Shown: positions 1 to 64,000 of the stretch, piece after piece
Numbering within the stretch: the stretch's first letter is position 1
Layout: each line of letters opens with the position of its first letter
Assembly (NCBI RefSeq): GCF_963921235.1
Contig: NC_086097.1
Span: 75,764,001 to 75,828,000, forward strand
Length of the DNA: 64,000 nt
Source of the DNA: Mobula hypostoma
Taxonomy: Eukaryota
Direction of reading: 5' to 3'
The notes under the pieces: generated by a model
What the model was told of the DNA's origin: nothing
What the model saw: only the letters and a program-made list of their open reading frames with translations
Database searches by the model: none
Program-made: the position numbers and the translations under genes

Positions 1-472
1 GGAGCCAAGAGCTGGACAGGTGATTGGCAAAGGGGATATGAGAGGATCATGGGACAGGAGGTCTGGGGAGAAAGACAAGGGAGGGAGGGGAAACAGAGGA
101 TGGGCCAGAGGTATAGTCAGAGGGACAGAGGGAGAAAAAGGAGAGTGAGAGAAAGAATGTGTGTATAAAAATAAATAACGGATGGGGTACGAGGGGGAGG
201 TGGGGCATTAGCGGAAGTTAGAGAAGTCAATGTTCATGCCATCAGGTTGGAGGCTACCCAGACGGAATATAAGGTGTTGTGCCTCCAACCTGAGTGTGGC
301 TTCATCTTTTACAGTAGAGGAGGCCATGGATAGACATGTCAGAATGGGAATGGGATGTGGAATTAAAATGTGTGGCCACTGGGAAATCCTGCTTTCTCTG
401 GCGGACAGAGCGTAGATGTTCAGCAAAGCGGTCTCCCAGTCTGCATCGGGTCTCGCCAATATATAGAAGGCC
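1..472 (-). mobile_element. Inverted copy of the PLE 3' region (GIY-YIG C-terminus and 3' UTR), running off the window start
   Basis: Reverse complement of ~1539-2010. Minus-strand ORFs LYIGETRCRLGDRFAEH and RLGSLQPDGMNIDFSNFR. Confidence 0.93.
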
Positions 473-571
473 TATTCTGGTATCTGTCCCCCACTTTTCC
501 TTCGCTACATCAACGACTGCATTGGCGCTGCTTCCTGCACGCATGCTGAGCTCGTTGACTTAATTATAAAT

Positions 572-2175
572 CCCTACTCTTAATAATTTCTCCTTTGGCT
601 CCTCCCACTTCCTCCAAACTAAAGGTGTAGCTATGGGCATCCGTATGGGTCCTAGCTATTCCTGCCTTTTTGTTGGCTTTGTGGAACAATCTATGTTCCG
701 TGCCTATTCTGGTATCTGTCCCCCACTTTTCCTTCGCTACATCGACGACTGCATTGGCGCTGCTTCCTGCACGCATGCTGAGCTCGTTGACTTTATTAAC
801 TTTGCCTCCAACTTTCACCCTGCCCTCATGTTTACCTGGTCCATTTCCGACACCTCCCTCCCCTTTCTAGATCTTTCAGTCTCTGTCTCTGGAGACAGCT
901 TATCCACTGATGTCTACTATAAGCCTATTGACTCTCACAGCTATCTGGACTGTTCCTCTTCTCACCCTGTCTCTTGCAAAAATGCCATCCTTTTCTCGCA
1001 ATTCCTCCATCTCCGCTGCATCTGCTCTCAGGATGAGGCTTTTCATTCCAGGACGAGGAAGATGTCCTCCTTTTTTAAAGAAAGGGGCTTCCCTTCCTCC
1101 ACTATCAACTCTGCTCTCAAACGCATCTCCCCCATTTCATGCACATCTGCTCTCACTCCATCCTCCCGCCACCCCACTAGGAATAGGGTTCCCCTGGTCC
1201 TCACCTACCACCCCACCAGCCTCCAGGTCCAACATATTATTCTCCGTAACTTCCGCCACCTCCAACAGGATCCCACCACTAAGCATATCTTTCCCTCCCC
1301 CCCCCCCTGCTTTCCGCAGGGATCGCTCCCTACATGACTCCCTTGTCCATTCGTCCCCCCCATCCCTCCCCACTGATCTCCCTCCTGGCATTTATCCTTT
1401 TAAGCGGAACAAGTGCTACACATGCCCTTACACTTCCTCCCTTACCACCATTCAGGGCCCCAGACAGTCCTTCCAGGTGAGGCGACACTTCACCTGTGAG
1501 TCGGCTGGGGTGATATACTGCGTGTGGTGCTCCCGATGTGGCCTTTTATATATTGGCGAGACCCGACGCAGACTGGGAGACCACTTTGCTGAACACCTAC
1601 GCTCTGTCCGCCAGAGAAAGCAGGATCTCCCAGTGGCCACATATTTTAATTCCACATCCCATTCCCATTCTGACATGTCTATCCATGGCCTCCTCTACTG
1701 TAAAGATGAAGCCACACTCAGGTTGGAGGAACAACACCTTGTATTCCGTCTGGGTAGCCTCCAACCTGATGGCATGAACATCGACTTCTCTATCTTCTGC
1801 TAATGCCCCACCTCCCCCTCGTACCCCATCCGTTATTTATTTCTATACACACATTCGTTCTCTCACTCTCCTTTTTCTCACTCTGTCCCTCTGACTATAC
1901 CCCTTGCCCATCCTCTGTTCCCCCCCCCCCCGTCTTTCTCCCCGGGCCTCCTGTCCCATGATCCTCTCATATCCCCTTTGCCAATCACCTGTCCAGCTCT
2001 TGGCTCCATCCCTCCCCCTCCTGTCTTCTCCTATCATTTTGGATCTTCCCCTCCCCCTCCCACTTTCAAATCTCTCACTAACTCTCCCTTCAGTTAGTCC
2101 TGACGAAGAGTCTCGGCCTGAAACGTCGACTGTACCTCTTCCTAGAGATGCTGCCTGGCCAGCTGCGTTCACCAA
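572..2175 (+). mobile_element. 5'-truncated Penelope-like retroelement, Neptune-type (RT + GIY-YIG endonuclease), one frameshift
   Basis: RT motifs GVAMG.RMGPSY and FLRYIDD (633-1337). Frameshift near the poly-C at ~1300. Cys-rich linker (F/C)KRNKCYTC, then GVIYCVWCSRC..LYIGET..R...EH (to 1803). Pyrimidine-rich 3' UTR ending in a hammerhead motif. Confidence 0.93.
2096..2131 (+). ncRNA. Minimal type I hammerhead ribozyme motif at the PLE terminus
   Basis: agtc CTGACGA agagtctcggcct GAAA CGTC gact. Both catalytic boxes, helix I agtc/gact and the palindromic ACGT helix III are present; helix II has a mismatch. Confidence 0.75.
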
Positions 2176-3407
2176 TAAATGTAACCAGATTATTTAGTAT
2201 GGTTAACGTCAGTTAATGTCAATTGCTACTAATTATATAGCATAATTTAGCAAGACTGCAAACTGATTTTGTCCAGAACTTTCTGACATTGAGACATAAT
2301 ATTTTAGAATTTGATTATTACTTATCAATTGGAGACAGATTTCTCTGAGCACCCATTTTGGAAAGGACTGTCTCTGTCAAGATGAAGTCAAATATTTTAT
2401 AGAGATTATGTATAGTGGTTGATGCTGTTCCATTCATTTTTTATGTGGTTGCCAAGCAAGGGTGTCTTTTCAACCTCCATATGGATGGAATTCAGTGTGA
2501 TTGGAGGAGCAACTTTTCAGCCACTAATGGGGGCAGAGGGGAGTGATTGAGGAGTAATCTGATGATGACTTTTACTAGAGCGATCATCAGGAAGACCCCT
2601 CTAGTTTACAAGTCAAATTAATTTCCTTTCCTAAATATAACCATGTTTATGGAACTTGAGAGACACTGGCATGTTCAGTTCTTCTGAGATGTAGAAGAAG
2701 ATTTGAAACTTTAGATATTCAAAAACAAATTAGAATTAGATTTTGGTTTATTATTGTCTTGTGTACATAAAAGCTTGTCTCGCATACTGTCCGTACAGAT
2801 CAAATAATTACACAGTGCATTGAAATAGAACAAGTTAAAACTATACTGCTGCTTTATTTTTTTTCAGTTGAGATGTTGCCTATTTGATTGTTAGGCAGAG
2901 GTGGCTTGCTCTGTGTAGGAGCTACATGTGCTGACATATGAATCAGTGTTGAGTCTTTAGAGTTCCTTTCAGCATGCACTCTGTTATAAGTTCACTTTTC
3001 CTGGGGTGAACTACTGGTGTTTGGACTGCAGATGACCTCAACACCACCGACAAATCAATACATATCATAGTTATCAGCAAATTACAAGATTTCCTTTGTC
3101 TTTTCCAACCACCAGATCTTTGTTTCTATCCTTGACCATGATTGTAGGCAAGTTGGGGCTTCCAATCCAAGAATGCTTTGCATTGCTATTAATTAATTTC
3201 TGGTTATTCTAATCAACTCTGTCATCCCATTTTTGTGAGAAGCCAAGAATCATTTAAAGATGCCAATTGTGATAGACTTCATTGCAGTCCAGACACTGTG
3301 GAAACTTTTCAGCTGCTATTGCTTGGGAGCCACCAATTTGTTATGAGGCTCTGTCTGAGAAGAGCTAACTTTGAAGGGTCCCTTATCTTCAGCATTCATT
3401 TTCTTGG

Positions 3408-4128
3408 TAATATGAGGGAACACAGACCAATCCTCATAGAAGGATCAGAAGTGGGGAGAGTGAACATTTTCAAGTTCCTGGGTGTCAAGATCTCTGAGGA
3501 TCTAACCTGGTCTCAACATATCAATGCAACTATAAAGAAGGCAAGTTAGCAGCTGTATTTCATTAGGAGTTTGAGGAGATTTAGTTTGTCTCCTAAAACA
3601 CTCAAAAACTTCTACAGATGTACAGTGGAGAGCATTCTGGCAGGCTGCATCACTGTCTGGTATGAGGTGGGGGCTGCTGCATAGCATTGAAAGAAACTAC
3701 AGGAAGTTGTAAAGTTAGTCAGCTCCATCTTGGGTACTAGCCTCTATAGCATCCAAGAAATCTTCAAGCAATGGTGCCTCAGAAAGGTGGTGTCCATTAT
3801 TAAGGACCCTCACCACCCAGGACATGCCCTCTTCTCATTGTTACCATCCGGAAGGAGGTACAGAAGCCTGAAGGCACATACTCAGTTATTCAGGATATAA
3901 CCTCTGCCATCCGATTCCTAAATAGACGTTGAACCCTTGAACACTACCTCAGTTTTTTCAGATAATTTCTGTTTTTGCATTATTTTTAATTTAACTATTT
4001 ATTAGACATATATGTGTACTGTAATTTGTTTACTTATTTTTTCTATATCATCATGTATTGCATTGTACTGCTGCTGCTAAGTTAAGAAATTTCATGACAT
4101 ATGCTGGTGATATTAAACCTGATTCTGA
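3408..4128 (+). mobile_element. Rex1/Babar-type LINE 3' fragment
   Basis: Degenerate RT C-terminus (FKFLGVKISEDLTWSQHI) and tail attaaacctgattctga. Confidence 0.8.
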
Positions 4129-4547
4129 AATAGGTGCACAAACACAATTTCAGTGCAAATGTTGTCAAGGCTGCTTGATCACATCAGTGTTTCCCTTGAT
4201 ATTTCTTGTAATCTTCCACCTCATGGCTAATGAGCTTCTGACTGCAATGGAATGAATCTACAGGATAAATAAAACAAAAATTGATCCAGCCACAGTAGCA
4301 TTTTTCTGGAATAAAGCTCATCCAACTGTGGACATTGATCTACAGAGCACAGACAGTACTTAATTGCATATTGGGGTGGCTCCACGTCAGCATCAGCTCA
4401 TTGTTTGGACTGTGGGAGAGAATGGGCCTTGCACTTCCAAAACAATTCTCTTCAGTCTCCCCCATTATCCATGACAAACCATCCACAATAAGAGCATGGA
4501 GAATGTGGATCTTCCCCACAACGCAGAATTCACAGGATTGTTTACAT

Positions 4548-4852
4548 TAGTGGGAGAGTCTAGGACAAGAGGGCACAGCCTCAGAATAAAACGACATCCC
4601 TTCAGAACAGAGATGAAGGGGAATTTCTTTAACTAGAGGGTGTTGAATCTGTGGAATTTATTGCCACAGATGGCAATGGAGGTCAAGTTATTGGGTATGT
4701 TTAAAGAGGAGGTGATTGGTGCTTCATTAGTGATGGGTGTCAAAGATTACAAGGAGGTGGCAGGAGACTGGGAGGAAATTAGCCATAATCGAATGTCAGT
4801 GCAGACTTGATGGGCTGAATAGCCCAATTCTGCTCCTTTGTTTTATGGTCTT
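4548..4852 (+). mobile_element. CR1 LINE 3' fragment
   Basis: Similar to the 3' ends of the CR1 copies at 13320-13640 and 55752-56060. Confidence 0.75.
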
Positions 4853-5049
4853 AATGTTTATTTTTGATATGTGAACTACCTATGGCAAGTATCTCGAAGT
4901 ACTGGAGAGATGTTATCAATATTTCCCTCGAAATTCTCCAAATTTACTTGCAGGCTAAGTGAATCAATGTCAGAAACACAGCTCAATCCCCCAGTACTAA
5001 AACTGTATCAGCTCTTGTGCACTCTGAGCAGACACCCAATTGGTATGAC

Positions 5050-5478
5050 CAGACATCCCACCCTGCAAAAACTCATTTCAGGGAGGTAGCACCATCAATT
5101 TGCGGGAGACTCCCGGAACTTCCGGGAGAGGTGGGATGTTTGCAATAGAGTAGCACCTTAGCAGCTAGCCAGCAAGTTTAATTAATGTTAGTTATGCTAA
5201 TGAACGAATGACACCTGTTAAACTCACCTCAACATGTCTTTTACAGTCTTAACCCACCATGAGCAATAGAAAAGTCACTGTTGCAAACAGCGCAGCGAGC
5301 AACACTGTCATTATTTTTGACCCCTATTAGGCGTTTTCTCTTGCTTTCTCTCGCTCGCTCACTCTCAAAAAAATTGATTTCCGTGATATTGTATATAATT
5401 TGCAGGCATCAGGGAGCCACTATTAATATGCGAATATGCGGGAGACTCCCGGAACTTCCAGGAGAGGTGGGATGTCTG
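5050..5478. mobile_element. Non-autonomous DNA transposon (MITE) with 13-bp TIRs
   Basis: CAGACATCCCACC ... GGTGGGATGTCTG, with TATGAC on both flanks. The 42-bp right end also occurs at 5101-5142. Confidence 0.8.
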
Positions 5479-6405
5479 TATGACTATCACCAACTCTTGA
5501 AACAGATGCACTCTTCGAAGCTATGGTACAGCAAGACATTGATGTAATCAAAGAATGCTCGTCAAGGATGTTCTTAACAATTACTTGAGAAATGTGTTAC
5601 ATTTACCCCACCTCCACTCCCCCCATTGAGAATCCCAAGTCCATGCCAATTTAAACTAGAGAAGGATCATTTGGTTATGGCATTTAAAAACCTCAAGTAA
5701 CTTTGTTGGCAATATGCAAGAAGTAGCATAAAGGAACATACCAACCCTTCCAAAAAAAACCTACATATTTGTTGCAGAGCTCACAAGAAGGAAAGGAGTG
5801 GCCCATTATGTGAATGTTTTTTATTTCCACTCCCACAATTTTACATTCATTGCTCTGAAGTAAAATAGCAGTATACCACTAAATAGTCAGAAGTGTTTGA
5901 CATGTTCTTTTGAAAGATAGACTGAAGGCCAACTGTCTCAAGAAAATCAGCGTTAAGAGATTGAACTGCAAAATTTAATTGCTCAATTTGTTTAGATGGT
6001 TCCAAATAAAACCAACAGCTTATTATAGTGCCTTGAAATGTAGCATTGCAAAATTGGATTAAATCAAATCAAGTAAAAATCAGTCTCCAGCCAGAGGAGG
6101 AAATATGAGAAATAATTGGAAGCTCCATAAAGTGACAGTTTTTTAGGAACTCCTTAAAGTAAGAGTGCTTTTATTTGTGGAGTCGTATGGATTGAGGATA
6201 AAGAGAAGAATTTGAAATGCAGTGCCAAGACGGTTGAGAATATGTTGCCACGTTTAAGTGCTGGGGATTTAATGTGTACTTTTTAATCAATTGTAGTCAA
6301 ATATAATGAAATTATTGAGTGTACTTATTGCACTGAGTTGAATATCTGTAAACATGATTAATACATGTATTTAAAGTTCATTTTGAATCTTTTTAAACTT
6401 TGCAG

Positions 6406-6574
6406 GTGGTTTTGGAATGTGCCTTGAAGAAGGATCTAGTTTACAACAAAGTAACTCCAATATTTCACCACTGGAAGATAAATGAAAAGAAGTTTGGACT
6501 TACCTTTCAGAGTCCTGCTGATGCTAGAGCATTTGACCGTGGTATTCGGCGAGCTACTGAAGCTATCTCAGAAG
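6406..6574 (+). CDS. SPRED1: SPRED1 coding exon (equivalent to human exon 3), C-terminal half of the EVH1 domain
   Basis: Acceptor ttgcag|GTG, donor GAAG|gtatta, 169 nt. Translates [56 protein letters not shown], close to human SPRED1 EVH1 including GLTFQSP. Earlier exons lie upstream of the window. Confidence 0.97.
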
Positions 6575-7405
6575 GTATTAAAAGAAATATTTCAGGCAAT
6601 TACCTTGCAGAAAATTATGTAAAAGCCCCAATCTACTTTACAGTGCATCTTTCAGACACTTAAATGAGTGGGAGAAGGAACAAAAATGATGGTTTGCTTT
6701 TAAAATACGTTGTACCACTTTCCACAGAATCAGCTTTGGAATCTGAACTTGAGACTATGCCTTTTGCAGTGTTAACTGTACTACTGCACAATGAGTCAGG
6801 TTGAAGGGAAGGGCAAAAGTAGGAGAGACTTTTTGTCCAGATCTCTTTAGGACATTGCTTATCTTGTTTGCAAAGATTGATTTAAAAAATTTCATTTAAT
6901 ACCCATAGCCATAAGTTTGAATCCATGTGGATGAAACAATCCCATAAAATTTATAATTCTGTGTACCTGACAAGGCAAGTAAAAGAAGACTGCTGAGTTG
7001 TCCAGTATTTGGTAGACAAAATTTGTAAGCTTGGTAGCTCACAAAACAAAATAAATTATATTTGCAAATGCTTCTGAAAGCAGTACCAAACCTGAAGATG
7101 CAGAAAGATTTTTCAGAGACAAATTTTCTTTCCGGTGCCTTTTGTGCAAAAAAAAAGAGCCTGCTTTGATGTTCCCAACATTTGGAAGAAGATGCATTAG
7201 CCAACTGAATGTGACGATTAATGATAACAAAAATGCACCTCTTCTGTTTTAAGTGTTGTGATATTCCTAGTCACAACTTTGTTTTTACAGTTTCTCTTTG
7301 GATGTTGGAAAACAAAGGATATTCTTGCCCTTTTATACAGACTGTAATTAGTTAACTAAAATTTGAACAGAGCAAAAACACACACAATGTGCTAGAGTAA
7401 GTCCA

Positions 7406-7770
7406 GTTGGTACAATAGCATAGCAACTAGTGTAATGCTTTACGGTGGCATCTGTAAAATCAGGGTTCAATTCCGCTGTTGTCTCTAAGGAGTTTGTGTG
7501 TTCTCCCCATAATCACGTGGGTTTCCTCCGGGTGCTCCAGTTTCCTTCTACCATAATCACGTGGGTTTCCTTTGGGTGCTCCAGTTTCCTTCGATATTCC
7601 AAACATGTATGGGTTTGAGTTAATGAATTGTGGGCGTGCTGTGTTGGTATTGGAAGTGTGGTGGCATTTGTGAGCTGCTCAGTACAATCCTTGCTGTTTG
7701 ATTATATGCAGCCGACTCATTTCACTGTACGTTTTGGTGTACATGTGACAAAGCTTATCGTTAATCTATA
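7406..7770 (+). mobile_element. tRNA-derived V-SINE (HE1-like) with an internal ~44-bp tandem duplication
   Basis: B-box-like gggttcaattcc. The V-domain segment cgtgggtttcctccgggtgctccagtttcct is repeated at ~7507-7548 and ~7551-7592. Confidence 0.75.
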
Positions 7771-8261
7771 AAATTCTTAAGCCAGGCAGCATCAATAGAG
7801 GCCAATAAGCCATCAATGTCAGTCCTGATGGATGGTCTCAGCCTTAAGTATTGACTGTTTATTTCCCTCCATAGAAACTGCTTGACCTGTTGTGTTCCTC
7901 CAGCATTTTGTATGTGTTGCCCAAAATTTCCAGCATCTGAAGAATCTTTTGTGTTAAAAATTTTCATAAATTGTCATCAGAAATGACTTAAAAGAATTGG
8001 AAAATTAAGGTATATGTAAGTAATTGTGCTCCAAAGAAATATCTTGAAATTTTTTGCTGCCTTTGACACTAGATAAATAATTGAGAGCTTTATAAAGAGC
8101 AGCAATGTTACAGGCAGAAGTTATGTTTATTCTAACTAATTTGGAATAGATGAGTAGATAGAGAGGAAATATACCAAGGGGATGAAAAGCAAGAAGAGAA
8201 AAATTTAGAAGAAAAAAATCTGAGCTGAATAAGTGAAATTAGATTGATAGTAAATGCAGCA

Positions 8262-9845
8262 GTCCCTTCTTTCTTGACAAAATAACCAACCAATCCTCCT
8301 CCACCACTACCCTCCTCTTACTGGTAGAACTTGTCTTCACCCTCAACAATTTTTCTTTCGGCACCTCCAACTTTCTCCAAACTCAGGGGGTAGCCTTGGG
8401 CACTTGTACGGGCCCCAGCTATGCCTACCTCTTCATTTGCTGTGTGGAATAGTCCATGTTCGAAGTCTTCCCCGGTTATACTCCCCAACACTTTCTCCGC
8501 TACATTGACAGCTGTATTGGTGCTGCTTCATGAACCTATGCTGAGCTCATCAATTTCCTCTCTAACTTCCACCCTGCCCCTAAATTTAGTTGGTCCATCT
8601 CTGACACCTTCCTTCCCTTTCTCGATCTCCCTGTCTCCATCTCTGGAGGCAAACTGTCAACTGACATCTTTTATAAACCTACTAATTTCCACCATAATCT
8701 TGACTATACCTCTTCCCATCCTATCACCTATAAAAATGCTGTTCCCTTTTCTCAGTTTCATTGCCTCCACTGTATCTTTCCATTCCAGGATTTCAGAGAT
8801 GTCCCCCTCCTTTAAAGAACTGAGTTTCCCTCCCTCTACTATTGATGCTGCTCTCAGCCACTTCTCCATTTTCCATACATCTGCATTCACCCCATCTTCC
8901 TACCCACCCTAACAGTGATAGAGTTCCTCTTGTCCTTACCTATCACCCCATCCACATCCAGCACATTATCCTCTGCAACTTCCACTGTCTCCGTTGAAAT
9001 CCTACCACTAAACATATCTTTACTTCCCACACTGTCCAATTTCTGCAAGGATCGCTCTCTCCACGATTTTCTTGGCCATTCGACCCTCCCCACTAATCTT
9101 CTTTCAGGTACTTACCCCTGCAAGCGGCTTAAGTATTACACCTGCCCATACAGCTCTTCCCTCACCTACATTCAGGGCCCAAGCAGTCTTTCCGGGTAAG
9201 GCAACACTTGTGAATCTGCTGGGGTCGTCTAATGTGTCCGGTGCTCCTGATGTGCCCTCCTTTACCTTGGTGAGACCGTCATAACTTGGGGGACCATTTT
9301 GTTTAGCACCTCTACACCATTTGCTGCAAGCAGAACTTCCCATTCCCATTCCTGTTTTGATGTATCAGTCCACGGCCTCCTCTTGTGCCAAGATGAGGCC
9401 AGAGGAGCAACACCTTAAATTCCGACTGGGTACAGTCCAACCTGATGGCATGATTATTGTTTTCTCCTACCAGTAAACAATACCCCACCTCCTTCCTCTA
9501 TTCCCAACTCTGATCTTTTCTTTCTTCTCACCTGCCTATTACTTCCCCCAGGGTACCCTCCTCCTATGGTCTACTCTCTTCTCCTATCAGATTCCTTCTT
9601 CTCCAGCCCTTGATCTTTCCCATCCATCTGGCTTCACCTATCACCTTTCAGCTAGCCTCTTCCCCCTCCCCCCACCTTTTAATTCTGGGTTCTTCCCCTT
9701 CCTTCTCAGCCCTGAAGAAGGGTCTCGGCCCGAAACGTCAACTCTCTCTTAATTTCCCTAGATGCTGCCTGACGTGCTGAGTTCCTCCTGCATTTTGTGT
9801 GGGTTGCTTTGGATTTCCAGCATCTGCAGACTTTCTCTTGTTTAT
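8262..9845 (+). mobile_element. Older degenerate PLE copy with a terminal hammerhead motif (9708-9743)
   Basis: Colinear with 572-2175 (GTYPCKRLKYYTCPY). CTGAAGA agggtctcggccc GAAACGTC, but helix I is disrupted. Confidence 0.85.
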
Positions 9846-10151
9846 CCCGTAATTCTTTACTGTTTTTGTAATATTTTCTCTCCCATTAAATTAAACCCAT
9901 TTCCAGGGGTTTGTTTTACTTATTAAGTTATGAGATCTTTAGAATTTATAATAGTGTGTTTTATATGCTGGAGTTCTAAACTTGGGCTGGAGTTTCAATT
10001 ACTGGGCCAGTGTTTGAAAACAGCAATTGGAGTGCTCTGGCTGGAGAATTTGGGCATGGTATAAGCAATGAGAACAGCTGATTCTCATAGGAAAGGAGAT
10101 TTTTGTTTTCTAAAGAGACCACGAACATACTGTGAAGCAGTAACAAACATT

Positions 10152-13100
10152 TTCAGAATCAGAATTACTTCATTGCCAGTATGTGAAACATACCAGAATT
10201 GATTGTGGTGCAGTGCAAAGCATAAAACACAGGACAATACCGTAACAGACAACACAAAAGCAACCAACAATTTACAGGACAATAGTGTAAACAGCCATGA
10301 GCAATCAACAACTAGTAGAACAGTCACATACGCAAATGTCAATAATCAAACATATGGACAGACTCAATAATAATCAACAGAACAAGGAGAGCAGGAAAGA
10401 CCGTTTAACGTATGTTGTGCAAAGACAGGATATTATATGAGTGAGTTTGTTGAGAACCTGGATAGCTACAAGCAAGAATTTTCAGAGATGATGTGTAGCC
10501 CTGGTGGTGATGGATTTGTAATGTCTGCCTGATGGAAATTTACTACGGTGAGTGGAGTCAGCAGTACTTTTTTTTTCAGCTCTTTTCTTCGCTTTGGCGA
10601 CAAACAGGTCTTTTATTGTTGGCAGAAATCATTCCTCATTTGCACTATCTTGATAGCATTAAGCTCCAAGTTGTTACGAGCACACCATGCTGCAAGACGG
10701 TATACCTCCTCTCTTTGGGAGCAGGTTACATCATTATTAGAGTTGAGGTTCACTGCAGTCGTGTCGTCCGTGAACTTTAGGATTTGTGTGTGGAGATACA
10801 GTCGTTTGTATAAAGTGAGAACAGGAGGGGTGAAAGAGCACAGCCCAGGGGAGAACCAGTGCTTATAGACACTGGATTGGTCACGTAGGAGCCCAGCCTT
10901 ACATACTGCTGTCAGGAGGTTCGTAATCTACTGATAGATACTGTAGATTACAAATGGCTGGCTTAGCTTGCTTAGTGTTGAAAGTGGAGCTAAAATCCAC
11001 AAGCAAGATCCTCACATAGGTGTTAGGGGAATCATTATGCATAACACTAAGGGGCAGAAAACGCTGGTGGGAGTTGTGTACAGGCCACCTAACAGTAGTA
11101 GTGAGGTTGGGGATGGTATTAAACAGGAAATTAGAGATGCGTGCAATAAAGGAACAGCAGTTATAATGGGTGACTTCAATCTACATATAGATTGGGTGAA
11201 CCAAATTGGTAAGGGTGCTGAGGAAGAGGATTTCTTGGAATGTATGCAGGATGGTTTTTTGAACCAACATGTCGAAGAACCAACTAGAGAGCAGGCTATT
11301 CTAGACTGGGTATTGAGCAATGAGGAAGGGATAATTAGCAATCTTGTCGTGAGAGGCCCCTTGGGTAAGAGTGACCATAATATGGTGGAATTCTTCATTA
11401 AGATGGGGAGTGACATAGTTAATTCAGAAACAAAGGTTCTGAACTTAAAGAAGGGTAACTTTGAAGGTATGAGACGTGAATTAGCTAAGATAGACTGGCA
11501 AATGACACTTAAAGGGTTGACGGTGGATATGCAATGGCAAGCATTTAAAGATCGCATGGATGAACTACAACAATTGTTCATCCCAGTTTGGCAAAAGAAT
11601 AAATCAGGGAAGGTAGTGCACCCATGGCTGACAAGGGAAATTAGGGATAGTATCAATTCCAAAGAAGAAGCATACAAATTAGCCAGAAAAAGTGGCTCAC
11701 CGGAGGACTGGGAGAAATTCAGAGTCCAGCAGAGGAGGGCAAACGGCTTAATTAGGAAAGGGAAAAAAGGTTATGAGAAAAAACTGGCAGGGAACATAAA
11801 AACTGACTGTAAAAGCTTTTATAGATATGTGAAAAGATAAAGATTGGTTAAGACAAATGTAGGTCCCCTACAGACAGAAACAGGTGAATTGATTATGGGG
11901 AGCAAGGACTGGCAAACCAATTGAATAACTACTTTGGTTCTGTCTTCACTAAGGAGGACATAAATAATCTTCCGGAAATAGTAGGGGACAGAGGGTCCAG
12001 TGAGATGGAGGAACTGAATGAAATACATGTTAGTAGGGAAGTGGTGTTTGGTAAATTGAAGGGATTAAAGGCAGATAAATCCCCAGGGCCAGATGGTCTG
12101 CATCCCAGAGTGCTTAAGGAAGTAGCCCAAGAAATAGTGGATGCATTAGTGATAATTTTTCAAAACTCTTTAGGTTCTGGACTAGTTCCTGAGGATTGGA
12201 GGGTGGCTAATATAACCCCACTTTTTAAAAAAGGAGGGAGAGAGAAACCGGGGAATTATAGACTGGTTAGCCTAACATCGGTGGTGGGGAAAATGCTAGA
12301 GTCAGTTATCAAAGATGTGATAACAGCACATTTGGAAAGCTGTGAAATCATCCGACAAAGTCAGCATGGATTTGTGAAAGTAAAATCATGTCTGACGAAT
12401 CTCATAGAATTTTTTGAGGATGTAACTAGTAGAGTGGATAGGGGAGAACCAGTGGATGTGGTATATTTGGATTTTCAAAAGGCTTTTGACAAGGTCCCAC
12501 ACAGGAGATTAGTGTGCAAACTTAAAGCACATGGTATTGGGGGTAAGGTATTGATGTTGATAGAGAATTGGTTGGCAGACAGGAAGCAAAGAGTGGGAAT
12601 AAACAGGACCTTTTCAGAATGGCAGGCAGTGACTAGTGGGGTACCGCAAGGCTCAGTGCTGGGACCCCAGTTGTTTACAATATATATTAATGACTTAGAT
12701 GAGGGAATTAAATGCGGCATCTCCAAGTTTGCGGATGACACGAAGCTGGGCGGCAGTGTTAGCTGTGAGGAGGATGCTAAGGATAGGTTAGGTGAGTGGG
12801 CGAATTCGTGGCAGATGCAATTTAGTGTGGATAAATGTGAGGTTATCCACTTTGGTGGCAAAAACAGGAAAACAGATTATTATCTGAATGGTGGCTGATT
12901 AGGAAAAGGGGAGGTGCAACGAGACCTGGGTGTCATTATACACCAGTCATTGAAAGTGGGCATGCAGGTACAGCAGGTGGTGAAAAAGGCGAATGCTATG
13001 CTGGCATTCATAGCAAGAGGATTCGAGTACAGGAGCAGGGAGGTACTACTGCAGTTGTACAAGGCCTTGGTGAGACCACACCTAGAGTATTGTGTGCAGT

Positions 13101-14280
13101 TTTGGTTCCCTAATCTGAGGAAAGACATCCTTGCCATAGAGGGAGTACAAAGAAGGTTCACCAGATTGGTTCCTGGGATGGCAGGACTTTCATATGATGA
13201 AAGACTGGATCGACTAGGCTTATACTCATCGGAATTTAGAAGATTGAGGGGGGATCTTATTGAAACGTATAAAATCCTAAAGGGATTGGACAGGCTAGAT
13301 GCAGGAAGATTGTTCCCGATGTTGGGGAAGTCCAGAATGAGGGGTCACAGTGTGAGGATAAAGGGGAAGCCTTTTAGGACCGATATGAGGAAAAACTTCT
13401 TCACAAAGAGAGTGGTGAGTCTGTGGAGTTCTCTGCCACAGGAAACAGTTGAGGCCAGTTCATTGGCTATATTTAAGAGGGGGTTAGATGTGGCCCTTGT
13501 GGCTAAAGGAATCAGGGTGTATGGAAGGAAGGCTGGTACAGGGTTCTGAGTTGGATGATCAGCCATGATCATACTGAATGGTGGTGCAGGCTCGAAAGGC
13601 CGAATGGCCTACTCCTGCACCTATTTTCTATGTTTCTATGATGTTGAAAAATATAATGAAGGCACAATTTAACAGTGCCCTTAATTGAGTGATTTGCTCA
13701 AAAAACAATCTGTAGCAGGTCAAGAAGAGGATCAGTACTGGACTTAAGGCAGGCCACCATCAGATATTCACACTACTGAAGTCAGATTGACTGGCCTATA
13801 ATCTTTAAGTCCAGTAATCTTGCCTTTCTTGGAACTGGAACTGAATCTTTCCTAACATTCTATTTTTCAAATAGTTTGTAAATGTCTTCTTGCTTCACCG
13901 AATGTATTGGGTGGATGGAAGGGAAGGGGCAGGATGGGAAGGAGGCTGAAGAAGGTGAAAGGGGTTGGAGTGAAGAGGAGATGGTATCATTGGAGTGGTT
14001 GTGAAAGGTGGGGAGGAAGTAGGGGCTTAGCATATCAAGATCAGAGGAAGTGAGAAGAGATAGATGTTGATTGTCCTTATCAAACTGGCAGTAAAGCTGA
14101 TTTTCCAAGATACGGGGAGGGGGAGACTTGGAAGCACTTCTGTTTGAAGTTGGTAAGACTGCAGGGAACTTTAGACTGCCCAGCTATTGCTCAAGTCGCT
14201 CTCAAGCTGATCCTTGTAGGTGGCTTTTGTCACTTTCAGAGCCTTATTATTGCTTACTGAATAATAAGCAAATTCTTTGA
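10152..14280 (-). mobile_element. Old Rex/Babar LINE split by the CR1 insertion (pieces ~10152-11036 and ~13641-14280)
   Basis: The minus-strand RT reads ...HYIFQHH | DSPNTYVRILLVDFSSTFNT across the CR1. Tail cagaatcagaat at ~10155. Confidence 0.7.
11037..13640 (+). mobile_element. Young 5'-truncated CR1 LINE, ORF2 (APE endonuclease + RT), inactivated
   Basis: Motifs GVVYRPP, MGDFN, SDHN, YLDFQKAFDKVPH, GVPQGSVLGP, FADDTK. Stops end at 11840 and 12898, frameshift at ~11910. Terminal (tttctatg) repeat. Confidence 0.95.
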
Positions 14281-15531
14281 GAGACTGGTCAAGGACTACA
14301 CCTGCAGCATGCTCCCACCCAAGCTGGACCCCCTGCAATTTGCCTACCGACACAACTGATCGACAGACGATGCAATAGCAATTGCTCTACATACTATCCT
14401 TACACATCTGGAGAAGAAGGATGCTTATGTGAGAATGCTGTTCTCGGACTACAGTTCAGAATTCAACACCATAGTTCCATCCAGGCTTGACAAGAAGCTC
14501 AGAGACCTCGGACTTGAGCTGTCTTGTGAAGCTGGATCCTGGACTTCCTGTCAGATTGCCGGCAGGTGGTAAAAGTGGGCTCCCTCACCTCCACCCCTCT
14601 AACTCTCAATACAGGAGCCCCTCAGGGCTGTGTACTGAGTCCTCTCCTTTACTCCCTGTATACCCATGACTGTGTTGCCACCCAAGGCTCTAATCTGCTA
14701 ATTAAATTTGCTGACGACACTACATTGATTGGCCTAATCTTAAACAATAACGAGGTGGCCTACAGGGAAGAAGTCATCTCTCTGTCATGGTGTCAAGAAA
14801 ACAGCCTCTCCCTCAATGTCACAAAAACAAAGGAGCTGGTTATGGATTACAGGAGGAATGGAGACAGGCTAACCCCTATTGACATCAATGGATCTGGGGT
14901 TGAGAGGGTAAACAGCTTTAAGTTCTTTGGCATCCACATCACCGAGGACCTCACATAGTCTGTAAACACCAGCTGTGTGGGGAAAAAGGCAAAACAGTGC
15001 CTTTTTCACCTCAGACGGTTGAGGAAGTTTGTTATGGGCCCCCAAATCCTAAGAACTATCTACAGGGGCACAGTTGAGAGCATCCTGACTGGCTGCATCA
15101 CTGCCTGGTATGCGAACTGTACCTCCCTTAATCACAGGACTCTGCAGAGAGTGGTGCGGACAGCCCAGAGCATTTGTAGTTGTGAACTTCCCATGATTCG
15201 GGACATTTACAAAGACAGTTGAGTAAAAAGGGCCTCTATGATCATTGAGGACCCGAGTCATCCCAACTACAATCTATTCCAGCTGGTACCATCTGAGAAA
15301 CAGTATCGCAGCATAAAAGCCAGGATCAACAAGCTCCGGGGCGGCTTCTTCCACCAGGCCATCAGACTGATTAACTCACACTGATTTGAGTGTATTCTGT
15401 GTTACTTTGACTGTTCTAATTATTATAAATTACTATGATTGCACATTGCACATTTAGACAGAGACGTAATGTAAAGGTTTTTACTCGGGTGTGAAGGATG
15501 TAAGAAATAAAGTCAATTCAATTCAATTCAA
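14281..15531 (+). mobile_element. Rex1/Babar-type LINE, 5'-truncated
   Basis: GAPQGCVLSPLLYSLYTHDC and KFADDTT. aataaa followed by an (attca)n tail at ~15506-15531. Confidence 0.9.
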
Positions 15532-15889
15532 CTACCGTTTTGCAGAGCTATTTTCCTCTCTGGAATGTTTTGGAAAATGGGAGCAAACAAGAAGTATTGG
15601 CCTTGGAATTAACAAATATGATGACTTAATCATCTTCAGTAAAACTTTGTAATTAACTGTCATCTGACAGTTGATGTGAGTTTAATGCGGCAGAAGAATC
15701 TATTTTAGGAGATACTGTATGGGAATGTTGAATTTCCTAGTAATTTATTTGAAATAAATTGTTAAACCTAACTAACATCATAAAACCTTAAATTTCTTTA
15801 AAGTGGAAAATAAGAGTAAGATTTTTTTTAAGATTGGTATCTGGATAAAATGGTTCAATTCATTCGCATTATACTGATATTTTCTTATA

Positions 15890-17310
15890 TTATTTACCCT
15901 CTTCAAGTCAATATTAAGTGGATGCACCTTGGGCAGCATTACAATCTTGCGTCTGTGTAAATATGTCTCTCTCAGCTTTGCACATCTGGACATTGCAATT
16001 TTCCTCCATTCTTCTTTGCAAAACTGCTCAAGCTCTGTCAGATTACATGGGGATCGTGATTGAACAGCCCTTTTCAAATCCAGCCACAATTTCTGAATTG
16101 GATTGAGGTCTAGACTCTACTTGCCCTCTCCAGGACATTAACTTTGTTGTTTTTAAGCCATTCCTGTGTAGCTTTGGCTTAATACTTGGGGTTATTGTCT
16201 TACTGGAAAACAAATCTTCTCCCAAGTCGCGGTTCTCTTGGAAACTGCATCAGGATTTCCCTGTCTTTTGCTGTATTCATTTTACTCACCACCTTCACCA
16301 GCCTTCCAGGGCCTGCTGCAGTGAAGCATCACCACAGCATGATGCAGCCACCACCATACTTCACGGTAGGGATGGTGTGTTTTTCGTTATATGCAGTATT
16401 TGGCTTACGCCAAATAATATCATTTAGTCTGATGGCCAAAAAGCTCAATTTTGGTTTCATCAGATCGTAGAACCTTCTTCCAGCTGACTTCCGAGTCTCA
16501 CATGTGCCTTCTGGCAAACTCTAGCCAAGATTTCATGTGAGTTTTTGTCAACAGTAGCTTTCTCTTTGCCACTTTCTTATAAAGCAGCCACTGGTGAAGC
16601 ACCCGGGCAACAGTTGTCGTATGTGTAGTCTCTCCCAGCTCAGCCACTGAAGTTTGTATCTCCTCCAGAGTTGTCATAGGTCTGTTGGTGACCTCCCTCA
16701 CTAGTCCCCTTCTTGCAGGTCTCTCAGTTTTTGAGGATGGCCTGCTCTAGGCAGATTACAGCTCTGCCATATCTTTCCATTTCTTGATGAGTGACTTAAC
16801 TGTACTCCAAGGGATATTTAGTGACTTGGAAATGTCCTTGTGTCAATCTCCTGACTTGTGCTTTGCAGTAACCTGTTTGCAGAGTTGCTTGGAGTGTTCT
16901 TTTGTCTTCATGGTGTAGTTTTTTGCCAGGTAGTGACTCACCTGCAGTTGGACCTTCCAGATAGAAGTGTACTATAATCAATTAAAACACCTGGACTGCA
17001 CACAGGTTTATATCTAGCTAAGACACTGTAACTAATTATGTGACTACTGAAACCAATTGGCAGCACCAGTGATGATTTTCTGTGTCACATTAAAAGGGGT
17101 GAATACTTATGCACTCAAATATATTGTGTTTTATATTTGTAATTAATTTAGATCACTTTGTAGAGGTCTGTTTTCACTTTGACACTAAAGAGTCTTTTTC
17201 TATTGATCATTGTCAAAAAAAAAGCCAATTTAAATGCACTGTGATTCAACGTTGTAGAATAATAAAACATGAAATCTTACAAGGGGTGTGAATACATTTT
17301 ATAGGCACTG
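15890..17310 (-). mobile_element. Tc1-family DNA transposon (Passport-like, IR/DR ends); transposase pseudogene, one end truncated
   Basis: TIR cagtgcctataaaatgtattcacacccctt ending at 17310, followed by TA. Inner direct repeat at ~17094. Transposase starts at 16911 (MKTKEHSKQL..); fragments HTIPTVKYGGGCIMLW and WLDLKRAV..P.NLTELEQFCKEEW. Confidence 0.9.
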
Positions 17311-17509
17311 TATATAAATCCTGATTCTTGTCATCTTTCCATAGATTATTCAAGTTACAGTTCTTCATTAGTTTATTTTATTGCTTTTTAGTAGATTCTC
17401 CTGATCTTACATTGTGCAATGACTTTTCTAATAATAATTACTGATGCACAAACAGTAGGATTCTGTTGAGTTTTTGTTATAAGCCAAGAACAAAACACCT
17501 CTGCAACCT

Positions 17510-17718
17510 TTTATTGAGTTACAGTGCAGAATAGGCCATGCTGCCCAGCAATTCTCAGATTTAAACTTGGCCTAATCATGGGACAATTTACAACAACCGG
17601 TACATTTTAGGAAACCCACATTGTCAGGGAAGAATATACAAACTCAGCCCAGGCAGCGGCGGGAATTGACCCTGTATTGTAAAGCGTTGTTGTAACTGCA
17701 ACATTACCATTGCTGCCC
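17510..17718 (-). mobile_element. Degenerate V-SINE
   Basis: Reverse-complement similarity to 7406-7770 and 57848-58118. Confidence 0.55.
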
Positions 17719-18483
17719 ATCATCATATTTTTAAACACCACCAGGCTATTGCAACCTCATTATGTTTACTCATAATTTCAAATTTTATGATACTGGTAAG
17801 ATCTGTTATTCCTAGTAAGGATGCTTTTGACTGAGTTCATATATCTCACAGTGGCAGGAATGACCGAATGTCAGCCAAAGACCGTAAGCCAAAATTGTTG
17901 CCAAGACGTGATGCCGTATTGCAGAGCAGTCATTGAGCAGCAATGTGAAAAATTAAGGCTTTCTTAGTGGGTTATTGAATGGTTGAGACCTGCTTTAACA
18001 TTAAAAAGACATCTATTGCTTTTGGTAATGATCACCACCATTCCCATCTCTTCTTCCATTACCATTATTCTCAGCTTTACTTCATCTGCTCAGTACTCCT
18101 TGCACTCACCTTTGACCCAGCTTTAAGCAATCCTTTCTGTAGTTTACCTTCTCTATGATGGAAGAATTTGAGGACAGAAGGACCATTCTATTCTTAATAA
18201 CTTGGATTTTGTGCTCTTGAGTAATCTGTTCAAAAGTTCCACAGCCCAGAGTGTGGGCATCCCTGCATTAAAAATGCTGGGGACTTCAAAATGTGCAGCC
18301 TTTGACATTGTTATTTTGAGCTTAATCAATGTTTTATTTTTGCTGCTTAATCCAACTCGTATGATCTTTAAATAGTTGAACAGATATGAGTGAGACAAAT
18401 TTTCATCATTGATTTCAAACTTTAAAGGGTGAATAACAGTGAAGCAACTTGTCCGATGACATTGATGTTTTATTTGTCAGCAG

Positions 18484-18533
18484 GTTGCCAAGAAACTTCC
18501 AATGAAGCTACAGTTTCTGATGATGGCTTTCAA
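18484..18533 (+). CDS. SPRED1: SPRED1 short coding exon (equivalent to human exon 4)
   Basis: Acceptor tttgtcagcag|GTTGC, donor CAA|gtaagt, 50 nt. Phase 1 to 0 fits both neighbours. (G)CQETSNEATVSDDGFQ resembles human GCPESKNEAEGADDLQ. Confidence 0.88.
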
Positions 18534-21028
18534 GTAAGTGAAATAAGAAATGCATAAGAAAGGCATTTATATAAAATCTTTCAGAGCCTGTATTTGGTCT
18601 GCTCTCTAGTAACTTGAAGAAGCTGCCCTACAGTGTGAAATTTAGGAAAGCTTATTATTTTGCTGGCCTGATATATATTTCAGGATTAAGTATGACCAAG
18701 AGATTTTTCTACTGATTAAAATGTAATATTTAATACAACTCATGTTTAAGTGGCTTACAGTATTTTACTGCAGGAAACAATAGTACTTAGATGACAAATG
18801 AGTACTGAATGTGGACATGAGTAATATTCTGGTACAATTGTAGAAATACAACATCAGAGTACAGTCTTCAAAGTGACATGATTATTGCTTTATATATAAT
18901 TTGAAGTACATTTGCTGTTTGTGACCTAGATTTGTGATTTATCATCACAAATGATAAAGTATTTGATGCACTTCTAGAAGCTTTTGTTTGCTTAAAAACC
19001 TATTGTCTATTTTAAGTTAAAAGATTAAATCATATTCTATAGATCTCATATCTTTTTTCATTAAAGAATAAGGAAAATAATTTTTGAAAATGCACAGTAA
19101 TTAGTATAGTCCTTTAATTAATGAAAAAATAAAGCAGATGATCTTTACTAAGAAGTCTGTTGTGTTTACCTGGTAAAATACATTTCCTGTCTTCTTAAAG
19201 CCAAATTATGTACTATGCTAGTTAATCATATTTCTTTAAAATGTGAGTGGAATGCAAGATAGGCTCGTACCAACAAAGACAGTAGTCAAATAGGTGCTTG
19301 GGGAAACTGAACAGAGTTGACAACTTTAGACTGATAGTTTTTTCCAATCTATCAATTATCTTTCTTCTGCCTGCAGCCTGAAACCTTAGAACTTCCTTTC
19401 TAATCTCTGTCCATCAGAAAAGACAGTAGTATTCAGCAATGCCAACACACCTGTCCACACCTGTCTACAAAGCCTAGTTTTGATTAGTATTATGAACTGG
19501 AAATCTCAATTACCTTCCATAACTCTTAAGAAATTTGCAAATGTGTTTGTGAAGAACAAAGTAACCAACACCTAATCATCCAGGTTGCATGCTTCACTCC
19601 AAATTTGTTAATTTTAATATTTTGGAATATAAACAAGCATCAGAATCATTGATGCTGCATACAAATATAGTTCTAATACAGTTAGAAATGCATAGCTTTA
19701 ATCATTGCTTCTTCTCCATGAAAACTTGCTGCAGTGCAATTCAATATGCACCACAAATCCCTATCAGAATCAGCATGCTGTGATTTCCCCAAGATTCTAC
19801 AAATTTAGATGGCTTTCAGGACTCTTAGGTCTGCACCATTTCCAACAAAACATTTCACTGCTGACAAGCTCAGGAGTATAATTACACTTCCACACTCACT
19901 CAGCTGAATTGTATGTCTGTAAAATGTTTAAGGTTTTTGGACTTACTTGCAAATTTCAGATTTAGTTTTTCTTAATTGCATGGTTGTAGACTTTGCTTTC
20001 AAAATCCCTACAACATTATTCTGAGGCTGGAGGGCCTCAGACCTCAAACGTTAATGCTGTGTCCCTTTCACAGATGCTATCTGTCCTGCTTAGTCTTTCC
20101 AACATTTTCTGTTTTTAGTATTGATCCATCATTTGGATTCGAGTTTAATTTCCTCTCAAATTGATTATTTATGAGTGATTAAATTTGATCTCACTATTTG
20201 TCAGCTTTTGTATTTAATAATCTGAAAGTTGGTTTTGCTTACGTTTTGTTTTCCTGTGCTATTTGCTTGAAATTAGTCAGCCAAAGTTTAAAAGTAGCAA
20301 TGTGCTATCATCATTTATGCACAATTTCTGCATGCTTTTGGGCTACTTGGAAAAATTGTGCTAAGTAGTGTTCCACCTTTTAAAAAAAACTTGGTGTCCC
20401 AGATGAAGTCAACCATCACAAGCATTAACTTTAAGCTGTCTTGGTCCATTGGTATTGGAAGGCACATTACAGAGCGTTTTAATTAAGCCTTTGTCTCTGC
20501 CAATATGACTAACAAATGATTCTATAAAGCCCTTCCAGTTATTTATAGTTAGAATCTGGTTAATCACAGATGGTGGATGATTAAAATATTTTTGTGATAA
20601 ATCCTTTTTTAGCTCTATTAATGAAGCTGCTATATTGTCACTCTTAAAGCGAAGAATATTTTTAAATCAATTTAAGCAAAGCAGCTAAAATATAGGTGTG
20701 TGACAAATTTTGTTTTTGTGATAACACAAAAGAATTTGAGCAGAAACTTAGGAGCTTGTGCAGTTGCAGCCAGGTTTTCTAATTACCCTTAGTGGGAATG
20801 CCAAGCAACCGTAAAACATCTTCCCAATTGCACCACAATTTAGAATTGCCATTGCTTTTAAATTTAAATATTAGAAAGAGAGAGTGTAGGTCTATGGTTA
20901 CTAAGCTCTTCATTGAACCTTACATTGAATTTGTGCATTATACCTTGTCTTTGGAATACAAGTTAAATTTAGAGGTAAGTGAATGGTGTGGGGCTTTCTT
21001 CTAAGCTGAGTAAACTTATCATTATTTT

Positions 21029-21288
21029 GGGGCGTTATGGTAGCATAGTGTATAACGTGATGATATTACAGCTTGGATTTCAATTCTGACACCATCTGTA
21101 ATGGGTTTGTAAGTTCTCCCCGTGGGTATCCTTCTGGCGCTTTGGTTTCCTACTTCATTCCAAAGAGGCACTGGTTAGTGGATTAATTGGTCATTGTATA
21201 TCATCCTGTAATTGGGTTAGGCTTAAATAGATGGGTTGTTGGGCCAGAAGGGCCTGTTCGATGTTGTGTCTCGAAATATATAATCAAT
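21029..21288 (+). mobile_element. V-SINE
   Basis: tRNA-like head, gttctccccgtggg...gtttcct core, CR1-like tail gggccagaagggcctgt. Confidence 0.7.
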
Positions 21289-22264
21289 AAGTCATTTAGT
21301 GTTCCTTCAAGCTCTTAATTACAAGATCCTACATTTAAGTTTCTCGTGGTTAAACGCTGACATGGCTAATTTCACACAAGGAAATATTGTAGTTTTCTTA
21401 ATTTATCATTGTAAAGAATTTCTCATCTCAGAGGGATAATTAACTAATAATTTTAACTTTTCTATGCTAATTTACTTGAAAGAGTAACAATCTAATGTCT
21501 TGTTACCAGTCTAAATCTAGTTTTGTTTATAGCAAGTATTAGGATGCAAACATTTGAGAGAAGTGTATGCCACTAATCTTCACTGGTAAATTACACTCAG
21601 CTAAAATAAAAACGGAACCTATTTTGTAAGCTGTTAATAATTTTCTGCTTGAACTTCAGTCTGCAGAAACGGAAAGGGAAGAAGTTTTGATAATTTGAAC
21701 AAGAGGATCTGAATCTGGATCCCATTTTCTGTGCAACTGTATTTGTCCAACATATTGCAGCTGGAGTTGATTTTATTACTTTACCCTTCATCCATTCAAG
21801 CCATTTTAGTACTTTGAAGGGGGAAAAATATCATAGGAAGCATCTCTTAGCAACCACAGGACAGTAATTACTATAACAGCAGCTGGGAGAAAAACAGATT
21901 TCCATTTTACATAAAAGCTGTGTTGGGTTGCTTTTTACAGACAGCACTTGCCAAGCTTTGTCAGAACTGAGTATTATAGTCAGAATGTGGGTGGTGGTTG
22001 CAGCTTTTAATCATTCTGTTGCTTTTTAAAAATTTCCATCTTGCAATATGCTATGCATTAAGTGTTTCAGTGTTATGCAATTCTTGTTTGTTAAGTGGAG
22101 GGAGATTGTAAATTTGAAGATATGATTATACTTCATTTAATATAGGAAACAGAAGGAAATGGGGTCCTTGCAAAGGTAACATTATAAAAATGCAAACTTT
22201 TTCATCAAAGAAATAGGAACAAGTTTGTATATTAAACCAAATAACAATTGGTCATATGGTAAAC

Positions 22265-22945
22265 TTAAACATGAGAGATTCTGCAGATGCTGAAAATCCA
22301 GAGCCACACTTTCAAAATGCTGGGGCAACTCTGCATCTATGGAAATGAATAAACAGTTGACCTTTTGGCTGAGACTCTTCATCAGGACTAGAAAGGAAGG
22401 GGGAAGATGCCAGAATACAAAGATGGGGGAGAGGGAAAGGTGTTCAAGCTAGAAGGTGTTGGGTAGGGGAAGGGTGGTGAAGTAATAATAGAAGTAGGAA
22501 TCTGATAGGAGAGGAGAGTGAACCAGAAAAGAAAGGGGAGCAGGAGGGGCACCAAGGTAGGTGATAGATAGGTGAAGGGAAGAGGTAAGCGGGGGTGGGG
22601 GGGGTCAGAGTGAGGAATTGAAGGGAGGGGAGAAAATCCTGGAAGTTGGAGAAATTGATGTTCATGCCATCAGGTTGGAGGCTACCTAGACGGCATGAGG
22701 TGTTGCTCCTCCAACCTTAGAGTGGCCTCATCATGGCAGAAGAGTCCATGGACTGACATATCAGAACAGGGATTGGAATTAAAATGATTGTCCACCGGAA
22801 AATACTGCTTTTTGCAAATGGAGTGAAGGTGCTTGACAAAAAACCCCAATCTACATTGGGTCTTCCCAATATAGAGGAGGCCGCATGGGGAGCACCAGAT
22901 ACAGTAGTCAACCCTAACAGATTTGCGGGACAAGTGTTGCTTCAC
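22265..22945 (-). mobile_element. PLE 3' fragment (GIY-YIG + terminus) with a decayed hammerhead at 22354-22390
   Basis: Minus-strand ORF YCIWCSPCGLLYIGKT. Minus strand reads tagtc CTGATGA agagtctcagcc AAAAGGTC aactg. Confidence 0.85.
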
Positions 22946-25337
22946 ATAGAAGTGAACTGTATAGAGATAGTAAACTTTGTGTGATTCTTAAATTATCAAC
23001 GTTGATGCAAAGCAAGCATAATTTCTGAAAATTCTATGGTGGTGGGCTATTCACTTGAATTACTATGGTCCATATGTTGAAGATACTCCCATAATAGTAT
23101 TGGGGAGGGAAGTTTCAGGGCTTAGAGCAAATATTAATGAAGGCAGTATATTGCCAGATTAGATAATAGTATGCCATTGTCCCTAGTGGTAGAAGTTACG
23201 GATCTGAAAGGTGTTGACGGAGTAGTTTATAGGACATCTTGTAGATGTTACTCACTGTAACTATTGCTCGAGCTGTGAAGGCAGTTCAAGGGTAGTGGAT
23301 GGGGTGCCAGTCAAGTAAGCTTTTTTCTCTGGACTGTGTTCAGTTGTATAATTGTAAAGGCTATGCTTGTCAAGGCAAGTAGATATATTCCATCATTATT
23401 CTGGCTTGTACCTTGTAGATGGTGAAGTGTTGGGTGGTGAGTCATTCATTGCAGGAGTACCAACAAACTCTAGATTGTTTGGCAATCTAACTCAAAACAA
23501 TTCTAATTACTGTAAATGTGGCTGTCTTGGAAAAAAATTGACAATGTATATCAATAGTTTAATAGAAAAAAGAAACCTGTGCCAAATTTCTGTTATGTTG
23601 AAGCAAAACATTAACCACTTAATTTTCTCAAAAATATCAGAGCTAGTTTTGCAATTTTGTCACTTTTCAACTTTACAATTTATGGTCCCATACAGATGAT
23701 GGAGAAATACAGGTGACCCCACCATTACAGGTGTTGGCGTCTTATGGTATTCACAAATCAGAAACAGAATAAAGTTCACTCTTAAGAAAATTACGTGGGG
23801 AAAAAAATATTAAATGCAGAAAAAGGGCAAAAAAATTATCTATTTTAGTCAATACTGAGGCACTGACTCATTGCATTGATTGGGTGAGCAGTCATAGCTG
23901 AGTCTCTTTGTTGCCACACCCTCTCCAATTTGAGGACGTGTGAGCAGATGCCTTAGAATGTAACTCTGCGACACTCTTCATCAGGGACTTTTTCTCTGAT
24001 GCACTGCATTGTGGGAAATTGCTGTAGCCATGACCAACTTGTATTCTGGCTCCTAAAGTAATCCCTCGGTCTTTTCTCCATTGATTTTTTTTTTCTTTTT
24101 ATTCTCTATTTCTTAAATTCTTCTTAATCCATGATCTTTATCCATTCCCTGTGTCTGCTGTTGGCTTCATCTGTGTAATAATGATGGTGGATCACTTTAT
24201 CATAGGCAGTAAGATAGTTTTACATGAGATAAACATCCCTTGGAAATGCATGACAAGAGAAAATCTGCAGATGGATATCTTTGATTGTTAAGATGAGATT
24301 CAGTGGGAAGAGAAGGGTTCCTGTTACACAAAACAGCAGTAAAGATGGGTTTCTAACAAGACATCTCTTTTGTTACGTGAGGGTTATCTGTAACTTGTTT
24401 CTTACATGATTGGTGATCCTGATTAGGATGCTGGTTACCTCTATCTACTTATAAACTATACTACACCAAAATGAGCTATTGGTAAGACTAGTAATGTGAT
24501 TTAATTTTTGGCCTTTCTAAGCTCCCTGATATTTAAAGCATTTGAGAACATTTTCAATAGGAAGAGGCTGGTGCTGTTCTGTGATATTCATTGATTTAAA
24601 CCGGCATTGTAGTCCATTTTATGCATTTCTAGCATAAAATCTTTCGCTTTATTTTGCTCATCACAGAGTTTCATAACATAGAATTGGTCCTTTCACAATT
24701 TTGATAAATATGGCAAAAATGAGTGAGAATCTGGCCCAGTTCTGAAGCACTGTATTGCTGTAATCTTGCCCATTAAATAGCAAAAAATCAGCTGATATAC
24801 ACAAAGAAATTAGGATTTCAAATTGTTGGATTACAAAAAAGCACTTTAACTTGAAACAATAATTAACAATGAATCAAATAAGTAAACTATATAAAAACTT
24901 ATTTTTCACAGTGGATCCTTTCAATTTAAATAAGTGAAGGTGATGGATGGGTCAGATCTCAATTAGAAGTCATATTCCCAATGTTGGGAAATTGCTTAAA
25001 TTTCTTGCTGTGTTGGACTTCTTTTCAAGAGTTCATACACCAATCTCAAATTTAGTGATACTTTTGTGGAATTTCAACAGTTCTGCAGAGAACTGTCTGA
25101 ATACTGCTAAAGGTTCCAACCCTGTTCTGTGTAGTTTGTTGTTTTTTAACTGGTGTTTCATAGAGTTGTGATAGGCTGTCCTCTGCTGGTCAAACTGGAA
25201 ATATACTGTTTACAATTTGAAGTGGTGAATTAATCAAAGCCTTTCTGAATCAGAATCAAGTTTATTATCACTGACATGTGCCGTGAAATTTTCTAACTTG
25301 ACAAATAAGTAATAAAGGCTTTTTGTGCTGTTTTTAG

Positions 25338-25499
25338 CCACCTCAAGAAAATGATGCTGATTCTTTGAAAAGAAAAGAGAGAATTTTACGACGTGACACT
25401 GTAGTAACCAGTGAACCTTGCAGAAGTTGCTATGTTAGAACGCCTCCACCTGAGGAATTCAGTTCTCGAAGATTGTATTTTCCTGCTCAGCAGAATCAG
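25338..25499 (+). CDS. SPRED1: SPRED1 coding exon (equivalent to human exon 5)
   Basis: Acceptor tttttag|CCA, donor CAG|gtaatc, 162 nt open. PPQENDADSLKRKERILRRDTVVTSEPCRSCYVRTPPPEEFSSRRLYFPAQQNQ shares TVVTSEP and RRxY...NQ with human SPRED1. Confidence 0.9.
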
Positions 25500-25962
25500 G
25501 TAATCTTTTATTGTTTAGTGTTTGTTTTAGAAAAGAAATAAATTATGATACATTCAACTATTTTACAGAGGTGAAAACTGAACGTGGTATTTTTCCATTA
25601 TTCTGAATGGTAGAATATTTTATCAGGAAATGGGTATTTACAGGACTAATCCATGAGGTCACCAAATGCAGTATCTCTATACTCTTGAGTTACATCTACC
25701 TAAAGCACAATTTTTAAAATTTATTATTATAGTAGTTTATAATGATGTTCCTCAGAATATTATTTGAACAGCAGTATAAGCTTGAGTAACGTTAAATTGT
25801 GTCCTGGCCAGTGGCTGGGGTATTATCATGCTTATTCAAAGGAGAACTCATAACTCAGTTTCGTATCTTTTGAAAGTCTATTTATGCATTATAATATTTT
25901 TACTTATTCAGTTTTTTCAACCACAGTTTGATTTTTAATGAGAAACTTGAAATCTTTTTCAG

Positions 25963-26622
25963 GTCATGTTAAAATCAACTAGGCATGTCAGCTTTCAAGA
26001 TGATGACGAAGTAGTGAGGATAAATCCTCTGAAGGATGTATTGATTAGGGGCTATGAAGACTACAGACATCCTATTGTGAGAAAAAATGATTTGGAAACA
26101 GAAGTAGATTCGTATGTGTGTTTTAAGCCTGAATCTAAGAAACATGATTATGTATATCCTTCAGTGCAAGGGATGGAATCCGATTCTGTTAAAGATTCAA
26201 AGGGTTCTGTTGTATTCAAAGCACAGCCTCCCACTTCACTGAAATCAAAAAAATCCAAACGAAGGAAAGAGGACGGAGAGCGCTCTCGTTGTATATATTG
26301 TCGAGATATGTTTAACCATGAGGAGAACAGAAGAGGACAGTGTCAGGATGCTCCAGACCCGATCAAGAGGTGCATTTATCAAGTGAGCTGCATGCTGTGT
26401 GCAGAGAGTATGCTCTATCACTGTATGTCGGACTCTGAGGGAGATTTCTCTGATCCATGTTCATGTGACACTGGTGATGACAAATTCTGTTTGCGTTGGA
26501 TGGCTCTTATAGCCTTGTCTGTTTTTGCACCATGTATGTGCTGCTACCTCCCTCTAAGAGCCTGCCACCATTGTGGTGAGATTTGTGGATGTTGTGGAGG
26601 AAAACACAAAGCAGCTGGATGA
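25963..26622 (+). CDS. SPRED1: SPRED1 last coding exon: c-Kit-binding domain and cysteine-rich Sprouty-related (SPR) domain
   Basis: Acceptor tttttcag|[28 protein letters not shown]...RCIYC...[27 protein letters not shown]...CGGKHKAAG*. The C-terminus matches SPRED1, and the FAM98B neighbour supports SPRED1 over SPRED2/3. Confidence 0.98.
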
Positions 26623-29600
26623 TGTAAACAGTTGGGAGCCAAGCTGTGCAAATAGTTTTTCTCCAGATGGCATCAATTCTGGCTCATGAGGGTATTGGCC
26701 CTCTGGTATTCAAAGCCAGGATCAGTTGCAGAGCTGTGCTAGTTTCCAGGTCTAGTGGAGAAGTGATGTGCTTTAAATGATAATGACATTTCTATAGGCC
26801 ACCATGTCTAATACTTCGCATGGCACAGTCTAACTCAAGAGGTCTTGCGAAGCAGAGAGGTCTTTGCTTTTAGCTGTTAATAATGAACACTGTATGTGAT
26901 TATGCAGAAGGTATTCATTTTGCAGTTTTGTACATTGAATTGGTTATGGGACCTGGTGTCTCACATGAAGCTTTTACTGAAGAGACTCAAGTTTTAGATT
27001 AAAAGCACGAGGTAACTGTTTGGATTTTTTTTATTGAGAAAGATTATTTTAGATTTTGCTTCTGTTAAGTATTACTATGTGCATTTACAGAATCACTTAT
27101 CCAGAAGTGCAGATGAATTTACTGTCTGAGTAATTACAGATTATTTAACACATGTAAAGTGTCAAACTCTATATAACTAAATTTGAGATATGGCTTGTAC
27201 TTGAAGAAATGTAATCTTTTAGTCCTGTGTCAAGATTTTGATATATAATTGACCCATAGGTACACCTTTTATTTTTAATCCATTGTAATATGCATGCTTG
27301 CTAATGATTTAGCATTATTTTGAATATTTTTCCACCTTCCCCATAAAACAGAAAGTAACTGATTTTAAAATTATCTAAAACTTATTGAACATTTGGGGCG
27401 TATTTAGATTTATAATCATCTGAAAAAACACTTCTAATATTTTCGCACAACCAGCAAGTTTCTTGTCAATGACCCAATAAGTTAGATGATTTAATACATT
27501 GATGTAACTGAGAATCATATACTATTAAAAATCTAAAAGATATATAGTCAATACAAGCATTTTAGACCGAGCTTTATGTCCGCAAGCTATCAAAAAGCAA
27601 TAGATATAGTTTTGGAAAGATACAGTTTTAATTTGTAAATTAAGCAAATGTTAGGGCATTTAATGATGCGAAACTATACTAGCTTATTTTGTTCTGAGAT
27701 GAAACTGAATGCTCTTACTTTAAAAAAAACAACCACTGAGGTGCTGGATTTCCCTGGATAAATTTTGCATACAGGCATGGTGTGGAGTGGTTCCTGTAAA
27801 TGTGTATGTGGTTTTGTGTTGAAATACATAGGTATGGTATGTGTAGATGTAATTAAAAATCAGAATTTACATTGGAGCCATGTATGTTGGCTAGAACTAG
27901 GACTACACAGTGGAGAAGACAAATTTTGAGAATGAATGGACTAAATTATTGGGCTTAAACATAAAAGCCAAATTTGTGGTTTAAAAAGGGAAGAATTATT
28001 CTTCACTTAGTTTAGAGCCTCTGATAATCAGTAACATGTGGAATAAACCAGTGTTTTACTTATGGCACGCAGGCACATTTGATTTTGTACATTTTCTCTA
28101 CACACTATTGTACTACATTTTTCATGTCTGTGAATTTGAAGGGGAAAATAGAGCTTGTGTGGTTGTGGTAGAATCATCTTCAGTCTAAGATTTAATGCTT
28201 CTAAATGTTATCATATTTATTCACAAGAAAATTACATTTAAAATTTAGGACTTCGGGTAAAGTTGCTTAGCCAGGTTCTAGTTTTTTCAAATGTAAGTGT
28301 AAATGAATAACCCCATTTGTAAGATATTCCACTTTAAAATGCATCTATTTATCAGCTGTGAGTAGATGGAATGAACTGACAGCATTCTGTACATAAAGCT
28401 AACTTTGAATATTATTTCACATTGAAAGTAGAGGCTAAAGATATGAGACTAAATTTTAAAGAGCTTGTTTCTAGTTTTGTACCTAATAGAATGGCTCCAA
28501 AAGGAAAATTGTGGTGATGGGCAGTTATTTCTTTTGCAATTTTGAATATTTAAAATTTGTGTAATGCTTCATTATAGGATTCCATCTATGCTGATGAATT
28601 TTGATTTATCAGTGTTTTGCACATTAGGGGAATCAAACAAATTTTGAATTGTATTTAGAGTACTTGTACATAGTCTGAGACCACTTGCTTATTTTGTATT
28701 TTTCTATACATTTCCGTTGTCCACATATTGAAAAAACTAATGGCCATGTTTCCATTAAGTGCCAGATAACTTTCCCTTTGAAAGAACTGCAAGCTAGCTG
28801 AGGAAAATTCTGACTGACTTTTCTGTCAACTGCAGTTAGTAACGCACACATAGACATTAATAAAACTGAAGTCTTATCAACCCTGGCATTCAGAAACTTC
28901 ATCTAAAAATTCTGCTTATATAATGTCTTCGAGGTAAGATTTTTCTCTGATGTTGTCCAATCTGTAATATTCTGAGGGGAAGCTCTTAATTCATGAGATT
29001 TTAAACAATTCTTCAGGCCTCCACATCTTATCCATTGCATTTGCTTCTCATCTGGGTTCTGGTGAGAAAATTGTTTGTTCATTTTTGCATTAAATGGATA
29101 TTATATCTGAATTAATTTCATTTTTCCAAATATAAGCTAGTCACAATAAGTTACAGAGTGAATGCTGGATTGAAGACAGAGTTTGAAAAAGAATCCATCA
29201 TATTTACTGGCTGCCTAAAAGATGTGATTTACCAATTATTCCATTGTAATAAGCCTTAAGCAGAATTTCTGACCTTTTCAGTTTTCACTCTTGTTTTGAC
29301 ATTGCTGTTCTTGTGATTGTGCAACCAACTTTTAAATTACATTTGTGAAAATGAACTGGGGCACATATTAAATAGGTTTTCACATGCAGGCCTATTCTAT
29401 TATATTCTGCACTCATAATGCTCGGTATTTAATTCAAAAGTTGCTTCCTTCTTTTCATATCCTTTCCCCATGTGCAGATGGAATCAGTGTTAGTAACTTT
29501 TTAAAAATTCTCTACCAAAATTATTATCATAGTGGAAATCATTTCCAGTTCAATTCGGAGACAGAAATCTACTTATCTGTAGAATGTTAAACTTTAAATA

Positions 29601-30395
29601 ACTCCAAATATAACTTAAGGTGCTTTATATTTTTTTCCCATTGGGTTCAGAGAAAGTCTGAGAGTGCTGGCACAATGGAATGTAATGATGCATTTATCCC
29701 AAATGAACAACTTGCTGGCTGTAGAAAAGTGTTATGTGTTGTAATAGGTATATGTTGGCCTAAGAATAATCAGGCACTATGAATTAGTATAGTGCATCTA
29801 GCCATGTATTGATTTTGTATGCAATGTCTGCTTTATGTATTTAAAAAACGCCCAAAAGGCATGCCAATAACGCTAATCAACCCCTCTGAGTACTGATGCC
29901 ATTTATCACTGTTAACTTTTTAAATGCAACTTTGTTCTACTTCCACTTTTTTTTAAATGCTATGCTTTCCAAAATGAGACATCAATAGAAACCTAAATTT
30001 GCAGAATATTTAGTAACCTTTCAATTTTTCTCCAGATTCTGTCTATTGTTTGCTTACTGCCACTTCCTTAATACACAGCCAACTTCCAAAAAGTGCCTCG
30101 CTTGTACATTTTTAAAACTCCATCTAAATTTAACTGATATTGTACTTGGTACATTTCAATTTTAGGTATTTTTATTTTTGTGTTGAAAAGATGAAGTAAG
30201 TGATGTACAGTTTAGTTTAACTACTGCCATGGGTGTAATTAAATGTACGAGAGTGTAGCTTCTTAATTTCTCAAATATATATAATGTAAATATGCATATA
30301 CTGTAAGTTTGTAACAGATTTTGTTACATCATACACTTGTAATTTGACATATCAAACAAGTATCATAATAAAACAGTAAGTTTTAATTTCTTTAC
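26623..30395 (+). promoter_or_regulatory. SPRED1: Long AU-rich SPRED1 3' UTR
   Basis: About 3.8 kb after the stop with no recognisable transposon, in a repeat-saturated window. Pumilio-type TGTANATA at 28388, 28665, 30285. AATAAA at 28042, 28859, 30367. The 3' end is inferred. Confidence 0.7.
30367..30372 (+). terminator. Likely distal SPRED1 polyadenylation signal
   Basis: AATAAA preceded by TGTA motifs and followed by a U/GU-rich tract (ttttaatttctttacattctgtctgttg). Another AATAAA at 30850 is an alternative. Confidence 0.55.
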
Positions 30396-31381
30396 ATTCT
30401 GTCTGTTGTAATATTCTATTCCAGCATGCTAGGCAAAATAGCAGACGGTTAATGCAATCTACCAATTATGTTTACTCTAAAACGTATTTAAGTTGTTGAG
30501 ACTGTTTAACAGTGATTAGGTATTAGAAATACAAGGGTGCAATGTTAAAAGTGGATTTGTTAACAAAAGTTGTCCTGCAGATGTAAATTTACTTATTTGA
30601 TTGTTTTGCAATTGTGGTATTTCAGCAGAGGAAGCAACCTGATGAACTTATGAACACATCGGGGGGTCACTAAAGATGCTTATGATCAAAAATTGAGGTA
30701 TACCCAACTGTTAATGTAATCTTTTGGGGAAGGAACAAAAACATACTTATTTCAGTTTCAGTGTTATCTCCAGTTGAACTAATGCTTCACATTGGATTTA
30801 AATGATAAATTATGCTGTTAGCATTGCTGACCTATATTATTTAGAACTTAATAAATGGTGCATAACATTTTACAACTGAAAAAATGATCATTGGGCCCAA
30901 TAGGGGTACACTAATTGAGCTGTTAACTTGGTCCCACCTTATTTCATCTTGCTGGAATGATGCTGCCACATTACCCTCAGCATACTACTTACGTGGATTC
31001 TATGCTACTTGTCTTTGTTGTCTCATGAATTACATAGTCTGACCACCCTGAAGCAGATTTTCACATTTGCCAGGAGTGATCTCTTATATCGAGAATAAAG
31101 TTCAATGGTTTCACTTTTTATTGCTCTTGTGGGAAATAGAAAGAATGGAATCAGTAACTGGAACTTTGCCTCTTTTACACCAGGGATGTCCACGGTGTTG
31201 ATGCAGAAGGATTAATTTTGATTTGCAGCAACTGAGAGAAATTTATTCCTTGCCTCAGACAGTGATTTGAGTGACCTGAAGTAACAACTGCAGGGAACTG
31301 TTCTATGTTCTTTCCAGTTGCTTTGACTTTGAATTTATTGAAGCAACTAATATCGTAAAATATTAAAGTGATCACAGGTAA

Positions 31382-31512
31382 CAGCATCTATTGGAAAGAG
31401 TCCTGATGAAGGGTCTTGGCCTGAAACATCGACTGTTTACTGTTTCCCATAGATGCATTTTGTGTGTTGTTTTGGATTTCCAGCATCTTTTCCAGCAATT
31501 TTCTAGTGTTTG
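31382..31512 (+). mobile_element. PLE-terminus mini-element with a hammerhead motif (31399-31434)
   Basis: agtc CTGATGA agggtcttggcct GAAA CATC gact, preceded by a short inverted copy of its own downstream sequence. Confidence 0.75.
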
Positions 31513-31779
31513 TGAAGCAATCACAGGTGTTAGGGTGTTGCCTCATGACCAAGACAATAAGTAGCTGCAGAAAATTGGGTTCATTGAAGAGGCATTTAAG
31601 TAAAAATCTAAGAGATATAGGAAGTATCACTTTACATTTGTGCATAGTCTCAGAGCGCAGTACTGTCAAAATAATCACTATGTGTTCTTGACTCTTGATG
31701 CATGTTGTTCTAAACTGACAAGCAGGATAATTTTATTCCATCCAAAAGGTCTGTCCCCAAAAGCATGCTACTTTCCCAA

Positions 31780-34700
31780 ATATAAATCACCATGGGACAA
31801 GAGAGTGTGACTGCGAGTAAGACAGGTATGGGGATCCAAGAGAAGCTTGAACTTGCCCAACTAGTTTGAAATTGTTGCTTCCTGTGAGGATGAGAGTGGG
31901 AGCTGTAGGAAGAATGAGCAGCCAAACTGTGATTCAGGGAGCCATTCAAGATAGGGGAGCAATGAGAAATATGATTGTAATGGGGGAAAGCAGAATTAGG
32001 GGAATAGACACTGGTATCTATCACAAGGATTGAGAGTTCCAAAAGCTCTGTTGTTTGCCTGGTGTCCGGGTTCGCGACATCTTATCTGACATATATAGGA
32101 ATTCAGAGTGAGAGTGGAAAGATCATGTGGGTACCAACAACTTGGGAAGGTTTTGCTGAAGGAATTTTAGCAGTTATAGACAAAATTATAAGCAGATCCA
32201 AAAAGATAATGATCTCTGGATTGTTACCGGAGCCATGTGTAATATAGCACAGGGTTAATCAGATCAGAGAGTTAAATTTGTGACTCAAAGATTGGTGCGA
32301 GAGAAGTATTAAAGATGGTGCTGGTAAGACACGGACACGCCTTACAGGCAGCAAACAAAATTAAAACAATTCTATTAATTGCCTGGATTGGGGAGCATGC
32401 CTTATGAGAATAGGTTGAGTGAACTCCGCCTTTTCTCCATGGAGCGACAGAGGCTGAGAGGTGACCTGATAGAGGTGTACAAGATAATGAGAGGCATTGA
32501 TTATGTGGATAGTCAGAGGTTTTTTCCCAGGGCTGAAATGGCTAGCACAAGAGGGCATATATTTAAGGTGCTTGGAAGTAGGTACAGAGGAGTTGTCAGG
32601 GGTAAATTTTTTACACAGAGAGTGGTGAGTGCGTGGAATGGGCTGCCGGCGGCGGTTGTGGAGGCGGAAACGATAGGCTCTTTTAAGAGACTCCTGGATA
32701 GATACATGGAGCTTTGAAAAATAGAGGGCTATGGATCAGCCTAGGTAATTCTAAGGTAAGGACATGTTCAACACAGCTTTGTGGGCCGAAGGGCCTGTAT
32801 TGTGCTGTAGGTTTTCTATGTTTCTAATTACTCTTTTTCTAGGCTACAATAACTGCAATTCACAGCCTGTAATTTCCCTTTGGGAGTTGTGCTTTTGAAC
32901 CGTCCGTACAACCTGAAGGTTTTGTGGTATCCCGACGGATTCAGTGAACTGGACTGTCGAGAGTGCAGGTACAGCTGCAGCAGCCATTGCTGGAGCAGAC
33001 TTGGGGCTAGATTTAAGTGGCAGGGCCCAGGCACGAGAACGAAAAATGAACAAATATTTGGCCAATTTAAGCACTAAGCTAGATTAAAACGATAGAAGCA
33101 TCAAGGCCGAGAGTGAAGGAAAAATCGGTGTTCAGCTCACTACTCCATGAGGTTTACTCGCCTCAGTGCTGAACTAACTGCAGCCTGCAGCCATCAGCAT
33201 TTACCTCAGTGCTGAATTGGCTCTGTGGCTGTGGCCTGCAGCCGTGGGGCTCCTGGACCAGCTGCAACGTTGAAGTATCACTATGGACTCACTTTCATGG
33301 ATTCTGCAGTTCATGTTCTGTGTATTACTGTATTTGTTTTTCTTATTATTGTTTGCATGATTTGTTTTTTCTCCGCACTTTTGAGTGTTTGACGGTATTT
33401 CTTGTGTGGGTTTTTTAATGGGTTCAATTTTGTTTCTGTGTTTTGTGGCTGCCTGCAAGAAGGCAAAGCTCAAGGTTGTGTATAATATACATAGTTTGAT
33501 AATAAATGTACTTTGAACTTTGAAGTGGGTTTGAATTCGCGGGACATTCAGTATTGGTAGGAAGGAGTTGTTCTGATGGGATGGGCTCTACCTAATCCAA
33601 GCTGGGACCAACATCCTGGCAAATTATTTAACTAAGGCTATGGATTGGGCTTTAAGCTATATAATAGGAGGATGGGTTCAACAGCTTAGTAAAGTATGGA
33701 TAAAGTAAAAGGGCAGGAGAGTGTAGGGGAAGTTACTTAAGGAGAGTAACAAATGAGACAAAGTTTAGAAAGGGATTAGAATATAACATAAGGCAACATG
33801 GAGACAAAATTGAAAAGGGTGGTGAAAACAGGACAGGTGATGTATTTAAATGCACACTAAGGATATACATCATATCAAAAAGACAGGCAGTTGGACAGAG
33901 GGATGGGGTGGCTTTGTTGGTAAAAAATGAAATAAAATCCTTAGAAAGATGTAGGATGAGAAGATGTATAATCCTTGAGGTAGAGTTAAGAAACTGCAAA
34001 GGTAAAAAGACCTACTTTGAATAGTAGCCAGGAAGAGGGGTACAAATTACAATGAGAGATAAAAAGGGATGTGAAAAAGCAATGTTGAGATGGTCATGGA
34101 GGATTTTAGTATGTAAGCAGCTTGGTAAAAATCAGGTTGATGCTGAATCGCTAGAGAGGGAACTTAAGAATGCCTACAAGATGGCATTTTAGAGCAGCTT
34201 ATGGTTGAGCCTACTACGGATAAGGCAATTTTAAATGGGATGTTGTGTAATGAACGAGTTAGATTAGGGATCTTAGATGGAATTCATCCTGCAGTTTAAG
34301 AGGATGAAGCTAAAATCAAATGCATTGATATTACAATTGAGTAAAGATAAATACAGAGGCAAGAGAGAGGAGCTGATCAAAGTTGATTGGAAGGGGATAA
34401 TAGCAGAGATAATGGTAGAACAGCAATGGCTAGAGTTTCTGTGAGTATTTCAGAAGACACAGGATTAATTCATCCCAAAGAAGAAGCAGCATTCTACAGA
34501 GGGGATGAGGCATTCATGGCTGACGAGGGAAGTCAAAGCATAAAAGCAAAAGAGGGGGCATACAATAGAGCAAAAATGGGTGGGAAGCTAGAGAATTGGG
34601 AAGCTTTTATAAAGCAAATGAGTAAGTGTTTAATGTTATTCTTCAGTGTGGGGAAAAACACGCAGCCAGAAATTCATAGGGGCCAAGATAGAAGTATGTG

Positions 34701-35149
34701 TAGTCGCTCTTAGTAAGGAGAGGGTGCTTAGGAAGCTGAAAGGTATGAAGGTAAACAAGTTACCTGGACCAGACTACACACCAAAATTCTGAAAGAGGTA
34801 GCTGAAGAGATTGCAGAGACACAAGTAGTGATCTTTAAAGAATCACTAAATTCTGGAATGATTGGAGAATTGCAAATGTCGCTCAACTCTAAGAAAGGAG
34901 GTAGGCAAAAGACTTCCTTTCTAAAGCATTCAGTGACATTTATAGGCCAGTAAACCTGATTGGCAAGATGTTAAAGTTCCATTATTAAGGATGAGGTTTC
35001 AGGGTATTGGAGATGCACAATAAAGTAGGATGAAGTCATTATGGTTTCCTTAATTTGTCTTGCCTGGCAAATTTGTTGGAAATCTTTGAGGAAACTACAG
35101 GCAGCATAGATGATCAGTGGATATCTTTTGCTTGAATTTTCAGAAGACC
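31780..35149 (+). mobile_element. Old fragmented CR1 (ORF1-like and ORF2 remnants) with younger inserts at ~32311-33525
   Basis: Decayed similarity to 11037-13640 and 44362-47900. Includes a young CR1 3' fragment (ORF 32379-32717) and a tract ending aataaatgtactttgaactttgaa at ~33525. Confidence 0.65.
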
Positions 35150-35160
35150 ACTGACAAGGT

Positions 35161-35687
35161 TGGTGGCATCAGTTAGTCTCGTGAGACCATGGATCTGCGC
35201 CTGGAAAGTCTTGCTTCTGTGCCATTGCAGTGAAGCGACGCTGGAGTGTCCTCTCCAGGGCGCAGGCCTGGGCAAGGTTGTATAGAAGATCGGCAGTTGC
35301 CCATGCAGCAATTCTCCCCTCTCCACAACACTGATGTTGTCCAAGGGAAGGGCAAGGGCCGATGCAGCTTGTCACCAGTGTCATCGCAGGATTTGCCAGA
35401 ACGAGGTTGAAGGCAACGTCGGACTGCCTTAGGGACTCCAGCTCTGGCTATGTCCCCAGGGTTTACTCCCGAAGCCTTTCCCATGAGTAGGTATGGTCGC
35501 AAGGCAGCGGAGGTTTGAAATCAGAGTTTTCCCTCTCTTAGATGGACTGCCTTCCCAGGCTGACGAGCTCCATCTACCCAAAGCACTGGTTTTAAGGCGC
35601 CAAGACCTGCCTTCGCCCCTTCTCCTGTTAGTAGAAACAGTTCCACCGGGCTTAGAGGCTAAGCCACACGAGAAGGCCAGGAGTTGG
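35161..35687 (-). mobile_element. Non-autonomous retroposon, probably RTE-related, with an 11-bp TSD
   Basis: ACTGACAAGGT at 35150-35160 and 35688-35698. GC-rich and non-coding; it interrupts the CR1 FDKVPH region. Strand and family are recalled, not searched. Confidence 0.65.
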
Positions 35688-35739
35688 ACTGACAAGGTAC
35701 CATTGGACATACATACCACATTTTCCATCATGTCACTCA

Positions 35740-36685
35740 TAAAAATGCTATTCTATTTGTGCAGCTCCTTCACTCCACCACATCAGTTTTCAGGGTGAGG
35801 TCTTCTATTCCAGAACATCTGAGATGCCCTCTGCCTTCAAAGAGTGGTGTTTCCCTTTCTTTTCTATCAATGCTGCCCTTGCCTGCATCTCCTCCATTTC
35901 CTAGACATCCACACTCACCCTATCTTTCTGCTGCCATAACAGGGATAGAATTCCCCTTATCCCTTATCTTTAGCTTGATCCCTACCCCACAAGCCTCAGC
36001 ATTCAACATAATTCTCTATAACTTTCACCATCCTCAGCCAGTGGATCTTACCACTAAACATATCATTCTCTTCCCCCACTCCACTTTGCACACTTAACAT
36101 GCAAGCCTATCAGTTTCATCTGTTGTATCTGGTGTTCCTAGTGGGACCACCTCTACATTGGTGAGACCCAATGTAGATTGGGGGACTGTTTCATCGAGCA
36201 CCTTCGCTCCGTCTGCCACAACAGGTAAGAATACTTCCCCTTCCCATTTTGACACGATGAGGCTACTCTAGGCTTGAAGGAGCAATACCTCATTCTGTCT
36301 GGGTAACATCCAACCTGGTGGCATTATTTCTCTAACTTCTAGTAATTTCTCCTTGTTACCCCTGCTCTCTTTTTCCATTTCCTATTCTGGCTCCCCTCTT
36401 ACCCCTTCTAATCCTCTCACCTGCCCATCACCTCCGCTGGTGCCCCTCCTCCTTCCACTTCTTCCATGGTCCACTCACCTCTCCTATCAAGATTCCTTCA
36501 GCACTTTTGCTACCTATCACCCAACTTCTCCCACTCCAACCTCCTCCCCACTCACCTACCTTCCCCCTCACCTAATCTCACTTCTCATCTGCAAATCTTG
36601 CTTCTTCCCCTCCCCACCTTTCTAGGGTCTTGACCCGCAAGGTTGACTGTATATTACCTTCCATAAACGCTGCCTAACTTGTTGA
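35740..36685 (+). mobile_element. Degenerate PLE fragment
   Basis: Similar to 1000-2170 (tacattggtgagaccc..., ccaacctggtggcat). Decayed hammerhead 3' half at ~36625-36650. Confidence 0.75.
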
Positions 36686-36850
36686 TTAACAGGCCAAGAT
36701 ACTACATCAAGACTGGAAAGGAAGAGAAAGATGCTCAAAGGATAGGTGGGATGAAGGTACACAGTACATAGAACAGTATAGTGCAGTGCAGTACAGGCTC
36801 GTAAGCCCATGTTGTGCCAGCCAGCATAAACCTATTCCGCGATCAATCTC

Positions 36851-37030
36851 AAACAAGAGATTCTGCAAATGGTGAAAATCCAGAGCAACACACACACAAA
36901 ATACTGGAGGAACTCAGCAGGCCAGGCAACATCTATGAAGAGGAATAAACAATTGATATTTTGGGCCAAGGCCTTTCATCAAGACTGGAAAGGAAGAGGG
37001 CAGAAGGCAGAATAAAAGGGTGAAGGGGTA
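36851..37030 (-). mobile_element. PLE terminus copy with a decayed hammerhead
   Basis: Minus strand reads cagtc TTGATGA aaggccttggccc AAAATATC aattg at ~36950-36987. Confidence 0.7.
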
Positions 37031-37916
37031 CACAGAATAAAGAATTGTACAGTGCAGTTTGGGACTAATCCATGACTAATTCAAAATCCCTCAGATCACC
37101 TCCAGGAGTTGTGAAATGCATATCGAACTGCAAGATTTGAATCAGTTCAAGTGGTTGAACACTGGCCACAGCCCATAAGATTCAGCCCATCTCTACTGCC
37201 ATGATTAAATCAATGATGGTTTGCAACATCTTTGAGCTGTTTGCAATTGCTTCCTTTCCAAACTATTGATCTGTAAGTCTTTTTACAGGGTATGCTCTTT
37301 CAAAATGCTAGCCACTAATACAGATGATGCTCATTTTCTTTGATACTGAAGTTCGTCAGCTGGTGATAGCCATCCTTCTGTCACTGGGGCCTTGCAAAGC
37401 TGTAGTGATAATATTGACCCTCAATATAATGTGATACAGCTCGCTCTTTTCTAGGGGACCAGTTGGTTTCCAAATGTGATTGCCATTAAGTTTCATTCTG
37501 ACGTGGTAGAGCTTTTGAATTCAGCCTAATATCACCTGAAATCTGCTTCACTTTTGTAGTCATGATCAACCACTCCCTCTACCACCATCACTGCAGGTCA
37601 TCCTCATTCAGCTCTCACATGTGGGCACAGAAGCCAAGTACAACTGTAGAAGTTCTTGGGTGGAAATTGTTTGTGTCTGGTGTTATAATAATACATGTCA
37701 ACTATTCTTGAGTTAACCCTGACTCCCAATCTTCTGATTGAATTTGATCCTTTTGTCTGACAAATTTACAGCGGTTACATATGGATGTCATATTGCAATA
37801 TAATGACTTGAAAAATGAACTGAGGTTTCTCCAAATGCAAATCATCCTGGCCAATTTCAGTGAAATTTTAACCTACAGGAATCAAGGAAGGAGACCAAAC
37901 TTCAAACCTTTAGAAC

Positions 37917-38016
37917 CACAAACACGAGGTCTCGGCCCGAAACGTCGACTGTACCTCTTCCTAGAGATGCTGCTTGGCCTGCTGCGTTCACCAGCAACTT
38001 TTATGTGTGTTGCTTG
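37917..38016 (+). mobile_element. 100-bp PLE-terminus insertion with a 12-bp TSD
   Basis: AACCTTTAGAAC at 37905-37916 and 38017-38028. Contains ggtctcggcccgaaacgtcgactg, the hammerhead 3' half only. Confidence 0.8.
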
Positions 38017-38434
38017 AACCTTTAGAACTATCTATCTCTTTGAAATTACAATATTCTAACAGAAATAAATGGTTGATTTGATTTCTAACTCGCCACTCAA
38101 ATTTTAGTTGCATTCCCTACTCTTCCCCTGCAGGAAAAAACAGTGACACTAGCAACAAATCCCCAACCCCTCCTCAGGACAGCGGCAGAACGATCCCTGG
38201 CCCCCTCATCCACAAATAAGAACAGTGGCAGTAGCATCAAAACCCCCCTACACATACAAAAAAACCACAGAGCACCCTCCTGCCAATCGGCCACAAGAAA
38301 GAAAATGCCAAAAGACTGAAGGAGTCCAATATAAAGTACAGTCAAATAATCACATAAATCTCAGAATATCGACGACATCTTTCTGTCAACATACAAGGAG
38401 AACGGCTGCTCGAACTCAGTCCCTCCATGGAGAG

Positions 38435-38586
38435 TGACCCGGGTCTGAATGCTATCGACCCAGCTGCTGACTACCGTCACCCCGGTGGCGTCTGTTGGGA
38501 GCAATTGCTGACCAGGTCTGAACGCCACTGACCCGGTTGCTGACCATCATTGCCGCGGTGACCTCTATTGGGAGCAACCACTGACC
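38435..38586. repeat. Diverged ~74-bp tandem duplication inside a probable minus-strand retroelement remnant (~38098-38940)
   Basis: Units start tgacc at 38435, 38509, 38582 and share ggtctgaa...gacc...gctgac...ttgggagcaa. Confidence 0.6.
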
Positions 38587-39567
38587 TCATCCCCTCATCC
38601 GTACACACCTTGATGCTTCAATCTTCCTCACCGTTTCAAGATGGAGTCGTTCATGACCGTGCACTTCGTCTCTAGTCTTTTCCATGAGTCAGCTTGTGTT
38701 CTTGGTTCTTTTCGGGTCCCTGTCTCTCATCTCAATGAGGCAGCTCTCCGGACACAGCACAGTGCTAGATCATTCGATTGATTTCCAAACTGCACATCAC
38801 AAGCTCCCACAATTTCCGTAACAAAAATAAACAAGACAAAAAGAACAAGCAGAAGGCGTATAAAAAGTGAAATAATTGAAGTGATTTGCTATCTGAAATA
38901 CGTCGCCTGAGGAACTGTTGTTCATTGGCACCATCTTGACCCCTTGATCTGTGTCCCATGCAATATCTAGGCTTACTGTTTTCTCCAGTTAAATAAATAT
39001 TTAATCCAAAGTTTCTATAATTGAACTTGGGGGATTTGGGGGAGGGGTGTGGATAGCACATATGCATTAAAATTTGACAATTGATTGCAAAATGCTTAGT
39101 CAAAAATACATTCATTTTTCTATTGAATTCTGAAGATTTTGTTGCTTTACTTTTTTTCACTGATCTGAAACAAGGGGAGATTGGAAGAGGTCTGTAACCA
39201 TCAGTTTTGGATGGCTCTGAGAGCTTTGTATTTCTCACAACAGCAAACGTTACCAAAACTTTCCAACGTTAAAGTATGTGCTTTAAAGAAACAATTTTAA
39301 ATGTCAGAATCAGGTTTATTATTGCTGTCTTATATGACATGAAATTTGTTGCTTTACTGCAGCAGTACTGTGCAAAGACAATTACTGTACATTACAAATA
39401 AGCAATTAATGTAAAAAAGGAATAACGAGGTTGTTATCATGGACTGTTCAGAAATCAGATGGCAGGGAAGAAGCTGTTTCTGAATTGTTCAGTGGGGATC
39501 TTCAGTCAAAGGAGGTTCCTGTACTTCCTCCCTGATGGTAGATGTGAGAAGAGGGCACATCAGGAAT

Positions 39568-39770
39568 CACTGTTCCCTCTAAGCTGCACAGGTGTGTGGC
39601 CATGCAGTGACTGAAATGCTCCTGCATGCATATCCTTTGTTGTCATGCACCTGAAATTGTCTTTTATATGTTTTATTAAAGTACCACACGGTTTTCAGGC
39701 CATGTAAAAAATCTCCTGCTCAGAGCAATCATTGATTGGTGCAGTTGTAAAAAAGTTAGAGGGAGCATTG
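39568..39770. mobile_element. Small hAT-like MITE inside a Rex/Babar remnant (~39303-39905, minus)
   Basis: Imperfect TIRs cactgttccctctaa / ttagagggagcattg; no clear TSD. Confidence 0.55.
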
Positions 39771-39905
39771 TGGATGGATGAGGGCCTTTAGTAATGGATG
39801 CTGTCTTCTTGAGCCATGACTCTCGAAGGTGCCAGTGATGGAGCTGGTCAAGTCTGCATCTCGCGCTCCTGTATTTTGGAGCCTTTGTGTAAGGCTGTGA
39901 TGCAA

Positions 39906-40450
39906 CCACAACACAAAATTCTGGAGGAAGACAGCATCACTGGAAGGTCAACGTTTTAGGCCAAGACCCTTCATCAGGAATGGAAAATTAAACAAAAATA
40001 TGAAGGGAGGGAAAGGAGTATACACTGGCAGATGAGTGGGTGGGGAAGGGGGATGAAGTGTGAAGCTGGAAGGTGATAGGTGGAAGAGATAAAGGGTTAA
40101 AAGAGATGGATGTGATATGATTGGAGCATGGGCTATGGAAGGAAGGAAAGGAGGAGGGGCACCACAGGGAGGTGGTGGGCAGGTGAGGAGAAGGGGTAAA
40201 AGGGGAGCCAGAATGGGGAATGGAAAATGAAAGGAGTGGGGAGAAATTACCAGAAGTGAGAGAAATCGATGTTCATGCCATCAGGTTGGAGGCTACATGG
40301 ATAGAATATGAGGTGATGCTCCTCCAAGCTGAGAGTGGCCGCATTGTGGCAGTATAGAGGAGGCCATGGACTTATATGGCAGAATGGGAAATAGAATTAA
40401 AATGGGCAGCCTCTGGGAAAACCCTCCCTTTATGGCAGAGTAAAGATGTC
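39906..40450 (-). mobile_element. PLE 3' fragment with a decayed hammerhead (~39946-39982)
   Basis: atcgatgttcatgccatcaggttggaggctac as at 230-258. Minus strand reads CTGATGA agggtcttggcct AAAACGTT gacc. Confidence 0.8.
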
Positions 40451-40489
40451 CGACAAAGTGAGGAGCAACACTTCATATTCAATCTGGGT

Positions 40490-41200
40490 GGATTCATATG
40501 TTTCAAAGGAACAGGGAGAGAGGAGAAAGCTGGTGGAGTGCATTGCTATTTAGGGATAATATCACAGCTGCAGAAAGGGAGGGCATCATGGTGGGATTGA
40601 CTACTGAGTCGATGTGGATGGAAGTCAGAAACAGGAAGGGGGTGATCACTAACTGGGATTATTCCTCCTCCTCCCCCCCCCCACCAAGAGCAACAGAGAC
40701 AACAAGGAGCAGATCAGTAGGCAGTTTTTGGAAAGGTGCTAAAATATCATGGTTGTTGTCCTGGATGACTTCAATTTCACTAATATTGCTTGGCACCTCA
40801 GTACAAGAAGTTTAGATGGGGCAGAAGTTATTAGGTGTGTGCAGGAAGGATATGAAACACAGTATGTGGATCAGCTGACCAAAGGAGAAGCTATACTGGA
40901 CCTACAGCCAGGCAATGAACCTGGTCAAGTGATAGGTCTCTCGGTGGGTGAACACTTCAGAATCAGTGCCTATAAATCTCTGACCTTCAACAGTCGACAA
41001 ACAGGAGGAGACAGTATGAGAAAGTTTTAATTGGGAGAGGGCTAATTATGTTGTATTAGGTTGGAACTTGGGAGCAGATGTCCTCAGGGAAATGTACAAC
41101 GGAAATATGGAGGGTGTTGAGGGTGCACTGGATAGGTTGTCCTACTGAGGCAGGGGAAGTTGGTAGAGTGAAGCAACTACACTCGACGAGAGATGAAAGA
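40490..41200 (+). mobile_element. CR1 endonuclease-region remnant
   Basis: VVVLDDFNFTNI and EAILDL..GNEPGQV. Confidence 0.7.
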
Positions 41201-41994
41201 AGAAATCGTAATGAGCTTGTGCTGAGCTGGAATGTGACGCATGGCAGGGGAGTGACTTTAATTTTCTCCCCTGAAGATTAATTACAGTATACTGGAAACT
41301 CACAGGTGATGGTAGGAAATGGCTGTCTTTTATATGCCACTGTCTTGCTTTTCTTTAATTGGTGGTTGCCTGCTCACTTTATGGATTGAACATTCGTTGA
41401 AGATTAATCCAAGTTAGCACCATGAGGAGGAATTGTGGTTTTTAATTGCAGTGATCCTGCAGTAAGTTGCAGTTCATTTCCAAATGGCAGGACAGAGAAA
41501 GTTCCTAACAGAATCTTGGTCTGGTCAACTTGTGTGCACTGCTGTTGCAATTACACTGGGGTGTATTTGGAGTAAGCAAGATTAGCAAAGTCATTGTTTG
41601 TTTTTCATTGAGGCTGCACTTTGAGTAGGTGAGTCCTTGGTTTTGAAACAGTATGTGGGTGATACCTATTAGACCCTGGTGTCCTCACCACAAAGCTGTA
41701 TTCATCCCAGGAAATTAGGAAAGCTGCCTCCAATCAGTGCATTGCATATTAATTAGTGTATCATAAGATTAGTTTGTATACCATTAAATTTGCTGGCATA
41801 TAGTACTTTTGCATGAAAGGTTAACTCAGGGTATTTCTATCACTTGCAGTGAGCAGTGTTTTGAAATAACAGATTGTTAATAAGCCTAGTTTTCTCATTT
41901 CAATATATGGGAGATGCATAGGCAACAGAAGAAATCATTCTCTTCTTTTGGTTTTTGAATATTTTAACTTGTCCTACTCTGAAGTAACATGAAG

Positions 41995-42545
41995 CATTTG
42001 AAGGCTGTGGGCCTGTACTCATTGGAGTTTAGAAGAATTTGGTGGGTGGAGAAGATATCACTGAAACATGTTGAATATTGAAAGGCCTAGACAGTGGACG
42101 TGAGGATGTTTCCATAAGTCGGAGAGTCTAGGGCCAGAGGGCACACTTCAATTCTTCAGTTTACAAGGAAAATATACCAATGAGAAAAATATGCCTATCA
42201 AGTATTGAACGGCCTGGATAGAGTAGACATAGAGAGAATGTTTAAAATAAAGGGGGAGTGTAAGTCCAGAGGGCCCAGCTTCAGAGTAGAAGGTCATCCT
42301 TTTAGAACAGATGAGGAGGAATTTCTTTAGCCAGGGGGTGGTGAATCTGACTACCACCCTCTGACTGTGGAGTCATTGCATATACTAGAAGCAGAGATTG
42401 ATAGGTTCTTGAATAGTAAGAATGTCAAAGGTTACAAAGAGAAAGTGGGAAAATGGAGTTAAGAGGGATCATCCATCAGCCCTGCTGGAATGGTGACAGA
42501 CACGAAGGGCCAAACGGTCTAATTCTCTTCCTATGTCCATGGTCA
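41995..42545 (+). mobile_element. Tandem CR1 3' fragments
   Basis: Similar to other CR1 3' ends in the window. Confidence 0.65.
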
Positions 42546-43279
42546 AAAGTGTTTGGTTATTTATGTGGAAAAAGAAGGAATCAGAGCAGACTATGATCTA
42601 TGCTGCAGGGGTAAATGGATTGTGATTACTTGCAAAACTTCACACAATGAACCTCATTGAGTTCTCCTCCTGCATCCACACTGGTCTGTTTAATATTTCC
42701 TGTATCAGCTCAGACTGAGGGAGACAATGCATAGCTTTGGAGAAGAGTCATTTAAACCAACATCCTGCAGACCTTCAATGGGGATATGTGGTAATGGGAT
42801 CAGGATGCCACAAGGTCTTGCCTGTCAAAAGCTAAGGTTTATTTTCCTGCATGACAAGGATCTGAGCTTTGATTAATCACCTTTCAAAAGACAGAGATGT
42901 AAGACATAACTTTGATAACAAAAGCTGAATCCAAAACTTCCTTGCAAAATTAAACTTTTTCATCAACTAGTGACTTTGTGCAACAGATAACTAATTAAAG
43001 AGGTTAGAGTTATTTTTTTAAATAAATATTTCTCTATTCCATTTAGTGTGTGGCCTTGCCATAATTTTCTTTTGTTTGTTACGTCACCATATGTCTTGAT
43101 CCACACCCATAAATTACTAAACCTTTCAGTAATGGGAAGAAGGCAGGAGAATTGAGATGAGAGGAATAATAAATCAGCCATGAATGAATGGCAGAACCAG
43201 CTCGATGGACCAAATGACCTAATTCTGCTCCTACGTCCTATGGACTTGTACTTAAGGTTTAAGAATCAAAAATCTAGCA

Positions 43280-44360
43280 ATGCTTTTGGGAGTTATAAAT
43301 AGCCAGGAAGTAGCTTAAGAAGGAACGTAGGAGAGCTAGAAAGGGACATGAAAAGGCCTTGGTGAGTAGGATTACGGAAAAACCCGAGGAATTCCACATA
43401 TACATGAAGAACAGAAGGGTTAATAAAGTGAGGGTAGGAGGAGATGGTGGAGGTCTTTATTGAATATTCTACTTCAGTATTCACCAGTGAATCGGTACTT
43501 TATGAATGTGAGGTCATCGTACAACAGGTTGTATCATTGTGCAGTTAAGAAGAAAGTTGTGTTGGAAACATTGAAAAACATTAGGATAGATAAGTTTTTA
43601 GGGGCCAGATGGAATATACCCCAAATTACTATAGGAAGTGAGAGAGGGGATCGCTGCACCATTGACGATGATCTTCATGTCCTTCCTGGCCACAGGATTA
43701 GTACGGGAACTCTTGAGGATGTCAAGTATTATTCTTTCATTCAAGAAATGTAATAGGGATATTTCTGCGAATTATAGATCAATGAATCTTATGTCGGCAG
43801 GGGACAAACTATTGGAGAGGATTCTTAGAGACAGGATTTACGAGCATTTGCAAAAGCACAGTCTGATTAGAGATAGTCAGCATGGCTTTGTGAAGAGTAA
43901 GTCATGCTCCATCAAGCCCGATTGTCTTTTTCGAGTAAGTGACAAAACAAATCGAAAGTAGAGCAGTGGATCTGATGTACATGGATTTTAGTAAAGAGTT
44001 TTATATGGTTCCCCATAGCTGGATTATTAATAAAGTCAGGAGTCATGGGGTCTGTGGAAACTTGGCTTGTCCACCAAAGTCAGAGGGTGGTAGAAGATGG
44101 AGTGTATTCTGGAGGGGTATAGATATGGTAAATGCAAGCTGGCTTTTTCCACTGAGGTTGGCTGGGACTATAACCAGAGGTTATGTGTTAAAGGTGAAAG
44201 GTGAGAAGTTTAAGGGGGCCATGAAGGGAAACAACTTTTCTCAGAGTGTTGTGAGAGTGTGGAATGAGCTGCAGCACAAGCCGTGCATGAGAGCTCGATT
44301 TCAATGTTTAAGAGAAGTTTGGAATGGTACATGGATGGTATAGAGGGCTATGGTCACAGT
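43280..44360 (+). mobile_element. CR1 RT remnant, apparently continuing at ~47940-48725 beyond an inverted CR1
   Basis: LIRDSQHGFVK and VDLMYMDFSK. Later RT/3' sequence resumes after 47940. Confidence 0.7.
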
Positions 44361-44361
44361 G

Positions 44362-47300
44362 GCCTCATAATTGTGTATACTTCTACCAAATCTCCTCTCA
44401 ATTTTCTACATTCCAAGGAATGCAGTCCTAACCTATTCAATCTTTCCTTATAACTCAGGTCCTCCAGACCCAGCAACATCCTTGTAAATGTTCTCTATCC
44501 TCTTTCACCTTGTTTACATCTTTCCTGTAAGTAGGTGACCAAAACTGCAAACAATACTCCACATTAGGCTTCACAAACACCTTGTACAACCTCAACATAA
44601 CATCCCACCTCCTATGCTCAATACATTGATTTATGAAGGCCAATGAGCCAAAACCCTTCTTTACAACCCTACTTCCTGTCATGCTATTTTCAATGAATTA
44701 TGGACCTGTATTCCCAAATTCTTTAGTTTTACCACACTCCTCAGTGTCCTACTGTTCAATGTGTAAGACCTACCCTGGTTGGTCCTACCAAAGTGCAAAA
44801 GTGACACACCTGTCTCCATTTAATTCCATCAGCCATTTTTTCTAGCTGATCCAAATCCCTCTGCAAGCCATGTTAGCCTTCCTTTCTATCCACAACACCC
44901 CCAATAATGGTGTCATCTGCAAATTTGCTGATCCAATTAACCACATTATCAACCAGATCACTGATATAGATAACAAACAACAATGGACCCAGCACCGATC
45001 TCTGCTGCACTCCACTAGTCACAGACCTCCAGTCAGGGAGGTAACCATCTACTACCACTCTCTAGCTTCTCCCATAAAGCTAATATCTAATCCAATTTAC
45101 TCTCTCACCTTGAATGCTGAGTGACTGAACCTTCTTGACCAACCTCCCATATGGGACCTTGTTCAATGCTTTGCTAAAGTCCATGTAGACAACATTCACT
45201 GCCTTGCCTTCATCCTCTTTCCTAGTATCTTCCTCAAAAAACTCTGTAGATTGGTTAGACATGACCTACCACAAAGCTTTAATCAGTCTATGTCTATCCA
45301 AATACTTACATATCCGGTCCCTTAGAATACCTTCCAATAACTTTCCCACAACTGATGTCAGACTCACCAGCCTATAATTTCTTCGTTTATGTTTACAGCC
45401 GTTTTTTAAAACAGTGGAACAACATTGGCTCTCCTCCAGTCCTCTGGTACACCTCCTATTGCCAAGGATGATTTAAATATCTCTGCTAGAGCCCTGGCAT
45501 TTTTGCATTTTCCTCTGTAGGGTCTGAAGGAATACCTTGTCAGGCCCTGGGGCGATTTATCCACCCTGATTTGCCTCAGGATAGCAAACACCTCCTCTTT
45601 AGTAATCTGCACAGGGTCCATGAAGTTGATGCCATTTACCTCCCTTCTATAGACTATGTGTCTGTCTCCTGAGTAAATACAGATGTAAAATATTTATTTA
45701 AGGTCTCCACCATCTGTTTTGCCTCCACACATGGATTACCATTCTGATCTTCCAGAGGACCAATTTTGCTCTTAACATATCTGTAGTAACCCTTAAGATT
45801 CTCCTTCACCTTGTCTACTAGAGCAACTTCAGTGCCTACTTTTAGCCCTCCTACTTTCTCTCTTAAGTATTCTCTTGCATTTCTTATACTCCATAAGAAC
45901 CTTATTTGTTCCCATCTGCCTATACCTTCTATGCACCTCCTTTTTCTGTTAACCAAAGCCTCAATATCTCTTGAAAATCAAAGTTCTCTACATTTGTTAT
46001 CTTTACCATTTATTCTGAGAGGCACATACAAGCCTCAAAATTTTGCTTTTGAAGGCCTCCCACTTACCAATTACACCTTCGCCAGAAACAGCCTGTCCCA
46101 ATCCACACCTGCCAGATCATTTCTAATATCGTCCAAATTGGCCTTTCTCCAACCTAGAATTCAACCAGACCAGACCTAACTTTTTGCATATTTACTCTGA
46201 AACTAATGCCATTGTGGACACTAGATGCAAAGTTTTCCCCTACACAAATTTTTGTCATCTACCTTGTTTCATTCCCTAATAGCAAATCCAGTACCACACA
46301 CTCTCTCATTGGGACTTCTAAGTACTGATTAAGGAATCTTTCCTGAACACATATGACAAGTTCTATCCCATCTAGTCTTTTTCTAGTATGGGAGTCTCAG
46401 TCAATATGTGATAGTTAAAATCACCGACTATAACAACCTTATGTTTCTTGCAACAGTCTGTGATCTCTCCACAAATTTGTTCCTCTAAATCCTGCAGACT
46501 GTTGGCTGGTCTGTAATATAGCCCTATTAACATGGTCATTTTTTTTCTCAGTTCCATCCATAACACCTCACTAGACAAATTCACCCATCTGTCCTGGTGG
46601 AACACTACCGTGAAATTTTCCCACCCCTCCTCCTTTAATTCCCCCCCCCCACTCTGTCACATCTAAAACAATGGAACCCTGGAATAGTGAGCGGCAAATC
46701 TTGCCCCCCCACCCCCGCAATCAAGTCTCACTAATGGCTACAATATCATAATTCCAGGTGTTGATCCATGCCCTGAGCTCATACGCCTTTCCTATGATAC
46801 TTCTTGCATTGAAATATACACAGCTCAGGACACTAGTTGCACCCTGCTCAATCTTTCGATTCCTGACTTTGTCTGAGATCGTACCAACATCCGTTTTCAC
46901 AACCTCTCCACTAACTGTTCTGGCACTCTGGTTCCCATCCCCCTGCAACTCAACTTTAAACCCCATAGTGCAACATTAGCAAACCTTAACATTAGGATAT
47001 TATCCCCCTCCAGTTCAGGTGCAAACTACCTCTTCTGTACAGATCTCACCTTCCCTAGAAGAAAGCCCAATGCTCCAAAGATCTTATGCCCTCACTCCTA
47101 CGCCAACTCCTTTGTCAGAGGTTAAACCGTATAATATTTCCTACCTTTGCAGAACCTTGTCACTCATCCTACCGATGTCATTGGTACCTACATAGACCAC
47201 AAGCTCAGGCTGTGCACACTCCAACTTAAGAATGCTGAGGATTCGATCCGAGATGTCCTGGACCCTGGGACCCAGGAGGCAACATAACATCCAGGAATCT

Positions 47301-47900
47301 CGTCCTCGCCCACAGAACTTCCTTACTGCTCCCGTAACTAATGAATCCCTTATCACCAAAGCTCACCTCTTCTCCCGCCTTCCCTTCTGAGTCACAGAGG
47401 TAGACTCAGTACTGAAGACCCTGCCGCTGTGACATCTCTCTGCTAGGTCATCCCGCCAGAACAGTATCCAAAGTTCTGTTGTTGAGGGGGATGGCCACAG
47501 TGATACTCTGTGCAGGCTCCTTAACCCTTTCCCCTTCCTGACTGTCACCCAGTTTTCTGTGTCCTACACCTTAGGTGTAACTACCTCTCTATATGTCCTA
47601 TCTATCATCCCTTCAGCCTCCCAAATGATCCAGAGTTCATCCAGTTCCAGCTCTAACTCTGTCACATGAATTGTTAGAAGCCGCAACTGGATGCACTTCT
47701 AGTCATCAGGGACCTGCCTTCCCATATCCCGCAATAGGAAAATTCCAGTATCCTGCCCAGCATCGCTACTGTTCTAACTGAGCAAATGTAAAGAAGGTGG
47801 GGAAAAAGACTTTATTCACAGCGTTTCTTTCTTTGCTTTCTCTGACTGAAGCCTCAAAATCTCCACTCTAACTCTGTCCACTTTGACGATGCCCCTCCCT
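44362..47900 (-). mobile_element. Long degenerate CR1 (ORF1 esterase-like region + ORF2)
   Basis: ORF1-like VIRDSLV...VVYVGTNDIG; EN YFNARSI..YDIVAISET and GLYYRP; RT VVYMDFSKA and KFADDT. Confidence 0.9.
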
Positions 47901-49670
47901 TTCTTTAATTTGTTTTTGCTAATTTCTTCCCATCTAGGTGACAAATGAACATTGATATTATGCAGATCTGGGTTGATAAGAGTCAGATAGAGTTCAGTCT
48001 GAACAAGTGTGAAGTGATACACTTTGAAAGATTGAATTTGAAGTTAATAGCAGGATTCTTAGCAGTGTGGAGCAACAAAGTGATCTTGTGGTAGATGTCC
48101 ATAGACTCCTTAAAGTTACAGATTGCTTAAGAAGGCATTTTGTAGGTTGGGCCTTGTTAGTTGGAAGATTGAGTTCAAGAGCCTGATGTAATACTGCAGC
48201 TCTATAAAACTCCAGCTAGGCTACACTTGGTGTATTGCCTTCAATTCTGGTCACCTCATTGTAGGATATGGAATTTTATAGAAGGTACAGAAGAGGTTTA
48301 CCAGGATGCTACTTAGATTAGAGGATGTTTCATGAGGAAAGGATGAGCAAGCTAGGAGTTTTCTCTTTGGAATGAAGGAGGATGCGAGTCAACTTGATAG
48401 GGATCTATAAGATGATAAGAGACAAAAAATGAGTAGACAGCTTGTGCCTTTTTTGCAGAGCACTAATATGAGAGGACCTACTTTTAAGGTAATTGGAAGA
48501 AATTATAAGGGGGTTTGAAAGAGATAGGGGTTTTTACACAGTGTATGTAGTGCACTGTCGGGGGTGGGGGCAGGGGCAGATGCATTAGAGACATTTAAGA
48601 TACTCATAGATGAAAGATAAAATGGAAGGATATGAGGGAGGGAGCGGTTTGATTGATCCTGACTAGGTTAAAAGATTGATACAACATTGTGGACTGAAGG
48701 GCCTTTACTGTGCTATACTGTATTACATTATCATTGATCCATAGCGACTGCTCACAAACATGAGAACATTTGCAGATGCTGGAAATCCAAAGCAACACAG
48801 ACAAAATGCTGGAGGAGCTCAGCAGGCCAGGCAAGCATCTATGGAAAAGAGTGCACAGTTGACATTTTGGGCTGAGATGAAGACTATCAGCTGAAATGTC
48901 GACTGTTCACATTTCATTCTTTCCTTGTATTGCTGAAGGTTTCATATATAATAAATGATCACAAAATAAAGTTTAAAATTCTATATAATAGACTGGTGGT
49001 TCATTATTGTCACATTCACCCACAGTGGAAAAACTTATACAGATCAATTCATTACAACAGAACATTGAGCTAGTGTCTGATAGTATAGGCAGATACATAG
49101 GGATATTTACAAAACTCTTAGATTGGAACATGCATAATAGAAAAACTGGAGGGCTATGTAGGAGGTTAGGGTTAGATTGATCTTAGAGTAGGTTATAAGA
49201 CTGGCACAGCATCATGGGCTGAATGGCCTAGACTGTGTTGCAATGTTCAATGTTCTAAAGGCTAAAACAATACTAGAGTGCAGAAATTAAGTGTTAGAGA
49301 GTGTAGTGCAGGTGGACGGTAAGGTGTAAGGTCATAGCAAGCTAAATTATGAGGTCAAGAATCCATGTTATCCTACTGGGGAACCATCCAATAGTCTTGA
49401 TAGTGTCATTGAGCCTGCTGCCAGGTGGGGGGGCGGGGTCTTTAATTATGTTGGCAACTTTACTGAGGCCGTGAGAAATATAGATAGAGGAGGATACAAA
49501 GATAAAAACTGGTGACGGTCAAGGTGATATAATAAATTTCTTTAGCCTCCTGAGTAAGTAAAGGCGCAGGTGAGCTTCCTTGACTGCAGCTTCAACATGG
49601 TTGAATCAGGGCAGATTAAAGGTGATGTTCGCTCCTAGGATCTCGAAGCTCTCAACAACTCTTGACCTGA

Positions 49671-49811
49671 CAACAGGAATTCTGCAGATGCTGGAAATTC
49701 AAGCAACACACATCAAAGTTGCTGGTGAACGCAGCAGGCCAAGCAGCATCTATAGGAAGAGGCGCAGTCGACGTTTCAGGCCGAGACCCTTCGTCAGGAC
49801 TAACTGAAGGT
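49671..49811 (-). mobile_element. 141-bp PLE-terminus mini-element with a 13-bp TSD
   Basis: ACTCTTGACCTGA at 49658-49670 and 49812-49824. The insert is near-identical to 2087-2172 plus the full 3' tail. Confidence 0.92.
49766..49801 (-). ncRNA. Intact minimal type I hammerhead ribozyme motif
   Basis: Minus strand: agtc CTGACGA agg-gtctcgg-cct GAAA CGTC gact. Helix I 4 bp, helix II agg/cct, palindromic ACGT helix III. Predicted cleavage after the GUC, between 49770 and 49769. Confidence 0.82.
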
Positions 49812-49889
49812 ACTCTTGACCTGAGCACCGTTTATGAAAACAAGCGCAGTATCATCGAACTGAAATTTTAAATAGAATTGAGACCCAGT

Positions 49890-50390
49890 GCTCCGCTCTG
49901 TTACCTTTGAGTCTGAAACGAGGAGAGTCTGCCCACCGCAGCACCTTCCAACCAGCAGGGGCCGCGACCGTGGGAGGACGGCGTAGTTGCAGCGCGTAGC
50001 TCCGCTCGGCCACTCGTCGTTGGACAAAGGAGCGGGAGGAGGTTTGAAAGGAGCCGGTGGGGTGAAGTGACGGGGGGGGTGGCGAGCTCGGCGAAGGCCT
50101 AGTCTTGTTTCTGAGCCGCTGCTGCAGTGCACTCGAGCTTGTTGGTCGCGCCATGGAGGCGGACATCCTGGACACACTCGATGCGCTAGGGTGAGTGGCT
50201 CCGCTATTTGCAGATCCCTTGCACCGCCGCTCCGCACAAGTGTCCGGTGGGGACCCCTTTCTCTTCTGCTCACACCTCAACTTTGCGGCGGGAAACTCAC
50301 GGGGTTCACGACTTTTGCAGCAGAGGAATGCTGTTTGGTTCAGTGTTAGTGCCGACCTCGACACGAGTATGTATTGCTCTTGTTTCCGCC
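49890..50390 (+). promoter_or_regulatory. FAM98B: CpG island / promoter and first exon of FAM98B
   Basis: The only dense non-repeat CpG/GC-rich tract in the window. It surrounds a strong Kozak start gcgccATGG at 50153. Confidence 0.88.
50153..50190 (+). CDS. FAM98B: FAM98B coding exon 1
   Basis: MEADILDTLDALG(G), donor GG|gtgagt. Matches human FAM98B MEGDVLDTLEALG. Confidence 0.93.
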
Positions 50391-51167
50391 CCTCCATCCT
50401 CTCTCCCCCCCACTCTGTCCCCCCATCATCTTCCCCCCAAAACTCATCCATTACCCCTTTCCCCCACACTTTCTCCCTCTGCCCATTTCCCACTACAAAT
50501 GTAGTCTGGCTCAGAGTTTCTTCAGTGGTTTGTGCTCCAGTTTGTAACATCTGCAGTCTCCATGTCTTATAGAAGTTGCTTCGTTATGATATATAACCTT
50601 TGCCTTTATGAACAGTTAAAACCAAAAAAAATCACAACCATTAAAAATCACAACCATTCAGAGATTCTGTAGTGTAAAAGCTTCTGTCAGCACCAAGCCA
50701 CCTCTGCCTCCTATTATTGGCCTATGTGGTAAGGCTTTGCTAGATCCATCACTGTCAGCTTCCTGCAAAGTACCAGCCAAAATTCCAGTGAAGAGATCCT
50801 GCATCATGGTAGAGTCCTGTGAAGGTGAATGTCATCGCGTGGGAATGGAGAGCAAACCAAGTCCTACTCACAAAGCAGGTCAGGGGGAAGCTTTAACAGC
50901 TGTGAACCATTCCACTTTGCTTAGCCAACATCAGGATTTTTTTCAAGACCAGGTATAAAAACTTACAAGAATCAAATAATTGAATTATTTTAATTATTGA
51001 CAGTTATCAAAAATACTTATGAACAAAATGGAAAGCACTTAATTGTATGGTACAACCTTGCATTACTGAGGAGTTGCACTCCAGAAAAACTGTCCAAATC
51101 ATGATTTTCCATAATATGAACCCTTCATTGAAGTAGGCAACATTTACTGTTTTACTTTTTCCCCTTC

Positions 51168-51280
51168 AGAAGCATCAACTGTTTGTTTATTTCCATAGAT
51201 GCTGCCTGACCTGCTGAGTTCCTCCAGCATTTTGTGTGTATTGCTCTGGATTTCCAGCATCTGAAGAATCTCTTGTTTAT
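51168..51280 (+). mobile_element. PLE terminus copy truncated within the hammerhead
   Basis: gaagcatcaactg...catagatgctgcctgacctgctgagttcctccagcattttgtgtg...ccagcatctgaagaatc. Confidence 0.7.
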
Positions 51281-51829
51281 AAGTTTCCCAATGCTGACCT
51301 TGGCTATTTGCAACTTTTCATCCCCATTCAAATGTTCTTAGACACATATTTAATGCTAATTCTTTAAAGAAGTTGCAGAGTTTGTCATTACAAAATTTTG
51401 TAAATATGCAAAATTTTAGATGTGTGGAATAAAATCCACTCTCAATTTTTTTTAGGGGAAAAGAAGTTAATAAATAACTCCATCCTCTTCCCCCCTCACC
51501 ATATTGTGTTGGTTGTCTATACTTGTGAATTGTCACTGTTTATGGCTCACAATGGTATCAGAGCACAGTCAGCAAAAGCTGCATTACTGAGGAGTCAGTG
51601 TGGTGGTTTTGGACATCCTGAATGTACTTGCACAGGGAAGATGCTGGCAGTTTTGCAAAATCTGGGCTGGCTAGCTGGTATTTCAGCTTCACAACACTTT
51701 CATCTGCTTGCAGTTAGAGATATCTGTATCGTAAAATAAAACAAAGTTGTACATACAGAATGGTAATGGAGGCCTAAGCTAAAATTGCTTTCAAAAGTAT
51801 GCTTGCCAACCAAAGATTCAACTATTGAA

Positions 51830-54800
51830 AGCCATCAAAATATAAATTTTGGAGGAAAAAGTTAAATTTTAGAAAAGCGATCCTAGGCAGCTAATGTACT
51901 TCATGCTCAGGACTAGTGACCCAGGAAAGTACAAGAGGTCCAGGTTTAACCTCCCGAAAGCCTTTCCAGAAGTGAAGTGGCAAAGTGAAAACCAAACTTG
52001 AATCACAGAAGGATGCTCAACAGCTATGGCAGGGCTTAAATGCCATCATTTCCTACAAACATAAATGACAAAAAGGTTTCACTCCCAGACCAGCTCAATG
52101 CCTTTTATGCTCACTTTGACCGAGAGAACATAGAAGCACCTTCACATACTCCCAAAGCCCCCCCCCCCCCACCAACAACCCTGTGATTTCAGCCTCTGAG
52201 GCTGATGTGAGACTTCAGGAAGGTGAACCCATTGAAAGCTTCTGGCCCAGACAGAGTACCCGGCTGAGTGATGAAGGCCTGTGTGAATCAACAGGCTGTA
52301 GTGTTGCAAACATCTTCAACCTCTTGCTTTGGTATTCTGAGGTATCCACCTACTTCAAGCAGGCTTTAATCATACCAGTACCCAAGAAAAAAATGGTAAC
52401 TTGCCTCAATAACTTCTTTCCAGTAGCAATTACATTTACTGTGATGAAATGCTCTCAGGTTGGTCATGAAGCGTGTCAACTCCTGCCTGAGGAGAGACTT
52501 GGATCCTCTTCAGTGTGCTTACCAACACAACAGGTCAACTGTAGGTGCCATTTCATTGGCTCTTCACTCAGCTCTGGAACATCTGGGCAATGAAGATGCA
52601 TATATCAGGATGCTCTTCATTGACTACGGCTCAGCTTTCAACATTATCATCCCCTCAAAACTAATTGCTAAGCTCCCACGACTTAGGCCCTGATACATTC
52701 CTGTGCAGCTGAGTTTTTGTCGATTTTCTCACTTGCAGACCACTGTCAGTACAGATTGGCAAAAACATCTTGTCCACAATCACCATCAGTTCAGATGCAC
52801 CACAGGGCTGTTTACCACCTGTTCAGGTGCAACACAAGCCAGCTGCTCTACTTGCCTAAAAACTACACCTATACGGCTAAGTACAGTTCCAATGCCAGTT
52901 TTAAATTTGCTGACAGCACCACAGTTGTTGGCCAAATCAAAGGTGGTAATGAATGGGCATATAGGAGGGAGATTGAAAATCCAGTTGAATGGTACTGCAA
53001 CAACAACCTCTCACTCAACATCAGCAAGATTAGAGATGATTATTGACTGCAGGAGGAAGAAATCAGAGGTCCATGACTCAAGCCTCATTAGGGCATTAGA
53101 AGTGGAAAAGGTTGTTAATTTTATATTCCTTGGTGTTATCCTGTCAGAGGGTCTGGCCTGGGATCAGCACGTAAGTGCTATCACAAAGAAGGGACAATGG
53201 CACCTCTATCAGAAATTTGCTTGGATTTGGCATGTCATTTAAAACATTGACAGTTCTATAGATGCGTAGTGGAGAGTATCCTGACTGGTTGCATCAGGGC
53301 CTGGTGGGGAAACACTGATGCCCAGGCATGAAAAAGCCTGCAAAAAATCGTAGATGTATGTCAGTCAATCACAGGCAAAGCAGAGCCCTCCTCGCCATGG
53401 AACGCATCTACAATGGGTGATATTGCAAGAAAGCAGCATCCTTCATCAAAGACCCCCAACGTCCAGGCCATGTTCTCTTCTCATTGCTGCTGTTGGGAAG
53501 GAGGTACAGGAGCCTTGGCTCCAACACCACCAGGTTCAGGAACAGTTACAGGTTTCCCCTGCCATCGGAAGGTAGAGCTTTCCTATGAAACGGTTCAAAA
53601 GCGGGAATGTCGTAAAGTGAAGACGCAATTACCATTTATTTATATGGGGAAAATTTGTGAGCGTTCGCAAAGCCAAAAAATAACCTACCAAATCATGCCA
53701 AATAACACATAAAACCTAAAATAACAGTAACATATAGGAAAAGCAGGATTGATATGATAAATACACAGCCTATATAAAGTAGAAATACTTTTCTACAATC
53801 ATGGCCGAACTGTCCACCGTAGTGAAAATCTCATGCAAACACTCTCGGCAGAAACACGGCGTAAGCGTTCTCAGCAGAAACACTCTCTCCAGTAACCTTT
53901 AAGCTATGAAGCTGCCAAATCATACTGAATAACACATAAAAATACACAGCCTATATAATGTAGAAATAATGCATGTACGGTGTAGTATCACTTACTGGAA
54001 TCAGGAAGGCAGCGCCGATCACATTGATGATGGTGTGTTAGGCTGAGTCGTCGGAGGTTGGGGTGGTGCAGTGGTCCCCAACCTCCAGGCCGCCGACCGA
54101 TACCGATCCACAAAGCATGCAGTAGTGCAGTGGTAGCCGGGCTGCACCCAGCACAACTTTAAGAAACAACCTGATTAGTTAGGTGCTGCATGGCACGTAA
54201 TTAATCAGCTTGTTTATTTCGGCTTTTTTCTTAAAGATGTTCTGGGTGTGTCCCAGCTACCGCTGCATTCTTCGCAGCCCGGTGTCAGTCCGCGGCCCGG
54301 ATGTTGGGGTGGTTGGACACTGGGGTGTCATCTCATCGTCGTCTGTTTCCATCAGGGCAGGCAGGTCATCTTCATGTCTGCCTGACTCGATGTCGAAGGT
54401 CGAGGTTCGTCGTCTGCTGTGGCTAATGTGGAAAGCTTGAAAACCAACAGTAAGCTTGACTGCTTAGCCTCGCGCATTTTTCTATCATACAGTTCTTTGT
54501 AAGCACTCAAACCATCCTGCAAATATGCCCTAAACCTACGTACCCTTTCAAAATTAAAGTCGTATTTTTCTGCAATCATTGCAGCGAAAATCTCACACGG
54601 TTGCTTCACGTTCAGTTCCTGGACAACTTCACTTCCGGTCCGATCGCTACTGCCTTCGGTTTCCATTGCTATCCTTTTCTCTTCCAATTCCATCAGCTCT
54701 TCATCTATCAGTTCTTGGTCATGGGATGCCAAAGCCTCTTCAACATCATCTTCATCAACTTCCACAAGCCAAACTCACTTCGTCCTTGCTTCGTTCACCA

Positions 54801-55425
54801 CGATCAAAATGCTTAATTATGTCTAGTTTTACACTAAGTGTAACACCCTTACGAGCTCTTTTAGGCTTTTCCGATACCTTAGAACTCATCTTGCTGATGG
54901 ATGCTCAGAATAAATCGACATAATGCACAGATGCTCACAGGCACGTGTTTAAGCAATGCTGGCTAGAATGCAGTTCCAGGGGAGGAGCTTGGCTGCTCGG
55001 GGTGCGCCCTGCCTTTTCTCGTAACAGTGAAAACACCTGTTAGCGAAAACAGGTAACTAATGTAGGTGTTTTGTAACAGCGAGGTTTCGTAAAGCGAACG
55101 TTCGAAAAGCTGGGGACACCTGTATTACCATTCAACCATCAGATTCCTGAAGCTATGTGGATAACTTCAACTCTGAACTGATACCGCATCTTGTGGACTC
55201 ACTTTTAAGGACTCTGCGACTAATGTTCTCAGTATTATTTATTTATCTATTTTATGTGCACAGTTTGTCTTTTGCATGTTGGTTGCTTGTCAGTCTTTGT
55301 GTATAGTTTTTCATTGATACTATTGTATCTGTTCTGTGAATGCCTGCAAGTAAATGAATCTTAAGATAGCACATGGTGACATATTTGTACTTTAATAATA
55401 AATTTACTGTGAACTTTGAATTTTG
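51830..55425 (+). mobile_element. Rex/Babar LINE remnant in FAM98B intron 1, interrupted by a Tigger derivative
   Basis: LDPLQCAY, YIRMLFIDYGSAFN, KFADSTT. The 3' part resumes after 55124 and ends aataaatttactgtgaactttgaa. Confidence 0.8.
53549..55122 (-). mobile_element. Tigger/pogo DNA transposon internal-deletion derivative
   Basis: TA on both flanks; TIRs caggtttcccc / ggggacacctg. Minus-strand N-terminus MSSKVSEKPKRARKGVTLSVKLDIIKHFDRGE (from 54889) is joined to a Tigger-type acidic C-terminus (ORF 54352-54765). No DDE core. Confidence 0.85.
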
Positions 55426-55751
55426 AGTAAATTTCCATTAAAGTTTCTTTAGATGTATATCATGATTTTTTTATGCAATTGTAATAACTTTGTATGCAGT
55501 ACTGGAGAAGATTTCTTTTTGTTGTCACTTCCTAGGAGTAAATAGTATACTCCTTTTTTGCTAATGATTTAGGTGTATTCACTTAATAGATTTTCTTGGG
55601 TAACATTTACAATATCTTCAAACATTACTAAGATCTAATCACAAGATCAATGAAAGAACTGGCTTTGAAAATATTGAGAAGTTTATCTGAGTGTGGCCGT
55701 ATCAATTTTGATAACTTACTTGACCTTGGATTTTGATCAAGTTTTACTTAA

Positions 55752-56613
55752 GACCATAAGACAAAGGAGCAGAAGTAGGCCATTCGGCCCATCGAGTCTG
55801 CTCTGCCATTTTATCATGAGCTGATTCATTTTCTCCTATTTAGTCCCACTCCCCTGCCTTATCACCATAACCTTTGATGCCCTGGCTACTCAGATACCTA
55901 TCAATCTCTGCCTTAAATACACCCAATGACTTGGCCTCCACTGCTGCCCGTGGCAACAAATTCCATAGATTCACCACCCTCTGACTAAAAAAATTTCTTC
56001 GCATTTCTGTTCTGAAAGGGTGCCCTTCAATCCTTAAGTCATGCCCTCTCGTACTAGACTCCCCCATCATGGGAAACAACTTTGCCACATCCACTCTGTC
56101 CATGCCTTTCAACATTCGAAATGTTTCTGTGAGGTCTCCCCTCATTCTTCTAAACTCCAAGGAATACAGTCCAAGAGCGGACAAACGTTCCTCATATGTT
56201 AACCCTCTCATTCCCGGAATCATTCTAGTGAATCTTCTCTGTACCCTCTCCAACGTCAGCACATCCTTTCTTAAATAAGGAGACCAAAACTGCCCACAGT
56301 GCTCCAAGTGAGGTCTCACCAGTCCCTTATAGAGCCTCAACATCACATCCCTGCTCCTATACTCTATTCCTCTAGAAATGAATGCCAACATTGCATTCGC
56401 CTTCTTCAGTACTGACTCAACCTGGAGGTTAACTTTAAGGGTATCCTGTACGAGGACTCCCAAGTCCCGTTGCATCTCAGAACTTTGAATTCTTTCCCCA
56501 TTTAAATAATAGTCTGCCCGTTTATTTTTTCTGCCAAAGTGCATAACCATACACTTTCCAACATGGTACTTCATTTGCCACTTCTCTGCCCATTCTTCCA
56601 ATCTATCCAAGTC
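55752..56613 (-). mobile_element. Young 5'-truncated CR1 (uninterrupted 256-codon ORF2 C-terminus)
   Basis: ORF 55840-56610 is homologous to 12914-13549 and followed by a CR1 3' UTR. Confidence 0.92.
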
Positions 56614-56745
56614 TCAACTTCTATGTTTCCATAAAGTTGTGATTATTCTTCCTGATAATTTTAATTGTACATTTAGTTGCACATTGATACTCAATTTTTA
56701 CTTGTATTAATCATTAAATAGCTGTCTATTTTCTCTTAAATGTAG

Positions 56746-56894
56746 GTACAATGGACCCTTGTTGGAAGAAGAAGCACTTTTGAAAGCAGTTGAGATTGGG
56801 CCATCTTCTTCAGAATTTACTGAATTATGTGTATGGTTATCTTCACAGATAAAACTGTTATGTAATTTGGAAGAAAGTATAAATAGTATTACTA
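56746..56894 (+). CDS. FAM98B: FAM98B coding exon 2
   Basis: Acceptor tgtag|G, donor A|gtaagt, 149 nt. YNGPLLEEEALLKAVEIGPSSSEFTELCVWLSSQIKLLCNLEESINSIT, FAM98 (DUF2465) domain. Confidence 0.95.
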
Positions 56895-57847
56895 GTAAGT
56901 ACATCTTCCATCAGTCTAGTATTATTCAAGTATCATGTTTCCATTACTTTCCCTCTGTCCCAGGTGTTCTCAGATGAAGAGGCATCCATGAACCTCTTGC
57001 TTAATGGTATTGGTCCAATGCATAAAAAGGTTGGGAACCCCTGCTCCATCCTAATAAAAATCACACAAAACTCAATAGACTTGTTTAATGTCTGATATTT
57101 TTAAGAAATATTGCTAATTATGTTCTTAATTGGAATGTTGGCCTCCATTTACATTATATATGGTCATATTGGTTAAATCTATGTGTCCTAGCTGCTCCCG
57201 CTGGATTCTTAGCATTTAGATTTGATGATTATTTTAACAAAATTGCACTGGAAGATTTGAATGAAAAGAAGCTAAATATGATAACAGTGTACTTGGGTTT
57301 TAATCTAAACAGAAGTTGATACAATAGATTTAACACTGAAGTTGTTACATCCAATAACAAGGAAACACTAGTCTCTCCTGAGAAAGCATTGAAATGACAG
57401 GCTCCTACATTTTATGTTGTTAGCAGTATTCTTAAATCAAATGGGCACAGGGACATCCAGACTACAAAGTAAAAGGTTTTTGGGTGAAGAGCCTTTATAA
57501 TCGAGAAGAGTTTAATTCCTTGGAGCTTTTGTCATACTGGTTGGCAGGAGCTGTACTACTGGATGGGTTGCAAGATAACAGCTGAAATAATTGCAAAAAA
57601 AACTTTGAACTATGAAGTGGGGGAAGGTCAGGCAGACATATATAGTCAAAATTTCCCATAGAGCTAAGAATAAGAACAAACCCTCATATCATGGTTCTTG
57701 GTCTCCAAGTTAGGTGAGAGAAAGTACAGCGAGCAAGATGTGCAAATACAAAAAAAAACTAAATCCTATGAACTGAGGAAAAAATAGAATGAGGAACAAG
57801 AGTATAAAGAGCATGGTAGTAGTGGTTATGTAAAATTATATTAGAGA

Positions 57848-58118
57848 ATCGTAGCAGCTAGTGCAACACTATTAGAGATCAGAGCAGTGGAGTTCGGAGT
57901 TCAATTCTGGAGTCAGGAATTTGTATGTTCTCCCCGTGAGCCCATGGGTTTCCTGCAGGTGCTCTGGTTTCCTGCCTCGGCCTAAAGACATACCGACCAG
58001 TTAGAAGGTTAATTGGTGATTGTAGATTGTCCTGTGGTTAGGCTCGTGTTAGATAGATGGGTTGCTGGGCAGTGCGACTCATTGGGCCAGAAGGGTCTGT
58101 TCCATGCTGTATCTCTTT
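57848..58118 (+). mobile_element. V-SINE
   Basis: gagttcaattc B-box-like motif, tttgtatgttctccccgtg..tgggtttcct..ggtgctctggtttcct core, CR1-like tail. Confidence 0.75.
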
Positions 58119-60749
58119 TTTAAAAAACAAATGCATGATTGATACTAAAGGTTTATGACACATTAACAGATTGGCAACGTAAGGTACATGCAGTTGATAC
58201 TGTATTTGAAAAGCAAGAAGTAGTAAAACTTGTTTCATACTTTGTATCAGTTGGATAACATGGTTAAACTGCTAGATTTCAGGGAAAGCCACTGATAAGC
58301 AGAGGAAGGAACTTGTTTGATATATTGATTTAAAAATATTAGTGTCCTAAAGATAGACCAATCACCATGTTCTGGTAATTTTCAAAAGTAGTAAAAAAAA
58401 TTATAAGTGGGCAAACAGTTGCTGTCCAATTCATTGTCTCTCAATCAGCATTCACGATTGAAATATTGTCCCTTAGATTGAAAGAATCAATTGTCATTAA
58501 CTTGTGATATAAAGAATATTAAATATCATTGATTCTGAGGGTGTTACTGTTGGCAGGTTTGGGTAAGAAATTCCAGAGTGATTATGACTAACTGAAGATG
58601 TAATTGTCAGTGTGAAGGAATTTTAAAATCAGGGATTTACACAAATCAAAAATTGGTGCAGTTTATTCATCTGAGGTTTGTAGGGCAGCAGTGAATGGGC
58701 AAGTGTGGAAATGAATTTCAGTAAAGACAGTATGGCAGAGCAGTTGGCCAAATGAAAACCAATCAGAAAGAACAAGTAGATTTGACCTAGAGAGTATCAA
58801 TTGATACCACTTACCCTACTTCAAAAGGTATTCCATGTAAGGAATTGTGCACAGAAATTAGAGGACATGGAATGACCGTTAACCCATTAGCAAGAGAGGG
58901 ACTTTATTGAATAGTAAGATACACAATAGGATTAATGGCTGTGCGTTCAGATTTATTCATTGTTACTAATGTTATCTTCCAGAGGTTGGTACTAGAGTCT
59001 CAGTTCTTCATACCATATTCAGTTTTACTGTTGACACCAATTTAAATGGGTCTGTAATTTCTGTAGATAACAGCTGAAAAATTGTGAAAGAGTATTTGAT
59101 AGATTGAGCAGGAAGAACTGGTAGGTGGAGTTCAGTGTGTGGAAAGGCAGTAGAAACTAGAAATTCTTTTTCCTCCAAAGTGATCTACTTGGGTCTAATG
59201 AAAGTTGAAATATGTAAGTGATGGATAGTAAGGTTTGTAAGAGTTGTAGAGCAAGAGGTAGGTAGTTCAAACACAAATCTTAGTGAAAGGTAACTTACAC
59301 TCGAGGGACAAATCATACTGTCATTTTTTTAAGAACTTATTTCTTTATTTTTGATCAGTTGACTTAAGATTGTGACACTGCATGGAGATGACTTTTTGAC
59401 CATCAGTGGTATTGTGAGTTTTCAGGTCTATTCATTAAATTGTTTAATATTGTTTATTTTTTTAAGATTCAATATTTGCTATTATTAAATTGTCTGACAT
59501 TAAAAATACATTTTATTCCCTATTCTTTTTCTGATGTTTGTGACTATTCTTCAAATGTACATCTAAATGATGTTAGTGTGCAAAGCATGACTGGCAAGAT
59601 TACTTGACCTGGGTACCAGTGCATCATGCACTGTTCCATATATCTGACAAACAAAATCAAGAACCCTGGGTCTTGCCCTCCTCACAATTGCATTATTTCT
59701 TCCTCTCTCTAGAATGAGAGCGAGCATAGCCACTTACCCTTAATATTTATTGATCTTGCCATTATTGATTTCCCACCATCACCATCCTGAGGGACACCAT
59801 CATCCAAACTCGAAAGTGGACCAACTACATAAATACAGGTGGTAACGAGCAGTTCAGAGGCTGAATTTTCTGCTGACTCAATTCCTGAAGTGCCAGTCTT
59901 TTTGCCATTTACAAAATGCATATGGTATATTGAAATACCTGCCTGGATGAGTGCAGCTTCACCCAGGCATATGCCGTAGCATAAATGTGCACCCTCTTTT
60001 GCAAAGAAATGGATTTCATGTACATTCAAACATAAATTGCTTGCATGTTCTGCAAACTATTCTGGCTTAGATATGTATCAATCTACTTTCACCATTGCTG
60101 GATTTGAATTGTGGGACTCCTCGTAAGCATACTGTTACCAGAAAGACTGCAGAGTTCAAGATAGTGACTTGGCAGCACCTTCTCTGTGATAGCTGGATGG
60201 GTGGGTGGCAATAACATCCCAAAAGATTAGGACACAAAATAGAGAAAGCCATATTAAAATTTATGATAAATAAAAACATAGAAAATAGGTGCAGGAGTAG
60301 GCCACTCAGCCCCTCAGCCCCTCAAGCCTGCACCGCCATTCAGTACGATCATGGCTGATCATCCATGGACATCATTTAACTTTAGATTCAATTAATGAAA
60401 AGAAAAAATAGCAAATAATGAAAGATATTAAGCTAAACCAGAAAAAGGCAAACCTGGTTTGGATCAGCAATTTTTGTTGATATCAAGTGATTGGTTTATT
60501 GAAAGGAATGTCCATGAAAAAGATTAGTCTTCATGTCTAAGGTTATGATAAATGCACTTTTTTACTTGAAAATTCGTCAAATGATGCACTGGGATCTATA
60601 GAGTTTAAATGTTTGGTGACTGAACTAACTAAGTGCCAAATTTGTCATAGTTTATTAAAGAAACATTTAAATATTTTGATACCTGTCAAGTTAGGTCAGT
60701 TAGTTAAATGAGAGCGATGTGATATAAGGAAGTTACTTTTAGCAGTGAT

Positions 60750-60915
60750 AAACATGAATTTCTGCAGATGCTGGAAATTTTGAGCTGGAGGAACTCAACA
60801 GGTCAGGCAGCATCTGAATGAACACTCAACATTTCGGGCTAAGATCTGATGAGGGTCTCTGTTTATTCTCCTCCATAAATGCGCCTGACTTGCTAATTTC
60901 AGCAGTGATTTTTGT
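60750..60915. mobile_element. Palindromic (head-to-head) PLE-terminus doublet
   Basis: A minus copy (tctgcagatgctggaaat...caacatttcgggct) is joined to a plus copy (ctgatgagggtctc...ccataaatgcgcctgac). Confidence 0.65.
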
Positions 60916-61052
60916 AGAAATTTATAGATCAAAATATCCTGAGTTGTTTTTGCATTTTGACTACGTGTCTTCATATTGATCAACATATGTGCATGTGTTT
61001 TCTGATGTTATTTGCAATACCGTTTAATTTCTACTGGTTTTTGCTCTTTAAG

Positions 61053-61187
61053 GTGCTGATGATATTGAAAGCTTTCTGTTGGAGGTTAATGGTTTCCTAA
61101 AAGAAATGTCTTGCCCCTATTCAACACTTCTGTCAGGAGATTTTAAAGAGAGACTAAAAAAGAAGGAAGACTGCTTAAAACTATTAT
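61053..61187 (+). CDS. FAM98B: FAM98B coding exon 3
   Basis: Acceptor tttaag|GT, donor T|gtaagt, 135 nt. SADDIESFLLEVNGFLKEMSCPYSTLLSGDFKERLKKKEDCLKLL. Confidence 0.95.
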
Positions 61188-62595
61188 GTAAGTTATGCTA
61201 TTATACTCCAACTTAGCCAAATTCTTAAAATATTTTTGCAAGTATTTTTTTTTGCAGGAGTTGTTACTGGAATCTTATGGAATTTTACTGATTACATGTA
61301 ACATATATTGAGGAAATAAATAAATGATGTAAGTTTTAAGTGTAAATGCTGTTAGGTGTTATGTTGTGCTGTGTGCATTTAAAGTATTCAGATCTTATCT
61401 GGTACACCACAAGGTGTCTCCAAAATACCATGATATAGAAATACAATGAGAGCTTTGAGGGAGCTTTAGAATGTACTGCTGTATATTAGCTTGTCATTCT
61501 TTGCTAAATTGTTCAAATTCAACACAGAAATTGGCTTATTAAATAGGTGGGCCATCAGGTCAGTTCCAGGCTGAACATTGAGTGTCAGCATGTTTTACTG
61601 TGGAGGGATTGTGTCTAAAATTGATTCTGCCTTCTCTCAGCATCCAATGATGACTCTCCAATAACAATTAGGCTAGGAAACACTTGTCCATTCTGTCTTT
61701 CTCAATCTAGAATCAGAGGCACAAGTAATGCTAAAGTGATCTGAAGATTTTCGTGCATAAAGCTGTTCTAAACAGCTGCTGCACTGAGGTGAGACTGGAG
61801 AGCAACATATTTTCTGGTTCTGATGCTCCTAATCTGGTTAAACCTGCAGGCTTGTTTACAATGCAAGCAAAGTTCTTATGGAAACTATTGCCACACTTAG
61901 AGCATCCTTTAACCTTTCAGAGTTATGAATCTGCATACATCTCATTATTTTTCTTCTTTCATATTCTCTTTTAAGTTTATCTTCTGTTAAGCTTCACTGC
62001 CATTTTGTCCTACGACCATCAAAACCATGAATATTCACATCACTCTATATGCGAGCAGGCATTGTAAAATTGGTCTTGTTATCCCCCTCCCCCACTTACA
62101 TAATTGTTGTCTGTGTCCTCTAAATATAAAATTTATGGATTATCATTAGATATTAAGGATTGCAGGTTGTTGGAACTGAGATGCAAATTGGCAATGACTT
62201 AAATGAATGGCATAACAAGCCAGAGGGCAGTAAGTTTCTGCTGTTGTACATTTTTGTTTACATGTCCTATGAGGTCAAAGAAGGAATTTAAAAGCAAGCT
62301 CTAAAAATGGTTATAAATAGGCCTAAATACTTTGATTTTTTAAAAATATGTTAGACGAAGGTGACTGCTATGATTTTCCATGTTCTAAATATTGATCTTT
62401 TAAATGTACTTATCAGCATTTTAACCGAAGTCAGCTGGCTTTCTTGGTGTAACATGGATTTTATTTTGAGTTTTTAGTCTCCATAGCAAAATTTAAATAA
62501 TGCTTTAAATATTTAATTTGCGGTATTTATATATGAAAGATAATTCATTAATTACATGATTTCCGTTTCAATGGAAAATAATAATTTGGAAATCA

Positions 62596-62806
62596 GAAGA
62601 ATCTCAAATGCTGGAAATCTGAAATAATTTTAAAAATGGTGAAAGCAATCATCAGCTCAGGCAGCATCTTTGGAGAGAAACAGTTAGTGCTTCGGATCAA
62701 AGACCCTTAATCAGGATTTCGACAGATAAATGGTCTTTAATCTGAAACATTTACTGTTCCTCTTTCACAAATGCTGGTTGACCCGAGTGTGCATCATTTT
62801 CTGTTG
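62596..62806. mobile_element. Old palindromic PLE-terminus doublet just upstream of FAM98B exon 4
   Basis: A minus copy ending agacccttaatcagga is followed by the plus copy ggtctttaatctgaaacatttactg...atgctggttgacc. Confidence 0.55.
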
Positions 62807-62911
62807 ATAAAGGGTTGGGTTCTTTTATTAACCTTTTCAAATATCTTAACTGTGGGCCTATTAAATAGATTGAAATATTGAGGTCTCTTGACTTAATATG
62901 TTTGCCTACAG

Positions 62912-63090
62912 TATATCTTTCATCTGAGCTTCAAACTGCCAGGATCATACGGTGTAAATCTCCAGTATCGAAAGCTGAAGGCAACAAAGATATTTCTCGG
63001 GAAATTAAATCTATCTTTGCAACGCTGGGCTTTCCTTATCCTGCATCAGGTGTTGCTGACGCACAGTTATTTAAACCTGTAGAGGAAAAG
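62912..63090 (+). CDS. FAM98B: FAM98B coding exon 4 (gene continues beyond the window)
   Basis: Acceptor ctacag|TA, donor AAG|gtcagt, 179 nt. LYLSSELQTARII...EIKSIFATLGFP...VEEK parallels human LFLSTELQASQIL...VESK. Confidence 0.92.
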
Positions 63091-64000
63091 GTCAGTAATG
63101 CACTTGTTTTTCCTGATACCGTGTTATGCATTACTGTAGTAAGATCACTAATAAATATATTTTGTTCTCCTAGATGAAAAACATTATTTCCAAAGTTCCC
63201 AAAAGTCATATGAGTCAACCATTGCTGAAGAAGACACTAAGTCCTGAACAATGGGTAAGGGACTGCACTTAGGAAAGACAATACTATTTTGATTAGAATT
63301 GCTTATTTTTGAATGAAATTTGCTATAATTAACATTACAGCTATTTGGTACACAGCAGGATCTCTTAATCAGCAGTGGCATGAATGACCATCAATGGATG
63401 TATCCTGGTTTATATTGGATAAGATACTACGAATTTAAAAAATGCATCTTTTTGTGTTTTCACGGAACGGACGGTGTATAAAGAGTACGGGATGTACCAG
63501 TAAGAAGGAAGGGCAAGGATGGCAGGATAAAGGATCTTTAAATTGAGAGAAGTGATAAATTTAGTGAAGAAGAAAAATAAAGCATATATAAGGTTTATGA
63601 AGTTAATATCAGTTAGGGCTCTTGAGGATCATGGAATAAAACAGCTAGAAAAGGACTCAGGAAGGGAATTTGGAGAGCTGATGATAGGAACCTGTCCAAC
63701 AGATTTGAGTTTCTCGCTGCCTGTGAAGATAGGAGTAGGGACTGTAGGAAGGACGAGAAAGTGAACTGTGGCACCATGGTGCAGGAAGCCATTCAAGAGG
63801 GAGGAGAGAAGAGGAATATAGTTTTAACTGGGGATAGCATTGTCATAGGTCAAGAGTCCCAAAGGCTGTCTTGCCTGTCCGGTGCCAGGTCAGACCACCT
63901 CATCTGACCTGCATTAATGTAGATAAGTCCCGAGGGCCTGATGGGCTGTACTTCAGATTAAGAGAGATACAAGAGGTTGAGGCCTTGACCAAGATCTTGG

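What the first reader, a model, noticed from the sequence alone, without database searches (positions are those of the whole stretch)
49658..49824. Intact hammerhead-ribozyme mini-retroelement inserted antisense at the edge of the FAM98B promoter
Seen: a 141-bp insert (49671-49811) with a perfect 13-bp TSD (ACTCTTGACCTGA). It consists only of the PLE terminus, starts ~10 nt 5' of the best-preserved hammerhead in the window (minus-strand agtc-CUGACGA-agg/ccu-GAAACGUC-gacu), and keeps its CpGs. It lies ~340 bp upstream of the FAM98B ATG and points away from the gene. Known: Penelope-like elements carry minimal type I hammerheads with a palindromic helix III that usually need dimerisation, and CpG-island promoters transcribe divergently. 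Inference: upstream-antisense transcripts of this promoter would carry the ribozyme in sense orientation. That could give a self-trimming promoter-antisense RNA, or a host-promoter-driven source of a SINE/retrozyme-like element mobilised by the PLE enzyme.
Basis: partly seen in the sequence, partly recalled or inferred. Interest (0 to 1): 0.75.

Follow-up and report, generated by a model that had tools for sequence, protein, structure and literature searches.

The report
Truncated Penelope retrocopy near FAM98B promoter
This is a real, recent 141-base insertion of only the tail end of a Penelope-like jumping gene, carrying that family's usual tiny hammerhead ribozyme motif, next to the FAM98B promoter of a ray; it looks like an ordinary dead copy, and nothing shows that it is transcribed or cuts itself.

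Summary
A 141-bp insert (49671-49811) lies between two perfect 13-bp copies of ACTCTTGACCTGA. A DNA contig of a sister species, about 1.8% diverged, joins 49657 directly to 49812. That is an exact empty site with a single copy of the 13-mer.

The insert is the 3' end of a very abundant Penelope-like element (PLE) family. Another window copy, 93% identical, lies about 300 bp downstream of a reverse-transcriptase/GIY-YIG reading frame.

The minus strand carries the published "minimal" PLE hammerhead: all core bases, the extra base after A9, a palindromic ACGU in place of helix III, and a 4-5 bp helix I. There is one departure: pair 10.1-11.1 is G·U, not the conserved G-C. Rfam models do not detect the motif.

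The functional reading has no support:
- RNA contigs start at about 50025 (FAM98B exon 1), and no RNA covers 49859-49980.
- RNA laid on the insert comes from other copies.
- There is no second hammerhead nearby to form a dimer.
- The catalytic fold is predicted to be far less stable than competing folds.
- Published lone minimal hammerheads show no detectable cleavage.

Verdict: an ordinary, lineage-specific, 5'-truncated PLE retrocopy. This scan has already reported the same kind of insert elsewhere in this genome. Low interest.

The parts
49658..49670 (.). Left copy of the 13-bp target-site duplication (ACTCTTGACCTGA)
   Evidence: Sister species B has a single copy at the empty site (X5 record 19).
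49671..49811 (-). 141-bp 5'-truncated retrocopy of the 3' terminus of a Penelope-like element (hammerhead motif plus about 95-nt tail)
   Evidence: 93-94% identical to copies at 2087-2174 and 37928-38018, and 67-82% to about 9 older copies. Absent from organism B.
49765..49802 (-). Minimal type-I hammerhead motif. Helix I 49802-49798 / 49769-49765; CUGACGA 49797-49791; extra A 49790; helix II 49789-49778 (G10.1·U11.1); GAAA 49777-49774; palindromic ACGU 49774-49771; C17 49770; predicted cut between 49770 and 49769
   Evidence: Read from the sequence. Pattern search gave 3 hits against 0.06 expected. Features compared with PMC4209133. No Rfam match.
49671..49764 (-). Tail downstream of the hammerhead, ending at the family's usual 3' end
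   Evidence: Older copies end at the same point in the alignments. Contig flanks beyond 49670/49675 are heterogeneous (agreement 0.44-0.55), as expected at a true element end.
49812..49824 (.). Right copy of the 13-bp target-site duplication
50025..50190 (+). FAM98B-like exon 1 (ATG at 50153; splice donor GT at 50191)
   Evidence: RNA contigs of 1161 and 1072 nt begin at 50025 and 50039 and leave the genome at the donor. Downstream exons match Pfam DUF2465/FAM98 in profile order.
49825..50350 (.). CpG-rich promoter region (CpG o/e 0.88 against 0.27 for the window). The insert abuts its upstream edge
318..2174 (+). Reference copy showing what the insert derives from: broken PLE reading frame (RT motifs in 570-1334, GIY-YIG in 871-1800), about 296-bp C/T-rich untranslated stretch, hammerhead motif 2100-2127, partial tail to 2174

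Best explanation
The insert is a dead-on-arrival, extremely 5'-truncated retrocopy of the 3' end of a young Penelope-like element (PLE) subfamily.

Shown:
- It entered this lineage after the split from a sister species about 1.8% diverged.
- It made a 13-bp target-site duplication.
- It ends at the family's normal 3' end.
- It begins 13 nt upstream of the hammerhead's CUGA box, whereas a longer copy of the same subfamily (c2k, 2087-2174) continues upstream to an RT/GIY-YIG reading frame.

Inferred:
- The PLE enzyme nicked the target with a stagger, started reverse transcription at the internal initiation site in the tail, and copied only about 140 nt. Either the template RNA ended there or the enzyme stopped at the structured, GC-rich hammerhead region.
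- The hammerhead is a passenger motif. As a lone copy without a helix III it is not expected to cut.
- The insert has no demonstrated effect on FAM98B.
For: - Exact empty site in organism B (X5 record 19: 49657 joined to 49812). The flanks differ at 21 of 1170 aligned bases.
- Perfect TSD.
- About 12 family copies in 64 kb. Summed contig depth over the insert is about a million times that of the unique flanks.
- The 93%-identical copy at 2087-2174 follows a frame with RT motifs and a GIY-YIG domain. Pfam gives E=0.007. Relatives in Mobula hypostoma (87%), Hypanus sabinus and Rhincodon typus include proteins carrying RVT_1, HTH_animal and GIY-YIG.
- Contig loose ends at 49808-49810 continue into the PLE upstream sequence seen at 2074-2099, so the insert is truncated and not a complete unit.
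- RNA: zero depth over 49859-49980 and mRNA contigs starting at 50025/50039.
- Folding, 60-nt context: hammerhead-competent monomer -7.7 against MFE -17.3 kcal/mol. Double hammerhead -12.9 against -34.6 for two folded monomers. A hairpin CCUUC...GAAGG sequesters the CUGACGA box.
- Literature: single minimal PLE hammerheads showed no detectable cleavage, and dimers showed little (PMC4209133). In Anolis Poseidon the hammerhead was not needed for insertion, reverse transcription starts internally, and no RNA-seq reads end at the cut site (PMC11167929).
Against: - All core nucleotides are present, so activity cannot be excluded by sequence alone.
- The RNA evidence is assembled contigs, which carry no strand or end information and drop rare RNAs. 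Unstable promoter-antisense RNAs would probably be missed. An antisense start inside 49812-49858 would not show in the empty bins.
- Three of the window's copies (this one, 31399-31488 and 7818-7945) begin within 4-13 nt of the CUGA box. The 5' end may therefore not be a random truncation point.
Confidence: 0.86

Rival explanations
1. One reading: divergent transcription from the FAM98B CpG-island promoter runs through the insert on the minus strand. The hammerhead then trims this promoter-antisense RNA, possibly after pairing in trans with another hammerhead-bearing RNA.
For: - The geometry is right. The motif is on the minus strand, about 214 bp upstream of the mRNA 5' end and at the edge of the CpG-rich region.
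- The core nucleotides are complete.
- Family RNAs with the same ACGU palindrome are plentiful in the RNA contigs.
Against: - No RNA depth over 49859-49980 in two RNA sets in which FAM98B exon 1 is covered at depth 45-91.
- No listed RNA contig is locus-specific.
- There is no second intact hammerhead within reach. The nearest same-strand relic, at 48771-48877, has lost its core.
- An intermolecular helix III would have only 4 bp, and the catalytic fold is disfavoured by more than 20 kcal/mol in prediction.
- Pair 10.1-11.1 is G·U, not the conserved G-C.
- Lone minimal hammerheads are inactive in vitro (PMC4209133).
- The insert is absent from the sister species, so no conservation argues for a role.
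Confidence: 0.05
2. One reading: the insert is, or could become, a host-promoter-driven master copy of a SINE- or retrozyme-like element mobilised by the PLE enzyme.
For: - The tail next to the hammerhead is where PLE reverse transcriptase binds and initiates in the one system tested (PMC11167929). A transcript containing this insert would therefore carry the likely recognition region.
- Short hammerhead-plus-tail copies recur in the window and, according to earlier notes of this scan, across the genome.
- A 2026 preprint derives animal non-LTR retrozymes from PLE terminal repeats.
Against: - No transcription was detected.
- The insert shares its diagnostic bases (C at core position 7, the TCAGTTAG leader, the GTTCACCAGCAAC tail variant) with the copy attached to a PLE reading frame. 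This points to the autonomous element as the source.
- The bases that set it apart from most laid family contigs (for example CG at 49763-49764) are in the minority there: C>T at 49763 in 98% of organism B depth.
- It is a single unit, not a tandem array, and retrozymes are defined by tandem arrays.
Confidence: 0.02
3. The insert matters as DNA, not as a ribozyme. It adds 141 bp with 6 CpGs and possible factor-binding sites about 214 bp upstream of the transcription start, and so shifts FAM98B promoter activity in this species.
For: Its position is promoter-proximal, and it abuts the CpG-rich region.
Against: - No evidence either way. mRNA contigs start downstream of it in this species.
- It is lineage-specific and young, and most such insertions are neutral.
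Confidence: 0.05
4. The direct repeat and the motif are chance features or an assembly artefact.
For: None found.
Against: The exact empty site in another species, the family membership and the pattern statistics exclude this.
Confidence: 0.01

Closest known systems
Minimal hammerhead motifs (min-HHR) of metazoan Penelope-like elements (Cervera & De la Pena 2014, PMC4209133; Lunse, Weinberg & Breaker 2017, cited in PMC6765202)
   Same: Type-I layout; CUGANGA and GAAA boxes; an extra nucleotide between A9 and 10.1; no helix III loop, with palindromic 15.1-16.1 (ACGU); short 4-5 bp helix I; location near the end of a PLE; mostly found as single dispersed motifs from truncated copies.
   Different: Pair 10.1-11.1 is G·U here and not the conserved G-C. 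Helix II has 4 pairs (two of them wobbles) and not the 6-8 described for several families. Cleavage is untested.
5'-truncated PLE insertions made by internal initiation of reverse transcription (Poseidon of Anolis carolinensis, PMC11167929)
   Same: The hammerhead lies about 100-200 nt from the 3' 'tail' where reverse transcription starts. 5' truncation shortens the product. The hammerhead is not needed for insertion.
   Different: The target here is not obviously AT-rich. This ray subfamily has no ATG inside the CUGANGA box (C at position 7). The mechanism is inferred here, not assayed.
Animal non-LTR retrozymes (tandem hammerhead repeats giving circular RNAs; preprint 10.64898/2026.07.22.740005)
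   Same: Derived from PLE terminal repeats, and they carry type-I hammerheads with a weak helix III.
   Different: Retrozymes are tandem arrays of two or more units, so that two hammerheads can dimerise and release a unit. This is a single unit flanked by a target-site duplication.
Schistosoma Sm-alpha / Sj-alpha SINE-like hammerhead elements (reviewed in PMC6765202)
   Same: A short non-autonomous retroposon that carries a hammerhead.
   Different: Those have their own internal promoter and an active canonical hammerhead with a helix III. No promoter or activity is shown here.
Promoter upstream antisense transcripts (PROMPTs/uaRNAs) of CpG-island promoters (general knowledge)
   Same: The position and orientation would place the motif in such a transcript.
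   Different: No such transcript was detected at this locus.

Membership tests
PLE minimal hammerhead (min-HHR) | Conserved core: C3 U4 G5 A6 N7 G8 A9 ... G12 A13 A14 A15.1 ... U16.1 H17 | tested here: met
   CUGACGA at 49797-49791, GAAA at 49777-49774, U16.1 at 49771, C17 at 49770. The pattern occurs 3 times against 0.06 expected.
PLE minimal hammerhead (min-HHR) | One unpaired nucleotide between position 9 and 10.1 | tested here: met
   A at 49790, present in all window copies that keep the core. The feature is listed in PMC4209133.
PLE minimal hammerhead (min-HHR) | Highly conserved G10.1-C11.1 pair | tested here: not met
   G at 49789 faces U at 49778 (a G·U wobble). The copies c38k and c9k have C there. 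The site is a CpG, and other copies carry the TG or CA decay forms.
PLE minimal hammerhead (min-HHR) | No or minimal helix III, with palindromic 15.2-16.2 allowing dimers | tested here: met
   ACGU at 49774-49771 directly precedes C17.
PLE minimal hammerhead (min-HHR) | Short helix I (4-5 bp) flanking the core | tested here: met
   UAGUC (49802-49798) pairs with GACUG (49769-49765): 4 Watson-Crick pairs plus 1 G·U.
PLE minimal hammerhead (min-HHR) | Lies in the terminal repeat of an element encoding RT plus GIY-YIG endonuclease | tested here: met
   The sister copy at 2100-2127 lies 296 bp after a frame with RT motifs and GIY-YIG. Homologues carry RVT_1, HTH_animal and GIY-YIG.
PLE minimal hammerhead (min-HHR) | Self-cleavage at the predicted site | not testable with these tools
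   Only thermodynamic prediction was possible. The catalytic fold is disfavoured.
Rfam hammerhead families (Hammerhead_1, _3, _II, HH9, HH10) | Score at or above the family's gathering threshold | tested here: not met
   No match in the window at gathering score and none at E<=10 in 49500-50000. This is expected, because the models require a helix III hairpin.
Retrotransposed insertion (target-primed reverse transcription) | Target-site duplication and a precise empty site in a relative | tested here: met
   13-bp TSD. The organism B contig lacks exactly 49658-49811.
Non-LTR retrozyme | Two or more head-to-tail units, each with a hammerhead | tested here: not met
   A single unit between TSDs, with no tandem copy in 49300-50200. 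The nearest relics have lost the core.
Promoter upstream antisense RNA | Minus-strand transcript starting upstream of the sense start site and crossing the insert | tested here: inconclusive
   Zero RNA contig depth over 49859-49980 in two runs. Contigs carry no strand and miss rare, unstable RNAs.
FAM98B gene | FAM98 (DUF2465) domain exons in order, beside SPRED1 | tested here: met
   Four downstream exon pieces match PF10239 at profile positions 2-42, 42-89, 86-154 and 151-177. A Sprouty-domain exon lies upstream at 25966-26622. Assignment to paralogue B rests on SPRED1 synteny recalled from human 15q14 (my own knowledge).

The most novel reading that the evidence does not exclude
In this ray lineage a fresh PLE end-fragment has placed a complete hammerhead core into the upstream-antisense transcript of a housekeeping CpG-island promoter. 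The transcript would then be cut (perhaps in trans with the many family RNAs), or would serve as a host-driven template for the PLE enzyme. That would be a natural example of a promoter-antisense RNA processed by a ribozyme.
Probability: 0.04. Interest if true: 0.55.

Novelty: new member of a known kind. Interest (0 to 1): 0.14.

Why it matters
As it stands it matters little. It is one more truncated copy among a very large number of Penelope-like element ends in a ray genome, of a kind described since 2014.

Two things are useful:
- The exact empty site in a sister species shows that this PLE subfamily was active very recently in this lineage. It also gives a clean presence/absence marker next to FAM98B.
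- The insert is a convenient natural test case. It has unique flanks and a complete core beside an active promoter. It could be used to ask whether lone minimal hammerheads ever cut in vivo.

If promoter-antisense transcription and cleavage were shown, it would be a new way for a ribozyme to act on a host transcript. Nothing here points that way.

Tried and rejected
- Rfam covariance models found no hammerhead hit at gathering score or at E<=10 locally. The two weak hits, mir-4742 and Tombus_3_IV, are noise. This does not count against the motif, because the models need a helix III hairpin.
- RNA evidence: both run searches returned only assembled contigs, with no raw stranded reads. Strand, starts and cleavage ends could therefore not be read. 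The single read-laying run gave no locus-specific RNA on the insert.
- Organism C (X9): a contig stops aligning at 49815, right at the insert boundary, but only 34 unaligned letters follow. An empty site there is suggested, not shown.
- I tried to read the family-wide base at position 11.1 (49778) from laid contigs. It is not among the listed differences, and 17 rows were not shown. Whether U was inherited or arose after insertion stays open.
- Pfam did not recognise the RT piece 570-1334, and the GIY-YIG match is below Pfam's cutoff. The PLE assignment therefore rests on motifs read, the Atlas neighbours and the homologues' domain sets.
- Papers with quantitative data on G·U at 10.1-11.1 were not found in the held library. 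Lunse et al. 2017 is not held.
- Rejected: CpG retention as evidence of promoter protection, and chance or assembly artefact.

Full report
**1. Observation**

Reading 49400-50400 and a script confirm a 141-bp stretch, 49671-49811. It is flanked by two identical 13-mers, ACTCTTGACCTGA, at 49658-49670 and 49812-49824. The repeat finder reports the same pair.

The decisive check came from laying public data on 48700-50500. In organism B, one 1866-nt DNA contig (X5, record 19) aligns to 49812-50500 with record positions 687-1374. It continues without a break at record positions 1375-1866 onto 49657-49177. Organism B holds about half of the stretch's sampled words, and its contig differs from the window at 21 of 1170 aligned flank bases. 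Organism B therefore lacks exactly 154 bp, the insert plus one copy of the 13-mer. That is a textbook empty site. The insertion and its target-site duplication are real, and they arose after the two lineages split.

In a third organism (X9), a contig stops aligning at 49815, but too little follows to call an empty site.

**2. What the insert is**

BLAST of the insert against the window finds about a dozen relatives. Two are young copies at 93-94% identity (2087-2174 and 37928-38018). The older ones are at 67-82% identity. Alignments show that the older copies end where the insert ends, so this is the family's 3' end. Summed contig depth over the insert is about a million times that of the unique flanks, in DNA of two other species and in RNA. 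The family is therefore very abundant.

The young copy at 2087-2174 gives the identity.
- Upstream of it lie stop-free frames with reverse-transcriptase motifs (570-1334) and a GIY-YIG endonuclease (871-1800).
- Pfam sees the GIY-YIG only weakly, at E=0.007.
- The Atlas neighbours carry HTH_animal plus GIY-YIG.
- The homology search returns proteins of Mobula hypostoma (87% identity), Hypanus sabinus and Rhincodon typus. Relatives among them carry RVT_1, HTH_animal and GIY-YIG.

That is the Penelope-like element (PLE) architecture. It is followed by a 296-bp C/T-rich untranslated stretch, the hammerhead motif (2100-2127) and the tail. The host is evidently a ray; earlier notes of this scan call it a devil ray.

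The insert shares subfamily markers with this ORF-linked copy: C at core position 7, the TCAGTTAG leader and the tail variant. That copy continues upstream where the insert stops. Contig loose ends at 49808-49810 also continue into that upstream PLE sequence. The insert is therefore a 5'-truncated copy that starts 13 nt before the CUGA box.

**3. The hammerhead**

On the minus strand the motif reads as follows:
- helix I: UAGUC (49802-49798) pairs with GACUG (49769-49765)
- CUGACGA: 49797-49791
- one extra A: 49790
- helix II: 49789-49778, with a CUCG loop
- GAAA: 49777-49774
- ACGU: 49774-49771
- C17: 49770, so the predicted cut is between 49770 and 49769.

Cervera and De la Pena list four features that recur in PLE minimal hammerheads (PMC4209133). 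They are consensus families, a nucleotide between 9 and 10.1, a conserved G10.1-C11.1 pair, and palindromic 15.2-16.2. They also describe a short helix I. All are met here except one: 11.1 is U, giving G·U. The site is a CpG in copies that keep C, and other copies carry the TG or CA decay forms. The U may therefore be CpG decay or an inherited variant; I could not decide which.

A relaxed pattern for the motif hits three times in the window against 0.06 expected, always in this family, and this copy is the best preserved. Rfam models find nothing, as expected for a motif without a helix III hairpin.

**4. Would it cut?**

Folding predictions, in a 60-nt context:
- The hammerhead-competent monomer is worth -7.7 kcal/mol against an MFE of -17.3.
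- The MFE fold contains a hairpin (CCUUC...GAAGG) that buries the CUGACGA box.
- A double hammerhead is worth -12.9 kcal/mol against -34.6 for two folded monomers.

No second intact hammerhead lies nearby; the nearest same-strand relic, at 48771-48877, has lost its core.

Published tests point the same way:
- Single minimal hammerheads showed no detectable cleavage, and dimers showed little (PMC4209133; review PMC6765202).
- In the one PLE reconstituted in vitro, hammerhead mutants inserted normally, and no RNA-seq reads ended at the cut site (PMC11167929).

**5. Is it transcribed?**

Two runs of the same species behave as RNA. Contigs of 1161 and 1072 nt begin at 50025 and 50039 and leave the genome at the exon 1 donor, GT at 50191. 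This places the mRNA 5' end about 214 bp from the insert.

Both runs have zero depth over 49859-49980. The listed RNA contigs on the insert differ at 6-13 of about 80 bases and diverge at its edges, so they come from other copies.

Limits of this evidence:
- Contigs have no strand or end information and drop rare RNAs.
- An antisense start within 49812-49858 would escape the empty bins.

**6. Context**

- Downstream exon pieces match the FAM98 domain in profile order.
- A Sprouty-domain exon, as in SPRED1, lies upstream at 25966-26622. This fits FAM98B by synteny recalled from human.
- The CpG-rich region runs from about 49825 to 50350 (o/e 0.88 against 0.27 for the window), and the insert abuts it.
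- The insert's six CpGs (o/e 0.65) are matched by the two other young copies far from any CpG island (o/e 0.75 and 0.79). CpG retention therefore reflects youth, not promoter protection.

**7. Mechanism**

Shown: a PLE end fragment inserted with a 13-bp duplication in one lineage.

Inferred, by analogy with Anolis Poseidon: staggered nicking by the GIY-YIG endonuclease, reverse transcription starting at the internal site in the tail, and termination after about 140 nt.

In this window three copies (this one, 31399-31488 and 7818-7945) begin 4-13 nt before the CUGA box, and three more begin 10-25 nt after its first base, inside or just past the motif. Earlier notes of this scan report the same pile-up genome-wide. 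This suggests a preferred stop, or a template 5' end, near the structured motif, and not a separate self-propagating lineage.

**8. Comparison and verdict**

The insert works like, and is, a truncated PLE copy carrying the known minimal hammerhead. It fails the retrozyme definition, because it is not a tandem array. It also fails the Rfam hammerhead thresholds, and it departs from the PLE motif at one conserved pair.

This scan has already described the same kind of insert elsewhere in this genome, including a 124-bp one with a 13-bp duplication.

The functional proposals are geometrically possible but unsupported. Novelty: a new member of a known kind. Interest: low.

Noticed in passing
window 1-370 (-) and 1643-2007 (+): The end of the PLE reading frame and its downstream untranslated stretch occur twice in inverted orientation. 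1-207 matches 1804-2007 at 93.7% on the opposite strand. This is a head-to-head or fold-back arrangement of a partial PLE cut by the window start.
   Followed up: partly
window 31399-31488, 7818-7945, 49671-49811; also 37928-38018, 48771-48877, 51191-51277: The 5' ends of family copies cluster around the hammerhead. Three begin 4-13 nt before the CUGA box and three begin 10-25 nt after its first base, while five others run on into the PLE reading frame. This suggests a preferred reverse-transcription stop or a template 5' end there.
   Followed up: partly
window 49788-49810 (-): The insert's first 24 nt can form a 9-bp hairpin (CCUUC/GAAGG plus GUUA/UGAC) that buries the CUGACGA box. The pyrimidine-rich leader of other copies shows similar complementarity. 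It could be an off-state of the ribozyme, or merely a by-product of the C/T-rich leader.
   Followed up: partly
window 50065-50072: RNA contigs of the same species and a contig of organism C read the G run in the FAM98B 5' untranslated region one base shorter. Organism B reads it two bases shorter. This is a homopolymer length polymorphism or an assembly slip.
   Followed up: no
window 10968-13549 (+): A LINE fragment with an endonuclease (Exo_endo_phos_2, E=2.5e-11) and a reverse transcriptase (RVT_1, E=1e-29), unrelated to the PLE family.
   Followed up: no
window 25966-26622 (+): An exon encoding a Sprouty domain (E=2e-31), consistent with the last exon of SPRED1 upstream of FAM98B.
   Followed up: no
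window 49127-49248 and 49493-49657: DNA contig depth is hundreds to thousands of times the unique level. The sequence just upstream of the insertion site is therefore itself older repeat, and the PLE fragment landed at the border between repeat and unique promoter DNA.
   Followed up: no
window 51191-51277 (+): An old copy of the same PLE tail lies in FAM98B intron 1 in the sense orientation. It has lost the hammerhead core.
   Followed up: no
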